From the NCBI RefSeq assembly GCF_031769215.1, contig NW_026781981.1:1612001-1676000 (forward strand): a stretch of DNA of 64,000 nt. The letters are read 5' to 3'. Each line of letters begins with the position of its first letter. The stretch's first letter is position 1. The position numbers and the translations under genes are program-made. Origin of the DNA: Ylistrum balloti. Lineage: Eukaryota. Below the pieces are notes generated by a model. It saw only the letters and a program-made list of their open reading frames with translations, was not told the origin of the DNA and searched no databases. Below, in pieces: positions 1 through 64,000 of this stretch.

Positions 1-3000
1 TTTCTTATTTAAACTTAGCATTAATACATTGACTATTAAATCAGAAGCCAGGTCCTGTGATAGACTCACCACCTGTCGGTGTTTTAAGTTTATTTGAATT
101 CCAATTAATTTCACATCGTTTTATCAAATGTATCAATGAACAGCATGTGCGATCTTGCTAACCGAGAGATCGTTTATTTCATATTTAGATCAGTCGATTT
201 TCCCAATGATCAAGGGCATTGTAGCAATTGTGATTTAATGGCATATAACACTCCATCATTTACCATTGACAACTTTACCTGAACCAGAATACGGATTAGA
301 TAAGTAAACAATATTGAAACAGACGTGTTAATAGTAAGTTCACCATAATTGCTATGTTTATCGTAGTATTTTCCAAAATGTGTATCCAGCTTAGATAAAC
401 TAGTAAGAAAAAAATATCATATATCACTTAATATCGATTAATGTAGTGAAAGTGTCTGTTTTAAATAGCCTTCGTAAAAACCCGAAAAGAACGTATCTGC
501 CGTGCATTACCATTTGGATTCTGCATAGATAATGAAGTATATCTGATTATTGAAAAGCATTTCAATCCGTACGTATGTTGTCATCAATGTTAAGGTAAAG
601 GCATTGTGAAAATATTGTTACTCTTTCTTTAATCAATTCAACTCGCTGTTATAGTTTGGAGTTAGTGCATAGCTAGGACTAATGTAACAACGGCAAGACA
701 ATTTATTCGTCCGCTTGATATGTTTAGCCACACAATTCGTTAAAGCTGATAAAAACGTTATGTCCTTTTAAAATGAAGCGGATCTAATTTGAGGAAATTA
801 TGGAGGTTTTTCCTGCCCATGACAATGGTTACTTACTTTTTTATATGAGAAATATCGTTATCTCTCCGCTAAAATGAATAGGGTAAAAAGATATACCTAA
901 GCATTTGATGACGTTACGGAAATATTCAATGACGCCACTTTAACAAAATTGATATCATTACGTCATCAACATTATGAATTGACATTACGTTTGTATAAAA
1001 AAGGAAAAGAGAAAGTGACAAATAACCGCCTAATCCATTCATGATGAGATAGGAGAATCGGGGCAAGATTCTATTTTCCAATCCAATACCAACCTGACTT
1101 ACGGATCTTCCTCGTCACATCTCAGTGTATATATCATATGCATTTTTGTTTTAACGTTGCTTTTCAAAATTGAAAATATTTCCCTTTCAACAGTTTGAAG
1201 CGTTATTCTTACAAACAAATAATCCTTTGAAGAAGGGGTAACTCATTAGATTCAATGCAAAACATTTTTCTATACGTATTCTCCAGCAGTAGCAGCGATG
1301 TCCTTACATCGTAAATTGAGCAAAAGTGATAATCGTGTCGTAAAAACTTTATCCCTGACAAAGTCTTTACTGGGCTATTAATCTACTTTTCAATCCGTTT
1401 TTATTCCACTGGCATTAAGAGATTGAATTGCCTCGCATAACCATAATGTAAAATCTTAAATTCAGAATGAAATATCTGCAATGATAAAATCCAAACATCT
1501 CCCAAAATATTCTTAGATGGAAATCCAAAGCCTACGCCACTCTAAAAACACATTAAACCTTAGATTATGTCATAAGTCCAAGTGTTTTGTACATTGCATG
1601 ACAACAGAGTAAAAAGGCACTACGGTAAAATGAGGTCTCTACTCTATACTAACCTCCAGTTTCGATGTAAGAGACATTTTGCCATTTTATTGAACAATTA
1701 CGATACAGCACTTGCGTAATGCCGAAAAATGTATGAAATATTCAAGCATGTAGGATTTAGATGTCAAATAATTTTGTAATTTGAAATTAGTCCACGCATT
1801 TAATTCAGGTCGACATGCGCAATGACATCAGTTATTTTTCTAGCGACTAGTTTTAAGTAGATGGCGATGGTTAAATATTCATGTTGGTGAAAGCTGACGT
1901 GACTAGAATGTGACCTTAAAGGTTAGCAATCAAGTCATCAACAAATTGTCACTGATCAAAATGTGTTAAAATAGCCAAGCTCCGCAAGTTACATGACGAA
2001 TATTTGGTCCCTTTGCGCTCTGATACCGGAGTAATGAAATATTCATTATAGTATGATATGACTGAGAACAAAAGCTAAGAGATCTTTCATTGCTGACGTC
2101 ATTACTTCTGGTCTGTATTTTGGATCTCATTGTATTTCGTTTAATTATCATTATCTTCTGTTACTTATACTGACAAATGATAGAAATACTTTTTGCGTCA
2201 GTTTTAAGATATAGGATACAATTTATTTTCTCTGCATCTTTTCAGTTTTAATGAATTATTGTCAAACGCACTTAGCGCATTATCAATCTTTCCTGGCAAA
2301 TTAGCGCATTGATAAAATTACAACATACCAAACTGCAATTAGCGCATTCATGTGTTAGCGCAATATTCTAAGTGCAGGAACCGTTAGATAAGATTAGCGC
2401 TTGATATATATGTTCGCAATATTTCAATAGCAGTTTTGGTCCATAGAGATTCAGTCTGAATGCATGGAAAGGATTTTAAAGAAAAGCATTTATACACATT
2501 AGTACTAAATATCCTTGTATCTAAAGAAACAGATGTGCTAACATGGTAGGACATATCATGATATAAAGATGCATATGTGCGTCAATCTCATGTCATTGCT
2601 TATGTTTTACTTATCAATGCACACACAGCAGATTTGAAATCCGATCTTTTTCGCATGTTTAAGTGACTAATATTTCGGTCCTGCGTACGCATAACTGATA
2701 ATGAAACATTCCCTGGATTTAGAAGGGGTCAAATATTGTATTCCTAGTGTTAGGGTTACAGGATATAGCAGTTCGATGGATGACCTAGAATCGACAAAAT
2801 AATATTCTAGACAGAGCTGACAAGAAATCGCATACATAAAAAGCATACTTCGCTATTAAACATTCTAGGGACATGCAATAGAGGGACCTGCAAATCAACA
2901 TTGAATCATACGGACCCTCCTTTCATTTATTTGAATTTGAATAAAGGAAAGAGGTATACACCCTGGGAATTTCAGAATTGATAAGCGTCTTTCAAAGGCG

Positions 3001-4225
3001 TCAGTCGTTTTATTGGATGTTACACTTGTACTGTGGTCAGTTGGCCATGAAGACTATTGTCATCTGATTACGTCACGTGATGAGTGAACTGATTCCAGGA
3101 TGAAGCTTTGCCATGATCGTTTGTACAGGGATAAATTTTATTTTGAAAATAAACTCTTTAGAGACCAATCAATTTGCAGATTGTCTTTGAAACCTTAAAT
3201 CAATGTATAGACTCGGGTATATTTGTCGCCAATCGTCGTAAAATAAAGGGTTTTATAAAATGTTTTTTTCTTTGTAAGAAAATTCAAGTTGCTGGATTGG
3301 TCTACCGAAATACCAGATAAGGTGAAGCGTCTTGTCGAATGTGACAACTGAAAAGCGTGAGATAGATAGTGCTCCCTTGTTGTCACTGCCTACAATCGAT
3401 ACAAACATCCTAAGGCACCGAAATTCCTCCCGTTTGCTGTGATAGTGTAGCCAAAAAACAAAAATGGAGAAGGCAGACGATCGTCTACAATAAATGTATC
3501 AGTTTTTTCCCGCCAATCTTCTCATCATTGCAAAACTGTCATGAAGCAAAGATTTTAATGCGCGTTTTACCAACGAAAAGAAACCAAAACTATTTTATAT
3601 TATACACTAGCACAGCTCCTTTTTATGGTTATGCTAAGTAATAAATCCTTCTAGGCCGATTTTCTCTGCTTTTTCATTTTGACATTTAAGATAGAATTGC
3701 TCAACTAAACACGTCATATTTGTATGTTAACAACGGACAAATATTTGACAACACCATTTTTTTTATTCTTGCATGTGTTCTGGAAGTGATTTATCACCAT
3801 TATTTTTACCATTGGCAAGTAGGAAAATTGTCATTTTATGAAACAGTGTAAAGGATTTGTTTGTGAAATACCTTCCACAGAGATGCAATTCAACTTTGTT
3901 CAAATCCATTTGCGTCTGTGATTCTCGGCTTGTCTGAAAAGTGAACATAATCAAATGATAGGTCTAGAAAGCCGGCATGAACATATATACTATTGCTAAT
4001 AACAAACTATAGACAGCAGAATCACATATGTTGAAAATGAAGATTCGAGTAACCCCAAAGCGCTAACATGTTTATGCTATAACCAAGGAATTTTATCTTT
4101 TTATACACTTACTAGATAACTCGCAATACTAAGTTACATATGACGGTTTATGTGAACTAAGGAACTATTTTTCTGATTCAATATTAATGTTATTTTTCAA
4201 TAATTCATTTATTTGAAAATAACTA

Positions 4226-4254
4226 GTATATATATATATATATATATATATATT
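4226..4254. repeat. (TA)n microsatellite
   Basis: Direct reading. Confidence 0.9.
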
Positions 4255-6136
4255 TCCCATTGGCACATCAGAAATAAAGACCCCATTGTGATCGGCTTAC
4301 AACGTGGTCGTCGGATTCTGTCAAAAACTTTTTTTATTATGTATATGTATCTAGAGGCATTCTTGGTTGATCTATTCTTAGTACGTGTTGCTATGATTTA
4401 TTGTTATGTCACATTATTTAGTGTTTGCTATATTTAACATTTAACGACACAGAGAGGTCGGGAGAGTTCAAGGGTGTTTGACCATCGACTGGACATCAGC
4501 TCGCTCGGGATTTTGCCTGAGCTACGTACAAAGCTACATCTGCAATTTAATATGGTAAATGCATGCTTATTGTCAATATCTACCACACTGTGTACATGTA
4601 AATTGTATAAAATTAACGTATCAAATATTCAGCTACTTTACAAAGACTAGACATCAACCACACATTTAACTTATTATTTCACTAATTATTTAACTTTAAC
4701 AATGTTTTGGTCATTGCTGCTAAGGCAATTTTCAATTTAACGAAATAACGTTCTCTTAACCATTCATTGGTCAGTGCTACTATTTGTATGACCGATTAAT
4801 TATAACTTACCAGTCTGATATGTGACCTGACCAAACTGACCATCTCAATTTGCCATATACACATGTACGCGGCCAACCGTTGTCTCTGAATAACAATCAG
4901 GCACGAGAATCATGCACGTATGTACCGTGTAAAGTGCGCGAACTCTGTAAGTACTCTTAATATCCGTGGCAATGTCATGGTCTAGTATTTACACAAACAT
5001 CGCATGCAATGTATTTTTATCAGGGCACATTCGTGCGTCCTACAAGAAAAATATACTAACCAAGTTCTCGTCCTAATACACTGTTATATCTTTAACATAC
5101 AAAAAGGGAAAGTAGTCCAAAATGTTTGTTATCTATCTGTATATGTTAAGAGGTAACGATTTACTTCAAAACGCAGATTATTATAAAGTGGTCGTGGAAA
5201 TACTTCGTCAGCGTGTGAAAATAAATCATTGGTTAAGATCAAACCTTAACTAAAGTAAATTTTCCAAACGTTGACAACCAAACTGATATGGCTATAACGA
5301 ACTGACATGTTTAGCATAGATAACAGACTGAAAAGGTTATTCAATGATAAATGAAATGTCGACGTGTAGTTATCAATTCTTTTCAACAATACATGTGAAG
5401 TATATAAGAACACACGTACATACGTCAATAACTACTTTAAAACACTTTATAAAATTTAATAAAAAAAAAACAGAATACCGACATGAAAAAATTGCTATAA
5501 ATATTAAACTTATAAAAATCATTTACACAAGTAGTCCAGAAGGACAAGCATCTTCTGTTTCATCGACGACACTCACAATGAAAAACGTGGTCAACCGAGA
5601 GATCGACGTCGCGTTCTCAAATGAAAGTAAGATGATCAACAACGGAATCCACAAGGCACACCAGCTAGCATAGAACACATCTAACTTTATAACATGAAAG
5701 GTAATATAATGTTTCCCAGGGATATCTAGTTAGTGATTAGGATATTTCCCGATAGTCTTCATCTACTCGCTTCCCTCAAACCCTGTGTTGTAAATTTAGC
5801 TGTTAGATTTAGCGGAAGTGATAAAATGGATATTGAAAAATGCGATATCCAGTCATTTGTGAGTGGAAATAAGGCGGGTTAGAAAAAAAACAGTATGGTT
5901 ACTATCAAGGAATAGAAAACTCACAACTCTGACAAGTTCTGATGGATAAACTTAGCGATACATTCAACTTCGTGTGAAAACAAAAAAATCAGCAAAGAGG
6001 GGGACAAAGCTGGCTCCTATAAGAATGCATATAGGATGTTGGATGATATTATCAACCAGAAATTTTTCTTACGTGTGACTTTCTTTGCCCTAGGCATTCT
6101 CTGCACAAAAAAAACACTCCTTTATACCTGTACCAC

Positions 6137-6349
6137 CTTACTTTGGGAAAAAAACTCTTATAAGTAGAGAATAAGGGCAATGGTTAAAAATGTATGGATT
6201 TTTGAGACTTACTTTGGGAAAAAAACCTCTTATAACTAGAGAATAGGGGCGATAGTTAAAAATGTATGGATTTTTGAGACTTACTTTGGGAAAAAACTCT
6301 TATAACTAGAGAATAAGGGCGATGGTTAAAAATGTATGGATTTTTGAGA
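6137..6349. repeat. About 71-bp tandem repeat, 3 copies
   Basis: CTTACTTTGGGAAAAAA...GGATTTTTGAGA starts at 6137, 6208 and 6280. Confidence 0.95.
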
Positions 6350-9300
6350 AGCCAGATACCATTATTTCTACTATAAGACCTTCTCCTTGGTTTGACTGCA
6401 TTGAGAATGGTGGTAAGAAGCTTGGATAGAGGTTCCGTTCAACAAGTAGACGTGTCATCAATAAATCGTTGTTTATGTTGATATTTGAGAAGTTTAGAAA
6501 TCCAATACATATGGGAATGTCCGTATTCATATTATTAACGGGAATTTTATCATTGAATTTGATACTTAAGTGTAATTAACTAGCATTTAATCTTTGGAAA
6601 ATCTATAATGTTTAAATAGGTTCTCCTATGTTGTCGAGCTCACCTAGTCCTGGTCTTTCCATGAAATATAATAGTGTTTTCAGACGGGGATTAGATAATC
6701 AAAGATCTTTTCTGTTTACACAATGACATATTAATTTTGAAAATTAGTAAGTGTCGGTTTGGTAGATTTGAAGCTGATGCTTCTTTTAGAAAGAATTCTA
6801 TTCACACTGAAAGCAAATCTTACGCAGCAACTTTCCGTTTTCATCCACCCTTTTTAACTGATTACCTTTTTACGTACCTCTTGAAAAAGTAATTTTCTCT
6901 TTATAGAAAGGTAGCATAGCATATATTTAAAAAAAACTAAATTGCGTGGGACTATATGTGTCCAGTGGACACTGATTTATGGAGCACAAGAAAATGCCGA
7001 AAGCGGAGTAATTCTAAGGTCAAATGATTTAACTGTTTTCGTGTACGTTGTTCGGAAGTGACGGACGAGTTCATCTCGGAAATGAATAGTTACATATCGA
7101 CTGTATTCAGAATAAAGTGTAGAAATAAAGTGTGATGTCAACTTCGACAGACCTTTGGACTTCTAGAACATGACTGTTGTTAACAGCAGCTCTCAAATTT
7201 ACCGTGGAGTTGTTTTTACTTATGTACTATCGGTGGTTTCTTCTCCGCTTCGTTTCATCGTTCGGTGACCGCGAAGAGAATTAAGGATAACTTCAGATGG
7301 AGGAGAAGTTTACAGACAATTAACCCAGTGATGGTGCCATATCAGGTACACCTCAATGAGCAGGCCCGACCAAGGATACACAACACCATTTCATAATCCG
7401 GTAACACAGATCATAATGACGAGATGGGCAGCAGCAGGAAAAATGTAACTGGACGTTCGATACGCGTGTATGGGCAATAAGAATTGAACGTTGAACAAAT
7501 TACCCGACCGGACAATCGACTCTGATTTCACCAAAACAATGAAAATGATATCTCTGGGAATAGTCGATGACTAGTACTTTATTCATCATGAGTAAATACT
7601 GGTGTGTGTTTTGAAAACAATGTCAAATGCCCTATAGTGAGTGCAATGCAATTCTTAAACGCTTTAAAGAAAATACCGATGTGTCAATAGTCTTGGTTCA
7701 ATCTCCGAATCGATCAAATAAGGGAAAATATGAACAAAAGAAAGGTTTCCAAGGAAACCCCTGAAATGTGCAAGGAGAATACGACTAGGTGTTTCGGAAG
7801 GTTAGAGTTTATAACTTTAAACATTATAAGCAACGTATATCCTGCAATTTGCTCATAGTACCGTCCACATCATGCCTTATTTTGGAAGAAGGGAATAGAA
7901 ATATTCCTGAATGTTTTGATATATTTCTCTTAAATTGACCTGTCTTCAAAGCCTGTCAACCAGTTGTCAAGGGAGACTACTCTCACATCGACCGTACATG
8001 TCCAATGACTCTTTCCTTCATACAGTGTTTGCACAAAATACGAATCGATCTATTCAGACGGAAAGAAATTTAATTTAACACTTGGGTTGCTGTCAGGATT
8101 TTATATTTTTGGTCTCCAAGTGGATTGAATCGGGCAATATAATCTTGTATACTCATTGAGGACGGCTGGTTTCTGCATGGATTCGTGTGTTAGTCTAATG
8201 AATACTGAATGTTCTCTTCAGCTGGCGTCAATCGGTGAGCTGTCATGGCGTCCGCGGGCGGCACAAGGAGACAGAGTTCCGATCGTTACACGGTCAGTGG
8301 AGTATGTAGACTGTATATACTGTCATCAGATATTATATTGCTGTCATTGAAGCAGACCAAAACATACATGTATGTGTAGATCAAATAAACCGTCGTTTCA
8401 ATTTTTCGTAAAAATGAGGGAATGAAATATATCGTCATATACAGAAGTATGCATACATCAAAAAGATATCGGTAATATGTTCAAACCTTTTTTAAAAATT
8501 AATTTTAAAAATGAGGGAATGAAATACATCGTCATTCACAAAAGTATATTTGTACATCTTTAACACATCTCAGTATATCCAAAATGATTCTATATAATGA
8601 TAACGTTCGTTCCTTAAGTGTGCGTTCCGTCTCTGACAATATATAAACTTTGATGATGATCATAATATAATGGTGGGTTTGTGATAGTATTCGGTTGTAT
8701 ATGAATTTTAAATAAAATAAGGATACAGCATAATTGTGTTCATTCATATATACTAGAAAGTTATCTATTTGATTAGTTTAGGAGATTCCAACAATTCTAC
8801 ATACAATTGTATAACTAGCCCCTAATCTAGGAAACCATTTTTATAAACGTATTCTATATTACTGGTATATATGTTATGATCCATTCATTTGTCCAGTTAT
8901 TTGTACGACGTGTGTATAAACTTGTACGCCGTTTACAAGAATATTCATTTTGAACTTTGTCTTGGAATTTCAGTCAGTTACAAGGAAGTTTTGAAATGCG
9001 GTTTGAGTATGAAAAAGTCACACCCGTAGCAATTCTAGATATAGACCTATCTTTATCGAAAGTATGATAATTTGTTTCTAGAATTCCAAAAAGGACCGTC
9101 GGTAATATATTTCCAATAATCTAGATACAATGATATGTCTACAATTTCTCTGCAATTAGAGAGACTTTTCGTTTAAACATTTCTTGATTAAAATAAAAAG
9201 AAAAGATGCGTTAGTTAAATATAATGACAGGCATATGATCTAAAGTATTCATGATTTTAAGACATTTTGGGAAAAAATTATTATGTTTATCTTCCATCCA

Positions 9301-10562
9301 GAAAATATCTCTCTGCTTGTCTGTGGTTTATAATCATCACAGATAATTTTTATATCATATCTAAAAATGTTCCCGGTCATATGTCCAAATGCATTACCGA
9401 ATTCAGTCATTTTTGGAAAATGTTTTGATTTCCACCCACCTTTCAGAAACATCTCACTGTTTCTTTATGCATCACAACCATTACACAGAGTTTTTTTGTA
9501 TTTTTAAAATGCATGTCATAAAAATATTAACAAAATGCAACGATGTTCGAGAAGAGTTTGTGGTTTATATGCAATTACATGTTACATTTAATTAAATTAG
9601 CTGGTGAAAGTGGAGAATGACATTTTTTTCTCTTCAATGTTTTATGTTTTGCAAACTCGTTGTCTACAGACACCAAATGACGAATTGCGTGAGTAAGGTT
9701 GACTGTTGACGGCTAGTGGCACGTTTTACTATGTACAGTTGACTATAGCCTGTCCGCAACCCGTGTTTTATATGTTATAAATTTGATGGTTGCCTGTCTT
9801 TGGTTGCGTGTGTATGACCAACTTGCATCGTATATAACATCGCTTTCACCAGCCCCTGGGTATCCCAGTCTTCTCAATACCTGTTGCGTGTTCGGCATGA
9901 TGATTTTACGCGCCATTGTGCGTGCTGTGCCTTCGTGCCGCAGAGGATAAGCATAAATATTTAATTCAGCGCCCGCAAAATAATTCTCCATTGTCTATTT
10001 CAATCAACATTGTTGCGTTGCTCCTCTGGCATTAGTGTCAGACCCAACGTAAAGTCTGTAGTAGAGGAACACATGGCTTTCAACGGGAGATTATATATTC
10101 TTCACATGAACACGAGTAGGGAGGGAATCATTTAATCACAGCGGCAACAGTAGAGGGGTATGTCTAATAGAACTACAAACTATTGTGGTAAGAAACAGCT
10201 TAAAACACACCACAAGTACTACCTGATGGTCGCATATAGTTTTATCACAGGACAACAAGGGTCCACATCACGATACAAAAACGGAATCACAAAAGTTTCA
10301 ACCAAAGCTGTGATAAAATAATACGGTATAATATTGGAATCTATATTTAGACAATACTTTGAGAGTGAAGTAGAATATGTCTAGACACAGCGGTGGACCT
10401 TTGAAAGGTGAATCTTTCCATAGCCATATAGACAAGAACTTAATAAAGATATACAGGTGTGAGACAGTGATATTTACGCAATGTTAGTAGGCGAAGTAAG
10501 GTTGTATTTTTTGTATTGCATTCCAGGGAAATCCCATTCATATATATTAGGGATAAATCATA

Positions 10563-10739
10563 CAGTGGACTCTGTCTAAACCGGAGTCTGTGCAATCCAG
10601 ATATCTGCCTGATCCGGTCAAATAATTAGGTCCCAGTTCCAACAATATTATAACAATGGACTCTCTGCAATCCGGAACTCTCTACAAAACGGCCAAATCA
10701 TTCAGTCCTGAAGGTGTCCGCTTAAGACAGATTCCACTG
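10563..10739. mobile_element. 177-bp MITE (pogo/Tigger-like, TA target duplication)
   Basis: The left end CAGTGGACTCTGTCTAAACCGGA and the reverse complement of the right end CAGTGGAATCTGTCTTAAGCGGA are near-identical. TA lies on both sides (10561-62, 10740-41). It is non-coding. Confidence 0.85.
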
Positions 10740-11051
10740 TACAATTTTTATGGACGGCAGAATTCGATCATCATCGCCATATGTTATCCACTGATCAAAC
10801 GTTTTGGTCAGAGGTTGCATTTGTTACTGGTCTGATAAAATACGGGTATACATTTAAAGTCAAACAAAGCTATGTCATCAATGTGTTTATTGAGTCGCGA
10901 CAGAGAAAGAGATAAGAAATTTTGAATGTTTATTTCGTCCTTTTTTTTACTTTCTCTTTCCGTTTGGGACATGCCATGCACTTTTCGTTTTTCTATTATT
11001 GTATTGCAACTAACCCACGTGACAATAAAATATTGACTCTTACATTTGCAG

Positions 11052-11206
11052 ATGATAGTCAAAGAGTTGATATGGCTTGCGGTAACACTAGTCTGTCATC
11101 ATCAGCAAGATTGTGTTTGATGGTCGTACTCCCGCAGCTCTTAATAACACTTTGGAGTGGTACATCGCGATATAGCACCAAAGTCGAGAGTAGGCTATCG
11201 AGATAG
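11052..11206 (+). CDS. Possible terminal exon encoding a hydrophobic membrane-anchor-like segment; gene unresolved
   Basis: Acceptor TTTGCAG|AT, with frame DDSQRVDMACGNTSLSSSARLCLMVVLPQLLITLWSG...stop. The opposite strand is also open and no homologue is recognised. Confidence 0.25.
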
Positions 11207-11454
11207 AATATCAAGGGACAAGATGGCAAAAACGGTGTATTGGAAATACTCGACACAAAGGGTAAAAAGGGGTAACAGGCATATAGGTGACACATCACCA
11301 GAACATAGTGAAGGACACACATAGCAAGGGAGATTTAAGTGTAACGAGACAGTTATATGTATTTAGATTTGAGAAGGGATGGACGAATGAGTTTATTTGC
11401 GAGGGCAGGACACACCTATCAAACAACAGGGATGTAAGAGTATGTAAAGACAAT

Positions 11455-12686
11455 GAAAGGGAGGGAACAATCTTAGCACAGCATGGAGGGACATGTCCGT
11501 TATCACGGTAAGGGAGGGACCAATCTTAGCACAGCATGGAGAAACACGTACGTTATCACGACAAGGGAGGGGCAAATCTTAACACAACATGGAGAGACAT
11601 GTACGTTATCACGGTAAGGGAGGGACAAATCTTAACACAGCATGGAGAGACATGTACGTTATCACGGTAGGGGAGGGATAAATCTTAACACAACATGGAG
11701 AGACATGTACGTGATCACGGTAAGGGAGGGACAAATCTTAACACAGCATGGAGGGACATGTACGTTATCACGGTAAGGGAGGGACAAATCTTAACACAGC
11801 ATGGAGGGACACGTACGTTATCACGGTAAGGGAGGGACAAATCTTAACACAGCATGGAGGGACACGTACGTTGTCACGGTAAGGGAGGGACAGGTGATAA
11901 CACAACATGGAGAGACATGTACGTTATCACGGTAAGGGAGGGATAAATCTTAACACAGCATGGAGGGACATGTACGTTATCACGGTAAGGGAGGGACAAA
12001 TCTTAACACAGCATGGAGGGACACGTACGTTATCACGGTAAGGGAGGGATAAATCTTAACAAAGCATGGAGGGACATGTACGTTATCACGGTAAGGGAGG
12101 GACAAATCTTAACACAGCATGGAGGGACACGTACGTTATCTCGGTAAAGGAGGGATAAATCTTAACACAGCATGGAGGGACACGTATGCTATCACGGTAA
12201 GAGAGGGACAGGTGATAACACAACATGGAGAGACATTTACGTTATCACGGTAAGGGAGGGACAAAACGTAACACAGCATGGAGGGACATGTACGTTATCA
12301 CGGTAAGGAAGGGACAAATCTTAACACAGGATGGAGGACACGTACGTTATGACGGTAAGGGAGGGACAAATCTTAGCACAGCATGGAGAGACATGTACGA
12401 TATCACGGTAAGGGAGGGACAAATCGTAACACCGCATGGAGGGACACGTACGTTATCACGGTAAGGAAGGGACAAATCTTAACACAGGATGGAGGACACG
12501 TACGTTATGACGGTTAGGGAGGGACAAATCTTAGCACAACATGGAGGGACACGTACGTTATCACGGTTAGGGAGGACAGATGTTAACACAGCATGGAGGG
12601 ACATATATGGTATCATGGTAAGGGAGGGACAAATCTTAACACAGCATGGAGGGACACTTATGTTATCACGGTAAGGAAGGGACAAG
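11455..12686. repeat. 53-bp satellite, about 23 copies
   Basis: Unit ACGGTAAGGGAGGGACAAATCTTAACACAGCATGGAGGGACA(C/T)GTACGTTATC; the period is seen at 11611 and 11664. Confidence 0.95.
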
Positions 12687-12734
12687 TAGGTACTGTGGTC
12701 ACGGTAACATGAGCACATGTTTTCAGACCCGACG

Positions 12735-13075
12735 TGTAGCTTGTTTGCAAGATAGGAGAAGGACATGTAGTTTGTAAACAAGACAGGGGAGTGACGTGTA
12801 GTTTGTAAACAAGAAAAAGGAGAGACGGGTTGTTTGTAAACAAGAAAAGAGAGGGACGTGTAGTTTGTAAACAAGAAAAAGGAGAGACGTGTTGTTTGTA
12901 AACAAGAAAAGAGTGGGACGTGCAGTTTGTAAACAAGAAAAGAGAGGGACGTGTAGGATGCATACAAGACAATCGAATGACACGTAGTATACAAATAACA
13001 CAAAGTGGGATATGTAGTATGTTAACAAGACAATGAAGGGACGCGTAGTACACAAACAAGACAAGGGAGAACAAG
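12735..13075. repeat. 29-30-bp minisatellite, about 11 copies, decaying rightwards
   Basis: Unit approximately GTAGTTTGTAAACAAGAAAAGGAGAGACGT. Confidence 0.9.
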
Positions 13076-13429
13076 TTCTATAGCTTTAGGAACAAAAGCA
13101 CGATGAAATATAATGATATAGATATACAGATATGTAGAGATATTGATTATCATATCAAGGAGCGGAAATACTAATGTATTTATCTTTAACTCACATATTG
13201 CTGATATTCATAGTTTGGTGAATCAAATTAAATAAACAATGACGCGCCAGGTAACAGTTGTTGGAGACAAAATATATTAATTTTTTTTAATGTTTACATA
13301 ATGTATAATTTGTAAATCATCATTTACGACAATAACCCTGCAATGTTGTTTTCATGATATCAGGACGTAGAATGATGCAAGGGAGACAACTCTGATTTGA
13401 TACCTATAAAACAGGAAGAAGTACCGAAA

Positions 13430-13745
13430 AACATGTCTTGTGCTGTCCCCACTGGGGTTCGAACTACAATGTCCCGACCTTTCGTCAGTCTGTAGTTAAA
13501 TGAAAATGAAATTCACATAATCCAAAACTAGGATGGCTACGTGTACTCTCAAATTCTACAGTACTCTCACCTTCACAAGTCTTTGTCCCCGAAGACAAGC
13601 AAGTGTAGTAACTCGAACTAAGAATCTCACTCGTGGAATTAAATGACTAATGAAAAACATTGCTTGTCCTCGCCTGGGTTCGAACTAGCGATCTTTGTGT
13701 ATCTAGCCGAACACTATACTACTCGCCCAAAGGAAAAGTACTACC
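13430..13745 (-). mobile_element. tRNA-derived SINE head fragments (two related copies)
   Basis: Minus-strand B boxes GTTCGAACC lie at 13685-13677 and 13464-13456, each followed by GGACA..C..TGTTTTT. An A-box-like GGGCGAGTAGTATAGTG lies upstream of the first. It is not a foldable tRNA. Confidence 0.55.
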
Positions 13746-15193
13746 ACATCCTAGTTAATTTTGTACACATACTTATTAACCTGAATTCATCCTATAATTA
13801 GCATTGGCACGCATTCTATAAATAACATAAAATAGCACAATACAAGTATCTATACTAAAAATTGCGTTGAGTAATATCACTTACCTATCTGGATAAATGG
13901 ATTAAGATCAAAGATTGTCAAACTTTTAATTAAATTTTAAGGAATTTATTTAAAAGTTGTTATATATGTATATTGTATTGTTATATATGTAGTAAGGCAA
14001 TATCCGATCACTGTAATGCTATAATGATAATTTTACTGGTAAATGTGCATTCACCAAGGATCAAGCACGTGCTCCTCAGCATTTTTAATCAACAAATGAC
14101 TAATTGCTATTAGATTGATGACAGAATGTGACCGTTTTCGTATTTGCGAGCTTCAACTGTCATATTTGAAAGTGACGATAGTTGTGTCACCCGGTAGCAG
14201 TTCAATGTTTATATTTACATTCAAATATGATCAGCGTGATCTGTAACAAAAGCGGCACTGAAATCCCCCGCTTAACCAAATGCTGATATAAATAAGCTCA
14301 ATTACAAAAACAGTCGAAATAACGAAGTACATCGTCTCCACACAAACAACAATCGTCTCAAATATTTACAGATTTAACTTTAATTATTATATATTAAACT
14401 TATCGCCAACTCCTAAAAATTAAGATAGTTGACTTTTTTTCAGTTTTGTTTACAATAAAAGCCGTTATTGGGTTTTAATATCTTATCCGATCGCACACGA
14501 GGCGACACAGAGTTTGCACGCCGACAATTGCTTTACAATGCGTGGATTTATGTGATTTTCATAACATAATAACTATAGAAAATCTAAATAGAAGCTGTTC
14601 CTTTCAATAAGTGGAACGACCAATCCCGTGGATATATTTTTGTCAGAAGGATATATTGCTTTGGCTGTCAAACGTCTAGCAGACGACGCTGAAAAAACAT
14701 TTTGGCCTCATTTCGTATTTTATAGTGCTTATAAAGAATCTGTGGCAAATAACATGTTTGGCAATAAATTTATTCTCATAAATTTTCATACCACCGTAAA
14801 ATTACCTTCATCGTTTGTGAAGGGCTTTAGAAAAAAAAGTCAGGTATGTCAATATACCAATACCAAAAGTGACAGGCGGCCATGTTTGTTTACCCGACAT
14901 CTGAACGCATTCCTGCACTTACCGAATCAACGAAAATTGTACAGTCGTATACTAATAACATATAGGCAGATGCAATACAGAAGGTAAATATATTGTTAAA
15001 ATATTAGTTTGTCATGTATAAGATGATACCAAAGTGAATAATTAGTGGTGGATATTTGAATTATTTGAGGACTTGTATCACATTTACATGACATAACCTA
15101 TCATGCTTTAGTCAGTAGTTGGTGCTGTTTATCCATGTACAATTACCTTAAGGTCAGTATCTTTCCATATATTGTACCAAGGGTATGTATATA

Positions 15194-16757
15194 TACTGGA
15201 CAAAATAAGTTAAGGATCATAAATTGTGACCATAATATCTTCAAAAATTCAAATCATGTATTGCCGGTAATTGCACTCGTAGTTTCTCCAATATGTACCT
15301 AAAGTCATGTCAAAGGTGAAAGCACGTGCATCTGAAGGTCTTGCCGTTCCGCTCTAGTTAACTATGGTGGTGTGAAAAACTGACTGGTCTATTACTACAG
15401 AGGAATCTTGCAGGTTTTGATTCTGTTACTTCTAAGCTAAAAAAAGTTGAATTTGGAAACATTTAATCAATTTGTAACGAAAACTTGAAAAACTAATCAT
15501 GCGAAGACATTTAAATGATATGGAAGCCGCGCGAGCTATAGGGCTCCTTCAAGCTGGTCAAACTCAACGAAATGTAGCGGCACAGCTTCATGTTTCTCAG
15601 AGCGTGATTAGTAGGCTATGGAATCGCTATCAACAGACAAATAACGTCCGTCAACGCCCCAGATCTGGACGACCACGCTGTACGACAGCCCGACAGGACA
15701 GATTCATTTGCATCACGGCACGACGTCAGCGGTTTTTGAGTGCTCCTGTCTTGAATCTTCAGTTTCAGCGTGCTACAAATCTAAGGATTTCATCCCAGAC
15801 AATCAGAAACAGACTCCATGCCTCTAATTTACGAGCTAGAAGACCAGCAGTCCGACCATCCAGAGGTCATCGACAATCCAGACATCAATGGGCCACTCAT
15901 CATTTGAATTGGCAATTACGTCATTGGAGAAATGTTATGTTCACAGATAGTCTAGGTTTTGTGTTGACTTCCATGACGGTAGGAGGAGGGTATGGAGAAC
16001 CCAAGGAGAGCGCTATGCAGACTGCTGTGTTGTCCAGCATGATCGCTTTGGTGGTGGGTCAGTGATGGTTTGGGCAGGGATCAGTGTTGACTTCCATACA
16101 GACCTCTACATCATAGACAATGGATCTTTAACAGCTGTTCGATGAATACATTAGTAAGGCCCATTGCAGGAGTTGTTGGCCATGATTTTATTCTGATGGA
16201 TGATAATGCTCGTCCTCACCGTGCTCGTGTGGTCAACGACTATCTTCAACGTGAAGCAATCGTTCGCATGGACTGGCCAAGTCGTTCTCCTGATCTGAAC
16301 CCTATCGAGCATGCTTGGGACACCTTGCAACGCCGGGTTTCATCGACCTAATCCGCCACAGAACCGCCAACAGCTTATGATTGCTCTGCAAGAGGAATGG
16401 CAGCGCATCCCACAGATCAGCCACCGACGACTAATAAGGAGCATGTGCAGACGTTGCAGGGCAGTTATTGATGTCAACGGAGGTCATACTGCCTATTAAA
16501 CTGCCAATTGCAGTTTGATGAGTTTTCCTTGTCTACATGATTAACTTGCTCTACTTCCTCTTACACTTTGATTTCAAGGGTGCTGTTACTCAGGGTTATC
16601 TGCTCTTGGTAGCAATTACCACAAATGAATTTGTTTTGTGTAATTAAAGACTAAAATGAATGTTCTGTCATTAAAATTTAAAATATAATCATATTATTAT
16701 TTGTATGTAAAACTGCACTGTTTCAAGTTTATGATCCTTAACTTATTTTGTTCAGTA
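15194..16757 (+). mobile_element. Full-length but inactivated Tc1/mariner (DD34E) transposon
   Basis: 30-bp TIRs (15194-15223 and 16728-16757, 1 mismatch) are flanked by TA. The transposase at 15499-16499 has an HTH region, GRPR, MFTD, DDNARPH and SPDLNPIEH, with 34 residues between the second D and the E. Confidence 0.95.
15499..16499 (+). pseudogene. Tc1 transposase pseudogene with at least three frameshifts
   Basis: Frame changes are needed near 15950 (TD/ESRFC), 16140 (AVR/NTLVRP) and 16345 (RVS/RPNPPQ). The reading ends GGHTAY-stop. Confidence 0.9.
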
Positions 16758-16911
16758 TAGTAATAACCACACTACTTCGGCGTAGAAGTGATTTGTGTGT
16801 TCTAAGATTTCCATGCCAGGTGAATGATACTTTTATAACGAGATTATCACCAGGTATAGTGGGTATTAAATAGTATCAAAACAAGAACATTAACATCCAT
16901 TGACATCGCTG

Positions 16912-16917
16912 TTTATT
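16912..16917 (-). terminator. Candidate FMO polyadenylation signal (AATAAA on the minus strand)
   Basis: TTTATT on the plus strand, about 510 bp past the FMO stop. Confidence 0.35.
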
Positions 16918-17429
16918 GATTTGGTTTTTAGAATTGTATATATAGGTAACACAGTGTATGTAATATATACTTTACGTGTTTGATTTCAAGAGCGCAAATG
17001 ATATGTAAAACTGTTCCATAAAACCAACAGGGATCTATAAATCCTACACACATGCTTCTAAACAGTCGCATCGTTCTAGCTCCATCTGAAGAATTTGCAG
17101 GAAGATATGACAGCACGGTGGTATTCATATTGGTAACGGGAAATGAGACCATAAAATCGTATTGATTTTGATCTTAGAGTATATGAGTGAAAGCAATAAC
17201 AAAGTCCTGTGGAGTGAAGCAGTTTGATATACAGAGATAATACATTGATGAACTGTACATTGTACTATCAATCGTTCATGTTCCAAAATAATGATAATTT
17301 GATATGAATAATTAAGAAATGTTTATCAAAAGCATTAGGAAGCAAAATTTCTCTTGTTGATAGCACTCACTATAATAAAAACTACGCAGGTCTCGTATCC
17401 ATATCATAATGATACTGGACTGTTTGTCT

Positions 17430-20400
17430 TCACATCAGAAAAAAACGATACAGGTATGCTATTATCAACACTGCAATGAGAACAAGGTACATCATGACTC
17501 CGGTCTCGTTTTGCTTGCCCCCCATTGCCCGTGTGCGGAGAGCGGATACGGCGTTGTCCCATTGGGACAAGATGGCTTTGCGAGCTCCAGGCCAGGTTCT
17601 AGAACCCTGAAGACGGTACTGGTAGGGTGAGCATGGGCCAAAAAAACACTTGAACGCCAAAACGGGATCGGTCAACATCAATTTAACTGAAAGCACAATG
17701 TCTTGAATGTAGTGAATATATATGAAACATTTGTTGTTTACAGGACTTTGTTGCCGGTTGACACATAGAACATGTGTCACCGGCCAGATTGAGATTCTCT
17801 ACGTTTAGGAGGGGACAACGTTTGAAATGAATACAAATCGACCATGTGGTTTAATAATATCTCCTGCTGGAATGACTACACAAAGAATTCGATATTTGAA
17901 CAGTATTTCTAATTCCTGACTAGTAGGGTCAGGTGCACTTACGAAAGTTTGGTCGGTTGCCGTTGAGAGTGGCCAACTGATCCATGTAGTTGATGAAATC
18001 CACTTGTATTGTGTGGCGGGCTGACTTAACATAACGAGATGCCATCATGTCCCTCTTCATCTTGATTTCATCCCACATTTCTTCCTTAGGAGGCAACGTG
18101 ACATCGCCCTGTGGTGTATAATCAACCGTAAGTATGTTTAGATCTAATTTTATTACGTTACTGTATAATACATTTCTTAAGTGCTAACCAAATTTTGTAT
18201 CCTTCGTAACTGTTGTCAGGCAGAACGTCCGATAATACAGTAGCCATTGAAAACAGACCGTATGGATTCTTTTGGGCGTTTTATCACAAATAAAACAAAA
18301 CATCTTCTTTAATAATTCCTTGGCAGTTTGAAAAAGATTAGTAAATCATCCAGAACTTGGGAAATCATCTTGCACTAAACCTCAGTTATGGTTCCTCCAG
18401 CCAAATTTAATGAAAATGTTTACGTTAAGAGAGTTCACTCCTTCAATTGGCAGACAACATCACACAAGAACTTAAATGGTTTATTTTATTGCAGCGAACA
18501 GAACTAGAACGAGAAGCAATTCCAGTGGCAAACTTTATAAAGGGGAGTTGGAGGTATGAAATGGTCAATAAGACTTCAGGTGTCATAATTCCAAGCATAT
18601 TGCTATTTGGGTTTTTTTTTATTCCAATAAAATATCTTTAGGATCATGGCCTACCTTGAAAACACGTGTGGCTAGTCGACACTGCATTTCTGAGATTGGC
18701 ATGAGGGCTCCAATAGGTTGGAAGCAGCCTATCACAGCTAGCGTGTGTCTGACCTGATCGGGAGGAAACATGTATTTGTACATTTGGATCTGGTTATCCT
18801 TTACATCCAGTACGGATTTATGAATGAAAGGAAATCCAAACACATAGCCCGTGGCGAGTATGACGTGATCAAGGTTATCCACGTGACTGTCGTCTTCAAA
18901 TATAACGCCGGTGCGCGTAAAGCGTTTGATGTTAGGTTTAATGATGATTGACCCACACGATAGACGGTTTGGAAGTTCATCATTTGCCGTTGGATGTTGG
19001 GCCAAAGGGCTGTGATCAGGCTCAAGGCCGTAGGATTTGTGATCAATGCGTTTGTTTAGCCATGTTTTCATCATCCACGTGACAACACTGACGGGAAGCA
19101 GGTTAATGACAACATCCAACCATCTCTGTACGACTATCATGTCTACTGGCATGCCGGACCCGCCCATACGTGAAAACACCCAGCTTCCTCTTCTGGTAGA
19201 TAGGTACAACTGAGAATTGCAGTAAATAAACTGAACATGATTGTACAATATTACGATTTTTATCAATAAAACAAATTATGTAATTAGTCGTTTCTTGAAT
19301 CAGTCCTTATTGCTGATAAACGAATATTCCCATGTACACGTTACTAGTTTTAATTATGGATGGATGTGCAATTAAAAGTATCAAAGACGGTGAAAACATA
19401 AAAACAAAAACACCGGTCAAAATATCGACTGACACGATTTATCATTGGATGAAAAGAGAAGATTCCTATAAAGACAGAATTGTCTATGCAGCTGAAAACA
19501 TGACATGAGCAACGATTATAAAGTACCTGGGATGCTACACGACTGAGCTCCACAGCGGCGTCCCCACCAGAGTTGCCGATGCCTACCACCACGACGGACT
19601 TTCCCTCGTATCCCTGACTGCTCTTGTAAGTATGCGAGTGGATGGCAGTGCCCTGGAACTCCTTCAGACCAGGAAAATTAGGCATGTTCTCGTGGGCATG
19701 GTGACCTGTGCAAACAAGGACGGCGTCGAAGACTGTCTCTTCCTCTTTACCTGAAGCCATGTCCTTTACTTTTATAGACCACTGTCCGGTCTTATAAAAG
19801 TCGGACGTAGGTTTGACCATCAACACCTTTACAACAGTTAAACGATAATAGTAAGAGAGAATGGATAGTTAGACCATTTTAGACGCTATAATTAAAGAGC
19901 GAATTGGTAGAAGACGGGTTCGTAAATCCGAACAGTCTTATTGGGATTGTAAATGAAGTTTCCATCTTTTATATAAGACCGTCTTAATTCAAACAGACTT
20001 TGTCCAATAGGAAACGTATTTACGAAATCATTGATAACATGTATATTTTTGACCCCAATTTACAATTAAGCATACCTCTGTTTGGAACCTTATATATTTC
20101 TTTATATTAAAGTGTTCCACATATTCATCAAAGTAGCTTTTGACGTGAGTGTTATGGAGGAACATGGGGTATTCCTTTGGGATGGGGAAGTCGCTGTAAG
20201 ACATCATCTCTTTGCTAGTGTTGATAACCGTTGATTTCATCACGCATGCCTGACCTGACCTCACAGCCTCCGTGTAGTTCCATAATCCACCTTAAACCAC
20301 AAAACAACCTCAATGGCATATACATAGCAACAATACAAGTGAAGAGACAATATTGCGGGACTAAGAGAGGACAGTTGTCTATGCAGTGTCATAAACTTCT

Positions 20401-23400
20401 TTTTATCCTGCAATTGGCACCGCCGTTGGCGGAATACACCTGCCACATATATATTTTAGTGTATTCGGCAGTGACGGAAAACAGATGTATTTTAGCACGA
20501 CAGAATAACTCTCTGAATTTATTTAAATATTACGTTTAGAAATATAATTAGAATTGAATAAATTCCATTGACTAATTACAGAATGCAGAAAAGACAACGT
20601 TCAAAGGCAAGAAAGAGGACGAAAATTCCAAGCAACACTAGTGTTCCCTTTCTCGATTTTACCAATTCCGATTTTCCTGATTCGCCTCCTAAATTTCCCG
20701 ATATTGACATTTTTTGACATGTATTCTGGTACTATTTCTAAAGTATTGAAATATGTCACTCATATTATCACAACCGTTGTCAATCTAATAGCATCCATCA
20801 TGCCATTCTTGTGACACAAATGTACCTGATGGATCTGTGGTTAATTAAAGGCTCCCATTGTTGTCATTGTGACGCAACAGCCTCACGATAGTGAGAGTAT
20901 CACCTATTCAGCTATGATGCAGTCTTATAAAATTCCGTTTTTATTTATTTTTTTTTTCTATTCTTCATTCAAAAGAATCTGACTTGTGTGAAAAATAAAC
21001 AAAATTTGAAAATTTTATGTGAATTGATTTTTTAAATTTCTTCTAACCTCGCTAGATCCCAATGAAATGAAACTTCTAACACCGCTTTTAAAACTTTCAT
21101 ATTTTATGGTAACTCATACAATTGACTGTACAATCGATTGACAAAATATGTCGTGACCAAAATGTGACAATTGCGAGCCGCGTCATTTGTCTTAATACAG
21201 GTTGAATTGAAAACAAACATTTACGAAATGTCTACGCGTCTCCAATGTGAATAATCTCACTGGGAGATTTAAAAATGCGTTCATGTCCTTATATGTATGG
21301 TTCAAGGTCTGTATTGTCCTTGTTACGTCTAAGTATTACGTAACATATTTTTATTTTCTTTTTTTAATTTATGGTACTCTGTTGCGCAATAACACGGTTG
21401 GCGAGGGTGCAGATTTATGCATGTCATCCTTATTCTATTTCTAGTGTAAAGAGGGGAAACGATTATCAAGCAAAAATATAGAGGACAAGGGAGCCCATAA
21501 GAGCTACAGCTTGTCTTTTTTGGAAGATACTATTCGATATCGTGTGCACATTTGAATACATTCAGGCACGTTCACTCCATTATACCGTTGCGTCATGAAA
21601 ACAAAACAGCATGAGATGCAGTGTTGTTTCTATAACAACTGAGAAATTTTACATATATAAGCAAACATAGCATGCACGTTACAAAATGCTTGCTGTTGGA
21701 TACTCAAACATCTCCCAATGACAACTGTTACAATCTACATAGCTTAGAAAATTGCTCAATCATGTGATCGAAAGCCTTCTTGTGATCGAGGGTCTGGATG
21801 AGTGCAATCAATATGATTGACTAAAACAATTATTAAGTTTATTTCTCAGTTATTATCTAAAATACGCAGGCTATCAGTTCTGTGATATTTATTGTATGTG
21901 TTATGGGAGTCATAACAGGTTGCTATCGTCTTCAATCTTGGTGACCGAGATAGCCTTGTGACTTCTAAAAACAGCTGAACTTGAGATAATTCAGTCACCT
22001 GGGCAGTTCACCTTAGGTCCTTACTGTGATCGCCTGACCTTTAGTAATGATAAAAGTCCCTGTGTCGAAAAAGTATGTAACGTTACAAACCTGAAAGGAT
22101 TCTTCTATCCTATCTCCGAATAGTTATCAAACATTAAATGACATAGAACACGATTTTGAACTTTTCCTCAAACACAAATAAATCTTTAAACATAGTTGCA
22201 TATTTTCAGACATTCAAAGTAGATGTTGTCGCTATATCAAAACTGACCATTACAACACCGTTAAACGAATCAATATAATGATATGTATTAAAAAACAAAT
22301 AGATTGCCGCTTGCTCTCTATTCGGCCTTGGTACACAAACGATCACCCTGTGAATGATTTCAATTGAAAGCAAGTTTATTGAGAACCGATTTCAAATTTC
22401 ATTTTTGCATAGAAAAAAAATGTGCTCGAATTTACTTGTCTTCGTCAACATATTTTAAATGGCTCTAACATGTACCAAAAAAAAACTAAAATTCTAACTG
22501 ACGTATCCATACCTGTTTATCTTTTGAAGGTTAGAGACATTTAACGAGACGTTCCTGACACCTGTATTACGTGGAATTAAGCACATCAAAAACACCTAGA
22601 TATGATATCATTTGACGCTAATATATAAATATTCCGGTAACAGCTACTCGACAAACAAATGTAACGAAACAAGTCAACACATGTCTGTGGTACCTTGCTA
22701 TAAGAAATCATTTACAGATATAGTAACGCCGGCTATTAGATAATACCGCAGCGTGCCTTGCAATATGGAAAGCGACTTGGTTTTCATAGCTCCATTATTT
22801 GCAAAAGTTTTGCAGTGAAAATTGTTTGCTGATTAGGAACATTATCCAGTCTTCAAATTATCGGCGATGTCTGATTTGCCTTAATCTATACAAAGCTAAA
22901 ATATCAAAGTATTAAAACTCAGGAATCAAAGACCTCGACATGTATTTCTTTAAATGTCATCGCACTTACAAAATGAACTGCTTCAAGCATGTAAACTCGC
23001 ATTTTTGTGATGTGTTACCATTTAAAGTTACTGTACATAAACAGTGCTCAGTTTTCATTGGAATGAATGTGAAGAAAAGTCCGAAAATATATCAGAAGCT
23101 ATAGATAATTACTGATGGCTTTAAACATAAACAACCAAAATATATCTCAACGTTGCGAATAAAGCGGCTACATTTTGAGACACTGCAGATGCAAACCACT
23201 AAGTTCCAATCACATAAAATTTTATCTTCAAATGTTTCTAAATTTGGAGATTGTTTTGCATTAAACACAAGAGTGAAACAGACTGCCGTCTCGATTAGCA
23301 AAATGACATAATAGCATAAACGAACCTTACCAAATATACGAATATAACCACTATGATATTGGCGTAAATATCAAAAACTTTCCAACAAATAAATATAAAT

Positions 23401-24034
23401 GGTACTTTCGTATGTTTTAAGTGTTCTCAATACGTCTATATCGGTGAGTTTGCTATCGCAAATGGAGTTTTATTAACGTCATAGGGCAGACGTCAGAGAG
23501 AGAGAGAGTGGGAGAGAGACATCCTAAAGTCACTTTTGGTTAGCATTATCATCAGATTGTATATGACAGCAAGTCAAACTCGTTATTGATATTGTTAGTG
23601 TTAATTTATTTTTTTAGTGAAGTTGGTCGTGTTTAAACGAGATTTCAATCAAATTTTAGCATCATAACACGAATTATTGGTCCTTATTCGCTATTGCAAT
23701 GGTTATCAAATCTTCGCTTAATAATAAAGCTTCTTCTCTTTTGTTCCGTTTACTTGTTTTATATATGTCCTATGCTTTCGTATAATCGCAATTATTCTTA
23801 GTGTCACATAGAAATAATAGTATTTTGTGCAATTTGTGAAAAAATATATACAGTCATGCGCAAAACGAGCATGGCCCTTTATGTTCACATACGCTAAAAA
23901 TAGACATCCAGCTTTTCTGACTTACCAATGTCGTCCGTTCTTTCGAAGCATGTAGGTTCCAGTCCCTCATCTAGAGCGCATTTGATTGCCGTGATGCCGC
24001 TGGCCCCGGCCCCTATCACAGCAACAGTCCTCAT
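17430..24034 (-). CDS. FMO5: Flavin-containing monooxygenase (FMO5-like), 533 aa, 6 coding exons: 24034-23926, 20290-20076, 19826-19527, 19209-18655, 18108-17943, 17686-17430
   Basis: All introns are GT-AG with consistent phases (1,0,0,0,1); exons total 1602 nt. Motifs: [13 protein letters not shown] (FAD), [15 protein letters not shown] (FMO fingerprint FxGxxxHxxxY), GIGNSG (NADPH), [19 protein letters not shown] and a C-terminal hydrophobic anchor [17 protein letters not shown]. The symbol means FMO5-like; one-to-one orthology was not tested. Confidence 0.95.
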
Positions 24035-26657
24035 GACTGACGAGTTACGAACGTCGTTTTGTTTTGAACGAATTCGTACAGGTATCTTGAAGAAACTGCC
24101 GCGTGCACAGCCTTATCAGCAAGGAATCTTGGTTCATAGTGACCTTCACCTGTTGTCACACAGGGTCAGCCAAACGTTTACATAAATAGCACGACGGTCG
24201 GATATTTCTAGTATCTCGTCTCAGTTTTGTCCTGTCTCGATATTGAAGGATGTAAAATTATATCTTCTTTAAATCGAAGTTTCTTTCGAATATGTTGTAG
24301 TGTTACAAACGTTTAGTGTTTTATCATAAAATTAGCGTAAAAATACCTAATTATACGCATTTACCGCTAATTCCATAGTATAGGACTATACTTGTCCCTG
24401 TATTGAAACTGAAACTCTTTACATTGGAGTGACAACGGGCTAGTCACCCCTTACTATCAAACCATCTCCCTTTTAAATTTACGAAGTCGTTATGGCCACT
24501 TCATGTATATTCCCTTGAAATAGAGGCCAGAAAGGTTATATAGTTCTACAATAGCAGCTCCTACAATCATGTAACTATTATTACGTTACAAAATGTAACA
24601 GTCAAACCCAAACGATATTTTCTCATTTTGTGGAATGTCTTTTATTCGAAGTGATATCATGATTTTAAAGCATTGCATTGTAGACAAACATTAGAAATTA
24701 CTTGGTACAAGACTCGCTAAATGATGTGAAAAAATTGGAAATGAAACAATGCGACCTACCATGCTCTGAAATAAAACATGAAAATATCGAAATATCAACA
24801 ATTGTAAGGCAAAACTGTGAGTTAAGGAAAAGTGTGTATGGAGGTATAAGTATAAGTTTAGTATAGTTAAGTTTAGTTTGGTTTCCGATTCAGGATCTAT
24901 TTGCTTCTCCACAACGGACTGAAAAATATGGACAGCATACATGTAATACACGAAATGGAATTAATTACATTATTTATTTAACGTCACCGTTAGTTCTATA
25001 ATGATACAGAATATCTTGGTTGATCCAATACATATCCTTTTCCAGGCTGTTTTAAAGTAGTCAATGGTGGCGCCGGCACCAATTCTTCATAGTGCCTATT
25101 ATCGTGGAAAAAAGGCATATTTCCGTATGTTAATCTTTTATCGCTGTGAGAACAGTGATGTATGATTTAAGTTCCTTGCCCTTGAGATCTACACTGCCAC
25201 GTCTTTAGAATGCTAGATAACCACAAGGAGAATCAGACCTAGTGTTCTGTAGGTTTGTCATCATCTCATTCTAGGTAACTTCATATTTTTCTCTGAAATC
25301 ATGATGACGACTATATTTTTCTGTAGTTTTCTTCAGTCTGTATCTCTTTTAAATTACGTGTTGTAATTTCCCTTCCGCTGGTGACACCTATCACAGTAAC
25401 CGTGACATTTGGAACAAGCCCTAAACTATCAAATTAACTGCGACAAATAAGTTATCAAATCAGGCTGAGGTAATAAGAACATAACCGCCTAAAAATGGAA
25501 AATTCACGATATCAAAATTACAAACAAAACAAGGCGGCTAAGAGCGAAGCAGAGCAAGTCATTATTTAAATAGCCAGGGATTCCAACATGTTTGGTATGA
25601 TGAACATGTAATTTGGTATTATGAGCAACGATAGATGTCACATATAGACTTAAAAGCCGTTGAAAATGGACCCGGAGTCTATTTTTAACGTTGAAAACGG
25701 AACCGGCTAGCCGTGGAAAACTGACTCTGTTGTTGAAAACAGACCCTGGAAGAGGGTCCGTTTTCCATTGGTTGTCCGTTGAAAAGTGACCTTTGTAAAT
25801 GGACAACTTTCAGATACCTCTGTTGAGATCGACATACATTGGCAGCAAAACTGAAGCCTCAATATCTCTTGTAAGTAGAATGCAAAATGGAAAAGACGAA
25901 ACGACTAGTTTGATCCTTTGATGTACATCAAACGAACCTCGAGGTCGCATAACGCTATACTGTAATACCTTTGAAGTTGGATGTCGCTCTTTTGTAATCT
26001 TCAATGGGTGCGTACCAGCCTTTGATTAGTCTTTTTTCATGGAACCAATCAAATCACTTCGCTTGTGCCTTTAATTTTGCAATGACATGTTCCAGGGATG
26101 GGGTATCGAAGATGCACTTTATACGTTATACATATAATATACATCATCTACATCAGCCACTTATCTCGATCTTCCCCTACAATGGAACCTACATGGACAG
26201 CTTTCCACCAAGGTGTATGATAAACATGATGACATGATGACGAAGCAGATGACTCTTCCGGCACACCTGGTCTTATTCACCTTGTACTTTTTCAGGAGTT
26301 TCCGTGTAAATTTTTCTTTTGACGATATTTTGCCCTATTTTTATTAAATTTGAGTTTGGTTTATGATTATCTTGACATGTTGGTATTTTCTTGTTTTTAT
26401 ATACATATATCACAGATCGTGGGTTGGGGGAGACAAATGCATGCTTAAAGGGAAGTAACTGCTACAAAATTATGTGACCGTCACAGACAGATTGTTTTTC
26501 GTCGCATTGACTGCATTTGTTTATCATATCGGTATTCATTTATTATGTTTATTTAGCTATCTATAATTTATTTTATTTCTTTGATCGGTTGGTTTTCGTC
26601 CCATAATCATTGTTGGCGTTTGATCTTTTGACATCTTTTCATAAAACGAAAGTAACT

Positions 26658-26688
26658 CCGGAAGTAACACATAATTTGTGCGCATGTG
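26658..26688 (+). promoter_or_regulatory. ETS (CCGGAAGT) plus NRF1-like (TGCGCATGTG) motif pair, candidate CRAT/FMO promoter core
   Basis: The motifs lie at 26658-26665 and 26679-26688, about 100-130 bp upstream of the CRAT ATG. Confidence 0.5.
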
Positions 26689-26784
26689 TACAAGTTGTAA
26701 ACAGCTGAAGAAATTCGTCTTTATCACTACCTGTGAACTTTGTACCTGTCTCTGCATATACAAACGTCATACTTAAACGGTGTC

Positions 26785-29700
26785 ATGTTGCGAATACTGA
26801 GTCGATCCACAGTGAGTATCCTTACTTTTAGGATTCTTAATAGATGCATTGGAGACATAGAAACCCTCTATTTCCGTGACTGACATCATTGCAAGCTTAT
26901 CTGTAAATGTGCGTTCGGATTGTTATCTTGATATGTGTCTGACACCTCCATGTTAAACAATTGCTGACTACTAAAAACGACAATTTTCAGGGCCATACAA
27001 AAACATACAGAATTTATACCGAATGCATATATATATATGTGAGAGTTTATTCATAGTAACCTCTGTGTACATATATACAATACCATCATTGTATTTTATC
27101 TGAAAATGAACATGCCCATTTTGTACAATTTAAGTTAAGTTAAGGTCCTCATCAGCTTCAACTTCAACACAACAGTTCGACTTCCGTCTGGCTCGGACAG
27201 GTGGCTGATTTGGATAGCAAATTAAAAATACTTTCACATCTACACTTGACATTGTACATGGATATCTCCTGTCTGTGTTCTGATGGTCATGAGCTGCAAT
27301 CATGATTCATGTCAAAATTTGAGCAAAATGAAAACTGTTGAATCTGAATGAAAATGAATAATTGATACTCTTTGTCTCAAAGTAAAATGTTGTTGATGAT
27401 GCATATAAATGTGCAGGTGAAATAAAAACAATTCTTACAAATAAAATACTATTCGAACCATATTGATCAAATTGGCATAACTAATTATAAGTACACTGAA
27501 TTAAAAGCAAGAAACAAGTATATAACAAGCAGTTTGACAGATAAAGAGGTCATACATGTAATTTCAAAACCTGTAAATGATTGTATACATACAGCAAAAT
27601 ATATACTAGTATACCCCAAATAGAATGAAACAACACATAGATTAAAGCATAAGTGATTTCCTATATATATCTGTATAAATTTTGCATGCAGATTTGATAG
27701 TGTGTTTTTATAATGTCCCATTATCGGACTTTTAAACTCTTTGCTTTCACCTGCACAGTTCAGTTTCCATATTGCTTTAGTCCAGTTTTTTATACTCCAT
27801 GCATCCCTTCAGATAATCTGATGGACTCTTGGGAAGATTTTACACCAGGGTCATATATCACACCATATCTATACACGTGATCAGATTTCAGTGGTCAACA
27901 TTCAAGGTCAATTTCAAAAGGTCACCCAAGACCATCTTTGCGTAAAAAAAATTATTTTTCAGTAATCTCTGAACAATGCATTTCATTATTCTGCATGCCA
28001 TGCATATATAGCATTATAGTTAAAAGTTCTATGCCTGATTATAAAAAGGTTTTAGTGGTCATCGATCAGTGTTAAACCTCAAAGGCTAGGCCACATTTTA
28101 ACTTGGCCATACATGTTTTAAAGTAAAGAACTTGAGTACAAGATGTCTCATGATAATTAGCACTGAACAGACATGGTTGATATTTATATGAAAAGATGAT
28201 AGAGGTATATCTATGTGAGCCCCAGCAGATGTACTTTGTTTTTAATTAATTTATTTATCTATTTATTTATTGTTTTGGAACAGACATACTGAAACAAATC
28301 TCCTAATCATTTAATTTTAAACTTCTAACTTATATGGAATTCAATCATGACCTATTTTGACTGGCTGTGATCAACAGTAGATCATTAGGCATATCTGCCA
28401 CTATGAAATGTGGTTATACATATATGTATCTGCATATTGAATATACAGATTGTACTGGCAGATAAAGTGGAATAGTGCTGTCATTTTCAAATAAGTTAAA
28501 GATGTCTACATTTGTGTTTTAAATTGTAATGGAAATTAATATGTGCAGCTCATCAATACAGTGTGTGTCCACCATTGGAATTGATGCATACTTGACAAGT
28601 GTGCTGAAAAATGCCTGGGGACTTCCATTCCATATTCTTACAAGTGCATGTGACAGGTCAATAACGTCAATAGCTGATTTTGGAGGCAACATAAGCAACA
28701 CTGCATCTCGTCCCACAAGTGTTCTATAGGCGACATATCCAATGACATTGCAGGCCAGGGCAGCACATTCGCATTGTTCTGGATCAAAAGTCGGTGACGG
28801 CCAACACAATGTGCAGACAAGCATTATCCTGTTGCATGCATGGTGTTTTGTTGCTGCACAAATGGAATGATGTGAAGCCAAATGATTTTGTGGAAGCATC
28901 TGATGCCTGTAAGTGTGCCATCCACATCCACATCTACAAGAGCTGTTTTCCACAAAATGAGATGCAACCCCACCCCATAACACTACCTATGCTGAATGGA
29001 CATCATGGAATCACACAACCGTCATTGAAACATTCACCAGCATGACAGTACACTCTAGAATGATCATCACTGCTGTCAAGATGAAGTCTGGACTCATCTG
29101 TGAAAAGAACATGTGCCCAGTTTCAAGCTTTAATCAATAAAACTGAGCAATACATGGACATTTTACACTGGCACAGTTTCTTTTTTCTGCTAGTATATAT
29201 ATTGTATACAATGGTAATCAACCATGTGATGTCACAATTCCAAATTCCAGGTAATGCTCAAAACACAAGGATTAAAGATGAAGTAGTACTGCCATTTTAG
29301 ATCTACTTAAAGATGTCTACATTTGTTTTTTAAAATGTAATAGAAATCAATATGTTTATATATATATATATACATATATGTAATGTTAATCAACCAGATG
29401 ATGCCACAATTCCGTATTCCAGGTAATGTACGCAACACAGGAAATAGGATTAGTTTATATAGTGACATATATTTAATGTACATTATATACACATACATAT
29501 TGATCTAGACAATTAATGCACCTTGGCAGCTTTAAGAGTACCAGGGTAAATAGTCATGAAGAGGCAATGACTAAACCGGTAGTCATTCTATCATAAAAAC
29601 CAGTAAATTTCCTGCTTTCATTTATCTGTGTGAGTACACTCCTTTTCCAGCATATACAGAGATATAGAAGGAAAGACTTGAAAAATTATTTTGAATCCAA

Positions 29701-32700
29701 CGGAATTTCGACTCAAGTGATTTCAAGACCACAAGTTTCAATTGTATTGTATATTAATTTGCTATACTTGCAATCAGTTTATTTTCTTTTTTCTTTATTT
29801 TGTATCGTTTTTAAATGACAAAAATACTGTTGGATTTTTTAAAAGCACGTAACTATAGATACAAGTTTAGTGCCTGACATCGCGTGGGTTGAGTGACATA
29901 TTCGATTGCTTTGACTGTAAATGCATGTTCATCATAACTTATACAGGCCTTCATGTTCATCTATATATTAAAAGAAGATTTTTGTCTCCCAAACATTAGC
30001 TTTAATATTAATTTAATTAATTAATTTAATATTAATATTGATTGACTAGGCCTAGCATATGCTACTACACACGCTGTCACATTCATGTTTAAAGATTTGT
30101 GGAATTTCTGAAAAATATAACTCAAACAATACGCAGATGGTAAAATTCTTTGCCATATGATCACTTACTAGTATTTAAATATATGTTAAGTATTCTTATG
30201 CATTTTTGGTGTGTCTGTCAGTGTAAATGTTTACAGATGAGTCTGGGCACTCTGATATCACAATTACAGGGGTGAAAATATAGGACAGTTCATGAATACA
30301 CATCTAGGTGTGTAGATAGTCTGAGGATTTCACTTAAACCTTACCCAATACATATATGCATGTAGTTATCTGGATCATGACCATAGACTAAAGTTCAAAA
30401 TGACGATCAGAATACATCTGTGGATGAAAACTTGTAGTACTGATCCAACACTGAACTTTATCAGCTGATGGTGATAGTAAAAGTTGTCATTACTTCATTG
30501 AACATTACATAGATCAAAATCAGGTACGTGCACTCTCCTTCTGGTGTCACAAATTAATTATCAGATATGATTTATTTCAGTTTTCTTTTAGCTAGCTCTC
30601 CCTCATTAATGATCTGAACTGACATTTCTTAAAATTTTCAATAAGTAGTCATGAGGGAGGGAACACTGTACAGCTGTGTATGTGTATTTTTAACAGATGA
30701 TTTGGCTATATAATTGGGACAACACAGTGTTCAATAGGATTACTATATACTGTGATCAGGAGACTTATTATTTGTTTCCCAATGCTCATCAATTAAAGTG
30801 GCAACCTATTTTTATACTGCATACATCAATTGAAGTCCAACCTAATGGTTTCTGTTCTAGACATTCCAAAGGTACAGTGACAGTTGCCCTGACGTACCTT
30901 GGAATAAAGCTTTAGTAGTCTGCTATATATTTGGTCATGTACACGTTATATTTTGCGTTCCTGAGGTGTAGTGAGAGTTGTGGGCCATTTTAGCATTAAG
31001 ATATCTAGCCTGTATGTTAAGCTTCTTTTGTTTCTGTATACAGTCCCGAGGAATAGTGAGAGTTACCCAGTGTACATCAACAGCCATGACACAGCCACCT
31101 CCAGGAAAGATGTTCTCTCTTCAAGCATCACTGCCCCGCCTTCCAGTCCCTCCACTCGAACAGACCCTCAACAAATACCTGAAGTCTGTCAGACCCTTAC
31201 TCAGTGATGAGGAATTCAAGACCACAGAACAGGTACTGTTGTGGCCATAACATACATTTTATATGGTATTGGATTGTGATATAATCACAGTATTTTTAAA
31301 TTTGATATTCTATTCTATTTGTAAAATGCTTTATCTACAAGACATGATACCTTTCTTTCACTGCAGTAAGGATGTTTAAATCATCATTCCTCTGGCATTA
31401 TCTGATGCAATAGTTTGTTATTAATTTTTACATGTATAGATTATGTGTAGGTTTCAAATTGGCCAACATTAATTAGCTAAGTCCTGAAGTACACCAAACA
31501 AGTTTCTGAAAGCAATCAAACTCTTTATAAAGGAGATTTACTTACATGTATATTATAAGAGTCAATGTTTGCAAGTGTTATTGTTATACTCAGCATTTTT
31601 CAGAAAACTGCTAGAAATACATGTATTTGTTAAGCATTGTGGATGTATTACTATATGTCCCCATTGTATATATTAGTTTGCAAATTGTTATTACTTTAAT
31701 GTTTTATATTTAAACTAGAACACCAAAATCTAAAATTATGTCACTCTTACATGGATTTCTTTTAATCTATACAGATAAAAAATACTTCATTGGTATATCA
31801 AAATGGATTACCTATATTGAGTAAATATTTGTGAGTCATTGTATTGTTAAGATGCGTTAAAATTAGGTTTGTTGATTATTAGGTTCTCTATTATCGTAAA
31901 TCATTACTAGATTGTGTTTCGGTTTTTCTAATAGATAGTACAGGACTTCAGTAGAAACCCAGGACCTAAACTTCAGAAACTTTTAGAGTACAAAGCCAAC
32001 CAGGAGGAAAACTGGGTAAGTAAAATTGAAGACTGAAAGTATATCATAATATGTATTTAAAAAGTTGTAAAATGTTGAGTAAACAGAGTGTTTTTTCATT
32101 TCATTCCCTATAAACACTACCTGTTGGTACTATATATACATGCAATGCACAATGATCAATTTGTGTAAACTTTTTTCAAACAAAATAATTTGGGTGATAA
32201 ATTTAATTAACTCTGTTGACATGATTTCTGAGATTTCTTGGTGACAAATTTCAGCTATCAGATTGGTGGATGAAGACAGCCTACCTTGAGTTTAGATCAC
32301 CTGTTCCAGTAAATGTTAGTCCTGGTATTGTATTCCCTCGACAGAGCTACCGAGACAAGGAAGGACAACTGAGGTTAGACTCTACAACTGTAGTGTACAC
32401 CTGTAAAAAATCACTGTGATATTGTAATGAAACTGGATGACAGTTGCTTATAGGTTGACTTTCAGTTATTGCTTGTTTTGATTCAATTAAATTAAATTAC
32501 TTGTAAAAGTTTAGTCTTAAACCAACAAAAATGTTTATTTTTCTGGTGATAATGACCAAACATGTTAATACAACAATTCACATCTATTGTATTTCCTTTA
32601 AGAATGCCAATAAATGTTACTCTATAGTGCTTTAACAAGTCCTTCCCCACGAAGAGGTAAATGTTACACATGACACCTATCAAAATATATTTATGTAGTA

Positions 32701-35700
32701 ACATTGCTCTCTAGTGCTTATTTCAGAAAAGACGTCTTTAAAGTTACAACACTATCAGAAATTATAATAACATCTTATAAAAATGACTATTAAGATGGCA
32801 TTTTAATGTCTGTTGTCTTTATAAATAGATCTTTTTTTCAGATTTGCATCCAAGTTAATTGCTGGTGTCTTGGATTTCAAGGTCATGATAGACACGTAAG
32901 ATTCTTTTTTTAAGGAAAATTCAATATTTTTTGTCTAGTTGGAGGGATAGTTGATAGTTTATTGTAAACATTTCTTTTAAAGATTAAGTGAAAATATTGA
33001 ACAAGATATTTGCCACTTACTTGTTGACCTTCTTCAGGAGAATAAATTGTACAGTGAACTCCAACAGGACTTTGTTGGTGACCTCAAACAGGGCATTGAC
33101 TTGTTTTGTGAACTCCAACATGACATTGTTGGTGAACTCCAACAGGACATTGATTTGTTTGGTGAACTACAACAGGACATTGGCTTGTTTGGTGACCTCC
33201 AACAGGACATTGATTTGTTTGGTGACCTCCAACAGGACATTGATTTGTTTGGTGAACTCCAACAGGACATTGATTTGTTTGGTGAACTCCAACAGGACAT
33301 TGATTTGTTTGGTGAACTACAACAGGGCATTGGCTTGTTTGGTGACCTCCCACATGACATTGACTTGTTTGGTGACCTCCCTCAGGACATTGATTTGTTT
33401 GGTGACCTCCCTCAGGACATTGACTTGTTTGGTGTCAGGACACCTTGTTTGGTCCCTCAGGACATTGACTTGTTTGGTGACCTCCCTCAGGACATTGACT
33501 TGTTTGGTGACCTCCCTCAGGACATTGACTTGTTTGGTGACCTCCCTCAGGACATTGACTTGTTTGGTGACCTCCCTCAGGACATTGCCTTGTTTGGTGA
33601 CCTCCTACAGGACATTGACTTGTTTGGTGACCTCCCATAGCATGCTGACTTGTTTGGTGACCTCCCTCAGGACATTGATTTGTTTGGTGACCTCCTACAG
33701 GACATTGACTTGTTTGGTGACCTCCCATAGCATGCTGACTTGTTTGGTGACCTCCCTCAGGACATGGACTTGTTTGGTGACCTCCCATAGCATGCTGACT
33801 TGTTTGGTGACCTCCCTCAGGACATTGACTTGTTTGGTGACCTCCCTCAGGACATTGACTTGTTTGGTGACCTCCCTCAGGACATTGACTTGTTTGGTGA
33901 CCTCCCATAGCATGCTGACTTGTTTGGTGACCTCCTACAGGACGTGACCTTCCATAGAATGTTGACTTGTTCAATTAACACTGACGAGAGACTGACATGT
34001 TTTATTTTCCAATGATGAAAAGTTCATGGTTATTGTGTCGTTCGGGTGTCTTCTGTTTTAGTCAGGCTGTTCCCAATTCGCTGGTATGGTTTGGTTCATA
34101 TTGGCATTAAGTATATTCTCTTTCATATACAGTGAACCTTTGATAATTTGAATACTGATAGTAGACAAAACTCACCATGCAGACTCAAATGTTGGATTTC
34201 CATAATACTAATTATATTCACCAGTCTGGAAATTAGAATTCTAACTTTTGGGAGTACTTTTGGGAAATGGAATGAAGTTTTCTTTGTAGTATTCCTGCAA
34301 TAGTATGGGCATTTGTTTTGTTACCACATGAAGAAAATTTGTTGTGTTCTGTTTCCTGTACCAGAGGTGTACTGCATACTGCTAGACACCATGTTTAATC
34401 CAAGCGACTGCCACTCTATCATCACCCAAAGCGTTCCCTTTTAGGACTCTTGTTAAAGTTAATGGTACTTCTATACAGGACCAATTGAAATAATTGTAAG
34501 GAAAGTATCAGAACTTTAGTCTAGTCTTGTTTTTAAACATTTGACAATTAATTTTCAATACCTTTATACATGGCATGTTCTATATGGAGAGAAATGTTGT
34601 TGTTTCCTAAGTTTTTTGTATGATACTAACTGGGATATATATTGTTATATTAACATAAATCGTAATGAGATGAAATAGATCAAAAATGTAATGAAAACTT
34701 GATATAAATTATAGAAATAGGAAATCATAGAAATGTGACATCATAGAAATGTGACATCATAGAAGTTCGAATCTAATAAGACTAATAACAATAGGGGAAT
34801 TGTCCCTCTATACTTTCACATATGTAATGAGGAAAAACATGGCATAGATTTCCATGTTATCATTCAACTAATAGATAAGAAAGTGAAATGAGAAGAAAAA
34901 ATCAATTTTTGAATTACAGTATTTCATTATGTTTAAATTGGTAAATCTCCTACACACATGTATTTAAAATACTTAAATGTGTTCATTATGCAGTCAGCTA
35001 AACCGACTCACTTGATTCTGAAAATAATTCCAGTTGACAACAAACTATCATCAACAAATTGGCCAGAAAATTGTGGCAAAACACCATAAGTACTCTATAT
35101 GTAAATTTTATTCAGAAAGAATGGATTATTAAATATGAATTAGTAAAAGATCATTGTTGATACAGAGCAGACATTCAAGGACTCATCTGCAATATTTCAC
35201 TTTAATGAATAGCGAAAACCTTCCCCTTGGAAATTTTAATTCTTATATAACTATTTTTGAAAAAGAAACTTACTCAAACAATAAAAGACATTTTTTTTAC
35301 AGTCAATACTATGTAGACATTTGAAAACAATCATACTGATGACTTCATCATCAGGTAATCAAGGGAGATAACCCTGGTTATATTGGTGATTGTCTAAACA
35401 CGACTGTCTGGAAAACACGTCATCTGGATGATTTTGACCAGGAAGGAAGGTGTTCAGATTGTCGAGGGTCCACTGTAGTACTCATATAATTACTGAGTGT
35501 AACTAGCAATTACATTGATACATTTTGTATTTGAAATAAGACAAAGGAACATAGTAATCATCACAGATCTTACAAAAATGTCTTTATCATAAATTACCTT
35601 TTTGGTCTATATTATAAATCACATTTTTGGTCTACAGCCAGAACTTGCCTGTGGAACACATGGGTAAAAAACCTCTGTGTATGACTCAGTACTACAAGAT

Positions 35701-38700
35701 CCTGTCTGCTTGTCGGACACCTGGTAAAAAGTGTGACAGTTGGGCCTGTTATCCACCGAACGAATCTAACGCTCCAAAGCACATAATAGTGGCTCACAAC
35801 AATCAGGTAAGTGTATCTACTCTGCATAAACTTCGAGGTTTGTGAGATTTGAAACAAACTAGTAGAAAAAGGAATGTATTGAATTTTACCTGTAATAAAA
35901 ATCCCCATTAATGATGTATAGGTTAAATATCTTTACTAGAGTATAGGAGGAATATTCAGGTGTAGAGAAAAAGGGGAAGGTGAAGATTGTTGAACTGAGC
36001 TATTGTCAGAATAATTGCCCAAAAAAAGCCTCAAAGTAAAATAATAATGTGAGTCAAAAACAATAACACTTGTTGTGAAACAAGTTTGAAAGCATCTTAC
36101 AACTAGTCAAAAGAAAATCACCTCTGTTGCAGTTTTTTTCACTAGATGTGTATGGTGCTGATGGCAGGCCCCTGTCTGAGGCCCAGATCTACCGTCAGCT
36201 GAAGAGTTTAGTTCAGGAATCAGCACAGGTGGCTACTCCTGTGGGACTCCTTACCACAGAAAACAGGTCAACTTGGGCCAAGGCCTACAGTGAACTAGTA
36301 AACGGTAACAAAATAATCTTGAGCTGAAAACCAGCTGATTCTTAGTAATATGCTAGCCCTAGATTTGAGGTTTATTTGTAAAACAATGCCTTTCAACAAA
36401 GCACACAACAATGCCAAACGTTTTTGTACATCAAAAAAACATTACAAATGATACGCAAAGTGTGATGTTTTTATCATATGCTGAAGAGCATGGCATCAAA
36501 CTAGATGGGCAGGATTTTGATGAGATCAAAAATCACTTCAACAAATGAATAGAAGTAAAGAAAGTAGTAACTTGAAAATCTGCATTGTGGTATTTTTCTG
36601 GCTTGATCTGTTGCATTTTTGTCTGATTTTTAGTTTTCTCAGGAATCAGGAATATGTTATTTCATGGATAGTTTTAAGCTCCCCACTGTATATACACAAC
36701 CCATCAGATCATAGCCAGTTCATTTCAGAGAACATTTCCTTGTTCATTGTGTTTTCTGCCCATGACACTTCTTAAGATACATAATACTCATGTATGTTTT
36801 GTTTTTGCCTTTTTTAACTGTCCACAGATCAGGAGAACAGTGCCAGCCTCAGAAAAATCAATCACAGTATTTGTTTAGTATGTCTTGACAACAACCTTCC
36901 ACAGGATATGAGTGATGAACGCAGTGTGGCAGCACAACAAATGTTACACGGGGGAGGTGATAGTCTAAACTCTGGCAATAGGTGGTTTGACAAAACGATT
37001 CAGGTAATCTGTTTACATCCTCTTACAACATCATGTATCAAGGTTACAATGTATATTTATAGCAGTAAAATCTAGTGATCTTTAAACAATTATGTATGTA
37101 TATCACTCTAAACTATAAACATTTGAGTTTTAAAACTGATGTAGATTATATAATCTGACAGTATATATAGATGTAATTCAATGTTTTGTTTCGGGATTAT
37201 TACCATAATTATACTGCAAGACATACACTATATCCCTTGTCACAATGCACATTGTGAATAATGCTGGGGGTTTTTAATGTTTTAAACTTCTTTTAAATGT
37301 TTGATAAGGATTCACATAAATAATGAGGGTGTGATCTTTGATCTTTTATAATACTGGCCACACAAATGTAGATAGTGACATATAAAATGTAACATCAATT
37401 ACTTTACAATTTTGTAACTCAATAATTTCTCATTTAGTTTCCATATTTATTTTCTTTTTTTTTTCTTTTTGTGACATATTTTTATTGTTATTTTTTTTTT
37501 CTTTTTGTGACATATTTTTATTGTTATTTTTTTTTTCTTTTTGTGACATATTTTTATTGTTATTTTTTTTTCTTTTTGTGACATATTTTTATTGTTTTTT
37601 TTTTCTTTTTGTGACATATTTTTATTGTTTTTTTTTGGTTTTTTTTGGTGACATGTTTTTGGATTATGGCCTAGGTTTTATATCAGTGCAGGACTAGGGA
37701 TGTACATGTTTCACAGACATAATTCTAGTAAGTTTACACAGGCTTTGTTAAAACGAATTATAAAAGAATAGATAAAAGTTGAAACTCAATCTTTTCTGCC
37801 TTCAGTTTGTGGTTGGGAGAGAGGGGATCAGTGGACTAACCTATGAACACACATCAGCAGAAGGGCCACCTGTTGTGATGCTGCTTGATCATGTCGTGAA
37901 ATATTGGTGAGTTCAATTGTAGGGCTTGGTTACAGATTCATGTAGCTAAAGCTGGACAGATATGTGACTGATAATCTACTACTGCCAGTTTCTGTGATGC
38001 ATTGATGCTTTTGTTTTTCTCACATCTGTTTTTCATGTATGAGGAAAAGAGACCTATTATAATTACATGTTATGCTGGGTACAGTTTTACTACCCTGGAC
38101 TATAGGATTTAGCTTCAATCTTCAAACTCCATATCCGCATCTGAATTATTAATAATTTCTCAATAACATGAAACAAATCCTTGTTGAAGTAATTATTTTT
38201 ACAGTTCTGAAAACCATTCACCTGGATCAGATACTCCAGCTCCAGCCACTCCCACAAAGCTCACATTCAACCTCAGTAAGAATATCAAAGAAATGATAGA
38301 CACAGCCCGGACACATCTGGATGTGTAAGTACACATGTTGCAGTTACCTCCCCTGTTACCATATGCCTTTCAAAAGATAAGTTGAATTTTGAAGTTGATT
38401 TTACAAAGACTTTTGTTGAATACCAGTATATATATACTTTCCAACAAGAATAGCTTATGTACTTGTATGCTACAATATGTTGTTAAACATTATAATCAAT
38501 ATACATGGAATTGTATCATTTATCAATGTGATGATTTATGATTTTGTAGGCTGGTTGACGATGTGGATCTAAATGTATTTGTGTTCAAAGATTATGGCAA
38601 GAATTTCCCAAAGTCACAAAAGATGAGTCCTGACAGTTTCCTACAGAACGCTATACAGCTTGCTTACTACAGGTCAGTATGTCTGATCCTGCTACACTGG

Positions 38701-40828
38701 CATGTACAGTTTACACAATCTATCATTACTAATAAGATTTGCAAGGGCCCCTGAAATAAGATGTTAAATATTGATGGAGGTAGACCCAAGTGAACTTAAT
38801 GTACCATCTGTATATTTTCCATAAATATTTTGTATCTGTTTGTGTTGAATAGTTAAGTGAAGTACTGTCCTTTCATTTCCTTTCCCCAATATTTTTTATA
38901 TGCTCTCTAGCCTGGAAATATCAAATTGAAAAAAACCTATAGATAAAAGGTTTTTATTTCAGCCCCCAGAATTACCTGCATTTATTACATTTATATGCAA
39001 ATATCACATTCTTTAATCTTGTTGTAAAATTGTTTGTATGTGTGCTTACTTGACCTGACTATAGAATACACAACGAGCCAGCACCGCATTATGAGACTGG
39101 TACATTGCGGATGTTCCACCTGGGTAGGACAGATACTATCCGCTCATGTTCAGAGGCCTCACTAGAATTCTGTAAAGCTTTTGTGAATTCAAATACACCT
39201 AAGGAGCGTAAGGTTGAGCTACTCAGGAACGCTGTACAAGCACACAAATCTTACACAAACGAGGTATGTCTGTAGTATATACAGTTGTCCAATCATCTTT
39301 GACTTCCTATCGTATATCAGGGTTCTCCATTTCATTTCTCATATATTATATAAGAACTATTTACTAAGTCTGTGCTAAAATAACAGAATATGATGTAAAT
39401 GGTATAATATATAGAGACAAATTTGTATTTTTAACATTTATGAAGGGGTAAACCAGTTGCAAAACTTCATGAAAAAAAAAGAAAAAACTATTCTTTATCA
39501 TAAAAACCTTGGTGTTGCAGGTGATACAAGGTAACGGTATTGATCGACATCTTCTGGGGCTGAAATTAGCAGCCATAAAGAATGGCATGAATGTACCAGA
39601 TCTCCATATGGACATGGCGTACACCCTCAGTACACACTTCAGAATGTCAACAAGCCAGGTACTAAAAAACACTTCACCTCAGACTCTCAGATCTACCACA
39701 CATGAAACGATATGTCAAGGGAAATTTCATAGTCGTTTTTTTTTTTTTTTTTTTTTCGAAAAAAATGTAACACCAAATATTTTGACAATTACAAAACTAT
39801 TTCTCTTTCCTGAATTCATGTACGATGATGTGAAATCGGAATCTGTTCTTACATACCAGTAATAATATAAATGCAAAAACCATTTTACATGTACCTGTTA
39901 TCCTTGCAGGTGAATTTAAAAGAAAAGTAACTTTTATTGAATTTTTGTCACTGCTAACAATTGCTCTAATGTCAAAATTCATAAATATACATATGAAGCA
40001 CATATCTCATTTATAAATAAACAAATGAATGAATAAATACATAAATAAATAAATAAATCATTATGATTTGAATTATTAGGTGCCAGCACACTCTGATTCT
40101 GTACTGGTGTTTGGTCCTGTTGTTCCTGATGGCTACGGTGTGTGTTACAACCCACAGGAAACACAGGTAGGATATGTTTCATCTATATAAAGTCTTATAT
40201 ATCTTCAATAAGAAAACCAAGTAGACACCAATAAGATTGTGTGATATTTATGTGAATAATGATGCCCAGGTAAGCTATCTTACTTTGTTCAATAATCAAC
40301 AGAGTATCTGCTTTAAAATTACTTTTTTTTCATTCCAAGAAAAATTAAAGATGTGATATGCATTATTAGCCTTTTCTTATTGGATGGATTTCTTTAAAAA
40401 CAATAATGTACATCATTGTTGAACATTATGCAAATGTAAATCTTTATAACCTGCCTGATTCATTTCATATACATAGTGCTTTGCTATAAAGCTACTATAT
40501 GACGATTATTGTATGATGTGATGCTAAATATTTTGATGGCCAAAAGATACCATATTTGTTAACAATGAAAATATTATTAGTGAGAGAAGGACTTTAATCA
40601 TGTATACATTGTATGCCATTTACCTTGAAGTAATTACTGGAGTAATGTTATAGTTTAGAAATATCTCCATGAACTGAAGATTTATTATCTATTTCTTAGG
40701 TACACTTTGGAGTATCAGCCTTCAATATAACTCCAGAAACAAACTCTAAGAATTACATCAACATGCTGAGGAATACACTGCTCGAGATGAGAGATCTATT
40801 CCAGGGATCTATGCAGTCCAAGCTCTGA
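26785..40828 (+). CDS. CRAT: Carnitine O-acetyltransferase, 627 aa, 15 coding exons: 26785-26811, 31044-31232, 31935-32015, 32255-32373, 32842-32895, 35638-35806, 36133-36304, 36828-37003, 37806-37906, 38205-38324, 38550-38672, 39065-39263, 39521-39658, 40080-40166, 40700-40828
   Basis: All introns are GT-AG with matching phases; exons total 1884 nt. Motifs: [24 protein letters not shown], catalytic [16 protein letters not shown] (carnitine-type rather than the ChAT VDN type), [24 protein letters not shown] and C-terminal SKL. Exon 1 (MLRILSRST) is less certain than exons 2-15. Confidence 0.95.
28453..29195 (-). mobile_element. Internally deleted, decayed Tc1 element in CRAT intron 1
   Basis: Minus-strand remnants include [15 protein letters not shown]-like, [21 protein letters not shown] and GGHT-like motifs. 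Degenerate TIRs are TACTAGCAGAAAAAAG (29195) and TACTGGCAGATAAAG (28453). The DNA-binding region is absent. Confidence 0.85.
33050..33970. repeat. 30-bp minisatellite (about 30 copies) in CRAT intron 5
   Basis: Unit GACATTGACTTGTTTGGTGACCTCCCTCAG, with an exact 30-nt period at 33481-33600. It explains the overlapping repetitive ORFs on both strands. Confidence 0.95.
37455..37660. repeat. About 35-bp T-rich tandem repeat, 6 copies, CRAT intron 8
   Basis: GTGACAT recurs at 37471, 37507, 37542, 37578, 37611 and 37648. Confidence 0.9.
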
Positions 40829-43800
40829 TGTATTTAGACTGCAGAGCATACTTTACTTTATATATGCTTTTGCTGTTCTGAGAAAATCATTTGTTGTTTT
40901 GGCTTCCCATTCCCTCATCTACCGGCCAATTCTGAAAACCATGTACTGTATGTATCTGGTCATTAGACAGTCATTATTGTATGTAGGGTTGGCAGGTTAA
41001 GTTAGAATGTAGACATGACTGGATGAAAATATGTTCACAAGACTAAAAGGTGAAACCTCTCTAACACTATTTACATGTGTATTACATGTATTACATTTAA
41101 CTTGGTACATTTCATAGTTGTGTGTGAATATTAAAGAAATGCTGTCAACTTTATGATAGAATGGATGTAATATGTGTGAAGTTATTGAGACAGAGTTTAC
41201 ATGATCAGGATAACTCTTCCAACCATGTATGGATGAGTCTGCCTTTCCTACTCAAGTTTCCAAGCTTTAATTAGTCTGGATAACAATAGAATATTATAAT
41301 CCCTCGAGAGTGATCTAAACTAAGGGGGAAATATTCTTAAATTGGCTAACACAATGTTTGCAAATAGATGACAACTTTATAATCTTTCCCAAATGGTTTA
41401 GATTACTTCATACAACTCTGATGAGGATAAAATTATTATTTTACTCTGATTACTGTTCTGGGTTTCATACATGGAATTTTGCTGTATCAATGCTTAGCAT
41501 GGTCAACACGATGTCATTGTTTTGTTGCTGTGATGTCATACTATTGTTATGACATGGGAATCCCCCCAATCTCCCCAGGGGTATGACAAAGAAATCTTAC
41601 CCCAGTAGAAGTGTGGATGTATATGTCCAGGTTAAGAGAAATCTCAGTCATGCCCTGTTTTATTACACAAGTTCCATTATAGACAGATATCTAGACGGTG
41701 TGATGTGTAGTGTAAGAATACCCATCGTGTGCCCCACTGATGAAATGATACATTTTTTCTGTCTAGGAAGGACTTTGAAGTCTGTATGCCATGGAATCTC
41801 TATGTATGGTGTAAGTGATTGTACAGACATTAGTGAAAAAGTATGATCTAATCTTTTGTTGATGTTTTTAAAGCATTTCAACATTGTTTCAAGTTAAAAC
41901 AATTTTTTTCCGTTAAAAAGTCAAATGCCTGGCTTGTATTTTTCTTCTGTGGTGCTTGTTTATTTGTTATCATTGCATATGAATGATAAAATTTGGAAAA
42001 AAATTGTTTTCTGAAATCCCAGGTTTGATTTTGTATCATGAAATATAGATGTTGGGATCCAACAACTTTTATCATTCAACTAAGCTGCTTTGGGCTACAA
42101 TTATTCATTTAAAGGCAAATTCTGACACATCGTTTGGATGAAGAGACAGTTTCTAAGATGGCCATAACCTATTAGACTTACTCAGCGGTTTTCTACTGTA
42201 TAAATATCCACAGATGGTTTGAACCCATAAATTAATTGCCTGTCCCATATGTTTTGAATAAACCTGTAATTTGTCCTCGTACCATGAAAAATTATTTGCT
42301 ATAGGACATTAAAGGTGTGATATTGGAGGATTTGATACAAATTTGGTATAAATGAAATGCAGTGTTGTTTGTATGTACAGCAAGCGTATCTTTTCCTTAG
42401 ATGTATCATTACAGAAATGGAAAAAGCAATAGTTGACTTTACTTTCTACTTCAGTTTGAAATCAATGCCGGATTGTGCATTTTGTAGCAGAGAGTGATCT
42501 GTATAACAATTATTGAATTTTTTTGGGGGGAAGGGAATAATACTTTTTATCCAGCAATAGGAAACATCTGAGTTGTGATCATGAGAAAGAATAGAATTTT
42601 TTTATTTCTGTTTATCAATTTTCACTACTGTATTGTTACAATATATTTGTGTATAGAATGTAATTATCAGATATATTTATTAATTTTCTTTTGATTCACA
42701 TATATCCAATCATACTATCAATTAATTCTGTCATATTGAACTATGCTTAATGCTAATTTATGAACAGTGTATAAAAATCAGAAAGGAGAAATTTATTGTT
42801 GATGCTGCTGGGGATGCAGTACTAATAAAATATGTAATATGTTTTACAGTTGTGAAGTGTAGTGATATCACTGCTACATCATATTCCAGTGACCATAGTT
42901 GTTAATAGGATGTAAAGAAAGAATCAACTTAACTAAACTATCCCTTTCTCATGGAAGTTTCCAATATTGCTTCTTCAAAACCAAACTACAGAATTATCAC
43001 AATTGTAGGTGATAAAATTATATCAAACAGGTCTCGACTTGTAAAATCAAGAATGCTAGTGAAGAAATTTATTTTTACAAAGCCTTAATCATTCCTTTTT
43101 CTTTCTATTTGGATAGTCTTTATGTTATGTGTTCCAAAATTTCTACCTCGAACAATTTCCTGTTCTGAAGACAAAGTTAAGGAATATACATGTATAGCAA
43201 CAAATCACCATGATTTAGTGGTGTGATGATTTCTGTTACAATTAATGGTCAATGTTTCCATCAACTCAGTATAGTTTAACACTTATCTGATACCTTATTA
43301 TAGTACTGTTATGTATCGGCTTAACATTTGTATAGGATATGTTATAGAATTTGCAGTTATTGACTTAAACACGGAACTTATACAAGCATATTTGGATTAG
43401 CTTTTTGGAAGGGCTGATGAGAGAAGCATTCCTGATTTCCAGATATCAAAATATAACACATGGTCGGTAATATCCATGGAGACAACAAAAAAACTTGATA
43501 CGATTCAAATCAGCTCTGTTTACAAAGTCTATACTGGTTTTACTCATATTGAGATTCTTTCACTTACTGAGTTACAGAGGAACATTTGCCTAAGATTGTT
43601 TTTCATGATTTTCCATTAAGCTGTCAATATTTCACCCAGTGTTAAAAGCACCCTAAATACACCAAAAGTCCCATATATTCCAACTTTATCATCCAACATG
43701 TAGCCAACCATTTATTGATGTTTGCCCTGTTTTTAACAGCATCAAAATTTCTAAGTATACAGTAATTTGGAACGTTTTACCCGGGAATATACCAGTAAAA

Positions 43801-43840
43801 CACCTACCCCTGCCCCCACCCTCTCCCAGAACTACAGGTT

Positions 43841-43978
43841 CTGTTTAGGGCTATTCCAGTAAAACACCTATCTCACCCACCTGGACTTCATGTTCTGTTT
43901 AGGGCTATTCCAGTAAAACACCTATCTCACCCACCTGGACTTCATGTTCTGTTTAGGGCTATTCCAGTAAAACACCTA
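43841..43978. repeat. 54-bp tandem repeat, about 2.6 copies
   Basis: CTGTTTAGGGCTATTCCAGTAAAACACCTA starts at 43841, 43895 and 43949. Confidence 0.9.
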
Positions 43979-43980
43979 TT

Positions 43981-44115
43981 GAAACTAGAGAATTGATAGT
44001 GCATAACATTTTACACAAAGACTTGTCGCTAGTTGTTCGAAAGGCTTCTCATGCAAGACAAAGTCCTTGATTATGACTTGTTTCAAGCCACTGTAGGAAG
44101 CTGACCCACATTTAC
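43981..44115. repeat. Dispersed duplicate, copy 1 (the paralogue is at about 46640-46775)
   Basis: GAAACTAGAGAA..GATAGTGCATAACATT...CTTCTCATGCAAGACAAAGTCCTTGATTATG...GCTGACCCA is shared by both copies. Confidence 0.85.
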
Positions 44116-45149
44116 TTTATTGTAATGTATTTCAAGCAATGATGATAAAAACAGTAATGAGAGTTGTTAGGTATTGTAAGAATGTTTGACCTGATAAGCT
44201 TGTGTGATAACCCATTGAATCAGTTGTTTTAATGAAATAATCTTCAGTTCTCCTTCGAAAGCTTTAGTTGATTAAGGACTGTGTACAATTCGGAAATGTG
44301 CAGCATTGATATCTCTTGATTAAAGGAAAAGAAAAAATGATTCTGTGTAACATGAATGTATATGTAGGATATAACTGGCTTTTCCTGACTACTTTCTATT
44401 CTTCTTAAAGATTTACCAAAAGAATAGCACACCAAATATCTAAAGCATGTCAATAGGGACACATTGTTGTTTTTGCTGCAGTTGATAGCAAATATTCTTG
44501 GATTGGGTTGTTTCGGATTGAATATGCAGAATTGTATGGTCATCGAGTTGTTGATATGACTGATTGAAATAAAAGTGATTGAAATACACCGGGATTTTTT
44601 TTATATTGAATCAGCTCAAGAATATGAAGTGAATTGATCCACTACCATGCGATAAAATTTAGACTGGAAGGGAAAAACACTGGACTAAATGTCTTTCGTT
44701 TTTACTTGTAGATATATTGGTGATGCCCTGTCTTGAAATAACTAGAAATATATAGTTCATTGTATATACCCGTCTGAACTGAAAGTCGAAGACGAGACGT
44801 GTAACCATATATGCCTGCAAATGCACCAGCTGATTATTTCGATCTTTAACTTCAGCGAAACCATTATTTCTGGACAGTGACCCACTACTTCCACAATATA
44901 TATAGTTTACATGGGGCTGGATTCAAATGTCACAATTTCCATGATAGGATGTCAGTGGCAAACAAGGATTTAAGATATTTTGATATATACTATAACACAC
45001 TAAATAATATACCCAGTCTCGCAAAGAGCGAGATTCTTCTGAGACCGAAGAAGTAGAAATTTTGGCGTTGCAGCCGGTGCTACGAATCATTGGCGGAAAA
45101 ATATTAACAGCAATAAAAGGTCGGGAAATTGTGCAAAATTGTCCGAATT

Positions 45150-46540
45150 CTGTTTATTTAAATTAAATGATGTTGCTACAATATGCCATCGATCTTGTTA
45201 ATTGTTAATTTTAAATTTCTTTGTCGTATCATTCAAACTGCATGACGCCCACATATGCAGTATCTGTATCAACACTGTGGATATAATAAAGAAATGCTGA
45301 AAAGTTCTACAAAAAAATCACGTCACATGTACGACAAGCAGCTTGGTCTTCTCTTAATGGAAATGGTAGGGTAAACACATGCATGCCCTGTTCGGAGCCG
45401 AGAATGGACAACTTCTTCACTACGGTTTGTTGGGTCAGGAAGGGATGTTCTTGCAGTTTCTTGCATTTTGAGTAGTTGGTTACTAGTCTATTGAAACCAT
45501 CGTTGCTGTCAACTATCTTTGTATACAGCCTTTATGGAGAGTTTAAGATCAGTATATGGTAATTCATGTAGTCTGTAAGAGATTTAGGGCGTTTTTCTAC
45601 TGTATACAGCCTATATGGTTGGTTTAAGATCAGTATATGGCTGTTTATGTAGTCTGTCACAGATTTAGGGCGTTTTTGACTGTATACAGCCTTTATGGAG
45701 AGTTTAAGATCAGTATATGGTAATTAATGTAGTCTGTAACAGATTTAGGGCGTTTTTGACTGTATACAGCCTATATGTGTAGTAATTTATGGTCTGTAAC
45801 AGAGGGCGTTTTTGACTGTATACAGCCTATATGGAGGGTTTAAGATCAGTGTATGGTAATTTATGTAGTCTGTAACAGATTTAGGGCGTTTTTAACTGTA
45901 TACAGCCTTTATGGAGGGTTTAAGATCAGTATATGGTTGTTTATGTAGTCTGTCACAGATTTAGGGCGTTTTTGACTGTATACAGCCTATATGGTTGGTT
46001 TAAGATCAGTATATGGTTGTTTATGTAGTCTGTCACAGATTTAGGGCGTTTTTGACTGTATACAGCCTATATGGTTGGTTTAACATCAGTATATGGTAGC
46101 TTATGTAGTCTGTAACAGATTTAGGGCGTTTTCGACTGTCCTGTTAGCTTTCCCACTACTAGCGTTTTCAACGGTATCCTGGAATTCACAGAAATATTAT
46201 CAGTCTCTTGAAATTTGACCTAGACATGTTTTGAAGTCATGTGTAACTTAAGACATTTTTGAACAGTGAGTTTAAGCTCACGATTGGTTTTTCTGAACAC
46301 TCAATCCATGACACATACTTCTGCAGAGAATATGAAAGCATCATCAGGAAGACGAACGGAATGTTTTTGATATATCATGCTACTACAACTAGTTACTCAT
46401 TCAGTGTTTATAGAACAGGTTGTGAAGGATAATGTGAGTTCAGAGATGTTTGCATTGTATGTATTTGGAAACGCAGTCGACTTGCCCAGAACATGTAATG
46501 AAAAGTCTAAGTCATAAAAACGTTTTTGGGCTCGTAAACC
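45150..46540 (-). mobile_element. Decayed 3' part of a non-LTR retrotransposon (I-clade-like, RNase H plus C-terminal Cys region), interrupted by the 80-bp array
   Basis: Minus-strand peptides occur in the expected order: YDLDFSLHVLGKSTAFPNTY, RLPDDAFIFSAE (46354-46319), KANRTVENALNL, PYTDLKPTI, *QQRW..TSNQLLK, EEVVHSRLRTGH (RLRTGH 45400-45383), REDQAACRTC. There are many stops and frameshifts; the ends are approximate. Confidence 0.75.
45520..46139. repeat. 80-bp minisatellite, about 8 copies (one internally deleted), LINE-derived
   Basis: TGTATACAGCC recurs at 45520, 45601, 45681, 45761, 45817, 45897, 45977 and 46057. Confidence 0.95.
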
Positions 46541-46639
46541 AATTACTGAAATCAGTTTTTTGCTTTGGCTAAACATATTTCTATGGTTACTTTACTTGAT
46601 CAAATCCAGTTTTTTTTGTTATTATTTGATTTCAAATTG

Positions 46640-46775
46640 AAACTAGAGAATGGATAGTGCATAACATTGTTCACAAAAGACTTGTCGATAGAGCTGTTCG
46701 AAAGCCTTCTCATGCAAGACAAAGTCCTTGATTATGTCTTGGTTCAAGCCTCTGTATGATGCTGACCCATATACA
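46640..46775. repeat. Dispersed duplicate, copy 2
   Basis: See copy 1; the orientation is the same. Confidence 0.85.
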
Positions 46776-47559
46776 ATTGAACAGTTGGATCGAAAGTGTT
46801 GGTTAAAGCCGTAAAAGTATTGACGGTTTCTTCCACAATCTGTGTGGGATATAACTTGTCAGATGTTTAATGTCTTGGTGTACTTTTTTACCACATTTAA
46901 TGCTTGGAATGAAGGTCAGATTTAAGTAAAATGTTTCCTCAAGAAAGTTAGTTTGATTGATAATTTGTATAAAGTTACAATTCAGAGTAGGGCTTGGATC
47001 ACTATGTTGCTTCCTCCTCTGACAGAGCTTCATATACACAGTTTTAAATTTTGAGAATTTAAAACTATCTATATGAGGGGAGTTTTAGTTTGTTCCGACA
47101 TTGTTACAATGGTCGTTGTGTGCATATTTCATGACCTGCAGTTGATAGAAAATCATCGACAAACAGAGATCCCTGTGTTGATTGGCTTAGGAAAAAGCTG
47201 CATCCACACACCTGTTTTCTCAAAAACACTTTAAATGTTCACATACATGTGTAATAGATGTAAAACACCTTGGCTACTTTGCTCATCATTTTTATTAAGA
47301 CTCTGATGAGAAGAAATACATTTAAATGTAACAATATCATCGCGTACACATTATACATCAACACTAAATACTCACATATGACAAACATTTTCCACAGTTT
47401 GTGTGATTAAAGAATTTATATTTTATAGTAGTATACTTATCAACGAGAAGAAAATGTTTCACAATGCTTATAGAAAATTTTGACTCCGTCAAAAAATCAT
47501 CATAGTAGCGACGACTACGATTATGCAATATGATCTCTGAATCATCTTTTTCTACTACA

Positions 47560-47885
47560 ATACTTTAGATATCTTTCTCAAATTCCACCACTGGAATTTA
47601 GCTCAAAGTTGCCAGGAATTATCCAGTTGGTCCAAATGTGGTTGCGTTTAGTTTGGTCTGAAATCTAATATGGCAACAATGGTCATCAAACTTAAAACAT
47701 AAATCAATTTTCTTCAGTTCCAAAGGTGCCATGGAGCTGAAAATTAGTGGTTATGTCGAGGAACTGAAATTCGCTTAGTTTTGTTATTTGTCACCTTTGC
47801 TGTTTAAATTTGGAATTGGTGCTTTATAGGTCTAAATAGTCAGATGATCGTTATGACCCATTGACCTGTGTTGATCTAATACTGC
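47560..47885. mobile_element. Possible decayed Helentron/HINE-like non-autonomous repeat
   Basis: It ends in TCAGATGATCGTTATGACCCATTGACCTGTGTTG, which resembles from memory the conserved terminus of mollusc Helentron-associated repeats. This was not verified by a search. Confidence 0.35.
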
Positions 47886-48105
47886 CATATGTTGTTTGCC
47901 GTATATACGATGTATTTTTAATCATCGAATCTCATGTATATACTTTGCTAATCTGTTTCATTTTATGGGAGCTTTGCTGACAAATGTTTCTAATATATAT
48001 ATGTGTAAAGCACGATGATTGAACAACAGACAACCAAATGAAAAGCGCCTTTCAATATAAATTTGTACAGTAAAACCAGATATGTAAATTAAACTCCAAT
48101 ATAAA

Positions 48106-48365
48106 ACTGTTTCGTCCATCTAGGACTCGTGAGTGATGCTACATCATACAGTTGTTTCGTCCATCTAGGACTCGTGAGTGATGCTACACCATACAGCTGT
48201 TTCGTCCTTCTAGGACTCGTGAGTGATGCTACATCATACAGTTGTTTCGTCCTTCTAGGACTGGTGAGTGATGCTACACCATACAGCTGTTTCGTCCTTC
48301 TAAGACTTATGAGTGATGCTACATCATACAGCTGTTTCGCCGTTCTAGGACTCGTCACTGATGCT
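48106..48365 (-). ncRNA. Tandem array (5 full + 1 partial, 45-bp unit) of degenerate minimal type I hammerhead ribozyme motifs
   Basis: Minus-strand unit 48230-48186 reads A GCAUCA CUCACGA GUCC-UAGAA-GGAC GAAA C-AGCU-G UA UGGUGU. This gives stem I, a CUGANGA-like core, stem II, GAAA, a 1-bp stem III with a palindromic loop, and a GUA site. Every copy has at least one core substitution. Confidence 0.75.
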
Positions 48366-49868
48366 AAAGGCCTAAATTTTTAAACCTAGACGGCGACTGA
48401 AGAAAATTCAAAGTTATTAACAAACATCTCAAAATTAAGATGGGGAAGTGCACCTGTCCCATATTTCGATAATTTCATTTATTTAGTTATAACAAAAGAC
48501 CGACAGGTACACGTGTATATTCTGAAGCATTCTATTTTTCGAACGAATTAAAATGTAGACGGATTTTAATATACCTATTCGCCTTGATTTTGACGTATCC
48601 TTGTGTATATTCGTTGTCGATTTTATCGCTAAATTTAATTATAAACACATGAAATAATAATTACCTAATATCTTTCATAGGAACATGCCCTATAGACATG
48701 TTCTAATACATAATATCTGCACAGTTACCAAAGTACGATGCCATTTATAGACAAGAATGACACCTGTAAATCTTATATCTACAAATAGATCCCCAAGGAC
48801 ATACAAAACACGCATGTCTTTAACACTACTAGGGCAAAATGAATGGTCATAATAGATTTAAAGTCAGACATTTGACGGGTTTAGATAGGATAGACTAGAC
48901 ACCAATGTAACCTTTGGCTTCTTCCATGAAGGCCTAGACAAAATAATTTACTGTTAAACATTTGCTGCGATATATACTAAAAATAGATATGTTTTATCAC
49001 ATGCTCTTTGAGTATTCAGGCGTTAGAGACTTATCTTTTGTGTGATTTGTTAATTAAGTTCTTAAAGGAAATACAATTATTTTCGAATTCATTAACTGGA
49101 CATTACATTTATATCAATTGTAATTGCCGACGTTTGCACGATGCCCATACAAACAGAGAATATTAAACAAATAAGCTGTATTGATATTAATATGGAATAC
49201 CGGGTGTTCTTTTACAAGTAGTTGGAATAAGGCGCTCTAAAGTTTGGTTAACCATGCTGTAGACTTCTTTACCGTATCGATATTTCTCTGTATTTTCCTT
49301 GTGGTCAATACAGTACTAGTGTTCCAAGGGTCGTGTATATAATTTGAAAAGCTACTTAGTTGCTTCAAAGGTACTACAGACATAGTACAAACATTTAAAT
49401 TATCACGGCCCTTTCTATTCGTAACTGATCCGAGGTGATTATACAAAAAGTTGACCGCGGGGGAGGAGTCTGTAACTAAAGAAAACAATTCAACTGACTA
49501 ATTATAATCTCAACACCGGGTTTGTGTATGACGACTGACAGGTACCTATTTAATTAATGGTCGTATGCTTTTGACAGGTACGGGGCGCACTATCCCCGTA
49601 GTGTGCATTGATCCATGTAACACCGTTGAATTATAATTAAACTATATGATTGACGTCACTGTAATATGTGTGTAAGGTTCAATACTTCGAAACCATTCAA
49701 TGACACGGTAGGTTCACTGTCTTCGTTTACCAAATATGATTTATTTATGTAGGTATATACACACCGTGTTATCCGTTACATGCCAACCTAGGACAGACTG
49801 ACAATGCATGGATCTGCATAGATAGGTCGGTACAAACATGTTCAAGACTCTTCTGCCATTGTATCACA

Positions 49869-50381
49869 ATGGCCGAACTCATAGACTTGGATATATGTTC
49901 TAGCCCTCAGGGGGAAGTTGTAAAAGTTACCAGTAATCCCCGAGCAAATCTTATGTTCTATTTACACTGTATCAGTAACGTTTTGGATTTAAGCGAACAT
50001 CCTGCCGACATAACCAAATTAAGAGATTACGAAAACTTTCATCTTCTATCCGACGATGAAGTTGATGACCTTATTATTCTTTCTGTGCAATTTTACCCAG
50101 CGATACTTATAGACAAATGTATCATATTAAATGATGCGAAATGTGGGAAATACGAAAACAGGTATGTGGATCTTCCAGATGCCCACATGGAGTACCCGGT
50201 AGTGGAGACCATGACGATTGGTGGGGTCGAGTACCAGGTTATGCGTGCTATGTACTTCACAGTAACTTTCATAGAGGAATATTACTACATGCCAATGTGT
50301 CATTTCAATGATAGACTAGACAGGCTAAAATCGGCTGCACGACGTTACAACGGCACTGACACATGTTGTGCGATCCTTTGA
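49869..50381 (+). CDS. Uncharacterised intronless 170-aa protein with a C-terminal CaaX motif (CCAIL)
   Basis: The uninterrupted 513-nt non-repetitive ORF stands out in AT-rich DNA. It has a good start context (acaATGG), globular composition, ends in C-A-I-L-stop, and has AATAAA at 50804-50809. I cannot name a function. Confidence 0.8.
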   Translation: MAELIDLDICSSPQGEVVKVTSNPRANLMFYLHCISNVLDLSEHPADITKLRDYENFHLLSDDEVDDLIILSVQFYPAILIDKCIILNDAKCGKYENRYVDLPDAHMEYPVVETMTIGGVEYQVMRAMYFTVTFIEEYYYMPMCHFNDRLDRLKSAARRYNGTDTCCAIL

Positions 50382-51652
50382 TGTCACTTCGGTAATATTT
50401 TATGTTATGCCTCAATGTGAGTTCATTAAGGTGGATCTTATTGTATTTCTTGTTATGAGCAAGTAATCGACATGGTAAAGATGTGATTTTTTTGGGGGGA
50501 TGCAAAGTAACTTAAATGACAAAATTCTACACATGTGTCTGGATAGTACCAACAAAGTCACGGAAAATTGACAGAGTAAAAAGGATGTTTAATTATAGAC
50601 TCGATTTATTTAATCTATGTTTGTAAAAGGAATTTTAGCAATCACTGAATTAAAGAAACACGACACAGAGGAACTTTAATGTCAACATTAACACTTTAAA
50701 CAGAATCAACATTTCCATGTGGACATTTAAAAATGTTTAGTGGCCAAGAACCAACAGCAGTAAATAACAGTGGTGTGTGGAAACCATGCTACCATACATG
50801 CTTAATAAACAAGTGGCAACCATTTCCAATAGGGCCGGATCTGACAACGTAGTAACATGGAGTCAATCTCTTAGATACATGTAATATCATATGTTGTTGT
50901 TCGTAATTGTTTTTTGTATTTTGAATTTGTTGCTAATTCACACTGCTTGTATTTATGTATTGTTAATTACCTGTATATGTCTTTGTCTGCAGTGACAGGA
51001 TAGTAAATGTACCCATAACCTTGTGATAGTTACGACAGAAATACCTCATCATAATTTATAGTAGCGGTTGTTTACTGGTAGATGTTGTATAGAATTAAAT
51101 ATCTCCACTTAGCCGTATTGATGTAATACTGATATTACTGATTCTATTGTTTTCTCTTTGTGTATTTATGCTGTCATGCTTCGTTACGACAAATACCTGG
51201 TATTGAGCATTAGATTCTGGTAATTGAAATTTTATCAGTATTATATCATGCAGTTTATAGAAATCATCATAATACATTTCACATTAACAGCTTTGCCAAG
51301 AGCTTATCTACCAATATACAATATCAAGTAATTCAAGGAAAAAATCAATTGATCGAATAAGGATATAGCCATGCGTATTTTACTGGTGACAAAGACATTT
51401 TTTTAAAATAATTGTTAATAAAAGGTCATTGAAACATCCTGTTTGTATATACGTTATAGCAGTATTCACTTATCTATTTGATTTTACATGCTGCATTATA
51501 AATGCTTCCTTAATCTCCACTAGTTTCAACTACATAAATTCATCCTTTCTGTAATTTGTTTAAAATAGAAAAGGGATTTTGGAAATTAATTGCATATCGA
51601 ACATTCAGCATTATATAACTCGTTATTAAATGTGTTGATCGTCATCACAACA

Positions 51653-51786
51653 AACGATTTAAAAAGCATTAGGGTTATGGCCATTGGAATGTAATGTTAC
51701 AGTTCTCTTCTTATCGTCAACGATTTAAAAAGCATTAGGGTTATGGCCATTGGAATGTAATGTTACAGTTCTCTTCTTATCGTCAA
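51653..51786. repeat. Perfect 66-bp tandem duplication
   Basis: AACGATTTAAAAAGCATTAGGG...TTATCGTCA occurs at 51653 and 51719. Confidence 0.9.
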
Positions 51787-54780
51787 AAAGTCTATCAGTG
51801 AGAAAGATGAAATTGGTATTTCAAAACTGGTTTACGTAAATAGTCCATGTTACCATTAATGATACTATTTAGTATTACACAACCAAATTGATGCTTTCAA
51901 TGGGATAAGACATGTGAAATTATTCTCTCGTTATTGTCAAAATCTCTTTCTGCGGGAAAGATTTATTGCAAATTCAAAAATGGCATGCTAATAATCATTC
52001 TTAGTTAATCCAAAACAAAATGTAACACTTTTTGATTTTATCATGATATACCGTTACCATTGTCGTTGTATCTTCACGGTAGACTGTTATGCGACGTCGA
52101 ACTCCAGAATCAGTATAAATAATAAAGTATATGTTCTGAGTTCTCATATTATCATCTACTGATGATGATGCAATTGTCATGGAAATATTTACTTTTTAAA
52201 TATATATCCTTTTGTATTTGTATGATTGATTGTCGATGTTTATTTAACGATTTATTAACACTACAATCTTTTAAGCGTTCTATGTCTTGTTAGTGATTTC
52301 ACACTTACTTTTAGTAATCTAATTATAAATCGCTAACACAAAATAGGAAATAGATTATGTTTTTTAAACTAATATAAAAATATGTGTAAGTTTCATAGTA
52401 TTGCTCTAGTCAGAATGCACGAACCCAATGATATCAACCATATTTAATGTTTTCTGTTTATTGTTTTTTTACATTAATATCACGTTCATTTATTCATTCA
52501 GTCATTTTTTAATCAAAGGAAAATAAATCAGTTCCTAGAATGTACTGCCGGAGAAATTTAGCTGTTGATTTCAAACGACTGTATGTTATCTAATGATATG
52601 TGAGGATCATCATTGTTTATGTACTTCAAGTATGTAGATTATATTAAGAGAATCACTGAAAGGTTCCAGAGTGCTTACACGTATATATCATATATATGCG
52701 GTAATAAAAGGATTTTTTTAACATATTGCCTCGCCTAATATTAATTATGAAATGTCACTTTCGTCTGATCTAAAGATAAGATTAGGATTTAAATTGTTTA
52801 AAAGACACAGTTGGTACAGGCTGGACTAACGACAGCACTATTGTTTTGAAACTAATTAACCGTAATTATCTTAATTTAGATTAAGTATAAATGTTAAGGA
52901 TATTCTGTGCAAATTGCTTGTTATATGTGTGTTTGTTGGGTTGCTATACCACGTCATCAATGAAAGACCTATTGAAATTATTTCAACACCTTACCCGGTA
53001 AACAAACCCACACTAACCTACATAGTGCGAATGAATAGAACCATTCTGTGAACATATTTAATCGTTGGAAAAATTATTGGCGACTTGAATATATCAAAGA
53101 GGTTTGTCGGTCAACATATTATTCTTAAAGAAAGTTATAGAAATGCTTCCCTAGGTACTTGTTTGATAATCTATATGAGAGAACTGCTAGTACAATAGAA
53201 TCTATTTACTCGTGTTTTATTAATAAAGTCCTTTCTTGTTAACGGTATTAAGCTATTTTCACAACAGAATGTATGGTTCTCCGACAAAGGTCGATTCCGC
53301 TCGCATCTGTTTTACATAATCTCGAAAATAAGAATCATCATCTCAATACAATTAATTTTGGAAGCTCATTTGCATCTTACGGCACAGCTGATAGCGACAG
53401 ATATTGATATTGAATCATTTGTGTTTCTAAAATAAAGCACTGATCTTGAAACGCCCAAGCTTATAACAGAATATGTTTTTATATTATTTTCATTTTAAAA
53501 CTAAATTATCACAATTTCACAGTGTATTTTTCTCTATTAGTTGTCATCGGAATTCAATTATCAGTGCAAAAATTTAAGGCATTGATTTGTGGAATACTGC
53601 ACCGTGTTCTTTTTAAAATTACGTATCTTCTACAAATACAGAAGTTGATAACGATATGAATATAGACTGTAATGTATATGTACTATGTTTCAGATAGACT
53701 ATTCACTATACACAAGTTTCTACGTGGAGAATTAGACACGAGTACATTACTATCAAATATATGTACTGTTGACAATGATTGCATCATTAACACCAGGCTA
53801 AATCTGAAGTTTATCTACAATTATAGATATTTAAATCCTTTGATGTCGAGTTTGTCTTTGCTCATGTTACACTCAGCATTCAATAAACTACCCGTCATAT
53901 ACTCTACAAAACAACCATGACGAGATTGAATATTTGCATGTGTAGGTACATTTAAATTACAAGGACTTTTATATAGACAAACGATCCATTCATTGCTGCC
54001 TTAAGAATATTCTTATAAGTGTCTAACATTACACGATCTACATTTCTTTGCAGGTCTGATAACCAGTATACGCAAGTTAACAAATTGTGTATAGATTAAG
54101 AATGATTTGTAAAATGTACATGAATCATGCAAATTTAAGAGAGCAGAGTAAGCTTACCATTTTTAAATACTTATTCATTTATTCAAATGTACATATCTAA
54201 ATATCATGAGATCATTAAACCTGAAGTGTATATGAAGTATAATTTGAAATCTTGAATCAAAATATAGTTTTAAACAGAACATCCGTTTGTATGTAAAACT
54301 CCTTTTTTGCGGCTTTGCACATGTAAGCTAACTATTAATGTTATAATCATCAAATTTCGGTTTACGTCATCGGTTCATAAAATTGATACAAACATTAACC
54401 TAAACACAAAAATAAACAAAGGTAACACACCCCTTAGTGTGTAGTACATCTGTCAAGCTATCGTGAGTTTGGTTAACACATATTTTTTGGCTTCATATAT
54501 GATAACGCAGGAGCACAAAACACCGTCGCCTTTAAACAAAAATGGCTTCCAGTACTTACTCCGATTTTCTCGTACACAGCATGCCATTAATATCTTTCCT
54601 TTGACTTAAGTTTGCTTATTTTGTAATTCAAATTACTCTTTTTAAGATGGAATAATGTTCATGTTATGTTATTTTGCGGTTTTATGTAATTTTTCAAAAT
54701 AAAATAACCAATATCTAGTTCATTTACTTAACCATAACTTCGAAAAAAGGAAACTAATCAATGGCCGCATTGATAATTAC

Positions 54781-55208
54781 AGTCAAACGCGAATGTTTGT
54801 ACAAAGTATAGCAAAGTCAAACGTTAGTTTTTGTACAAAGTTTTGCAAAGTCAAGCGTGAGTTGTTGTACAAAGTATAGCAAAGTCAAACGTGAGTTTTT
54901 GTACAAAGTATAGCAAAGTCAAGCGTGAGTTTTTGTACAAAGTATAGCAAAGACAAGCGTGAGTTTTTGTACAAAGTTTTGCAAAGTCAACAAAGTATAG
55001 CAAAGTCAAACGTGAGTTTTTGTACAAAGTTTTGCAAAGTCAAGCGTGAGTTTTTGTACAAAGTATAGCAAAGTCAAGCGTGAGTTTTTGTACAAAGTAT
55101 AGCAAAGACAAGCGTGAGTTTTTGTACAAAGTATAGCAAAGTCAAATGTTATTTTTTGTACAAAGTATAGCAAAGACAAGCGTGAGTTTCTGTACAAAGT
55201 ATAGCAAA
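54781..55208. repeat. 34-bp minisatellite, about 12 copies
   Basis: Unit GTGAGTTTTTGTACAAAGTATAGCAAAGTCAAGC. Confidence 0.95.
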
Positions 55209-56369
55209 CTACTAAAAATTCGCATTTAAATTTACTACTTTGACATTTTCCCTCAGTGATTAATATTTTTAGCTCTTATATGATCTTTTTGTTATAATTA
55301 CAAAAATGAATAACCTGGTCTCCAGTATGAAAATAACTTCATTCATGTTCAATATGAACAAGTAGTAAAGGACAAGTAAGAGCGTTACATATTGAATTAT
55401 GGTTATAAGTTTTGTATCGGAGATACCTCGAAGATGTAGGGTAATCATGATTTTCCTTTATATCATGTAATATCGTAGGATAGAATCACAACACCTTAAG
55501 AAGTTAATAGATCACTTTGGTAACACTGATTTTACAAAGATGAAAGAAAGGAAAACGTGTCAACGTTACATTGATTAGGGTTATTATCACAAAAAGCTAT
55601 TAGTATGACTTGAACCGGTTTTCCTATAGCCGATCGCGATAAGCATCAGAAAATTGACTGTCTGTGACGGATCAACGATCACCGTCAATTTGATCTCCAA
55701 ATTGATTAACGTCCTTAGTGATCTTAATAGAAAGGAAAGAAGACACGATGATATATCAGATGTTTGTTATAAGCTTACATATACCTACTAAAACCTCCTG
55801 TTTGGCTCATGCCATCAGGACCATTCAACATGGGTCATTTCAAGAAAGGGATTGGGGCTTTAGTCAAGTCCCAACTCTACCCAGCAGGAACAATAGAGGA
55901 CAGCATGAACTTGTTGCCTGTTGTGTATTTTATCCAAACCTAAAATTTAGATAAAAGCTTAATTTCGATTTATATTAGGATATGACTTATGTTTGAGATT
56001 ACTTGATGGCAATAAGCAGCGGTTAAATATCCTAATTCTTCCTGATATATCGTGTAATGATGGTATTCACTGCATTGTACCACAGTCTCACTAATTCTGT
56101 TGATAGAGCCTGGGATATGTGAACATGTCCTGAAACGTAATCACATGGATAATATGGCTAATAGATACTGTAAATAAAAAATAGGAAATTTTGAATATCA
56201 CAACGTCAAAAGCGTTCGTATCCACTACCTCAGTTTATTTCATAATAACGTTTTTTATGATAGAATTTCGTAATGTCCTGTCAGGGCCTCCTTGAAGATC
56301 TATCACAATATACCAATTTGATACTATAAGAACTACATTTGTTGACAAAAATCAAAAGACAGTCGAAAT

Positions 56370-57835
56370 GTATTCACTGATTGTCAATCGATAAATAGAC
56401 GAACGAAATTCACCGATCGGCCCATCTGTAAATAAAGGAGAGAAATTCAATAAAAAATCAATCGATAAATAGCCGAAAGGCATATCGGTAAATAGAGTAA
56501 CGAAATTCACTGAACGGTCAGTTGATAAATAGAGGAAAGAGAATATCTGAAAGGTCAATGGATAAAAGTCGCATACAATTCATTGACTGGTCAGTTAATA
56601 ATGAGAGACACCAAATTCACTGATTCACTAAACAGAAAATCGATAAATAACAAACAACATTTCACTAAATAGTCGATCGATATGCGATCAAATGAAATTC
56701 ACTGAGTGGTCAATCGATAAATAAAGGAATGAAACTTAATGGATGATCAGTTGGTAAATAGAGGAAAGAAACTTAATGGATGGTCAGTCGGTAAATAGAG
56801 GAAAGAAATTTAATGGATGGTCAGTTGGTAAATAGAGGAAAGAAATTCACTGAAAGGCCAATCGATAAATGGAGGAATGAAATTAAATGGATGGTCAGTC
56901 AAAAGATAGAGGAAAGAAATTCACTGAACGGTCAATATATAAATAGCCCTACGGAATTCATTAAAAGGTCAATCGATAATTAGCCTAACGAAATTCAATG
57001 AATGGTAAGTAGATACATAAAGGAACAACTTTCAATGAAAAGTCAATCAATCAATAGCATAATGAAATTAACTGAAAGGTTATTCTATTACTAGTCAAAA
57101 CAAATTCACAAAACGGTAGATTAAATGGCAGCCGAAATTCACCGAAACGTCAATCGATAAATAGAGGAATATTAAGTAGATTAAGAGTCTAATGAAATTC
57201 AATAAACGGTCAGTAGATGAAAGGAGGATTGCAATTGAAAAAAAGTCGCTACAAATTCACTGAAAGCTCGATCTGTTAAACGACGACCGAAATTCAGTGA
57301 AAGGTCAATCAGTTAAAAGACGAACGGAATTCATTGAACGGTCAGTTGATAAATAGAGGAAAGAGAGTATCTGAAAGGTCAATGGATAAAAGTCGCATAC
57401 AATTCATTGACTGGTCAGTTAATAATTAAAGACACCAAATTCACTAATTCTCTAAAAGGAAAATCGATAAATAACAAACAACATTTCACTAAATAGTCGA
57501 TCGATAGGCGATCAAATGAAATTCACTGAGTGGTCAATCGATAAATAAAGGAATGAAACTTAATGGGTGGTCAGTTGGTAAATAGAGGAAAGAAACTTAA
57601 TGGATGGTCAGTCGGTAAATAGAGGAAAGAAATTCACTGAAAGGCCAATCGATAAATGGAGGAATGAAATTAAATGGATGGTCAGTCAAAAGATAGAGGA
57701 AAGAAATTCACTGAACGGTCAATCGATAAATAGCCTAACGAAATTCAATGAATGGTAAGTAGGTACATAGGGGAACGACTTTCAATGAAAAGTCAATCAA
57801 CAAAAAGACGACCGAAATTCATTGAAAGTTCATTC
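56370..57835. repeat. Degenerate 33-bp satellite with an approximately 824-bp higher-order duplication
   Basis: Monomer approximately GAAATTCACTGAACGGTCAGTCGATAAATAGAG. The block starting at 56511 recurs nearly identically at 57335. Confidence 0.85.
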
Positions 57836-60800
57836 CTTATAAACATTGAATTAACTGAAAAGTGTGTCTTTGAAAATCTCTATAGGAGGACAAGGCGCCC
57901 ATTGATTAGAAAACGTGTATAATATCTACTCAAGTATTTGTGAAATAATATTTGCTTTAGCTATGTATTTAAGAGCAAATATAATTGATACATGCTAAGT
58001 ACGGGGATGTAAAAAACTGTATTCAATTTTTAAGCAAATAGAGCGACTTGACTGCTGTTAAATACATGTTAAAGTGACCGGCTAATTCGTCTACATGTTT
58101 GTAATAAAGTACCTTCATTGTTTAATAACATGAAATTACCTAGATTGCTTACCTGATGCATTGGTATTATATACGGAATAGAGGCCTATTTGTTAAGGTG
58201 ATATATCACGTCTCATAATTATTGCAAAATCGATTTGATTATAGTTTTATACTGCTGGGTGAGTACATATATCTTCCAATAATAACCGTAACAAATCTTC
58301 AAGATCTGTCACCAAGAATACTTTCACAATGTCTATGATATACGTTATATACAAAAACAACAAGAAAATATATAATAAAACTTAATAGTAATCCAAGCTC
58401 AAATACAAACATAATAATCAACTTCAAAATGTAAGTATCATACGTTGGGAATGCATTATTAGCATATTCAAATATTTGAACATTTTACCTTTTGTTTTGA
58501 CATCTAAAATATCTCTACCCGAAATCAATTACTGATAATAATTCTATCGCTCTATCTATATATCAAAATTCCACTAAAGGGCTACTCATTCAATCACAGA
58601 ATCATATTTCAGTAAGAAAGTGGATTGTTTAAATATGCCTATCTCAAAAGGGTGCTTTACAAGTCTCAAAATATTTTAATTAAGAAATAACAATCATTAT
58701 GTGATATTGTCCACTTCATTTGTTTATTCTTGAAGTGAAAGCATGGATAAAAGGTATAATTGAATACACACTTAAGCGGATTTTTAATGCAAATTTTCTC
58801 AATTGGGTTTCTTAACTGACCGACATTGCATTCTTTTTTCCTGTTTTTTGCCTCGAAAGATCTAAAATGGTACAAAATACAAAAAAAATGTAGTACAAAT
58901 TTAGAATTAGTTACGTTACTGCCTAATAATGAATTAAACTGTACCATACAGCTGTTTAGTCCTTTTATGACTCATAAGTGATGCAAAGAACCTAATGTTT
59001 GAAAGCTAGAAGGTGACTGATGAAAATCAAAAGTGATCGAAATATCGATTATAAGATCGCCTCTGGTACCTACGAAATGTACAGATTAAAGCTTATGACA
59101 TCTACAAGCTCGTAATATTAAATAACTGAAGATAACTTGATAACTGGAAATAAAGATACGTTTAATGGATCAATATGCTTATAAGAAAATTGAAATGATT
59201 AGGATAATCCCAGAAGAATATACATTACTGAAGTACAATCACATCATGTTTTGAACATTTTTATCGCGAGGGATATAATAAGTAATACATATTATAGACA
59301 AATTCAGAATATCATTACCTTTAACGGATAATTAAACCAACCATTTAACAATATTGAATTTTCCTACTCTGCACGATCCATAATGACCTCAGGCTCGATT
59401 GGATACTTTCAGTATAAAATGTAACATGACAATATCCGAAACTATAATAATTTCTCCATTGCAACACTTTATACTTCACTGATAAGTGATTTATATGTTG
59501 CAGTGCTTTCTCTTAATGTCAGTGAATGTATTGCCTGTAACATCGTTATTGAAATGTCGAGGCGTTTTAACATGTTAGGTTTTGCGGAATCAGCAACGGA
59601 AATCACAATCTGGTGAAAAGCAAAAGATAAGAACACTCGGTCGGTCCCTATCATAGCAATGCAAACTACTTCTATTGTATACTATAGTGTCTTTAGATAT
59701 GGTGAAAGGTTATTTGTTGATGGATTATATGCGTCTTAATACTAATGAAAAAGCATCAACAACCGGTTCGAGTAGTTAATTGCCTCACTTGATGTTAGGA
59801 AATGTTGTTTTTGAAGAGTTCCTACGCTGAGAGTCTGCGCCATCGAGCGTACCCTTGTAGTATTTGGGGCAAACTGACATGATTTCCTATGATAATTGTG
59901 ACTTTGATCTCATCACACCGATAGGCAATTACGTGTCTTATTTAACCTAGCTTTTCATTTAGTTGTCTTAAGATTATGGGTAGGACTATTTTTTAAAGAA
60001 GATTGAATAAATAAGACGTATCGTTTTGATTAGTCAATAAGTACACACATAGATGTATGCTGTAATGACGTATTTAGATGTTGTCTTATATCATCATTGG
60101 TAAACGTAATATAATATTGTTTATCATCATGTATATACCAGACCTCCGCCACATTGACTTCGCCCACGCTTAAAGCATATGTAATATCCGATTATAATTT
60201 TTTTTTTTACATAATCAATCACACTCTGATAATCACATGTTAAACTATGTAGATTGAAACATCAATTCATTTATTATTGAAGTCTTCACATTTCATCGTC
60301 GGACTTTGATATGACGTCATCACTTATATTTCGTGTGGGATTTATTATTGTATTAACACGCGAGGTGAATCAATCATGAATTTAAATCCCTTGAGATAAT
60401 TTGAACGAAAATAACCCTTGATGACATACATACTGATTCGGTTATCAATAGAGTCCATATATCTTACAGGACATCATTTGCGAATTTAAAGTCATTTCTT
60501 GTCCACGAAATCATGTATTCGCGAATATGTCTGAAGAAGTAAGTTTTCGGGAAAAAAAGTAATTTGCATTTAGTTGTAACGAAATGTGTACAATCAGGTA
60601 GTTATTGTCATCTTTTGTAAATCGTAATAACAGTGCATACGTTACACTAGACATCAATTTAAACTGCGCATCGTATGGGCCATACAAAATTGAACTTTTC
60701 CCAAATAATTAATATTGAAGAATGTGAAACAACGATATTAAGTTTATCTAGATATTAAAACAAATATACTGATACTAGTGTATACTATGCTATTTTGAAA

Positions 60801-61104
60801 TCCTCATTTTTATCTCTTTTTTTATTTTGATAATGTATATTTTACAATGAATTATTGATACTCATTTGTATCATTCCCTACAGAATTTATGAAAATGGAA
60901 AATCGACAATTTTATAGTCATCACTCAACATGTCATTCAAAATTGCACAATTACATGATCCTGTGTAGGTTCTGGTTGCAACGGCAGTAGTTGGTCAATA
61001 ACTGGCGTACGCTATTGGGAATCGATAAATTAATTGATGTCTTTTAATATCATTATCATAGCATCACCGTAATCCCCACTGAACAGACAACGACAGTGTT
61101 CAAA

Positions 61105-61411
61105 ATGCCGTCTCCGGTTCATGCATTGTTCTTAGTTGTGATTTGCAGTATTTCCATGTCATATGTTTTGGCTTCTAAGGACATTGTCGTTGCTTCTGTG
61201 ATATCAAACGGCGGAAATCTTCCGTATGACTACAGACGGGCGGCTCCTGCTGCTGACTTAGCGATGCTTGAGATAAATTCACGATATGCTGGTATCTTGA
61301 ATTTTACATACCTTTACAGAGATCCGGGACCGGACTGTTCTGAAAACGATGTTGGGGCAATTGCTTCTGACCTTTATCATCTTAACAACGTAACAGGATT
61401 CGTTGGTCCAG
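61105..61411 (+). CDS. First coding exon of a natriuretic peptide receptor / receptor guanylyl cyclase-like protein (ANF-receptor ligand-binding fold); the gene probably continues beyond the window
   Basis: Signal peptide MPSPVHALFLVVICSISMSYVLA is followed by LPYDYRRAAPAADLAM and GFVGPG, typical of the NPR-family extracellular N-terminus. A phase-1 donor G|GTAGGT lies at 61411/61412. I found no convincing second exon before 64000. Confidence 0.75.
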
Positions 61412-63014
61412 GTAGGTTACTTTGTTTTCCTCTTAGGAGTAAGTGTAAAGATATTTTGAAAATGTAAAGTAAGGAATTTTATTTTGTAGATAGCAACAGT
61501 TCATCAATATTCTGTACAGCATCATTTTTTTCGTCACGTTTATTAAGGTTTATTTGGTATGACACAAAGTTCTAAGTTGTTTGACAAACACTGGAATAAA
61601 GCATGCTCCAGGAATAAAAAAAATCGGTGTATTCCTGCAATTTTGTCCTGCGTGCATTGATTTAGGATAATCTGTTTATTGACGACGCCTACAAAAATGT
61701 TACCGACGAAATAGGTCTTCAAATTGGCAAAACAAAAACGCACTACTTCACGCAAAATATTCATTTTCCGTCTTGATATGTTTTGCCCATCTGTCTAAGA
61801 AGAAGTGAAACCTTAACACAAGTTTCTGTCATATTTGCTTTCTTGTCATATTATTTTCTCTCGCACCAATAGGAACACGTACCCCATAGGCGTCCAAGCT
61901 TTTAGGAATTTTTTTACAGATGCCGTATCTCATGGCATCGATGGCCTGAAACGCAGTGCCTATCAGACACACAAAAAAAAAACATTCCATATTTTGAAAT
62001 GTGACACTTGAATGACTAGTATGTTATCGCAGTAGTTATCAACTATTGAGTGACTTTTTACTGAAATAGGCATGGAAATTTAGATCCGTTCACAAATACA
62101 GAGCCCATTTTTAATTCCGAGATTGACACACACCACTACGTCCTATTATATAAATTATATTATCTTGATAGCATTTAATGGTCCCCAAAATGAGATTACA
62201 TGGACTGTTTTAAAAAAGTCTAAATCAGAGATTATACGTGTATGAGAAAGATAACTTCTAGAAATATGTCTAGAATCCTATTTGCAACTTACCTTATGAC
62301 AACGTTTGATAGAACAGAATGTATGGATCTTTCATTAATAAAGCGTTGCGGTAATTGACATACATATATCCGTTACTCAAGTAAGTCTCCTTTATTGATT
62401 TTACAGGTGAGGACGTATGCAATTGTCACTTTTATGACCCATTATTATATCACCTTACATTAGAGGTCTTTGACATCATACAGTTGTTTAGGATTAACGT
62501 ATACCAGGTCAATTTGGTTCAAATAATGTAAAATCTTACACTGGGCTCAAATCTACTGATTTTTCTGTGTTGAGAATTCACGAAGCAAGATTACAAGATT
62601 TAAAAACAGTTTAAAAACCAAACAACACAGCAAAAGATATTGGACACTAAAGTCCCATACTGTACATAACACAGCTTCAGTGGGTATATCATCAATTGTG
62701 TTTCTCAATGCTGGGATGACACTAATCGAAAATCTTTCTTTGGTTTACACTAATGAATCACCTTTGCTTTGCAACCATATTAGTTTATGATTAGACACAA
62801 TAGAACCAAATAATGGATTAAACTGCATCTTATATCAGTTTTAACCTTTTAGGACTAATGCTAGGGATATAAATAATCTAGAAAGTGTTTGAGGGTAATC
62901 AAAATTTTATTGATCCGATAAATTTGGAAGAACGGTACAATGAATTCAAATGTGACATGCATACGCAGCTTATGGAAAGCGTCGGAGACACACACACAAA
63001 ATCACCCTCCCTCA

Positions 63015-63083
63015 CCCACACACACACACAAAAACACACACACACACACACGCACACACACACACACACGCGCGCGCGCGCAC
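63015..63083. repeat. (CA)n microsatellite with a (CG)n tract
   Basis: Direct reading: cacacaca...cacacgcgcgcgcgcgcaca. Confidence 0.95.
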
Positions 63084-64000
63084 ATAAACCATCACAAAAA
63101 CATATCCAAAAGGTAATAGGAAGGTTGATTTGATAGTTTAATCTAAAACCTTATGTGTTTCATCAACAATGTATCATTCTCTAAAACTTTTTATTTTTAA
63201 AGAAAATCCTCTCAAAGTAACAAAGAATAACCATTCACTACCAGACTCTGAAGCTTGTAGTGAAAACGAGGTACAAAAACGTATTCAGTTTTTTTGTTTT
63301 TTTTTTTTTTAATTCTCTTTTAAAATTAGACTTGATCTTCAGGTGAATAGCAGTGAATGTTTGACTGTCTGGGTCCAGTTGTTCAGAGTTTCGTGGCTTG
63401 TGAACATTTTCAAATGTTAATAAAAAAAAAATGGAACATTCTTTATCATTTCAAAGTTTTAGATGTGTTAACAAAGGTCAGATTACTATTTGTGTCAATT
63501 TTGCTTTAAAAGTCAATCTATTTTCAATGGCAACAATTTCCTTTTCTATGTACCATTGGGAAACTCTAACCAAGTATGGAACAACGGGGATCAGACCTTC
63601 ATACTTTCGTACTTTTTTAATAAAGGTTACAGTGTTATTCTAATACTGTACACTCCAGACAGGGATTTATAAAGGAAATTTGCAAAAATACAAGTTGCAT
63701 CTTTTAATATTTTAAATAAACCTATATTTCAGATTTACTTTTTGTTTTGTGCACGACCATTTCCCATATCAAACTTGGAAATTAAATCACTTCGATTTAA
63801 CATCGTAATGGGATGTTGGCATACCTATAGGAACTAACTGCGCCCCTCTCTTGGTTGACTTTTTTATTCTTTAATTTTCTAACGGGTCTGAATTTATTGA
63901 AGAGTTTATCAAAACAGGTCACAAAGACCTTGCGTTTAATTTCATTTTCAAATATACTGATGACGTCTTGTCTTTTAATGACAATAACATGAACATCGTA

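Follow-up and report, generated by a model that had tools for sequence, protein, structure and literature searches.

A minisatellite of 45-nt hammerhead units in Ylistrum balloti: most probably an inactivated, locally amplified member of an abundant ribozyme repeat family

Introduction

Non-LTR retrozymes carry their hammerhead ribozymes in genomic tandem repeats of ~150-450 bp, and the corresponding RNAs measure 170-400 nt (PMC7229834). In metazoans, these retrozymes co-occur with Penelope-type hammerheads in the genome (PMC7229834). Here we describe an array of hammerhead sequences in a 64,000-nt stretch of DNA from Ylistrum balloti (GCF_031769215.1, contig NW_026781981.1, positions 1,612,001 to 1,676,000 of the forward strand), referred to as the window, within which all positions are counted. 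Like the metazoan non-LTR retrozymes (Cervera and de la Pena 2020, PMC7229834), the array has the type I arrangement, its stems I and II measuring 6 and 4 bp and its very short stem III ending in a palindromic loop, and it shares with them the organization in head-to-tail tandem repeats and the low G+C content. Retrozymes, however, possess a spacer that folds into a rod (PMC7229834), whereas the unit of the array measures 45 bp and consists of the ribozyme alone. With such a unit, a spacer of 1 nt and mutated cores, the array falls outside the definition of a retrozyme, i.e., a repeat of 150-450 bp containing an active type I hammerhead and a spacer. Retrozymes are further characterized by their expression as RNA monomers in linear and circular form.

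The minimal hammerheads of Penelope-like elements (Cervera and de la Pena 2014, PMC4209133) represent a second closely related group. As in the array, their stem III is minimal and has palindromic positions through which an extended stem III can form between two copies. Similar to the family of sequences related to the array, they are scattered through invertebrate genomes as numerous single copies and vary strongly from copy to copy (PMC4209133). In contrast, the Penelope-like consensus (PMC4209133) has a stem II of 6-8 bp, a stem I that is shorter than in the array and one base left unpaired between A9 and 10.1, all of which the array unit lacks. Penelope-like elements moreover encode a reverse transcriptase and a GIY-YIG endonuclease, whereas no such open reading frame is found near the array.

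Tandem genomic repeats encoding a hammerhead on one strand, as the array does, are also represented by newt satellite 2, Dolichopoda pDo500 and Schistosoma Sm-alpha. Their units span 330-500 bp, of which the ribozyme is a small part, whereas the unit of the array is a whole ribozyme. Lunse et al. are said to have reported in 2017 that minimal hammerheads of Penelope-like elements cleave as dimers. A literature search for a hammerhead minisatellite, a link of hammerheads to a satellitome or a ribozyme-only 45-nt unit returned no description, with many subscription papers lying outside its coverage.

Results

Anatomy of the array

The array occupies positions 48096-48365 on the minus strand and is composed of six head-to-tail units of 45 nt, each of which corresponds to one complete minimal hammerhead. 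Tandem Repeats Finder reported a single array at 48107-48366 with a period of 45, 5.8 copies, 90% matches, no indels and a score of 422, i.e., the head-to-tail copies of a 10-100 bp unit by which a minisatellite is defined. A preliminary description of this DNA had proposed a minisatellite at 48106-48365 whose 45-nt unit is an entire hammerhead on the minus strand. Both the anatomy and the location are confirmed here, with the exception that unit 6 extends to ~48096 instead of ending at 48106. The number and order of the units are those of the assembly alone, short-read contigs breaking inside the array. The minus-strand start points of the units are 48365, 48320, 48275, 48230, 48185 and 48140, and their features are as follows:

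Unit 1, 48321-48365, minus strand: core GUGACGA (C3G, G5 kept); 3' arm of stem II altered (G>C, A>G)
Unit 2, 48276-48320, minus strand: core CUCAUAA (G5C, C>U at N7, G8A); C>U in stem II keeps a G-U pair; A>G wobble in stem I
Unit 3, 48231-48275, minus strand: core CUCACCA (G5C, G8C); loop 3 AACU, which breaks the palindrome
Unit 4, 48186-48230, minus strand: core CUCACGA (G5C only); the unit nearest to the canonical form of the family
Unit 5, 48141-48185, minus strand: core CUCACGA (G5C); A>U in loop 2, loop 3 AACU
Unit 6, 48096-48140, minus strand: core CUCACGA (G5C); five changes in the last third (stem III, cleavage triplet, 3' arm of stem I), which merges into the flank

Each unit, with a G+C content of 47%, is laid out as a spacer base A, GCAUCA (5' arm of stem I), the 7-nt core, GUCC-UAGAA-GGAC (stem II), GAAA, C-AGCU-G, UA and UGAUGU (3' arm of stem I), an order of parts that is that of a type I hammerhead. 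The unit-by-unit parse assigns 44 of the 45 nt, as had been proposed; the accompanying claim that no spacer separates the ribozymes holds apart from the single A per unit. Stem I can be read with the 6 bp attributed to it before, one of the six pairs being G-U, and in the tandem context an alternative self-closure of 5 bp with a UAG loop is possible. Stem III (C-AGCU-G) is minimal and palindromic when read directly, and ACAGCUGU is self-complementary. The unit therefore has the hallmark of the pseudo-LTR hammerheads of Penelope-like elements, whose stem III is minimal or missing altogether and palindromic at positions 15.2-16.2 and in loop 3. Among units 1-5, pairwise identity amounts to 39-43 of 45 positions, with the exception of unit 1 versus unit 2 (37), and identity to unit 6 ranges from 35 to 39.

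Covariance models and RNA folding

At gathering thresholds, Rfam gave zero matches in the whole window. When reported by E-value, just three matches were significant in the 64-kb window, all of them to Hammerhead_3:

48194-48244, minus strand: Hammerhead_3 match, 39.1 bits, E 6.3e-5 (whole window)
48104-48154, minus strand: Hammerhead_3 match, 37.8 bits, E 1.5e-4 (whole window)
48284-48334, minus strand: Hammerhead_3 match, 32.4 bits, E 4.8e-3 (whole window)

The search of the minus strand with Rfam hammerhead models, which the preliminary description had suggested, thus yielded significant matches that all stay under the curated gathering cut-off for Hammerhead_3 (48.5 bits, compared to 39.1 for the best array score). 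This shortfall comes mainly from the mutated core. The motif is not a product of chance, because an 18-nt piece of the unit matches six times in the array versus 0.00 times expected in shuffles and because the Hammerhead_3 matches are the sole significant ones in the window.

All three alignments cover the full 54 model positions, beginning in one unit and ending in the next. As the alignments span the junctions and no spacer intervenes, the array is readable as type III hammerheads as well. In this reading, stem I is self-closed (5 bp, loop UAG) and stem III is formed between the ACAGCUGU segments of neighbouring units. When 51-nt junction-spanning pieces were folded with ViennaRNA, the minimum-energy structure was the three-way junction or a near variant in four of five cases, and contained an alternative stem I in the fifth. 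Two unit-length RNAs pairing via the palindrome reach a calculated -28.7 kcal/mol in ViennaRNA versus 2 x -7.8 kcal/mol apart. The covariance alignment and the folds place three helices around a junction in hammerhead order, and, as modelled in this way, the hammerhead architecture of the array is real.

State of the catalytic core

The invariant core of hammerhead ribozymes of Rfam clan CL00010 (C3 U4 G5 A6 N7 G8 A9, G12 A13 A14 and the cleavage triplet) is intact in none of the six units, each being altered at C3, G5 or G8. Compared to canonical CUGACGA, C3G is present in one unit and G5C in five, two of which additionally carry G8A or G8C. These are the cores that had been read before, i.e., five with CUC, two of them also without G8, and GUGACGA in the distal copy. 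GAAA and GUA are retained in units 1-5.

Hammerhead cleavage requires G5 and the C3-G8 pair, and their substitution or loss lowers cleavage by orders of magnitude. Since none of the units has a full core, none is expected to be active, and from these core changes we infer that the array has lost self-cleavage.

The state of the wider family was read from Logan contigs of four public runs mapped on 47950-48550 at 80% likeness, using summary tables and not individual copies. At 48131, 48176, 48221, 48266 and 48311, where the C5 of the array appears as G on the plus strand, the contigs read canonical G5 in 81-100% of depth, with >90% in all but one cell and 95-97% at 48221 in unit 4. At 48358, the C3G position of unit 1, canonical C3 accounts for 88-93% of depth. 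Across the places of core change, the canonical letter makes up 81-100% of the family depth, mostly 88-97%. Canonical core letters are likewise found in X7, a DNA-type run from another organism, and in X6, an RNA-labelled run from a third organism, neither of which covers the unique flanks of the locus. Because the family reads canonical letters at exactly the altered places, the core changes of the array are, by this comparison, derived.

As a control, metagenomes were scanned with a pattern of core plus stem II that allowed G or C at position 5, and G was present in 127 of 127 hammerhead matches. The scan returned 120 loci. Most were hammerheads of phages or bacteria without relation to the array, whose flanks suggest type II or III, and a few were type I motifs with a minimal palindromic stem III; a 45-nt array was not among these 120 loci.

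Next to an inactivated ribozyme, the preliminary description had considered a spacer-less, ribozyme-only retrozyme whose multimeric transcript would release 45-nt monomers. In an active element of this kind, the monomers may be circularised by ligation and copied back into DNA. The tandem spacer-less layout of the array and its palindromic stem III fit dimeric hammerheads (PMC4209133), and an RNA-labelled run of a related organism contains family contigs with canonical cores. That run, however, shows no depth on the unique flanks of the locus. All six cores are altered at an invariant position, the canonical letters of the family differ from those of the array at exactly these places, and C5 occurs in 0 of 127 natural hammerheads of the same pattern. 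With no full core in any unit, activity of the array is very unlikely.

The array contains 11 distinct changes, four of which lie on the 11 invariant positions versus 2.7 expected (P = 0.27), so that neither purifying selection nor a protected core is apparent. This also bears on the idea that the C5 units are preserved for some cleavage-independent function, e.g., as a structured RNA, a protein-binding or a chromatin repeat. Three of the stem changes do preserve pairing through G-U wobbles, and the fold of the array is slightly stabler than shuffles (z = -2.1). On the other hand, changes are distributed over core, loops and stems roughly as expected under neutrality, unit 1 and the last unit are clearly decaying, and the mapped contigs of the four runs give no sign of transcription of the locus, which makes such a role highly improbable. 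To judge from its sequence and that of its relatives, the array most likely belongs to a very abundant family of ribozyme repeats, as a dead member that was amplified locally.

Relatives of the array in public contigs

In X2 and X1, both DNA-type runs, the unique flanks have a depth of 8-15, meaning that both runs carry the locus. On the array itself, 12,700-13,600 contigs were mapped in these two runs and 7,300-13,600 per DNA run overall. The summed contig depth there reaches 10^5-10^6 versus ~14 on the single-copy flank, a ratio that is not a copy number. As far as mapped contigs can tell, the ribozyme family is very abundant, mostly canonical and shared with related organisms. The intact relatives that the preliminary description had proposed to look for elsewhere are represented by an abundant related family with canonical core letters. 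Longer contigs contain other arrays of 3.5-4.4 units.

In X7, which stems from a related organism, hammerhead-only arrays with a 49-nt period and a different unit border were seen over 48186-48366. TTAGGG is present on the plus strand at each of their unit junctions, corresponding on the ribozyme strand to CCCUAA in loop 1, the reverse complement of the telomere unit. Telomere-attached Penelope-like elements pair such telomere repeats with hammerheads. The TTAGGG of these arrays may just be a piece of the element flank, which reads CTTAAGGG in the organism of the window.

The RNA-labelled run X6 holds 349 contigs of 65-252 nt, containing one to two and a half units, over 48132-48308. They carry canonical G5, and UAGGA is the dominant loop 2 variant. 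These contigs hint at transcription of the family in that organism, DNA being a possible component of such a library.

Flanks and carrier element

A consensus of the family flanks was built from the loose ends of mapped contigs where they leave a unit. Both flanks of the array are homologous to it:

48366-48411, minus strand, 5' flank on the ribozyme strand: homologous to the common flank of the family and hence part of the carrier element; depth 2,500-9,400 versus ~14 for single-copy sequence
48066-48095, minus strand, 3' flank on the ribozyme strand: homologous to the common flank of the family, more diverged; depth 110-120 versus ~14

Positions 48366-48394 agree with the loose-end consensus at 26 of 29 bases, and 48066-48095 at ~25 of 29 consensus bases, with gaps. 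As both flanks match those common to the family, the array takes up the ribozyme position within a copy of a short dispersed element. Contig depth returns to background within distances of ~45-65 bp and 30-90 bp on the two sides, which fits a small non-coding element.

Ten open reading frames of 52-170 aa lie within ~3.5 kb of the array, and a Pfam search assigned none of them to a family. None longer than 170 aa is found near the array, and no frame for a reverse transcriptase or GIY-YIG within 3.5 kb. The motif is therefore not located here in the terminal repeat of an element with reverse transcriptase and GIY-YIG, as it is in Penelope-like elements. The open reading frame running through the array had no match when searched against a protein collection for mis-called genes in other arrays. 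Scanning the flanks revealed neither tRNA genes or a tRNA-like head nor further repeats. Within the 64-kb window, no intact canonical CUGANGA...CGAAAC and no copy of the hammerhead motif beyond the array were found.

Discussion

How the array may have formed

We regard it as probable that the hammerhead module of an element lost G5, was amplified at the DNA level and then decayed neutrally. The starting point would be a short dispersed element with one minimal type I hammerhead, either retrozyme-like or derived from a Penelope-like element, lying here on the minus strand. The 45-nt ribozyme module of this element would then have been duplicated in place, probably first between direct repeats of 2-3 nt (Y-A-G) outside the stem I arms. 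The bases at these borders read UUUAG-CAUCA upstream and UGAUG-CAG in the family flank downstream, both containing Y-A-G, and a first slippage between them would account for a unit of exactly 45 nt.

After the first duplication, one unit would have gained G5C and multiplied to five copies by slippage or unequal exchange, partly in steps of 90 nt. Units 2 and 4 share a G at unit position 42, and units 3 and 5 share an A at unit position 34, forming a 90-nt higher-order repeat. Because G5C is common to five units with this alternating pattern, as would result from unequal exchange, amplification probably took place at the DNA level after G5C had arisen. The ancestral core would have been CUGACGA, given that unit 1 keeps G5 and the other five units share C5. 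The order favoured in the preliminary description, inactivation by G5C before expansion, gains support from the canonical G5 of the family together with the G5C that five units share in the 90-nt pattern. Alternatively, gene conversion could have spread G5C among pre-existing units, which alters the order of events and not the verdict. Since its expansion, the array would have drifted neutrally, with two independent changes on G8 and one on C3. What is observed comprises the structure of the units, their core mutations, the prevalence of canonical letters in the family and the homology of the flanks; the order of events and the duplication mechanism are what we infer.

A transcript of the array would still be predicted to fold into hammerhead three-way junctions, with stem III between the ACAGCUGU palindromes of neighbours, and would not be expected to cleave itself after GUA. 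The intact relatives elsewhere in the genome, by their mapped letters, carry CUGACGA, and any multimeric transcripts of theirs should self-cut into 45-nt pieces.

In a different scenario, the array would have been made at the RNA level. By reverse transcription of a hammerhead-only RNA in multimeric or circular form, or through repeated template switching of the enzyme, a multi-unit insertion would have arisen in which G5C was later spread by conversion. Rolling-circle models have been proposed for both retrozymes and Penelope-like elements (PMC7229834, PMC4209133), and the arrays of 3.5-4.4 units in longer contigs, as well as the 49-nt-period arrays with their different unit border in a related organism, which suggest repeated births, speak in favour of such an origin. 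We nevertheless consider it unlikely for this locus. The array sits exactly where the family flanks lead one to expect the ribozyme, with both flanks present, its 90-nt alternation and shared G5C are of the kind that unequal exchange at the DNA level generates, and there is no reverse transcriptase frame within 3.5 kb.

Significance of locus and family

Understood as a dead copy amplified at the DNA level, the locus alone is an ordinary fossil that changes little. It provides a clean natural example of how the DNA-level growth of hammerhead arrays can outlast the death of the ribozyme. Because a dead array would have expanded in this way, a tandem arrangement is by itself not evidence of RNA-mediated rolling-circle spread.

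The family is the more interesting object. It may, as a rather tentative proposal, be the smallest ribozyme repeat, in which hammerhead-only arrays (45 nt here, 49 nt in a related organism) arise repeatedly from single-ribozyme elements and are transcribed, with intact members cutting themselves into RNAs of ~45 nt. If true, these RNAs would lie far below the lower limit of ~170 nt reported for retrozyme RNAs. With a single ribozyme as its entire unit, such a repeat would be shorter than any other self-processing repeat known from animals, and the family would allow a direct test for linear or circular RNA species of 45 nt.

Other features of the window

The window is unusually rich in other minisatellites, located at 11457-12685, 33045-33943, 45520-46139, 54781-55208 and 56467-57826, with units of 53, 30/60, 80, 34 and 37 bp, some of which produce long open reading frames by repetition. 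The nearby 170-aa intronless frame at 49869-50381 on the plus strand, which has no Pfam family, is called as a gene in assembly record GCA_031769215.1. By eye, candidate Tc1/mariner transposase fragments can be recognized at 15499-16065 on the plus strand and 28519-28983 on the minus strand (a helix-turn-helix start and a C-terminal piece). At 18619-19826 on the minus strand, two open reading frames resemble, again by eye, exons of a flavin-containing monooxygenase and include a GxGxxG nucleotide-binding stretch.
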